Notes: generated by a model from the letters alone, not told the origin. Numbered from the stretch's first letter, positions 1-27,256 are shown. The stretch is DNA of 27,256 nt from Candidatus Hodarchaeota archaeon (GCA_016840035.1 JAEOTC010000133.1:1-27256), one strand, 5' to 3'. A program made the numbers and translations.

Positions 1-2
1 AG

Positions 3-125
3 AGACCAATTTATGCAAAAACAGCAGCTTATGGTCACTTTGGGAGAAATGATCCTGATTTCACTTGGGAAAAAACAGATGTTGCCTCACTATTAAAGGA
101 AAATGCAGGATTTTTAGATAAGTAA
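3..125 (+). CDS. metK: S-adenosylmethionine synthetase (bacterial/eukaryote-type MAT), 3' fragment; gene begins before the window
   Basis: Manual translation from nt 3: [40 protein letters not shown], stop TAA at 123-125. [15 protein letters not shown]...FTWE is the characteristic MAT C-terminus. Not in the ORF track. Confidence 0.93.
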
Positions 126-336
126 GAAGTTAAAATTTTAATGAGAAACTAGACCATAATCCTGTAGATTTTACCTTGGATTTTGTAGAAACATCCTCCT
201 CTCCTTTTACAACGAAATATCACCAATAACGTTTTCTTTTTTTTTCTATTTGCACCTTAAATTTTAAGTGGAGAATTCTATAAATGAGTCTTTGATTTTT
301 TGTACTTGAATATAAGGTTTCATTTGTGGATTCATC

Positions 337-352
337 AAATCAAATTTGATTT
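337..352. promoter_or_regulatory. Perfect 16-bp palindrome AAATCAAATTTGATTT upstream of copA; candidate operator
   Basis: Self-complementary, ends about 64 nt before the copA ATG, and is bracketed by an imperfect inverted repeat (325-337 / 376-388). Function is inferred only. Confidence 0.4.
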
Positions 353-415
353 ACTCGAATAATAAAATATGGAAATGTTGATTCCACAGAGATTATTTTC
401 CTAAAGGGTGATAAA

Positions 416-3271
416 ATGACATCGCAGATTCTTAAATGCACAAAATGTGATTACAAGGAACCTGTTCCAATGCATTGTAGACAACCTATGCGCATTGAGA
501 CAATAGACGGAAAGAAGCAATTAGTGTGCTGGATGGGTTCCGATTGTGGAGTTAAAGATTTATCTAAACATCATGGAACTCCGATGGTGATTGAAACACT
601 ATCTGAAGATGATTCATCATTTTCTAAAGAGATTAAGATCTCTATCGAATCGAGACAAGAAAAACCATCTATACCTCAAATGGATGAAAATAATCGTAAA
701 TCTAGACTCGAATGTCAAACTTGTGAATTCACAGAACCGATTCCTATGCACTGTAAGCAACCTATGCATTTAGAAATTGTAGATGGATTAGCAAAATTGG
801 TTTGTTGGATGGGATCTTCCTGTGGTGTTGTGGATATTCCTACTCACTGTGGTAAACCTATGATAGTCAAGGATAGGATCTCCTCCGATAAATCTGATTT
901 GCTAAAACTCGATGATGATGATAATAAACCAATGTCAGAAAAAAACGATCTCAAATCACATGGTGCACAGGTAAACTTAAGGACTACGAACTTTGCTATC
1001 ACTGGGATGACGTGTGCTTCATGTGTAGCTTCAGTTGATAAAAAATTGAATATCGTTCAAGGAGTGCATAAAGTCAGTGTAAATCTAATGACTGAGAAGG
1101 CTAAAGTCGAATATAACCCGGAAAAAACTTCGATAGACCAAATCATCAGTGAAATTGAGAGTATCGGTTATGGAGCAAAACCAATACTCCAAGCTCGAAA
1201 GGTAGAAGATCGTGAGAAACTGGCACGTGAAAAAGAATATCGACACCAAAAGTTCAGATTATTTGCTGCAATAATTCTCACCATCCCCATATTTGTATAT
1301 AGTTTAGGATATGTTCTTGGACTAAGAATTCCACTCCCAGATCTGTTTATTCAAGGTATAAATACCAGACAATTCGTTGTTATGCTTTTTACAATTCCTG
1401 TGGTGTTTGTTACAGGTTGGCAATTTCACAGGGGTGCAATCAAAGTTCTTCGACACTATCAGTTTAACATGGATGTTTTAATCTTTATGGGTACTAATGC
1501 AGCATTTTGGTATTCCGTGATATCTTTATTTGTATTAAAGGGAGAAGTTTTTTTCGAAACTGCAGCATTTCTTATTTTGTTTCTCCTCTTAGGGAAATTC
1601 TTGGAAGCCCGAGCTAAGGGTCAAACTTCACAAGCCATCCGTAAATTAGTAGATTTACAAGCAAAAGAAGCAACAATTCTGATCAATGATCAAGAGAAAA
1701 AAATTCCTATTGAAGAAGTTACGGTGGGAATGGTAGTTATGGTTCGACCAGGTGAGAAGATACCTGTTGATGGTGTTGTTCTTGAAGGAAAGTCTACTGT
1801 TGATGAATCAATGATTACTGGAGAATCAATGCCTGTTAAAAAGGTGGAGGGGAATAAAATCATAGGTGCGACCATTAATAACAATGGTTTTTTGAAAATC
1901 GAAACAACCAGAATTGGCGCGGATACTGCTCTGGCACAAATCATAAAACTTGTTGAAGACGCTCAAGCTTCGAAAGCTCCAATTCAACGCCTAGCAGACG
2001 TAGTTTCTGGGAGATTTGTGCCTTTAGTAATTTTAATTTCTTTTATTACATTTTTCGTTTGGTTTAGTCTATTTACTACAGGTCTTCTCTCTGAATCATT
2101 AATTACAGAATTAAATATGAGTCCGTTCGTTTTTTCCTTGAAAATGATGATCGCTGTGTTAGTTATTGCTTGTCCATGTGCTTTAGGATTAGCAACTCCA
2201 ACAGCAATTATGGTTGGAACTGGAAAAGGGGCTGAAAAAGGGATTCTAATTAAAAATGCCGAAGCTTTGGAGGCTGCACAAAAAATCAATGCAATTGTAT
2301 TCGATAAGACAGGAACATTGACGAAAGGAAAACCTCGTATTACAGATATCATTGTATTGAAAGAAAACATGACCGAAGATGAAGTTCTCAAGTGGGTCGC
2401 TTCAGCGGAACGAGGTTCTGAGCATCCGATAGCCCAAGCTATTATAGAAACTGCGGATGAAAGGTCAATCTCGATAAAAAATTCAATGGATTTTGAAGCG
2501 ATCCCTGGTAAGGGGATTCGTGTCCGGATTGATGGTTCAATTGTAATTGTAGGAAATAGGAAAATTTTTGAGAATACGGAAACAATTTCAGCTTCCATAG
2601 ATGCAAAAATGCAAGAATTAGAAGATCAAGCAAAAACAGTTGTCTTAGTAGCGCTGAATAAGGAACTTATTGGACTCTTAGGAGTAGCAGATCCAATAAA
2701 AGATACTAGTAAAACGACAATCCAACTCCTGAATAAAATGGGAATCAAACCTTACATGGTTACAGGTGATAATAAACGGACAGCTGAAGCGATTGCAGGT
2801 GAATTGGGAATCAATGAAGTATTTGCTGAAGTACTTCCTCAAAATAAAGCTAAAATTGTAAAAGAATTACAAGAAAAAGGAAAATTCGTTGGGATGGTAG
2901 GAGATGGGATTAATGATGCTCCCGCTTTAGCTCAAGCTGATGTTGGATTTGCGATTGGAAGTGGAACCGATATTGCTATTGAGACTGGGGACATTGTTCT
3001 AATTAAGGAAGATCTTAGAGATGTAGTTGCCAGTATCCAATTGAGTTCGAAAACACTGTCTAAAATTAAACAAAATCTCTTTTGGGCGTTTATTTACAAT
3101 GTTCTTGGAATTCCTTTAGCTGCGGGTATTTTGTTTCTTCCTTTCGGAATTCTCCTTGTTCCTGAAATAGCTGCTGCTGCAATGGCTTTTAGTTCGGTGT
3201 CTGTTGTAACAAACAGCCTCCTTCTCCGCTACTATACTCCTAGTGCTCAAATAACTGAAGTAATTGCTTAG
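416..3271 (+). CDS. copA: Copper-translocating P1B-1 ATPase with two novel N-terminal Cys/His repeats and one HMA domain
   Basis: HMA motif [41 protein letters not shown] in TM7 (FIYNVLG) and MxxSS in TM8 (AMAFSS), the Cu(I)-type signatures. Confidence 0.95.
431..868 (+). repeat. Tandem duplicated 54-aa Cys/His/Met domain (aa 6-59 and 98-151) in the CopA N-terminus
   Basis: Ungapped alignment gives 30/54 identical residues. Shared pattern: LxCxxCxxxEPxPMHCxQPM...DG...LVCWMGSxCGVxD...HxGxPM. Confidence 0.9.
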
Positions 3272-3406
3272 ATATTTTCTTCTGAGTTATTACAAATCCA
3301 TTTTTTCATCTTTCGATTTCTTTTCACTTAGATTTTTCTCATCTTCTAGAATGACGATAATAATTTAAATCTTCAAGTTCTATATAGAACCAATTGAAAG
3401 GAGTGT

Positions 3407-3444
3407 GGATTGTATTTTTCTCTTGAAAATACATCCTTTTTTTT
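3407..3444 (+). terminator. Hairpin followed by T8; terminator- or attenuator-like element between copA and the PEP-synthase-like gene
   Basis: GGAtTGTATTTT (3407-3418) pairs with AAAATACATCC (3426-3436) with one bulge, followed directly by TTTTTTTT (3437-3444). Confidence 0.45.
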
Positions 3445-3454
3445 CTAAAACTGG

Positions 3455-4507
3455 ATGAATTCCTACTTCTCTGATATTATAACCCAATGGACCTTTATAC
3501 AAATGTATGAATCACAACCAATTCTTAGTTTATCCGAGGTAGATTATGCACGTGCTGATACATTTGGTGATAGGGCGTGTTCGCTCTCACGCTTGATGGC
3601 GAGAGGTTATCATGTCCCTAAAGGGATTGTAATCTCTACTAAAGTCTTTAAACGTTATCTCAATACAGCTCCTGGTACAAAACGTATAGACCAACTAATA
3701 GAAAATGTCACTCCTGCAACTATAACCGAAACCGCTCAAGAAATTCAGGATTTAATAAATTTTAGTCCTGTTCCCATGCAGATGGCTAATCAAATTGCAA
3801 CTGCAATTTCTTCATTGCTAGACAAATCCCCCTCTCAAGCATTAATCGTTCGTACTTCAGCTAATGTTGAGGGATCATCACGCCATGTTTGTTCTGGAAG
3901 AGGCGTACATTTCCATATGAATGATATAACCAAAATCATTCGTGTTGTTAAAAATTGCTGGGCTTCTGCTTATACTGCTGATGTATTAAAAGACCTGATA
4001 GAAGTCGGTCTTCCCCCTGATAGCGTTTGGGTGGCAGTTATAGTGGAGAAAATGGTACGAGCAGAAGTTTGTGGCAAGATGTATGTGGAAAAAGGCGAGA
4101 AAGAAGATAATATATTCAAAATCGAATCAAACTGGGGTGCAAAGGTTCATCATGCCGAAGAAGGAATTCTGTGTGATCATGTCATAATTGACGAAACGAA
4201 AATCGGTGAACCGATCGAGACATTCAACGCGTTTAAACAGAAAATTTCTTATATTTCTCCCGAAAACCATCAGTTGGAAATTATAGATAACGACCCTGCA
4301 AGAAGAAACGTTCTTTCTCTCGATCCTCAAAAAATTGCTACCCTCGCTCAATTAGCTAAGAAGATTCATGACGATTTTGAAGTCGGGTATATGATTGAGT
4401 TTGTTTTTGATGAGAAAGATACTTTATGGTTATTGGATGCTGTACCGCTCTCAATACATAAAAATCTCTATAAAATAGGGCAATCTTCAGCAGTAACTGC
4501 AATTTAG
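3455..4507 (+). CDS. Stand-alone PEP/pyruvate-binding (PPDK/PEP synthase N-terminal ATP-grasp) domain protein, degenerate; start may be ATG 3503
   Basis: FGDRACSLSRL, VPKGIVIST, LIVRTSA, VKNCWAS, VAVIVEKMV, IESNWG, IEFVFD and LWLLDAVP line up in order with the PEP synthase N-terminal motifs. No phospho-His domain or C-terminal barrel is present. Confidence 0.8.
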   Translation: MNSYFSDIITQWTFIQMYESQPILSLSEVDYARADTFGDRACSLSRLMARGYHVPKGIVISTKVFKRYLNTAPGTKRIDQLIENVTPATITETAQEIQDLINFSPVPMQMANQIATAISSLLDKSPSQALIVRTSANVEGSSRHVCSGRGVHFHMNDITKIIRVVKNCWASAYTADVLKDLIEVGLPPDSVWVAVIVEKMVRAEVCGKMYVEKGEKEDNIFKIESNWGAKVHHAEEGILCDHVIIDETKIGEPIETFNAFKQKISYISPENHQLEIIDNDPARRNVLSLDPQKIATLAQLAKKIHDDFEVGYMIEFVFDEKDTLWLLDAVPLSIHKNLYKIGQSSAVTAI

Positions 4508-4519
4508 AATAATTAGGGT

Positions 4520-5710
4520 CTAATTAAAGAATAAGAGTTCTAACACTTCCTTAACAGGAGAAGAAAGCCTATAGAACACTTCTCTTCCCTCTTTGAAATA
4601 TGAAATAATTCCAGACTTCAACAGGGATTGACATTGATAAGTTAAGGATGAATCCTTAATACCAGACCGATCTTGAAGTTCAGATCGTTGAATAGATCCT
4701 TCTAAATAATCAAGAAGAATCATTTCCTCAAGAATCCCCTTTTTTGGGATTAGTTGTTTCTTTATTCGAGATAATGAGCGTAGAAAAGACGGAGATATTT
4801 CCTTTAAAGGAGTACTGATTGGCCAATACTCCCTACCAGTTTCCTCTATGTCTTCTTGCAAGATCCTAGAATTATTATCAAGGATAAGCTTTATTGCTTT
4901 CTCAAAATTTAGTCTTGAAACAATTTCTTGGAATTCTTCCAATGAAAATCTCTGGACTTGATTTCGTTCAATTACTTTCAACGGTAATTTCCGCATTAAC
5001 CAAAGAGCAAGCCCTGGAAGACCAAAGGATAGAACACTTGCATATTGAAGTACATTCTGGGGTAAAAATAGAGAGCTTTCCAACGTTCCTATTCTTTTTT
5101 CTAATATTTCTTTTATTTCAGATTGTTCAGGTCTTTTAAAATGAAAAAATAGAGGAGTATGACCAAATAGTACTAATTCTTCACTCTTTGATTTTCTTCG
5201 TAACCAATGATCTTCAATCGAATTCAGTAAGGTTACAACAACAATTTTATCGTATTTTGAACGATGGAGAAGATCCTTAAAGGAAGAAAAGGATAGATCA
5301 TCCCAAATTGGAAATATATCATCGAAGAAAAAGATTTGTGTTTGACTGAGGTCGGTTTCCTCCCACCATTCCCAAAAATTTTGATCGTACTTGACATATC
5401 GAGAATAGTGTGGCCCCATTATTGTGTTGATTTCTTGAGAAATAAAGCAAGCTGCCGAAGATTTACCAATCCTTTGTGGCCCCAGTAATGTTAGTGAAAG
5501 AATCTCATTGGGTTGTGGATCGTCCTCAACCATTTGTCCAAGAAGACGACTTAATCTTTGAATTTCGTTAGTGTTCACATAACATTGGGGAAAAGAGTCT
5601 GTAAAATCATCTTGAAAAAGTTTTTTAAGCATTTGAGAGAAATTTAATTGCTCACGCCAATGCCGTGAATGTTTTTTACCTTCTAAGAACATTTTTCCGG
5701 GAGAAACCAC
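4520..5710 (-). CDS. P-loop ATPase (archaeal STAND/AAA-like) with C-terminal ArsR-like winged HTH
   Basis: Walker A GPQRIGKS, Walker B IFFFDD, GxP motif (SFGLPG), and C-terminal RSELQDRSGIKDSSLTYQCQSLLKSGII...EGREVFYRL, typical of an ArsR-type wHTH. Confidence 0.75.
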   Translation of the reverse strand: MVSPGKMFLEGKKHSRHWREQLNFSQMLKKLFQDDFTDSFPQCYVNTNEIQRLSRLLGQMVEDDPQPNEILSLTLLGPQRIGKSSAACFISQEINTIMGPHYSRYVKYDQNFWEWWEETDLSQTQIFFFDDIFPIWDDLSFSSFKDLLHRSKYDKIVVVTLLNSIEDHWLRRKSKSEELVLFGHTPLFFHFKRPEQSEIKEILEKRIGTLESSLFLPQNVLQYASVLSFGLPGLALWLMRKLPLKVIERNQVQRFSLEEFQEIVSRLNFEKAIKLILDNNSRILQEDIEETGREYWPISTPLKEISPSFLRSLSRIKKQLIPKKGILEEMILLDYLEGSIQRSELQDRSGIKDSSLTYQCQSLLKSGIISYFKEGREVFYRLSSPVKEVLELLFFN

Positions 5711-6119
5711 AGAAGAAGCCTCTAGGGATACATTATATTTTCGAACTATTTAAATTATTTGAATTTTAGTTGTTCATTAGAAAAACCGACGTAATTACGA
5801 ATAATATATTTAAGGTAAATTAGCTCATTTTATTGGTATTTATTCCTAATTAAGGCTACTAAATTTCAAATCATTAAAAATTACGGTCTTTCTTGGGATA
5901 TGTTTAGTACCAGACATTTTATTTTAGATTCTATCGTGGCTCATAAACTAAATTTCCACTTAATTCCAGTTATTTCAATCGTCGTCGTTCTTCACCCTAG
6001 CTATCGAATGAGATTGTGTTGTTGGTAAAAGTTAAGTTAATCTTATAGAATCTTAAAAATATCCATTTTTGTACTTAAATTTAACTAAAAAATTTCTTGA
6101 AAAACATGAGTGAGGAAAT

Positions 6120-7301
6120 ATGTCAATAAAGCTATCAAAATTGAGAAACCAAGGCAAATCTCATTTTGAAAGCTTTTTTCAAAACTTAGGGCCTCTAAAA
6201 TATCTGTTTTTCACCGTAATTATAGCCCATCTAGTGATTAGTCTACTATTTCTGCCCGTTTTTACAAGTGACTTTGAAAGAAACTTGTTTTACGGAAGAG
6301 CATTTTGGGAGCATGGTTTTGAAGTATATGACATGACACCTATTGATATTGACGGGAACTATTCTATCGGTGATCCGACATCGGGAATCCTCTCCTACCC
6401 AAATACCACGTATGATTATCCAACATTACAACTTCTGTTTTGGGCTGGTGTGGTCCTACTACCCTTTCCTGAAATCTCAGCTAGATGGATTTTATCTATC
6501 TTTGATATTTTTAATACCTTATTAATTTTTGGACTTTTAAAGCGGTTTAGAGCCTCGGAAGATGATTCCGATCCTCTGGGAATGTTTGAAACTGGTTTCA
6601 CACTGTCGTACCTTCTGTTCGCAATTCCATTTTCCGCAGTTGAGGGTCAATCTACCTCAATCACTATTTTTTTCTTTTTAATCCCGATTGCGCTTCATTC
6701 CAGGAATTACCAATCTAGTTACCTTTCTATAGGTCTTGGATTTCACTGGAAATATGTGACTTTGCTTATCCTCCCATATCTATTCTTGAAAGATATCAGA
6801 TCAAGAAAAAGAGTTGGTACGGGGTTATTAATTCTCTGTGGTGTTGTAATACTACTATCCTTCCCTCTTCTCTGGTCTCAATTTATCTTAGCGTACTTCA
6901 GTTTTTTTGGGAAGTTAGAGCATTATTCTGGACAAATTCCCTCAAATCCGTTATTATTATCCAAAATATATATTTCATCGATACTATCAACAATAATTCT
7001 TATATTAGGGTTATTTTATTGGATAAAACCAATTTCTGAGGATCGTAAATTAACTATTGATATTCGAGGGATAGTTCAAAGAGGATACTGGATTCCTCTC
7101 ATCTTATTGCTCTCGTTTCTGAAAATATATTCTACTGCCTTCCCCTGGTATTGGATGTGGTTTTACTCATTGATCGTTATCCTCCCCTCTGATGAACGAA
7201 GGTTATTTACAAAACTATTTGCCGTTACATTTGCATTTGGGTTGGTAGATTTTGTACATATGACTGTAGGATTTGAAACTTTTTTCGGTTTTTTCGTTTA
7301 A
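6120..7301 (+). CDS. Polytopic membrane protein, probable GT-C fold glycosyltransferase (GT87/PIG-M-like)
   Basis: Many hydrophobic segments, an Asp after TM1 (TSDF), a long first loop with YDYP, and GLGFHWKY resembling the TM-Lys motif of GT87/PIG-M-type mannosyltransferases. Confidence 0.55.
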   Translation: MSIKLSKLRNQGKSHFESFFQNLGPLKYLFFTVIIAHLVISLLFLPVFTSDFERNLFYGRAFWEHGFEVYDMTPIDIDGNYSIGDPTSGILSYPNTTYDYPTLQLLFWAGVVLLPFPEISARWILSIFDIFNTLLIFGLLKRFRASEDDSDPLGMFETGFTLSYLLFAIPFSAVEGQSTSITIFFFLIPIALHSRNYQSSYLSIGLGFHWKYVTLLILPYLFLKDIRSRKRVGTGLLILCGVVILLSFPLLWSQFILAYFSFFGKLEHYSGQIPSNPLLLSKIYISSILSTIILILGLFYWIKPISEDRKLTIDIRGIVQRGYWIPLILLLSFLKIYSTAFPWYWMWFYSLIVILPSDERRLFTKLFAVTFAFGLVDFVHMTVGFETFFGFFV

Positions 7302-7326
7302 GAACGGATAATCTTTCTGATTTCCA

Positions 7327-8697
7327 TTATTGACCGAGAGTAATAGTATGTCCACGTGTAGGAAGAATTAACGGAATATCTACTATTTCCTTATATTTCT
7401 CTGGGGACTCACTATGAATTGGAATCAACATTTCTGGTGAAATTTCTTCAACAATATCTTTTAAATCATCTCTAGGTGCATGTCCAGAAGCATGAAATTG
7501 TCTGAAATCTAATTTGAAGAATTTAACCCATTCCATCATTCTTTTGTAGTCTATCAGTCCTGATTCAGAGAATGGGTCTCCATGTGAATAGAAATATGTT
7601 GCATTCTGGGGTTGAATATCAATTAAATCAGTCAGATTCCAGAAATCACAATGAAAGATATACTCTTCCTGTTTAAAATCAGAATTTGCTACGATATGAA
7701 TTTCTGGGTTATCTAGGATTTCTTGTTCCCATCGATAATATCTACTTTTCGGACGTTGATAAACTTCAATATTAGGGTCTGTAATCGATGGAATATCTAG
7801 GTTTATATCACCCTGTAGTAATTTCAATAGATGAGCTTGTTTTAAATTGACTAACAGTTTTCTTGAATTCTCCTTTGCTGCATAATAAAAGCTTCTAAAC
7901 CTATCTATATCTCTTAACGTATAATTTGCAATAGCTAGGCCGTCAGTCTTCTCAATAGATTCTGATACATCCCGTTGAACTTGATGTTCATTCTGGTCAA
8001 AATCCTCATCAACATTTGTCCCCTCCATCAGTAAAATTTGTACTCCTTTCTTCTTGGCAATCTGAATAAAGTCAGTAGTTAAATCCTTTCTCCATCCATG
8101 TAACCTTACATCACCTGAATACCCGATTACTAGACCCTCTTTTCGATCTTCAAGAATAAATGCATATGCTCCAGGTATTGAGTGATCTACGTGTATAGGC
8201 GTAATAGTTAATTCCGAAATTTGAATGGTATCTCCTGTACGGAAGGTTCGGATATTTGATGGATTAGTATCTGTTGGAGGTCGAATATAAGGCCTCCCAA
8301 ACCTAGGCCGTGATGTTTGTTGAACAGAGGTCAAAATAGTTTTCGCAGTTTCTCCCATATAGACTGGAATGTCTTCAGATAAAAGATTAATATTTCCATA
8401 GTGATCCATGTGGGCATGAGATAAGAAACACCCTTGAATTGTCTTACTATCTCCTGGAAAGTGGGTATTAAATTCTTGGGCATATAATCCATTAATTTTT
8501 GGTATCATGTCAAATTCTAAGAGGTCGGTTAATCCTTGACTCGTCCTAGGAAGTAGATATCCATCATAATAAATCCCCTCTCTTTTGAAAGATCGTCCAA
8601 AATCAAAGAGAATAGATGTGTCTTTAGCTTCAAAAAGGAAACAATTGCCTCCTATCTCGTCGATACCACCATAAGGTGTGAGTTTCATAATTTTCAC
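7327..8697 (-). CDS. Metallo-beta-lactamase/beta-CASP nuclease, RNase J-like; start likely ATG 8688
   Basis: GGIDEIGGN, DFG, SHAHMDH, VDHS, YSGD, MEGT, HASGHA and IPIHSE motifs. Confidence 0.88.
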   Translation of the reverse strand: MKIMKLTPYGGIDEIGGNCFLFEAKDTSILFDFGRSFKREGIYYDGYLLPRTSQGLTDLLEFDMIPKINGLYAQEFNTHFPGDSKTIQGCFLSHAHMDHYGNINLLSEDIPVYMGETAKTILTSVQQTSRPRFGRPYIRPPTDTNPSNIRTFRTGDTIQISELTITPIHVDHSIPGAYAFILEDRKEGLVIGYSGDVRLHGWRKDLTTDFIQIAKKKGVQILLMEGTNVDEDFDQNEHQVQRDVSESIEKTDGLAIANYTLRDIDRFRSFYYAAKENSRKLLVNLKQAHLLKLLQGDINLDIPSITDPNIEVYQRPKSRYYRWEQEILDNPEIHIVANSDFKQEEYIFHCDFWNLTDLIDIQPQNATYFYSHGDPFSESGLIDYKRMMEWVKFFKLDFRQFHASGHAPRDDLKDIVEEISPEMLIPIHSESPEKYKEIVDIPLILPTRGHTITLGQ

Positions 8698-8721
8698 TTT
8701 GAGTTTATTTTTTCCTGTCTT

Positions 8722-9537
8722 TTACTCGCGTTTTTTGAAGATTAATGCAAAATGGTGATGGACATTGCTCACAAAACTATATGGATAACCATAGGGTCGC
8801 AGGGTTTTCTGATTCTGTAACCAAATTTTCTCACCTAAAAAAACATACCATTTTTTGAGGTGAAGGGGGAGTTCAAAAGCTAAAGGAATCATTTCTCCTT
8901 TGTCTCTCACATTCTGGATAAAGACAATAAGATGTCCACCTCTAGTTAGTAAAGTTTGAATAGTACAAAAAATACTCACCAATTCCTGTAAAAACTCTTT
9001 CTTATCCTCTATCATTCCCAAATCAGATGAATTATGCCCGTATTGAAGATCAAGTCCTTTGTCCAATCTTTCCTGTTGATTATAATCTTTTTTCTTTTTT
9101 AATATACTCCAGTAAGGAGGAGAGGTAATACACAAAGAATATAACTCATTTTCTAATGTAGGTAAAATTTTTCGTAAATCTCCTTCAAGTACAGGGAATT
9201 TAGTTCTTGATTTTGCCGTCTTAGCGTACTTTGAATAGAGTTCGATCCCCAAACCTTCCCTACCGGAGTTTTCACAGGCGACTAGGGTTGATCCTGTCCC
9301 TAAAAATGGATCTAGTACATATTCACCTGGTTTGGTGAAAAATTTGATAAAATCCTCTATCATTGATGGAGGAAACGATGCGGGATGTAAATCAATCTCC
9401 CGTGAAATGTCACTTGGTTTCCCATCAGCAATAAACCACGATTTTGTAAAGCGAATCCACTCTTTCCCTGTAAGTGTGTTGAGTTTATTCCGAGGATCAA
9501 TATTTCCAGAATCTTTCATCGATATCCAATCTCGCAA
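8722..9537 (-). CDS. DNA amino-methyltransferase 1 (SPPY, probable m4C), SAM-binding motifs before the catalytic motif; start likely ATG 9519
   Basis: HPASFP, VLDPFLGTGST and GIEL, followed by ITSPPY. Confidence 0.9.
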   Translation of the reverse strand: MRDWISMKDSGNIDPRNKLNTLTGKEWIRFTKSWFIADGKPSDISREIDLHPASFPPSMIEDFIKFFTKPGEYVLDPFLGTGSTLVACENSGREGLGIELYSKYAKTAKSRTKFPVLEGDLRKILPTLENELYSLCITSPPYWSILKKKKDYNQQERLDKGLDLQYGHNSSDLGMIEDKKEFLQELVSIFCTIQTLLTRGGHLIVFIQNVRDKGEMIPLAFELPLHLKKWYVFLGEKIWLQNQKTLRPYGYPYSFVSNVHHHFALIFKKRE

Positions 9538-9587
9538 TCTATTTTTCTAAGCTAAAATTATATAATAAAAATGTACGGTGTGGAAAC

Positions 9588-10235
9588 ATGTCAAAGCTTC
9601 AGTGTCTGATCTGGGATGTAGATGGTACACTTCTCGATAATACTAATTCAATTATTTCTCTTTTTCAAGATATTGTCATAAAATATCTTGGTGAAGAAAA
9701 AAGTATGACCAAAAAAGAGGTATTGTCATTATGGGGTCCTCCTGGAGATGAAATTTTTAGAAAAGTTTTCCCTCCTGACGTTGTCGATGATGCATGGAAC
9801 GAATTTTTATCAAAATATCGTGAGACCCATACTAAGGAAGGCTTCTTCTCTTCCAATGAATTAAATGCCTTTCGAAAATATGTAAAATATTTAGCAATTT
9901 TTACAGGCAAATCACGCTATACAAATACCATTTCACTTGAGGAACTTGGCATCACAGATTGTTTTGATCTTATTTATACTGGTAGCGATGTTGAAAATTC
10001 AAAACCCTTTCCTGATGCCCTTTTTAGAATTTTAGACGATTTAAAACTGAAACCTGATGAAGTGATTTTTATTGGGGATAGTCATTTGGATGTTCTTGCT
10101 GGAAAAGCTGCTGGAGTCCCTACTGCTGCGGCTAAATGGGGTGCTGTTGAGATAGATAAATTAATACAGAGTAAACCTGATTATGTTTTTGAGACACCAA
10201 AGGAGTTCATTCAGTTTATTAAATCCAGATCATAA
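9588..10235 (+). CDS. HAD-superfamily phosphatase (Gph/PpaX-like)
   Basis: WDVDGTLLD motif I, FTGK, KPFPD and FIGDSHLD motifs. Confidence 0.9.
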   Translation: MSKLQCLIWDVDGTLLDNTNSIISLFQDIVIKYLGEEKSMTKKEVLSLWGPPGDEIFRKVFPPDVVDDAWNEFLSKYRETHTKEGFFSSNELNAFRKYVKYLAIFTGKSRYTNTISLEELGITDCFDLIYTGSDVENSKPFPDALFRILDDLKLKPDEVIFIGDSHLDVLAGKAAGVPTAAAKWGAVEIDKLIQSKPDYVFETPKEFIQFIKSRS

Positions 10236-12395
10236 ATGGGTACTGATTGTATGACTAAAAAATTGATTGAAACCACCTTTCCAATAGTGGAAATAAGTAA
10301 ACTGGCAATACCAGAACGAAGCAGTTATAAACCGATTTATCAGATATCTAAGTGGTTTGCCCGTCGATCCTCATCAATTTTTAGAGCTATACTTCTAGGG
10401 TGTATATTAGACCCATCTGAGAATCTTATGGAACATTTTTACACAACGGAAGATACTTTGAATGAACATGTAATCCTTGATCCATTTATGGGAGGAGGAA
10501 CTAGCATCATAGAGGCTTTAAGGCTTGGAATGAAATGTATAGGAGTAGATATTAATCCTGTTGCTTGGTTTATCACAAAAACTGAGAGTATGATAGTAGA
10601 AACAGAAGAATTACATGAATTAATTTCGACATGTACAGAAAATCTGGAAGCTAAGGTAAAAAAGTGGTATAAAACTTCCTGCCCAGAATGTAAAAGCTCT
10701 GCAGATCTAATCTATACACATTGGGTTAAATGTCTCCCATGTCCAACATGCAGGTCAGTTATTCCACTTTTTCGAAATTTCCTTGTTGGTTATTTAGCAA
10801 ATGAAACCTTCTTGCTCTGTCCTTCATGTTACATGGTTTTTCCCTCAGAAAAACCAGTTGATTCCGAAATCACATGTCCACAGTGTGATACAGGTTTTAA
10901 TGCAAATAGTGGTTACCGAAAAGGGAGAAAGGAGATTGAATGTCCTGAATGTAAGGATTCATTTCAACTGTTAACAGCAATCCAATCTACAAAAGACCCA
11001 CTTGAGAGTAAACCCTATGCTATTGAAGGATTTTGTCCACATTGTGCGAATGAGAAAAACTCTGATTCAAAACTAACAAAATCGAATTTCAAATTTATCA
11101 AAATGGTATCAAGTGATGATTTGGATCTTTATGAAAAAGCAGAAAATCATTGGTTGACCTATTCGAACCAATACCTTTGGCCACAGGAACAAATTCCTTT
11201 AGGGCAGACCACAAAAGTTCTATTGAACCATAATTACACTAAATGGTCTAACCTTTTCAACTCTCGGCAACTACTAACACTAAGTCTGATTATGAGATAT
11301 ATCAGCAATATTAAGGACGATAATGGTCAAGAATTGTTCTTGGCTGCATTTCTTAATCTTCTTAATCATAATAATTGTTTTACGCGATATTCTCCTAAAG
11401 GACAGAAAGTGGAAGGGATATTCTCTCGTCATGATTTCCATCCTCTATCTACATATACTGAAAACAATGTTTGGGGAACTAAATATGGCAGGGGTACTTG
11501 GATAAAGTGCCTTTCAAGATTGTTAAAAGGAAAAGTGTATAACTTACAACCATACAATTTTGAGTATTATCTCGATACAGATAATATTGTCAAACGTCGA
11601 CGGGTAATCGTTGGAAAAATTGATGGAAACGAACATAGGGGGGAAATAAGGGACTTTTCCAAGGCTAACAGTAATGTACTCCTATTATGTCAAGATTCTG
11701 AAGAATTTCCTGAAAACTTCCCAAAAGTAGATTTTCTAATAACTGATCCTCCTTATGCAGATAATGTAAACTATTCTGAATTGTCTGATTTCTTATATGT
11801 TTGGATTAGATTAATATTAAGAAAAAGATACGGTTTTTTTTCGTTAACTGAAACTCCCAAGTCTGGTGAGGCGATAGAAACAAAAAATAGGGATACTGAC
11901 TACTATCAGAAATTATCTAATATTTTTAACAACTGTAGAAGATCTCTTAACCCAGGAGGGCTATTTGTGTTTACTTTTCATCACAGTAGTCCTGATACCT
12001 GGTTCAAGTTATCTCAAGTAATTGAAAACTCAGGATTTAACGTTGTAAAGACTCATACAATACAGAGTGAAGCAATGAATGTATTGAATATTCAGAATAA
12101 GAAAGCAATCTCCTGTGATTTAATAATTGTTTGTCAATCAATGCTTGAGGACACTCGTGAAGAAATTTCATTAAATAAATTCGTGAAAAGATTGAAGAAG
12201 AATTTTCTTGATAAAATTACTTATTATTCAGAAATTGGATTGTCAATTCACGTGAATAACAAGATTGTAGTATTTTTCGGAGAATATTTAGAAATTTTTT
12301 CACGATATCAACCAATTTACAGATCTACACCTGTACCTAGAGATGAACTATGGAAAACTTGTAAAGAACTTCTGGGAAGTTTGAATCCTATATGA
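10236..12395 (+). CDS. DNA methyltransferase 2: large Zn-ribbon adenine MTase (DUF1156/COG1743-like); start may be ATG 10251
   Basis: KWFARR N-terminal motif, ILDPFMGGGT, GVDINP, six CxxC pairs (CPEC, CPTC, CPSC, CPQC, CPEC, CPHC), TDPPYADNVNYSELSDF and FVFTFHH. Confidence 0.88.
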   Translation: MGTDCMTKKLIETTFPIVEISKLAIPERSSYKPIYQISKWFARRSSSIFRAILLGCILDPSENLMEHFYTTEDTLNEHVILDPFMGGGTSIIEALRLGMKCIGVDINPVAWFITKTESMIVETEELHELISTCTENLEAKVKKWYKTSCPECKSSADLIYTHWVKCLPCPTCRSVIPLFRNFLVGYLANETFLLCPSCYMVFPSEKPVDSEITCPQCDTGFNANSGYRKGRKEIECPECKDSFQLLTAIQSTKDPLESKPYAIEGFCPHCANEKNSDSKLTKSNFKFIKMVSSDDLDLYEKAENHWLTYSNQYLWPQEQIPLGQTTKVLLNHNYTKWSNLFNSRQLLTLSLIMRYISNIKDDNGQELFLAAFLNLLNHNNCFTRYSPKGQKVEGIFSRHDFHPLSTYTENNVWGTKYGRGTWIKCLSRLLKGKVYNLQPYNFEYYLDTDNIVKRRRVIVGKIDGNEHRGEIRDFSKANSNVLLLCQDSEEFPENFPKVDFLITDPPYADNVNYSELSDFLYVWIRLILRKRYGFFSLTETPKSGEAIETKNRDTDYYQKLSNIFNNCRRSLNPGGLFVFTFHHSSPDTWFKLSQVIENSGFNVVKTHTIQSEAMNVLNIQNKKAISCDLIIVCQSMLEDTREEISLNKFVKRLKKNFLDKITYYSEIGLSIHVNNKIVVFFGEYLEIFSRYQPIYRSTPVPRDELWKTCKELLGSLNPI

Positions 12396-12401
12396 ATTTG
12401 A

Positions 12402-13187
12402 GTGTGTAGAATGAATCACGAATCTAAATACCAGTTGGTTTTCGGAGATGTCAATGAAACCTTACTTCTGGTAGCTAAGGATAGATTTTTTGATTTAATA
12501 ATTGCTGATCCTCCATTTGGAATTTCTTTTAGTAAATCATCTCACGAATATGGAGCAAGCGATTATCACTTATATAAAGACGATTTTACACCCGAAAATT
12601 ATTATGAGTTTTCTAAAAAATGGATTTCTAATTGTTATAATGCACTCAATCCAACTGGTAGTCTTTACATCATTTCTGGCTGGACTAATCTTCAGTATAT
12701 ACTAAATGCGGTTGAAACAACTGAATTTCACATGCTCAATCATGCTATCTGGCACTTTTCTTGGGGAGTATACACAAAACGACGATTTGTTACAAGTCAT
12801 TATCATATCTTATTACTGGTTAAAAACCCGAAGAAATATCAATTCGTAAAACAGAAACACTACGATGAAGATGTCTTCTTTTGGAAGGAATACAACCGAG
12901 GAAATGATCCACATCGAATAAAAGGGCATCCTTGTCAACTACCAATTGTGCTCCTCGAAAAATTAATCTTAACTTCTAGCTCCGTTGGAGATCTTGTTGG
13001 TGATGTGTTTTCTGGATCTGGAGGAACGATATTAGCCGCACGACGGACTGGGAGAGATGTAATTGGATTTGAATTAAGGGAAGAGTACAAAACAATTATT
13101 GAGGAGAAAGCTTTATTTGGCAAGAAACTAGAGAAAGAATCAGTGACCACTACTCTTGATAAATTTCTAGATAAAGAAGATTCATAA
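12402..13187 (+). CDS. DNA methyltransferase 3: beta-class N4/N6 MTase; start likely ATG 12411
   Basis: Catalytic DLIIADPPF near the N-terminus. HPCQLP, DVFSGSGGT and GFEL lie near the C-terminus. Confidence 0.9.
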   Translation: MCRMNHESKYQLVFGDVNETLLLVAKDRFFDLIIADPPFGISFSKSSHEYGASDYHLYKDDFTPENYYEFSKKWISNCYNALNPTGSLYIISGWTNLQYILNAVETTEFHMLNHAIWHFSWGVYTKRRFVTSHYHILLLVKNPKKYQFVKQKHYDEDVFFWKEYNRGNDPHRIKGHPCQLPIVLLEKLILTSSSVGDLVGDVFSGSGGTILAARRTGRDVIGFELREEYKTIIEEKALFGKKLEKESVTTTLDKFLDKEDS

Positions 13188-13213
13188 ATTCTGTTGGCAG
13201 GAAATATCATTTT

Positions 13214-15007
13214 TCAGAAATTTTTGTCGAATGAAGAGCAATCGTACAGTTTTATAACTATATTATCAATTTCTTCCTTGAATGAATCAGAAGGAATATC
13301 CTTAATGCCATAATTCTGAAATAGCGATTTAATAACACCAATTGTCTTTTCATTTTCTTCAGGAGGACGAATCGGAAGACGTTTTAAGTTTCTAATAGAA
13401 ATGGCATTAGTATACTTCGAGCCAAGATTGAATTGATTCTCATAATACCAATTCATTAGTCGGGAGTTAAGTATGGATACAATATAATAGATATAATCTG
13501 GTTTTTTTCTCCATCTTTCTTTTAACTTGATATTATAAACATTCTGTGTTGTTAGAACATTGTTTAACTCTACTGTAGCACAGGGAAACCGTTTGATTTT
13601 CTGAATGATAATCTTAGGAGATTGATAAAGCTCTTTATTTTTCTTTGATTTAAACTCTATTGAGTCATCGAAGTAATGAGATGATTTTATATAATATTGA
13701 TCGAAATCATCACCAGTTAGAATTGGAATAGTATGATTGGTAGAAATTATTGGGTTAATAAGGTATTTAGTCTTTAAATGACTTTTATCTAAAATTTTAT
13801 GACATTGGGGACACTCAATTCTGGGTTTTCTACTTGACAGAGGAACCCAATAAGTACAGAAGTTGCAATACATCACTCCTCCCCTTTTACTCAATTCTTC
13901 ACCCCGTTGTATTGTCACATATTCCTCTAATGGTTTTGTTTTCTCTTTTATAGAAGAAATTATCTTGTAAGATGTTGGATCAGTTGTTATTGTGAATATA
14001 TAATCAGTATTTGTCAGATAGACTCTCTGTTGAATCGAGTGTTTGTTATTAATTGATATAATGTTGGTCTGCTTTTCCTCATCTGTTAAATGAGCAATTA
14101 GAGTAATGAATTCCTGTGTAACATTCTGGAATAGCTCATGAAAAATTAACGATTTCAATTGATAATTCTCAAGAAGAAACTTCCGTAAATTTACATACTG
14201 ATTTGAACGTGTAAGGTTTTTCGGAAGATAATATGCTAGGGAGCCATCCTTTGGTTTAAGTAAATTAGTACTTTGATAAATAAAAAGTTCAAATGAGTTT
14301 AAATTCCGTCTTGAACCCGATAATTCAAATTTCTCAAAATAGTGACGGCGTTCCTCCTTTGTTAGATGACTTCCCCATGGAGGGTTTCCGATAATGAGAT
14401 CAAATCCTGGGAATTCCTTAGGAATCGCCCTCCATGAAGTTAAATTGCTTTCAAGGAAATTTCCATTTATTACATTAGTCTTTGCCCATTCCTGGACAAA
14501 TTTCCTTTCAATTTTAAAATCATATTTGGATAAGAGTTCATGGCTAACTGTTAGAGTATTTGAATCTAGCTCCATCCCATATAGGTTCCCTAAGAATTGT
14601 TTATTAGGTGTTTCTTGACAATCTTTCCCTAATTCTCTAATTCTTTTGGATATCGATTCAGATATACGACGGAGTATTTCAAATGAAGTAATCAGAAACT
14701 CTCCCTCCCCAACTGAACCATCTAATATTGTTAAATTAGATATGAGACATAATATTGTTTTTAATAGATCAACATCTCTTGAATTAATTATATGTTTTAG
14801 AGAAAGGGAAATTTCACCCCAATCTCGAATTTTTGAGGAGATTATAAACTCTATTGCTTGAGTTGTTAGTTCAGATGCGAGTTTGTTCGGTGTATAGAAA
14901 GCACCATAAGTTTTTTGGAAATTATTTTTCTCTACTGGAGACATACTCGGACTACCTATAGGAGCTTTCTTATTTCGAAAGTTGAATGCTATTTTGACAT
15001 ACGACAC
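13214..15007 (-). CDS. DNA methyltransferase 4: gamma-class N6-adenine MTase (TaqI/Eco57I-like) with C-terminal target-recognition domain; start likely ATG 14944
   Basis: GAFYTP, ILDGSVGEGEFL, LYGMELD, GNFL and FDLIIGNPPW. The TRD region has PKIIIQKI and ILNSRLMNWYY...LKRLPI, plus a CxxC..CxxC insertion. Confidence 0.9.
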   Translation of the reverse strand: MSYVKIAFNFRNKKAPIGSPSMSPVEKNNFQKTYGAFYTPNKLASELTTQAIEFIISSKIRDWGEISLSLKHIINSRDVDLLKTILCLISNLTILDGSVGEGEFLITSFEILRRISESISKRIRELGKDCQETPNKQFLGNLYGMELDSNTLTVSHELLSKYDFKIERKFVQEWAKTNVINGNFLESNLTSWRAIPKEFPGFDLIIGNPPWGSHLTKEERRHYFEKFELSGSRRNLNSFELFIYQSTNLLKPKDGSLAYYLPKNLTRSNQYVNLRKFLLENYQLKSLIFHELFQNVTQEFITLIAHLTDEEKQTNIISINNKHSIQQRVYLTNTDYIFTITTDPTSYKIISSIKEKTKPLEEYVTIQRGEELSKRGGVMYCNFCTYWVPLSSRKPRIECPQCHKILDKSHLKTKYLINPIISTNHTIPILTGDDFDQYYIKSSHYFDDSIEFKSKKNKELYQSPKIIIQKIKRFPCATVELNNVLTTQNVYNIKLKERWRKKPDYIYYIVSILNSRLMNWYYENQFNLGSKYTNAISIRNLKRLPIRPPEENEKTIGVIKSLFQNYGIKDIPSDSFKEEIDNIVIKLYDCSSFDKNF

Positions 15008-17879
15008 AAGTTTCCTGTGAAATTAACCATTCTTCAAGGTGCTCTTTATGATAGGCTTGATTACAAATCGGGCAATGAAGAAGAAGATTATCCCTCTTTG
15101 TATCTTCTAGGCATAAAATACATCGATTCGGCATTACTTCAACATTGAATTCTTGATTCTTTTCAGCTTCTACCAAATTTAATTTTGAAAACTTAGTTTG
15201 GATTGTTTTTAATCTTGAATCTATTTTAATTTCCCTCTTTCTAGTTGATGACTCATGTTTAATAAAAATTACCGATCCATGGGTTTGTATATGGTTGTAT
15301 AAATCTTTAAAGAGAGGAATCGAACCTTTACTTGGGATATTACCAACAATTATCATTTTTTTCTTTGCTCTTGTAAGTGCAACATTCAATCTACGCTCAT
15401 CTTCAAGTAAATGTGGAGAATTAAGAGTACATAACGATAAAATGATGACTTCCTTATCTGATCCTTGAAATCGGTCAATAGTATCAACTATTACCTCAGA
15501 ATTGTCTTTTAAACCTCTTCTAATTTCAGCTACTTGTCCCCTAAAGGGAGCAATAACTCCCAGACAATTTGGCGGGGTTCCTAAGTCTAACAATTCATCT
15601 ACTAGCTGTTTAATTACACGGACTTCTCCTAAATTTACCCGACGATTACGATTAAATTCAGTATTCACACCTGCATATACAAGGGGTTGGTTTGGATCTA
15701 AAATTGATTGCATAAGCTGATTTTTATTAGAAAGGTCAATTTGAGTAGGTAATAGGCTCCAAAGTAGTTGATTTGCAACCGAATCATTAATTGCTTTTAC
15801 TTTACCTTCATAATATCGTTGATTACTAAAATTCATTAATTCCTTATTCATTCGATATTGAAATCTTAAAAGAACATTAGAATCAGGGTATTTTTGTTTC
15901 AAACGTAAGAATAGACTTGTTCCCAATCCTTGGGTTTCTGCTTGTCGACTCTGAACCAATGGAGGTAGTTGTTTATCATCCCCTACAAGTATGAATTTTT
16001 CTCCTTTTGCAATTGCTGATAGCAAATATGGTTCAGCCATCTGTGTAGCTTCGTCTACGATTACTACATCAAAATATAGATCATCATAAATACTTTTACT
16101 TATAGTACTTGTCGTAGCAGCAATTATTGGCACTTCAGTAAGCTCTTGGTATGAATGTTTTTGATTTTTTAACAAATATGGTGTTACGACAGAATTAACA
16201 GAGGCCTCAATCCCTAATCGGGTGATTTGATCCTCTTTACTCTTTAATCGGGAGTTTTTCATGTGTGTAACTAATATATTGTCTACAGCAGTATTAGTAT
16301 ACGAGGTTAAAAGAATAGACTTTCTTTTTTTTCGGAATTCATCAATTAGCTTGGAAATTGTGTACGTTTTACCTGTACCGGCAGGTCCCTGTATTAAACA
16401 ATAGTCTTTCGCATCTATTGACTTTTGAATTGCTGCAAGCTGAGATTCATCAACATCCTCAATATCAATTTTTTCTATCCCTTCATATTGGGGTTTAACT
16501 CCTTCTATTATCAATTTATGAGTTTTATGACTCGATTTCAAGCCTACTGATAATTCAAATAAATTTTTGTTCAATCTTCGAAAATTAAAGTCTGAGGAAT
16601 AGCTATCGAGGAAGGAACTAGGTGGGATTGGATTATAACTTCTAATGGTGACGGAAGATTGGTTAATCGAGGTGATGGTTGCTACCATGGTTTTGTCAGT
16701 TGTTGGATTACCATTGCTGAGTATTACTGGTTCTCCAGGTTTCAATTCCGAATGATTCTTACATTTGAAGGTATGTTGATTATTCTTTGAATACTCTGAT
16801 AAGAGGCCTGAAATTGCTTTTCCAAGTTTGATTCTACCATTCGGATTCAATTTCCATAGAATGGAGAACTCTTGACGATTTTTCAAATGCTCTAGACGTA
16901 ATAATGAAATAAAATGCTTGAAGTAGTTATAGGCTTTACTTGATTTCCCCTGCTCTAATTCATCAAACAGATTACATATCTCTTTTACAAAACAATATCT
17001 ACAAGCTGATATCTTAATAGTTGGAGGAAGATAATCCTCGTATTGGAACATGTAACAGTAATTCCTTGCCACATGAATATTCTGTAATAACTGATTATCG
17101 ATGGTTGTCACCCTATATGAAGGGACCCCTAATCCAGAATATATGACATATGATTTTTTTACAGCCTTTTCAGGAGAAGAGCTTAATCCGTGCATGTAAA
17201 TTAAAGTTTGATATAAATCTGATGGCCATGTATTTATCTCTATAGAGGGAATTCTTTTACCAGTCTTAAGTTCATAGAGCTCCCCTTTTGTCCAGAAATC
17301 TATACGTCCCATTACTCCATATAACGGAGAGAGAAATGTCATTTCTGGAATTACATCTACTTTCTTCCATTCTTCTGCAGATTGAGCCAAACCATTGAGG
17401 ACTGGTGTTATTTCTTCCCTTAATTCCTTTATATTTACACCAAGGTATGAGAGCTGAAATTGATATTGTTGAATTATTCGGTTTCTTGCTTCTTGGATAG
17501 TTGTATTATGGGAGACTAATAACGAAAAAATGTCATGAATAATTAAACCTCGGACCATTGGTAAAGTAGGTTTTGTCTCCCCCCTTATAAATTGCAGGTA
17601 ACTCTGTCTCGGACAAACATGAGCACTTGCGATAGCTCGTGAGTTAACTAGAATATTTGGATTAATGATTATGAGTGTATCAGGAGTAGTTTCATACTCT
17701 CCTTCTTCAATGTAAAAAGGGTCAATGATTCGGATCTGGGTAAGATAAGCAAGTTTGGAAAAAGGAACATATATCCAAGGTTTATTCAACCTTAATATAA
17801 GAGCTTGTTGAGCATGATTATCAAACAACTCTATAGTTCCGTTCTTACGGTTCAAAAAGAGAGTATTCAAGATAGCCAT
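14970..17879 (-). CDS. dna2: Dna2-like Fe-S nuclease / SF1 helicase with C-terminal RING-like zinc finger
   Basis: Nuclease: CPR, RGLIIH, E..GRID..ELKTG, QTLIY and CRYCxxxxxC. Helicase: QGPAGTGKT, SYTNTAVD, VDEATQ, LVGDDKQLPP, QYRMN, IAPFRGQ, TIDRFQGSDK and RLNVALTRAK. C-terminus: Cx2C-x12-Cx2C-x4-Hx2H-x3-W-x6-Cx2C. Confidence 0.88.
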   Translation of the reverse strand: MAILNTLFLNRKNGTIELFDNHAQQALILRLNKPWIYVPFSKLAYLTQIRIIDPFYIEEGEYETTPDTLIIINPNILVNSRAIASAHVCPRQSYLQFIRGETKPTLPMVRGLIIHDIFSLLVSHNTTIQEARNRIIQQYQFQLSYLGVNIKELREEITPVLNGLAQSAEEWKKVDVIPEMTFLSPLYGVMGRIDFWTKGELYELKTGKRIPSIEINTWPSDLYQTLIYMHGLSSSPEKAVKKSYVIYSGLGVPSYRVTTIDNQLLQNIHVARNYCYMFQYEDYLPPTIKISACRYCFVKEICNLFDELEQGKSSKAYNYFKHFISLLRLEHLKNRQEFSILWKLNPNGRIKLGKAISGLLSEYSKNNQHTFKCKNHSELKPGEPVILSNGNPTTDKTMVATITSINQSSVTIRSYNPIPPSSFLDSYSSDFNFRRLNKNLFELSVGLKSSHKTHKLIIEGVKPQYEGIEKIDIEDVDESQLAAIQKSIDAKDYCLIQGPAGTGKTYTISKLIDEFRKKRKSILLTSYTNTAVDNILVTHMKNSRLKSKEDQITRLGIEASVNSVVTPYLLKNQKHSYQELTEVPIIAATTSTISKSIYDDLYFDVVIVDEATQMAEPYLLSAIAKGEKFILVGDDKQLPPLVQSRQAETQGLGTSLFLRLKQKYPDSNVLLRFQYRMNKELMNFSNQRYYEGKVKAINDSVANQLLWSLLPTQIDLSNKNQLMQSILDPNQPLVYAGVNTEFNRNRRVNLGEVRVIKQLVDELLDLGTPPNCLGVIAPFRGQVAEIRRGLKDNSEVIVDTIDRFQGSDKEVIILSLCTLNSPHLLEDERRLNVALTRAKKKMIIVGNIPSKGSIPLFKDLYNHIQTHGSVIFIKHESSTRKREIKIDSRLKTIQTKFSKLNLVEAEKNQEFNVEVMPNRCILCLEDTKRDNLLLHCPICNQAYHKEHLEEWLISQETCVVCQNSIQLSK

Positions 17880-18011
17880 TATCTCACACTACAAAATTTA
17901 GGATATAAATTCTGCTATCAGAACTATCTATTTCATAATATAGATAGAAGTTTTTATATTCATAAAATAATGTCTGGTGATGTACTAAACATTAATGAGA
18001 GAAGAATAACA

Positions 18012-18464
18012 ATGAAGGGTCTTACGCATATTTTTTTTGGACTTGGAGTTATCAGTTCGGTGTTAGTGTATATAGACGTATCAATATTGTTGTGGGGAGT
18101 CGGTACGTTAATATTAACACCAATGTTTTCTCGTTTACCTGATTACGATCAAAAAATAGCGAAAATAACTTTTAATCAAGTTATTCCCCATCGTGGTAAA
18201 CTTTCACATAATTTATTTTACGGGTTACCAGTTATATTATGCTTCTCACTCGGAAATTTCCCATTATTACAGATGGTTATAATCTCATCATTTGGAGCAA
18301 TTTTCGTCCATGTAGTTCTTGATGCCTGTAATTCAGGGGGAGTATGGATCGGTTTTTGGCATTTTTCTCTCTTTAAGATTCGCTGGGATTCTTTCTGGGC
18401 CAATTCGCTTTTTAAACTCGTAGGAATAGGATTACTTGGAATAGCAACCATTGCTAATCTGTAA
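18012..18464 (+). CDS. Membrane-bound metal-dependent hydrolase (YdjM-like); start re-called from 17805 to ATG 18012
   Basis: MKGLTH, LPDYD, HRGKLSH and HVVLD motifs with TM segments. The family begins at the MxxxTH motif, and the longer start would overlap the dna2 5' end. Confidence 0.8.
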   Translation: MKGLTHIFFGLGVISSVLVYIDVSILLWGVGTLILTPMFSRLPDYDQKIAKITFNQVIPHRGKLSHNLFYGLPVILCFSLGNFPLLQMVIISSFGAIFVHVVLDACNSGGVWIGFWHFSLFKIRWDSFWANSLFKLVGIGLLGIATIANL

Positions 18465-18500
18465 TCTAGATGTCCTATACTACATGGAGAGTAACTTAAG

Positions 18501-19211
18501 ATGGTTGAAGCATTATATCTTGATGATATGTTCCGAAAGAGGTTTGAAGCAGAAGTTATTTCTGTAACTGATGACAAATACGTTGTTCTTAGCCAAACAG
18601 CATTTTATCCTAAATCAGGAGGAGTAGCTAATGATCTAGGAGTCCTTATTCATGATAATGAAAGATTTGATGTTGTTTATGTGGGGAAGTTCGGTGGAAA
18701 AATATCTCATGAAGTAGATAAACCTGGATTAAATGTAGGTGATAAAATTCAAGGCGAATTAGACTGGGATCGTCGGTTTATCTTGATGAGATATCATACA
18801 GCCGCGCATGTACTATCAGGAGCCTTTTATCGCAATTTAGGGGCAAAAATCACTGGGAATGAAATCTCAATAGATCAGGGAAGAATTGATTTCAATCTAG
18901 AGAACTTTGATCGAACTCTCATTGAGCAGGAAGTGCAGAACTCAAACAATATTATTGATCAAGACTACCCAGTCGAAGTGTATAGCCTTGACAGAGAAGA
19001 AGTGGAGAATGATCCCGATTTGACAAAATTAGCCATGGGATTGCCCAAGAACATCAAAGAAATACGAATTGTGGATATTAAGAATTTTGATAGACAACCC
19101 GATGGAGGATGTCATGTTAAGTCCCTAAAAGAAATCGGTAAGATAAAGATCAAGAAGTTAGTGAATAAGGGAAAAAACAATAGACGGTTATATTTTACAA
19201 TTGAGGAATAG
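18501..19211 (+). CDS. alaXM: Alanyl-tRNA editing protein (free-standing AlaX-M type)
   Basis: LYLDD, TAFYPKSGG, MRYHTAAH (HxxxH) and DGGCHV in a 236-aa protein. Confidence 0.92.
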   Translation: MVEALYLDDMFRKRFEAEVISVTDDKYVVLSQTAFYPKSGGVANDLGVLIHDNERFDVVYVGKFGGKISHEVDKPGLNVGDKIQGELDWDRRFILMRYHTAAHVLSGAFYRNLGAKITGNEISIDQGRIDFNLENFDRTLIEQEVQNSNNIIDQDYPVEVYSLDREEVENDPDLTKLAMGLPKNIKEIRIVDIKNFDRQPDGGCHVKSLKEIGKIKIKKLVNKGKNNRRLYFTIEE

Positions 19212-19223
19212 AGGAATAATAAA

Positions 19224-20576
19224 ATGGAAATTGTAGTCATCGGAGGAAATGCTGCTGGATTAAGTGCCGCTAGCGCGATTAGACGAGTACATCAGGATTG
19301 GAAAATTGATGTTTACGAAAAAGATCTATATATTTCATACGGTTCCTGCGGTATTCCATATTACGTGTCAGAAGAAGTAAAGAGCTTAGATAGTTTAATT
19401 ACTCTAACTCCTGAAAAGATTGAGAAACGAAAGATTCCAGTGCATTTGCGTAATGAAGTTATAGATGTCGATTTCAATTCAAAAATTCTGCATATCTTGA
19501 ACCACGACATGAAAACTGAGTTTAAACGTTCCTATGATATCCTTATTATTGCTACAGGTGCACATGCTAGAATCTCATCTGAACTGAAGCTTGAACATGA
19601 GAGAATCTTCTACGTTCACAATTTGAGTGATGCTGAAAGCCTAAGAAATTTCTTAAAAGAATCTACTAAAAAAGTACAGTCTGTTACCATCATAGGAGCA
19701 GGTTATATAGGTTTAGAAATGTTAGAGGCTTATAAAGCTCAGGGTATAGATGACATAACAATAATTGGCCCTCGTCTCGTTTTTAAAACGAAAACTCAAG
19801 AATATATCCTCAAAGAACTGGAATCACAAGAGATAAAAGCTCTTCTAGGACGGAAAGTCAGTAAGCTGAGTACCATTAATGAGGATACGATTGAAATCAC
19901 TCTTGATGATCAAACAATTCTAGAAACAGAATTATTACAAATTTCCATTGGTGTTTCTCCTGCAACGGAAATTTTCGAAAATAAAAATTTGGAAATGTTA
20001 CCTAATGGAGCTATTTTGACGGATGAATACATGAAAACAAATATTAAAGACGTTTATGCCGCAGGTGATTGTATTGCCTCATATCATCAAATTTTAAAAA
20101 AGCATGTTTATTATCCGTTAGCACCAGCAGCAAATAAACAAGGCCGTCTGGCTGGGTCAGTAATCGCTGGTAAAAAAGTCGACCCTTATCCTGGTATTGT
20201 TGGAACCTCAATTTTCAAGGTTTTTGATCTCTACTGTGCCCAGACTGGAATTTCTGTTGAAAATGCCATTGAGATGGGATACGATGCAGAATCAATCCTG
20301 ATCGAAAATAATGAAATTGCACATTATATGGGGACAAAAAAGATGTCGATATATTTAGTATTCGATGTAAGATCCCACATTCTTTTGGGAGCGGAAATTA
20401 CTGCACCTACTACTCTGGGGGCGAAAAAAATTGATACATTTGCAACAGCATTGGCAGCAAGAATGAAGATTGAAGATATTCAAGCTCTAGATTTAGCCTA
20501 TGCCCCTCCTTTCGCTCCAGTCTGGGATCCAATATTAATAGCTGCTAACATTGCCAGTAAAAAACTTACAAAATAA
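19224..20576 (+). CDS. FAD-dependent pyridine nucleotide-disulfide oxidoreductase, CoA-disulfide reductase/NADH oxidase family
   Basis: GGNAAG, SYGSCG (single redox Cys), ATGA, GAGYIGLE, YAAGD and YAPPFAPVWDP. Confidence 0.92.
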   Translation: MEIVVIGGNAAGLSAASAIRRVHQDWKIDVYEKDLYISYGSCGIPYYVSEEVKSLDSLITLTPEKIEKRKIPVHLRNEVIDVDFNSKILHILNHDMKTEFKRSYDILIIATGAHARISSELKLEHERIFYVHNLSDAESLRNFLKESTKKVQSVTIIGAGYIGLEMLEAYKAQGIDDITIIGPRLVFKTKTQEYILKELESQEIKALLGRKVSKLSTINEDTIEITLDDQTILETELLQISIGVSPATEIFENKNLEMLPNGAILTDEYMKTNIKDVYAAGDCIASYHQILKKHVYYPLAPAANKQGRLAGSVIAGKKVDPYPGIVGTSIFKVFDLYCAQTGISVENAIEMGYDAESILIENNEIAHYMGTKKMSIYLVFDVRSHILLGAEITAPTTLGAKKIDTFATALAARMKIEDIQALDLAYAPPFAPVWDPILIAANIASKKLTK

Positions 20577-20790
20577 GAGTAAGTGGCACTCAAGGTAAGT
20601 TTATGTCTAATTTGTCATAACGTGGTTTATAACAGTGATCGGTAACAATATCAGTTTTTTGATTTGCCACAATCATTTTCCTTAAGAATGAAGTCAGTTC
20701 AAGGTATATCTGATTCATTTTATGGGTCCACCTGAATCAAAAGGAGTCAATTTCTTCATTAGAGGATATTGATATCCTATCTCTTGTAAA

Positions 20791-20829
20791 AAGAGCGGGA
20801 ATGATTTGGAAATGGCTCGAATCATTCCC
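20791..20829 (-). terminator. 10-bp stem hairpin followed by a U-tract on the minus strand, downstream of ridA
   Basis: GGGAATGATT (20797-20806) pairs perfectly with AATCATTCCC (20820-20829). On the minus strand the hairpin is followed by GCTCTTTTT. Confidence 0.5.
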
Positions 20830-20872
20830 CATTCTCCATATTAGTTTTAATCTCTAAGTTTTTTGTATGCTT

Positions 20873-21229
20873 TTACCTGATTGCAAGCATTTCTATCATT
20901 AGACCTGCATTTAGTGGTAAAGCAGCAGCCTGCAATGTTGCACGTGTGGGTGGATTGCTTGGAAATGATTTCGCATATTCTTCATTTACTTCTTTGAAAT
21001 CGTTAATATCTGAAAGATAGATCGTAGTTTTAACAACATCACTCAAATATGCCCCAGCATCTTCCAATAACTTTTCTATTTTCTTCATTATCTGTTGTGT
21101 TTGAGTAACAATATTTGCATCAAGATCAGTAGCGATTTGTCCTGAAACGAAAACGAATTTTGATCCTGATACAACAATAGCTGGAGAATAAGGTCCAGCA
21201 ACGCTTCCAGTCTGAATGATTTCTCTCAT
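20873..21229 (-). CDS. ridA: RidA/YjgF family enamine deaminase
   Basis: GPYSPA, FVSGQI, VVKTTIYL, PTR (catalytic Arg) and LP..IE. Confidence 0.92.
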   Translation of the reverse strand: MREIIQTGSVAGPYSPAIVVSGSKFVFVSGQIATDLDANIVTQTQQIMKKIEKLLEDAGAYLSDVVKTTIYLSDINDFKEVNEEYAKSFPSNPPTRATLQAAALPLNAGLMIEMLAIR

Positions 21230-21259
21230 AACTTTCCTCTCTTAAATTATTTTAAATTT

Positions 21260-21688
21260 TTAGAAATTTTCTGGTAATGATAGTAATTTCAGGTTTGTTA
21301 CAGGATCTAACACCCGAGAAACTTTAGGTTCGAAAACCATTATTTCTAATTCACAGGTAACCGAGATGATACATCCTGGTAATATATGACCCCCAATACA
21401 ACTACCGTCTCGCTTTCCGAAAATACCATGAAGGTGAACAATCTGATTTTCAGCGATATTGCCGATTAACGATAATACTTCAAGGTTTTCTTCAAGGACA
21501 GTTTCAACATATTTTTCTCCATCAAAAAATCCGAATTTAACCTGTGAAACGGCTCCAATTCCATTAATCCACCCTGCTTGTATATCAGGGAATTTCTCAC
21601 AAAATCTCTGTAACGATAGAAGAATATCCTCTCCTTTTAATAATCGGATTAAGAAACTGTATTGGGGTTTTTGCTTTAAATATTCCAT
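21260..21688 (-). CDS. PPC/DUF296 domain protein
   Basis: RLLKGED, GIGAV, EVLSLIGNI, VHLH and GGH motifs. Confidence 0.88.
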   Translation of the reverse strand: MEYLKQKPQYSFLIRLLKGEDILLSLQRFCEKFPDIQAGWINGIGAVSQVKFGFFDGEKYVETVLEENLEVLSLIGNIAENQIVHLHGIFGKRDGSCIGGHILPGCIISVTCELEIMVFEPKVSRVLDPVTNLKLLSLPENF

Positions 21689-21930
21689 TACTCATCGACC
21701 TGTAGGAATGTCTGTGATTAAGAAGAAAATTAATAGAAATATAAATTTAATCCGGAGATAAAAAGGGTTTTACATGGCAGAGAATATTCTAAAGGAAAAT
21801 TCATGAGCCGCGTATCAATTGGGTGATATTTGAATCACAATCTTTTTAAGTATGAGAACGTAGATATTCCTAGTAGTCAAAGAATTGAGAAATAACCCTC
21901 CCTCCGATAGTTCGAATTGGTGAGTAACCG

Positions 21931-22908
21931 TTGAAAGTGTATTGTGACAGTAAATGTCGGCCCTGTGTTTTTGAGGGAGGGCCTAGTCGTGAGATTTCTG
22001 ATCAGTTCGAAGCCCATTATTGTCCAACATGCAGGAAAGCTTTTTTCTGCGAAGTTGGAGTAATACAGCATTTCTCATCTCCTAATAACGTTTCATATTC
22101 ATGTGTAGATTGTAATGTTCCACTACTTCTCAAACCTCTTGATGAAATTAGTATGCTTCAGGCTCGTTTTTCCCTGAAAAGTCAATCTCATACGAGTCGT
22201 ATGTCCTATAAGCAGAAATTTACCCCAAAGAAAGAATTAGAATCTCTTAAATCCCTTTCAATGTTATACGATACGAAAACTGTAAGTACTTATCATCGAT
22301 CCTTAATTGATGAGATCCGACAAATTTCAGGACTATTGCCTCAAATAATTAGTAATTTTGCGCGGGAGTATGGGATCAGTGAGACAATTATATCCAATTT
22401 ATCCGGTGAACGAGAAGAAATTTTACTTACCCTTGCTAGCTTGCAGCCTAAATTTATTGAAATATTGTATGCAGTACTGATTGGACGTGATCCTTCTATT
22501 GAAGGAGGATTGGCACTGAGATTCACTGTTTATTCTCAGAATATTGGAGATATTGTCTTTATTCAACCATCAGGTGCTTTGATTGAAAGCGGGCCGTTTG
22601 ACCTTATTGCATATGATCATCAAGGAATGATGATTTGGATATTCTGTCTTCAAGGAACTGTGGATGCTGCTGAAATCAGTAAAATCGTAAATCCAATTTT
22701 AAATCAGACACTAGATGAGTTTAAGGGGATTTCAAGTATATATATTGTTGCACAGTCTTTTTCTTGGGTTGCTAAGCAGGTTCTAAAAAAATATCAAGGG
22801 ATAGTTATAAGAGAGGGGGAGGAACCACGTACAATTCCTTTTAAGCTCTGGACTGAAGATCAAAATACTGATCAAAGTCAAATCTTATTTAAATCAGAGA
22901 TACTCTAA
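21931..22908 (+). CDS. Hypothetical protein with N-terminal Zn-binding Cys motifs and a C-terminal restriction-endonuclease-like (Mrr-type) fold, apparently degenerate
   Basis: 325-aa ORF with a TTG start and CDSKC, CPTC and CVDC. FDLIAYD...IWIFC...IYIVAQSFSWVA resembles Mrr-like domains but lacks the ExK motif. Confidence 0.55.
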   Translation: MKVYCDSKCRPCVFEGGPSREISDQFEAHYCPTCRKAFFCEVGVIQHFSSPNNVSYSCVDCNVPLLLKPLDEISMLQARFSLKSQSHTSRMSYKQKFTPKKELESLKSLSMLYDTKTVSTYHRSLIDEIRQISGLLPQIISNFAREYGISETIISNLSGEREEILLTLASLQPKFIEILYAVLIGRDPSIEGGLALRFTVYSQNIGDIVFIQPSGALIESGPFDLIAYDHQGMMIWIFCLQGTVDAAEISKIVNPILNQTLDEFKGISSIYIVAQSFSWVAKQVLKKYQGIVIREGEEPRTIPFKLWTEDQNTDQSQILFKSEIL

Positions 22909-22924
22909 AGGCGTGTGAGGTTTT

Positions 22925-23455
22925 TTGTCTTCCCCGACACAAGAAAATGGGTTTCATCCATATCATAAGATTGTCTTTCTTGGAAAGCAAGGAGTTGGAA
23001 AAACTTCAATCATTAGAAGACTGGCCGCTTCAAATGTTGACACAGAATATGTACCAACTCTCGGAATTTACTATTATAACTTGGAATTAGAATATCAGAA
23101 GCAGAATTACTATCTACAATTCTGGGATATCTCTAATAGCTTGGATTACCAGATAAACAATTTTTTACCAAATACAGCTATAGTTGTACTAGTTTTTGAT
23201 TATTCTGACAAAGATTCGCACAAATACATAATTCAAGTATTTGAGAAGATTAAGGACACTAATCCCTCAATGAAGTTCCTCCTTGTTGGAAATAAGTCAA
23301 AAGGGGAAAAAGATAAACCACATAAAATCTTAAATAATTTAATCACTGAAAATAGCCTAGAAATATATCCAATGTCCCCTCAAAATAATGCAGGTATGTC
23401 TCTATTATTACAAGCTATAGTACAAGAACTTCCAAGTCCCAAAGAGAATGATTAG
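22925..23455 (+). CDS. Ras/Rab-like small GTPase with degenerate G3-G5 motifs
   Basis: KIVFLGKQGVGKTS (G1), YVPTLG (G2), WDISN (G3), VLVFD, LVGNKS (G4) and MSP (G5) in 176 aa. Confidence 0.85.
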   Translation: MSSPTQENGFHPYHKIVFLGKQGVGKTSIIRRLAASNVDTEYVPTLGIYYYNLELEYQKQNYYLQFWDISNSLDYQINNFLPNTAIVVLVFDYSDKDSHKYIIQVFEKIKDTNPSMKFLLVGNKSKGEKDKPHKILNNLITENSLEIYPMSPQNNAGMSLLLQAIVQELPSPKEND

Positions 23456-23470
23456 GTGACAGGATTCTTC

Positions 23471-23872
23471 CTATTTCCATTCCTCTTCATCATTTGGTTC
23501 ACATGATGCTTGAACAATTTCGCATTCCCACCAGCGTGTGCCAATTTCAAATGGACATTTATCATCAGTAACTTGACATTTTCTCTCCTCAGTCAGATAT
23601 AAGCAAAAGCTCGACATTGTCAAGCGTAGATTCATTTTTCCCGGTGCTTCTCCCTTTTCATATTTTGCAGATATAGTTTCTTTTATTTCCTGATAATTCT
23701 GAACCTGTAGAGTGGTAATAATACTTCCAGTCTTAAAAGTAATTCCCCCAGCGAGAGAATCATCAAATTCGAGAAATTGAAACAGTTGTCTCTGCAAATT
23801 ATCTAGGATCTCATCATCGATATCCGCAACTCCCATCAGATGTAACATTTCACGCAATTTCTTTCTAAACAT
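23471..23872 (-). CDS. Hypothetical protein with C-terminal cysteine cluster
   Basis: 133-aa ORF filling the gap between genes, with CLYLTEERKCQVTDDKCPF...WWEC...C. Confidence 0.65.
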   Translation of the reverse strand: MFRKKLREMLHLMGVADIDDEILDNLQRQLFQFLEFDDSLAGGITFKTGSIITTLQVQNYQEIKETISAKYEKGEAPGKMNLRLTMSSFCLYLTEERKCQVTDDKCPFEIGTRWWECEIVQASCEPNDEEEWK

Positions 23873-24025
23873 CTAACTTTACACCAGAGAAATTGTAGAA
23901 GTGATGGAGAGATGTAGAAAAAAAACAACTTTCCATCAATGTATCATGTACGAGATTTATATTTATAATATTGCTAACAGATTGAGTATGAGAAATTTTG
24001 GCTTTCTCGAAAACTTACTTCACTC

Positions 24026-26911
24026 TTGAGTGGTGTTATACTTTTGGCAGACCTTGATTTTCAACCCGTTGCATGGGTTTCATTAGCTTCGTTGTCAGGA
24101 TTAAGTTTGGTGTCTTTAGGACAACCTGGATTAAAATCTGTTGATGAACAAGTTTATACTGGTGGTTTAACGGCTGTACAACAAATGCTAGGAGGAGAAA
24201 TTGGTGGAGATACTAGTAGATTTGTTGGAGGTAGCCATAATAATAAAACAGGGAGATTTCTTGTTAAATCCTCAAATTTTGAACTTGTTGGCCAATTTTT
24301 ACTCATCTCTAGTCAACACATTACGGTTGCTCCTGTCCTAGTAGATTATTATGAGCAAATGGTAACCTTTTTTGCTGAAGAAACCCTCAAAACTGATCTT
24401 GTTGAACGTGCTGAAAAAGAATTTACCGCTTTTGGAGTTAATGACGTCTTAGATTTCTTCATTAGCAGTATTAAGAAAGCACGTAAGAAGGTTTCAATCC
24501 CTTATAATGACAATCTTTTCACTCAATCATTGACAGAAAGTCTTGAAAAATCTATTAGTGATTATGAATACTCTGCATCATTAGTTAAAATATCTAATCT
24601 TAAAGGAAAATTCCATGAAATCGTTCCATCAATTCAAGCTGAACGAAAAGACCTTATCGAGAAATTCACTCACGAACTGACTGAATTCCTTGCTAGTGAA
24701 TATCCTCATTCTGTTGTAATGTATTCTAAAGCAGGTTCTCTCCTCAAAGAGGTTAAAAAATACGTGGAAAAGAATCTGGGAACTTTCAAATTTGATGAGG
24801 CATTAAATGAGTTAATTCGTGAATTTGAGGAAAACGATCTTCAGATGTTTCTAGAAGATTTTTCCTTACATGAAGTCACAAAGAAAAATCTTCGTGCTCA
24901 AATAGAGGATGCGATTTTCCGAAAATATCTCAGAGAGTATCCACTTCTTTTCCTTGCCAAACCAGCCATTTCCTCTTTTGAATCTGAAGTGAGTGCCTTA
25001 ACAACAAGAATCAATGAAAATTACGATATTGGAGGTACTCTAGCAAGAATTGCAGAAAAGATGATTGAGGATGAAATGTTTGCTAAATTGTTGATACCTT
25101 ACATCAGATATTTCTGTGAAGAGTTCTCTGCAGGGTTAACACCATCTGCATGGAAATATATGCAAATTGTATTCAAATTAATTAGCAATGTAACAAAGGT
25201 TGATATTTTGGATGTTCTTCCCGCGATGAAAGAAGAAATGCCACCCTCACACTTTAGTAATATCGAAAAAATGATGACAAAGTACAAATTAAGTGGACAG
25301 AAGTTAGCTCCCCTCTCTTTTACCGTGAAAAAAGCTAGTGATGTGCTTCCTTTCTATCGTGCATTATTTTCATCACTTGCTTTTGGCGTTAATGCTGTCA
25401 TTTCAGAATTAGCTTTCAATGAAGAAAATCCCAATAATCTACTGGAGACATTGAATAATAATCTTGACTTGCTGGCCAGAGATCTTCACCAGTCTTATGG
25501 AATATTCAAGGTATACTCTTATTTTGAAGGAATACAATCCAAAACCCCATTTACATATGCATTCCCTGACGATAAACTTACGTCTGAAAAGATCATGAAA
25601 AATGAACTAACTATAGATGATTTAATACGATCGTTAATTGATGCAAATGCAAAGAATTTGTTAGAAGAACAAGAAAAATTAACAAGAAAAGTTGCTACTT
25701 TTCGTACGGAATTTGCAGACGAGATTAAAGGTATTGAAAACTATATAACCCAGAAACCTCAAGAGATCGCCAAAGGTTATCGTATAAAAATTGCTAAGCG
25801 TCATTCATTGATTCTTTCATCAAAACCTATAGCTGAAGTAGACTCCCAGATTTCAAAAAATCTTGCTGAATTTGATAAATTAATAGCTGATTTGCAGGAA
25901 GACCTGAGAAAACTTAAGGAGGCAGCCAAACAGTTTGTAAATGGTAAAATCAAAGAACAAGATCTAAATAAAACACTCAAAAATACTGGATTTATCTCAT
26001 CCGCACGAAAATCACACAAAAAGCTAATAGAGAAAATCGACTCTGCTGTAGCTAAAAGTTATGGTAACGTTAATTCGATTGTGGAGAAGCAAATAAAAGG
26101 GAATACGAAGGATGCTTCGAAAGTTTTCCTACAAGCATGCAATTTTTTAAATATAAATAGAAAAAATCTTACTAAACCTGATAGTCGATTAATAACAGTG
26201 TCTAGTTCTTCGATGAAGAGCATCCAAAAATCGTTTAGTCAGAGTTTCGAAAAAGATCCGTTTTTTGAATTTAAGAACGTAGGAAGATACTATTTCTATG
26301 CAAAATATAGATCCCTACCAAATAATTTACGTTCAGATGTATTAGATGCATTAGTTTCCAAAAAGAGTTATCCTTTTTTAAAGGAAGCTATTGCGAAGAC
26401 CCCCTCTACAGGAGATATATTTCATAGTTATGCTAAGGTGCTAGAGGCACATGCCTATGAGCTCTTATCCCAGGTGTTTAGTTCTTCTGGAAGACTCGTG
26501 AGGAAAGATGTATTTAAAACAGATCAGGATGTTAAAATTGTCATTCAAAATGGAATCCCTGTTCCCACGCTTGAAATGGGATACATTACCAATGAAAGAG
26601 CCGTCAAGTCCTTGAAATCGTTGTTTGGAAGCAGAATTGTTGTAGAGACAGAAAAATCTTCAAACGGTGCAATATTCAGAATTTTAACAGTAATTCCAAG
26701 TTTTAAAAGTGATTATAGTACAATGAAACAGTTTTGGGAGACTACTGATTGGACTTTGAAGAATACCGTAATCACTCTAAGCTGGTTCTCTTTATTAGCA
26801 AGAAATAAATTCTACTTGGATCTACTTCGGTTCTCGTCAGATCTTTATTCTTCTCGAGTAAGAGGATCTCTTGAGGAAATATTTGATCAAATAGGTAAAG
26901 GTATGGTCTAA
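24026..26911 (+). CDS. Large hypothetical protein: putative N-terminal longin/roadblock-like domain, then helical and coiled-coil regions
   Basis: 961-aa open frame. VDEQVYTGGLTAVQQMLGGEIG resembles the longin alpha1 pattern, and a heptad-like E/K/L-rich stretch spans about aa 535-690. The CDS is well supported; the domain call is tentative. Confidence 0.75.
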   Translation: MSGVILLADLDFQPVAWVSLASLSGLSLVSLGQPGLKSVDEQVYTGGLTAVQQMLGGEIGGDTSRFVGGSHNNKTGRFLVKSSNFELVGQFLLISSQHITVAPVLVDYYEQMVTFFAEETLKTDLVERAEKEFTAFGVNDVLDFFISSIKKARKKVSIPYNDNLFTQSLTESLEKSISDYEYSASLVKISNLKGKFHEIVPSIQAERKDLIEKFTHELTEFLASEYPHSVVMYSKAGSLLKEVKKYVEKNLGTFKFDEALNELIREFEENDLQMFLEDFSLHEVTKKNLRAQIEDAIFRKYLREYPLLFLAKPAISSFESEVSALTTRINENYDIGGTLARIAEKMIEDEMFAKLLIPYIRYFCEEFSAGLTPSAWKYMQIVFKLISNVTKVDILDVLPAMKEEMPPSHFSNIEKMMTKYKLSGQKLAPLSFTVKKASDVLPFYRALFSSLAFGVNAVISELAFNEENPNNLLETLNNNLDLLARDLHQSYGIFKVYSYFEGIQSKTPFTYAFPDDKLTSEKIMKNELTIDDLIRSLIDANAKNLLEEQEKLTRKVATFRTEFADEIKGIENYITQKPQEIAKGYRIKIAKRHSLILSSKPIAEVDSQISKNLAEFDKLIADLQEDLRKLKEAAKQFVNGKIKEQDLNKTLKNTGFISSARKSHKKLIEKIDSAVAKSYGNVNSIVEKQIKGNTKDASKVFLQACNFLNINRKNLTKPDSRLITVSSSSMKSIQKSFSQSFEKDPFFEFKNVGRYYFYAKYRSLPNNLRSDVLDALVSKKSYPFLKEAIAKTPSTGDIFHSYAKVLEAHAYELLSQVFSSSGRLVRKDVFKTDQDVKIVIQNGIPVPTLEMGYITNERAVKSLKSLFGSRIVVETEKSSNGAIFRILTVIPSFKSDYSTMKQFWETTDWTLKNTVITLSWFSLLARNKFYLDLLRFSSDLYSSRVRGSLEEIFDQIGKGMV

Positions 26912-26958
26912 TTCTACCTAATTTTTGCACATGTTTGAAATGATCCAGAGATTTTGAT

Positions 26959-27256
26959 ATGGAAAAGAAACTTTCGGTCAGGTCACATGTCGATGTTTAC
27001 CCTCCTGGTGAAGATTCGTGGTATTTTGCAGAATTCTTATCGAATTTTCTGTCCAGGTTAAAGGCGGAAAAAAAACGTAGAAGAATTATTTGTGAAATCG
27101 GGGTAGGCACAGGATATATTCTAATCTACTTAAGCCTTAAGTTTTCTTATTATCAATATTTTGGAACAGATATATCCCCGATAGCCGTTTCATTAAGTAT
27201 GAAAAATATTCAAGAATGGATTCCTGCAAATGAATACTATATATGCTGTACACAAT
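26959..27256 (+). CDS. HemK2/Mtq2 (N6AMT1)-like SAM-dependent methyltransferase, 5' fragment running off the window
   Basis: Manual translation: MEKKLSVRSHVDVYPPGEDSWYFAEFL...ICEIGVGTGYI...FGTDISPIAV. It shows VYxPxEDS, motif I (EIGxGTG) and TDI. Not in the ORF track. Confidence 0.8.
   Translation, partial: MEKKLSVRSHVDVYPPGEDSWYFAEFLSNFLSRLKAEKKRRRIICEIGVGTGYILIYLSLKFSYYQYFGTDISPIAVSLSMKNIQEWIPANEYYICCTQ

Follow-up and report, generated by a model that had tools for sequence, protein, structure and literature searches.

A locus of four persistent, probably orphan and domesticated DNA amino-methyltransferases beside separate nuclease genes in a genus of Hodarchaeales

The window, by which we mean the whole stretch of 27,256 nt that was analysed, comes from a Hodarchaeales archaeon, one of the Asgard archaea, a group related to eukaryotes. 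An ORF check of the window bore out the coordinates, orientations and units given in the initial annotation for seven tightly packed genes (Table 1), and catalytic motifs are intact in all seven. Between the longest ORFs the gaps are, in order, 24, 50, 0, 6, 26 and -38 nt, and they all stay below 70 nt when starts are moved by orthologue alignment. The label of an island does not fit, as the GC content of the locus (0.32-0.36; genome 0.36) and its GC3 resemble those of the flanking genes and of the genome at large, and those neighbours are conserved together with the locus. In the intergenic DNA no significant motif cluster was found except an AT-rich one, which gives no support to a role in origin control.

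Table 1. Genes and features of the locus, in window coordinates
Feature	Position	Strand	Remarks
beta-CASP nuclease	7327-8697	-	longest ORF
MTase1	8722-9537	-	longest ORF; start by orthologue alignment about 9519
HAD	9588-10235	+	longest ORF; opens the HAD-MTase2-MTase3 unit
MTase2	10236-12395	+	longest ORF; start by orthologue alignment 10251
MTase3	12402-13187	+	longest ORF; start by orthologue alignment 12411
PIP-box-like motif, MTase3 residues 249-256	13146-13169	+	tail beyond the catalytic fold
MTase4	13214-15007	-	longest ORF; start by orthologue alignment about 14944
Dna2-RING	14970-17879	-	longest ORF

The four methyltransferases (MTases) do have distinct architectures, as Pfam, PADLOC, NCBIfam and the order of their motifs agree. 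In MTase1, an N6/N4 amino-MTase matching PF01555 and PADLOC MTase_II (PDLC03391), motif I (residues 76-82) precedes SPPY (139-142), a motif type suggesting that the product is probably m4C. MTase2 is a DUF1156/COG1743-like amino-MTase with motif I at 82-88, a Cys-rich Zn-ribbon insert and DPPY at 504-507; it has a confident structure model (pLDDT 88) to which no solved structure is close, a fold search returning generic SAM-MTase matches only. MTase3 is a beta-class amino-MTase in which DPPF (36-39) precedes motif I (201-207), and its fold and sequence matches are of the CcrM/M.BceJIV/M.RsrI type. MTase4 is a gamma-class, m6A-type enzyme (motif I 96-102, NPPW 208-211) whose TaqI-like C-terminal recognition domain carries a Cys4 ribbon (Pfam Eco57I and TaqI_C); a type IIG nuclease fusion was rejected, the 75-95 or so residues before motif I being too few. 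Phage and plasmid homologues yielded no usable specificity, and the paper describing a Haloferax lucentense plasmid homologue of MTase1 (48%) assigns no motif. A UvrD helicase adjoins the haloarchaeal plasmid homologue.

MTase3 ends in L-[DE]-x-[YF]-[LF] or a close variant in 61 of 61 Hodarchaeales homologues, an ending found in 3.5% of the proteins of the source genome. Set against Q-x-x-h-x-x-a-a, the hydrophobic and aromatic positions are kept in all 61 tails and the final residue is mostly Leu, while the canonical Gln is present in 30 and is Thr in the copy described here. The tail is near the archaeal PIP consensus peptide, and its C-terminal place is typical of archaeal PIPs (PMC4929162, PMC6881253). 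Model confidence for the tail itself is low (pLDDT 51-56). A complex model of the tail with PCNA from the source genome scored 0.76 and the best of three controls 0.02, against a mark that 58 of 80 solved complexes attained, as did 2 of 110 mismatched pairs (rough counts here, where our own alignments were used), although the score may reflect memory of, or likeness to, solved PIP-PCNA complexes. At least 70% of the contacts agree between runs, the partner pLDDT is at least 53 and the contacts lie in the canonical pocket, so that on this model the tail probably hooks the enzyme onto PCNA. Fen1, which might have served as a PIP control from within the source genome, was not found there. Clamp-like tails also occur on MTases of two bacterial restriction-modification (RM)-like cassettes (L107 and L108), and the tail is therefore no proof of a housekeeping role.

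Conservation was followed through 21 congeneric genomes, which are MAGs and not closed. The expectation that synteny would hold is borne out for the MTases and HAD, which most of these genomes keep together in a housekeeping block that is itself conserved, and not for Dna2-RING and the beta-CASP nuclease, which are uncoupled from them. Orthologues of MTase1 (64-87% identity) and MTase4 are each present in 20 of the 21, MTase2 in 18 (13 full, 5 partial) and MTase3, the most conserved of the four at 71-89% identity, in 18 full copies and one partial; all lie above the threshold of 75% of a taxon used for persistent orphan MTases (PMC10609329). For MTase4 no orthologue was found in other families of the class at 1e-20; a gamma MTase carried by family f27 is a candidate orthologue. 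For MTase1 to MTase4 dN/dS is 0.095, 0.17, 0.092 and 0.22, within the 0.05-0.26 of flanking genes, all rough values as dS is near saturation. Catalytic motifs are invariant, and recognition regions are conserved rather than diversifying: conservation is 0.90-0.94 in the putative target-recognition region of MTase3, and the recognition domain of MTase4 is conserved as much as its catalytic core. The MTase trees are largely congruent with a housekeeping neighbour: in those of MTase3 and MTase4 the best-supported clades are common to AlaX and Dna2, while deeper nodes lack resolution, and correlations of MTase distances with those of housekeeping neighbours are 0.58-0.88. By these sequence comparisons the four appear to be persistent orphan MTases, vertically inherited and under purifying selection. 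The cluster is not essential as a unit, since two genomes (G060 and G061) have unrelated genes in place of MTase2 and two others (G051 and G056) have the cluster split. Genes inserted at the locus elsewhere in the genus encode cupin, TrxB-like, CheR/CheD, TPR and NosD proteins, an IS605 transposase and metabolic enzymes.

The remaining three genes follow other histories. Dna2-RING matches PF08696 above cut-off, AAA_11/12 and, at its C-terminus, zf-RING_2; its four Fe-S cysteines, PD-(D/E)xK site and SF1 helicase motifs are conserved in 10 of 10 orthologues and among PDB entries it matches eukaryotic DNA2 best (E 1.5e-61), which identifies it by homology as a Dna2-like nuclease-helicase. The RING is retained in 24 of the 24 full-length homologues listed. 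Dna2-RING is present in 10 of the 21 genomes; ten of the 11 that lack it still show MTases, and one of the 11 is a single-contig, 96%-complete genome. It is the ancestral upstream neighbour of MTase4 and has been deleted repeatedly. The beta-CASP protein (Lactamase_B_2 and RMMBL in Pfam) best matches 2az4, EF2904 (E 1.5e-29), with RNase J next, and retains MBL motifs 1-4, motifs A and B and a motif-C His (His428) in 14 of 14 sequences. Since His rather than Val in motif C marks the RNA type (PMC3095777), it is predicted to be an RNase J-like or EF2904-like, RNA-type nuclease; identity as canonical RNase J or aCPSF1 was rejected, as scores fall under the NCBIfam cut-offs. A full orthologue is present in 19 of the 21 genomes, a fragment in G055 and relocated copies in G060 and G061; it was not found in G048. 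It is co-oriented with MTase1 in most of the genus and separated in several genomes, and is thus a usual neighbour of MTase1 but not an obligate partner. HAD (HAD_2 in Pfam, dN/dS 0.21) is PpaX/Gph-like in NCBIfam, under both cut-offs. It adjoins MTase1 in 15 of the 15 congeneric loci showing MTase1 and lies apart in one other locus; no evidence was found that it works as a repair enzyme, and it is simply a conserved operon neighbour.

We think it likely that this is a neighbourhood of four domesticated, persistent orphan DNA amino-MTases with separate nuclease genes, conserved in a Hodarchaeales genus. The MTases would have been acquired independently and then domesticated, each, if expressed, probably using SAM to methylate host DNA (as m4C or m6A) at a fixed motif of its own; MTase3, probably tethered to PCNA through its PIP-like tail, would re-methylate new DNA behind the fork, and the lineage as a whole would thereby have a stable methylome. 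The genes for Dna2-RING and the beta-CASP RNase would be nucleic-acid housekeeping genes in their own right, lying in the same transcription units as the MTases. The suggestion of a housekeeping or replication-coupled module thus holds for the MTases, on their persistence, selection, trees and the MTase3 tail, but not as a single module of seven genes. As the main benefit, we give self-protection against restriction enzymes of incoming elements about half of the weight, and a replication or gene-regulatory role, ranked second, about a third. A fuller version, in which MTase3 copies its mark through PCNA after replication, in convergence with DNMT1, and the marks regulate replication or expression beyond shielding, is possible but doubtful.

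The strongest of the competing explanations is that the MTases provide the modification half of ordinary RM systems, the matching endonucleases being encoded elsewhere in the genome and escaping profiles; we consider this unlikely. The source genome, 87% complete, has at least 33 DNA MTase-like genes. The seven genes and their scanned neighbours include no recognisable REase, HsdR, DUF499, SNF2, PglZ, integrase or transposase, in line with the initial annotation, and no companion endonuclease was found at the source locus or among the insertions in related genomes. The locus has neither HsdR/Res nor HsdS, HSDR_N and Methylase_S were not found in the source genome, and HSDR_N has 2 weak matches across the 22 genomes of the genus. 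For 29 other MTases in the source genome the 77 neighbours are for the most part housekeeping genes, and no REase is recognisable among them; the sole REase_II match near any MTase (PDLC03398) is an HhH-GPD glycosylase, a profile that also hits 13 of 14 control genomes. Type II REases are, however, hard to detect (PMC10609329): profiles found no cognate endonuclease elsewhere in the source genome, but in a control the nuclease-like genes of L107 and L108, whose proteins have no homologue in the source genome, likewise went undetected by PADLOC and Pfam. Two bacterial MAGs carry MTase1-like and MTase2-like genes in tandem with two PD-(D/E)xK-looking genes, and the source genome has two weak Mrr_cat matches and a strong depletion of CCGG (O/E 0.52), each of which would suit hidden RM. 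As a guide to targets k-mer bias was rejected, since CCGG is depleted and GGCC enriched in the genus and neither is attributable to a gene; GGCC is depleted in families f4 and f6. RM systems that are both complete and persistent are rare, 1 of 29 archaeal persistent groups being a complete Type II system (PMC10609329), which further argues against hidden endonucleases.

The proposal that the part of the REase, destroying unmethylated foreign nucleic acid, is played by Dna2-RING (predicted to be co-transcribed with MTase4), the beta-CASP nuclease or both is very unlikely. Within the genus Dna2-RING is always upstream of MTase4 at this locus (10 of 10), a patchy effector beside a persistent MTase has the look of a decaying RM system, Dna2-like domains occur in the defence proteins Prometheus and Mokosh, and the UvrD neighbour of the plasmid MTase1 homologue could be read the same way. 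However, MTases persist where Dna2-RING is lost, Dna2-RING occurs in 31 of 31 genomes of f4, another Heimdallarchaeia family, which has no MTase4 match, and none of 15 inspected Dna2 loci in families f3, f4 and f6 has an MTase neighbour. The beta-CASP nuclease likewise occurs in f4 with no MTase neighbour and bears the RNA-type His, and together these observations leave a defence system unsupported. Moreover, no sequence-recognition domain is recognisable in Dna2-RING, the structure it matches best is that of replicative DNA2, Asgard Dna2 homologues are reported to be related to the eukaryotic enzyme (PMC12680538), and PADLOC and NCBIfam gave generic MTase_II and helicase matches only, with no system over cut-off.

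Two further explanations have very little probability. MTase1 and/or MTase3 might methylate RNA, with MTase1 and the co-oriented RNase together maturing RNA; archaeal RNA m4C enzymes with this fold exist, and conservation at housekeeping level and the co-orientation in most genomes would fit, but the close sequence and fold matches are all DNA MTases, neither a THUMP nor a PUA domain was found, the MTase3 tail points to DNA and the beta-CASP gene is apart from MTase1 in several genomes. Alternatively, clustering could be a by-product of MTase abundance and slow rearrangement, with some enzymes weak or silent, which the 8-30 Eco57I-type matches per Hodarchaeales genome (3 in one small genome) compared with 0-8 in other Heimdallarchaeia, a second conserved MTase cluster and the free insertion of unrelated genes favour, and which agrees with our preferred explanation as regards gene order, but silent relics are hard to reconcile with the strong purifying selection on catalytic and recognition regions, and four MTases in 6.3 kb form a denser group than any other seen in the source genome.

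On the preferred reading the cluster is an undescribed persistent methylase set and not a new defence system. It names enzymes with which to ask whether DNA methylation in Asgard archaea serves more than restriction and has a link to the replisome, and a dense methylome would affect both DNA delivery into these organisms and methylation-based binning. Published Asgard methylomes contain many unassigned motifs (PMC11529989). For Hodarchaeales, our literature search brought up no account of persistent MTases, of the MTase expansion or of MTases with a PIP tail, and no description of an archaeal DNA MTase bearing a PIP was found either.

Several known systems bear comparison. Among defence systems, the DUF1156 MTases of DUF499-centred BREX-related systems, HmaB and PglXI (PMC12839542) share with MTase2 a split MTase fold in which motif I is followed by a large insert, and MTase2 matches DUF1156 weakly, but it is 719 aa against about 950-970 aa and scores 144 bits against a cut-off of 1000. 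The DUF499/BrxC ATPase, SNF2, PglZ and DrmAB of DUF499-centred BREX-related, Hma, BREX and DISARM systems are absent from its locus; SNF2 was not found in the source genome, and a DUF499-like gene was rejected as a partner, being alone 45-80 kb off beside uvrC, with no MTase or SNF2. Dna2-RING shares with eukaryotic DNA2 and its Asgard homologues (PMC12680538) the fusion of an Fe-S PD-(D/E)xK nuclease with an SF1 helicase, but differs in its C-terminal RING, kept across the Heimdallarchaeia homologues seen, and in being dispensable in half of this genus. Its matches to Mokosh, Prometheus and Hhe are partial, covering the helicase and not the extra domains specific to those systems, and fall short of the curated scores (ProA 81 against 1500 bits, Hhe 60 against 2000, PLuB 257 against 999).

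MTase3 has the fold and motif order of CcrM, M.BceJIV and M.RsrI and is conserved like a regulatory orphan, yet identity is about 25%, and it does not have the CcrM C-terminal domain, falls under the NCBIfam CcrM cut-off and bears a PIP-like tail. That tail resembles the hydrophobic-x-x-aromatic motif on a flexible C-terminus of the archaeal PCNA clients Fen1, RFC, NucS and NreA (PMC4929162) and is modelled in the canonical pocket, the client here being an N6/N4 DNA MTase. The PCNA link recalls DNMT1, by analogy and not homology, since DNMT1 is an unrelated C5 enzyme. The closest precedents for the set are the archaeal persistent orphans HG1 (CTAG m4C, Halobacteria), HG3 (GATC) and HG11/16/19 (AGCT) (Anton and Roberts 2023, PMC10609329), likewise solitary amino-MTases in at least 75% of a taxon, inherited vertically and with no recognised REase. 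Here four unrelated classes, DUF1156-like and gamma/TaqI-like among them, are clustered at one locus in an order outside that survey, which covered one Asgard genome. Cenarchaeum symbiosum, with 22 Type II MTases, mostly orphan (PMC10609329), shares the abundance of orphans, their varied specificity and the scarcity of REases, but in Hodarchaeales the load is higher, order-wide and partly fixed in conserved clusters.

The initial annotation placed the seven open reading frames of the locus correctly, strand and close spacing included (see table). Profile searches recognise four amino-MTases, whose differing architectures are confirmed by profiles and motif order, together with a beta-CASP nuclease, a HAD phosphatase and a Dna2 nuclease-helicase that carries a RING finger. 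The profiles recognise no restriction or mobility gene within the locus, in agreement with the earlier claim that it holds no restriction enzyme. The description of the locus as an island has to be given up: its base composition is that of the flanking genes and of the genome, and the cluster sits inside a conserved block. The window spans contig C85 in full; the MAG that it belongs to (G000) measures 4.3 Mb and is 87% complete, and close homologues carry the label Hodarchaeales.

Coordinates of the locus genes and of other MTase genes in G000 and congeneric genomes
Feature	Location	Strand	Description
beta-CASP	window:7327-8697	-	beta-CASP nuclease
MTase1	window:8722-9537	-	amino-MTase; motif I ahead of SPPY
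HAD	window:9588-10235	+	HAD phosphatase
MTase2	window:10236-12395	+	DUF1156-like amino-MTase; Cys-rich insert
MTase3	window:12402-13187	+	beta-class amino-MTase; DPPF
MTase4	window:13214-15007	-	gamma-class amino-MTase; NPPW and TaqI-like recognition domain
Dna2-RING	window:14970-17879	-	Dna2 nuclease-helicase with RING finger
Second MTase cluster	L071 (G000:C13:65081-69957), L077, L126-L128		gamma MTase and two DUF1156-like paralogues
Further beta-class MTases with PIP-like tails	G000:C59:6155-7081, C174:3955-5100, C292:35840-36637

Across 20 loci of congeneric genomes, MTase1, HAD, MTase2, MTase3 and MTase4 keep their order within a longer block of ordinary genes. On one flank lie Cu-ATPase, PPDK-like, AAA-HTH, membrane protein and beta-CASP genes, and on the opposite one YdjM, AlaX, CoA-disulfide reductase and RidA. 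Among the flanking genes, the Cu-ATPase carries two Cys/His-rich metal-binding-like repeats at its N-terminus (window:416-545), ahead of the usual HMA domain, and window:22925-26911 encodes a small GTPase-like protein, a Cys-containing protein of 133 aa and a 961-aa protein, at 80-92% identity in a close relative (L033).

Orthologues of MTase1 and of MTase4 were each found in 20 of the 21 congeneric genomes, those of MTase3 as 18 full and one partial copy and those of MTase2 as 13 full and five partial copies, and the catalytic motifs are invariant across them. Their dN/dS values of 0.09-0.22, which are rough as dS is near saturation, fall inside the range of the flanking genes. As to vertical versus patchy inheritance, the MTase3 and MTase4 trees share their best-supported clades with those of AlaX and Dna2, while deeper nodes lack resolution. 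On presence in kin, selection and trees, all four fit the definition of persistent orphan MTases in PMC10609329. Since the recognition regions are conserved to the same degree as the catalytic cores, the sequences suggest that the target motifs are fixed. The cluster can be broken up: two genomes (G060 and G061) have other genes in place of MTase2, two others (G051 and G056) have a split locus, and genes of the cupin, TrxB-like, CheR/CheD, TPR and transposase kinds are freely inserted among kin. In G056, a 1.39 Mb single-contig genome, the break lies inside MTase2/MTase3 with the halves (L124, L035) about 870 kb apart, by rearrangement or misassembly. Outside the genus, a mostly single-copy relative of MTase3 (40-50% identity, about 240-350 aa; hits in families f4, f7 and f11) is near-universal in several Asgard families, as in 70/76 genomes of f11, making it a candidate phylum-level persistent MTase. 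In family f27 (L121:6355-13543, L122:6875-13265) HAD genes lie next to an MTase1-like gene and a gamma MTase, the latter a candidate orthologue of MTase4.

Genome-wide, G000 holds about 34 amino-MTase-like ORFs, one or two of which may be RNA enzymes, and one C5 MTase, a lower bound as the D12/Dam family was outside the search. Eco57I-type matches number 8-30 per Hodarchaeales genome (3 in one small genome) versus 0-8 in other Heimdallarchaeia; the DNA MTase expansion is order-wide. A second conserved cluster was seen in all three kin inspected, its DUF1156-like pair being genus-wide; in G000 it has an extra copy of one paralogue and a thymidine kinase between the pair on C13. Given this load, the order-wide survey and the second cluster, the window is one dense example of a lineage-wide expansion. 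Housekeeping genes make up most of the neighbourhood of 29 other G000 MTases, and the single match near them labelled as a restriction endonuclease (REase) proved to be a glycosylase. Directly downstream of one gamma MTase lies a gene for a 373-aa protein with an N-terminal histone-fold match (L075:4949-6070, C111). A lone diverged DUF499-like protein (L129:9651-12320; L130:5814-8402, G000:C117:46583) occupies one site in G000 and the seven kin inspected, convergent with uvrC; neither MTase nor SNF2 genes adjoin it, and in two genomes it lies 45-80 kb away from the MTase cluster.

A genome-wide search of G000 found no HsdR or HsdS. Unlinked Type II REases may lie elsewhere in the genome, because the same libraries, Pfam and PADLOC, gave no match to nuclease-like genes that two bacterial MAGs carry next to MTase1-like and MTase2-like genes. 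These cassettes (L107:4791-9545, L108:1092-5794), with two unannotated PD-(D/E)xK-looking genes, are probably two-MTase, two-subunit restriction-modification (RM) systems, and their second MTase has a bacterial clamp-like motif at its end. On a Haloferax lucentense plasmid (L091:5929-10944), a 48% MTase1 homologue is followed by a UvrD helicase and a 462-aa gene.

Dna2-RING is present in 10 of the 21 kin, each time at the MTase locus, and is cleanly deleted in the others; a family search confirmed that it is missing from four genomes, 91-96% complete and one of them a single contig, which keep all four MTases, and its losses are scattered on the MTase4 tree, implying at least four events. Loss of the effector alone while the MTases stay would fit a decaying RM system, but 31/31 genomes in family f4, where MTase4 finds no match, carry Dna2-RING, and the 15 Dna2 loci inspected (families f3, f4 and f6) are all free of MTase neighbours. 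The beta-CASP gene is missing or relocated in some kin and lacks MTase neighbours in seven f4 loci; the protein resembles EF2904 and RNase J, and its motif C His, in 14/14 orthologues, is an RNA-type signature. Dna2-RING and beta-CASP do not behave as partners of the MTases, and on these grounds the proposal that they replace the REase in a defence system is not supported. The initial housekeeping reading survives for the MTases, which are persistent, vertically inherited and under purifying selection, and not for a seven-gene module. Dna2-RING itself has intact nuclease, Fe-S and helicase motifs and finds its best solved-structure match in eukaryotic DNA2, to which Asgard homologues are reported to be related (PMC12680538). 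Because the RING (window:14970-15125, at the C-terminus) is kept in all 24 full-length Heimdallarchaeia homologues listed (L051-L066), it suggests that the nuclease-helicase is joined in one protein to a possible ubiquitin ligase domain. Archaeal Fen1 had no match in the 87%-complete G000.

After a variable linker, the C-terminus of MTase3 has the form L-[DE]-x-[YF]-[LF], or one very near it, in all Hodarchaeales homologues (61/61), with Leu and the aromatic residue invariant and a preceding Gln in 30; the same ending occurs in 3.5% of G000 proteins and in 9/59 more distant homologues, the named ones among these nine being Asgard. It is absent from MTase1, MTase2 and MTase4, and similar tails occur on three further beta-class MTases in G000. 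The tail is not part of the CcrM-like fold and is modelled with low confidence; it closely resembles the archaeal consensus PIP peptide and has the C-terminal placement usual for it (PMC4929162, PMC6881253). The model with the genome's PCNA scored 0.76 (best control 0.02), a mark also reached by 58/80 solved complexes and 2/110 mismatched pairs (rough counts, with own alignments); at least 70% of contacts are shared between runs, the pLDDT of the partner is 53 or higher, and Leu and Phe sit in the canonical pocket. The tail is probably a PCNA-docking one. As many PIP-PCNA complexes have been solved, the pass may reflect likeness to these rather than binding. Tethering by itself is no proof of a regulatory role, because clamp-like tails are also found on MTases of the bacterial RM-like cassettes.

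The MTases are intact, conserved, vertically inherited and uncoupled from Dna2 and beta-CASP, and the MTase3 tail is conserved. We propose that each MTase would write m4C or m6A at its own motif, that MTase3 would work from PCNA on newly made DNA, and that the main benefit would be protection of self-DNA, with regulation second. After a codon-shuffle control, the genus avoids several palindromes, and GGCC most clearly, less than f4 and f6 do (small samples), which hints weakly at protection. In coding DNA of the genus, GGCC is enriched (1.15-1.29) versus depleted in f4 and f6 (0.50-0.55), CCGG is strongly depleted (0.26-0.37 after codon control), GGWCC is depleted, and GCCCGC has an O/E of 0.42. 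A scan of intergenic DNA found no motif cluster supporting origin control, and the HAD has no demonstrated MTase link beyond operon position.

On the features tested, the locus does not qualify as a new defence system or as a member of the BREX, DISARM, Hma, DUF499-centred or classical RM systems. No description of such an MTase set was found in a literature search whose scope left out most subscription papers. The locus is best read as a group of persistent orphan MTases gathered in one cluster, in a lineage outside the published survey; the tail of one of them is probably PCNA-docking.
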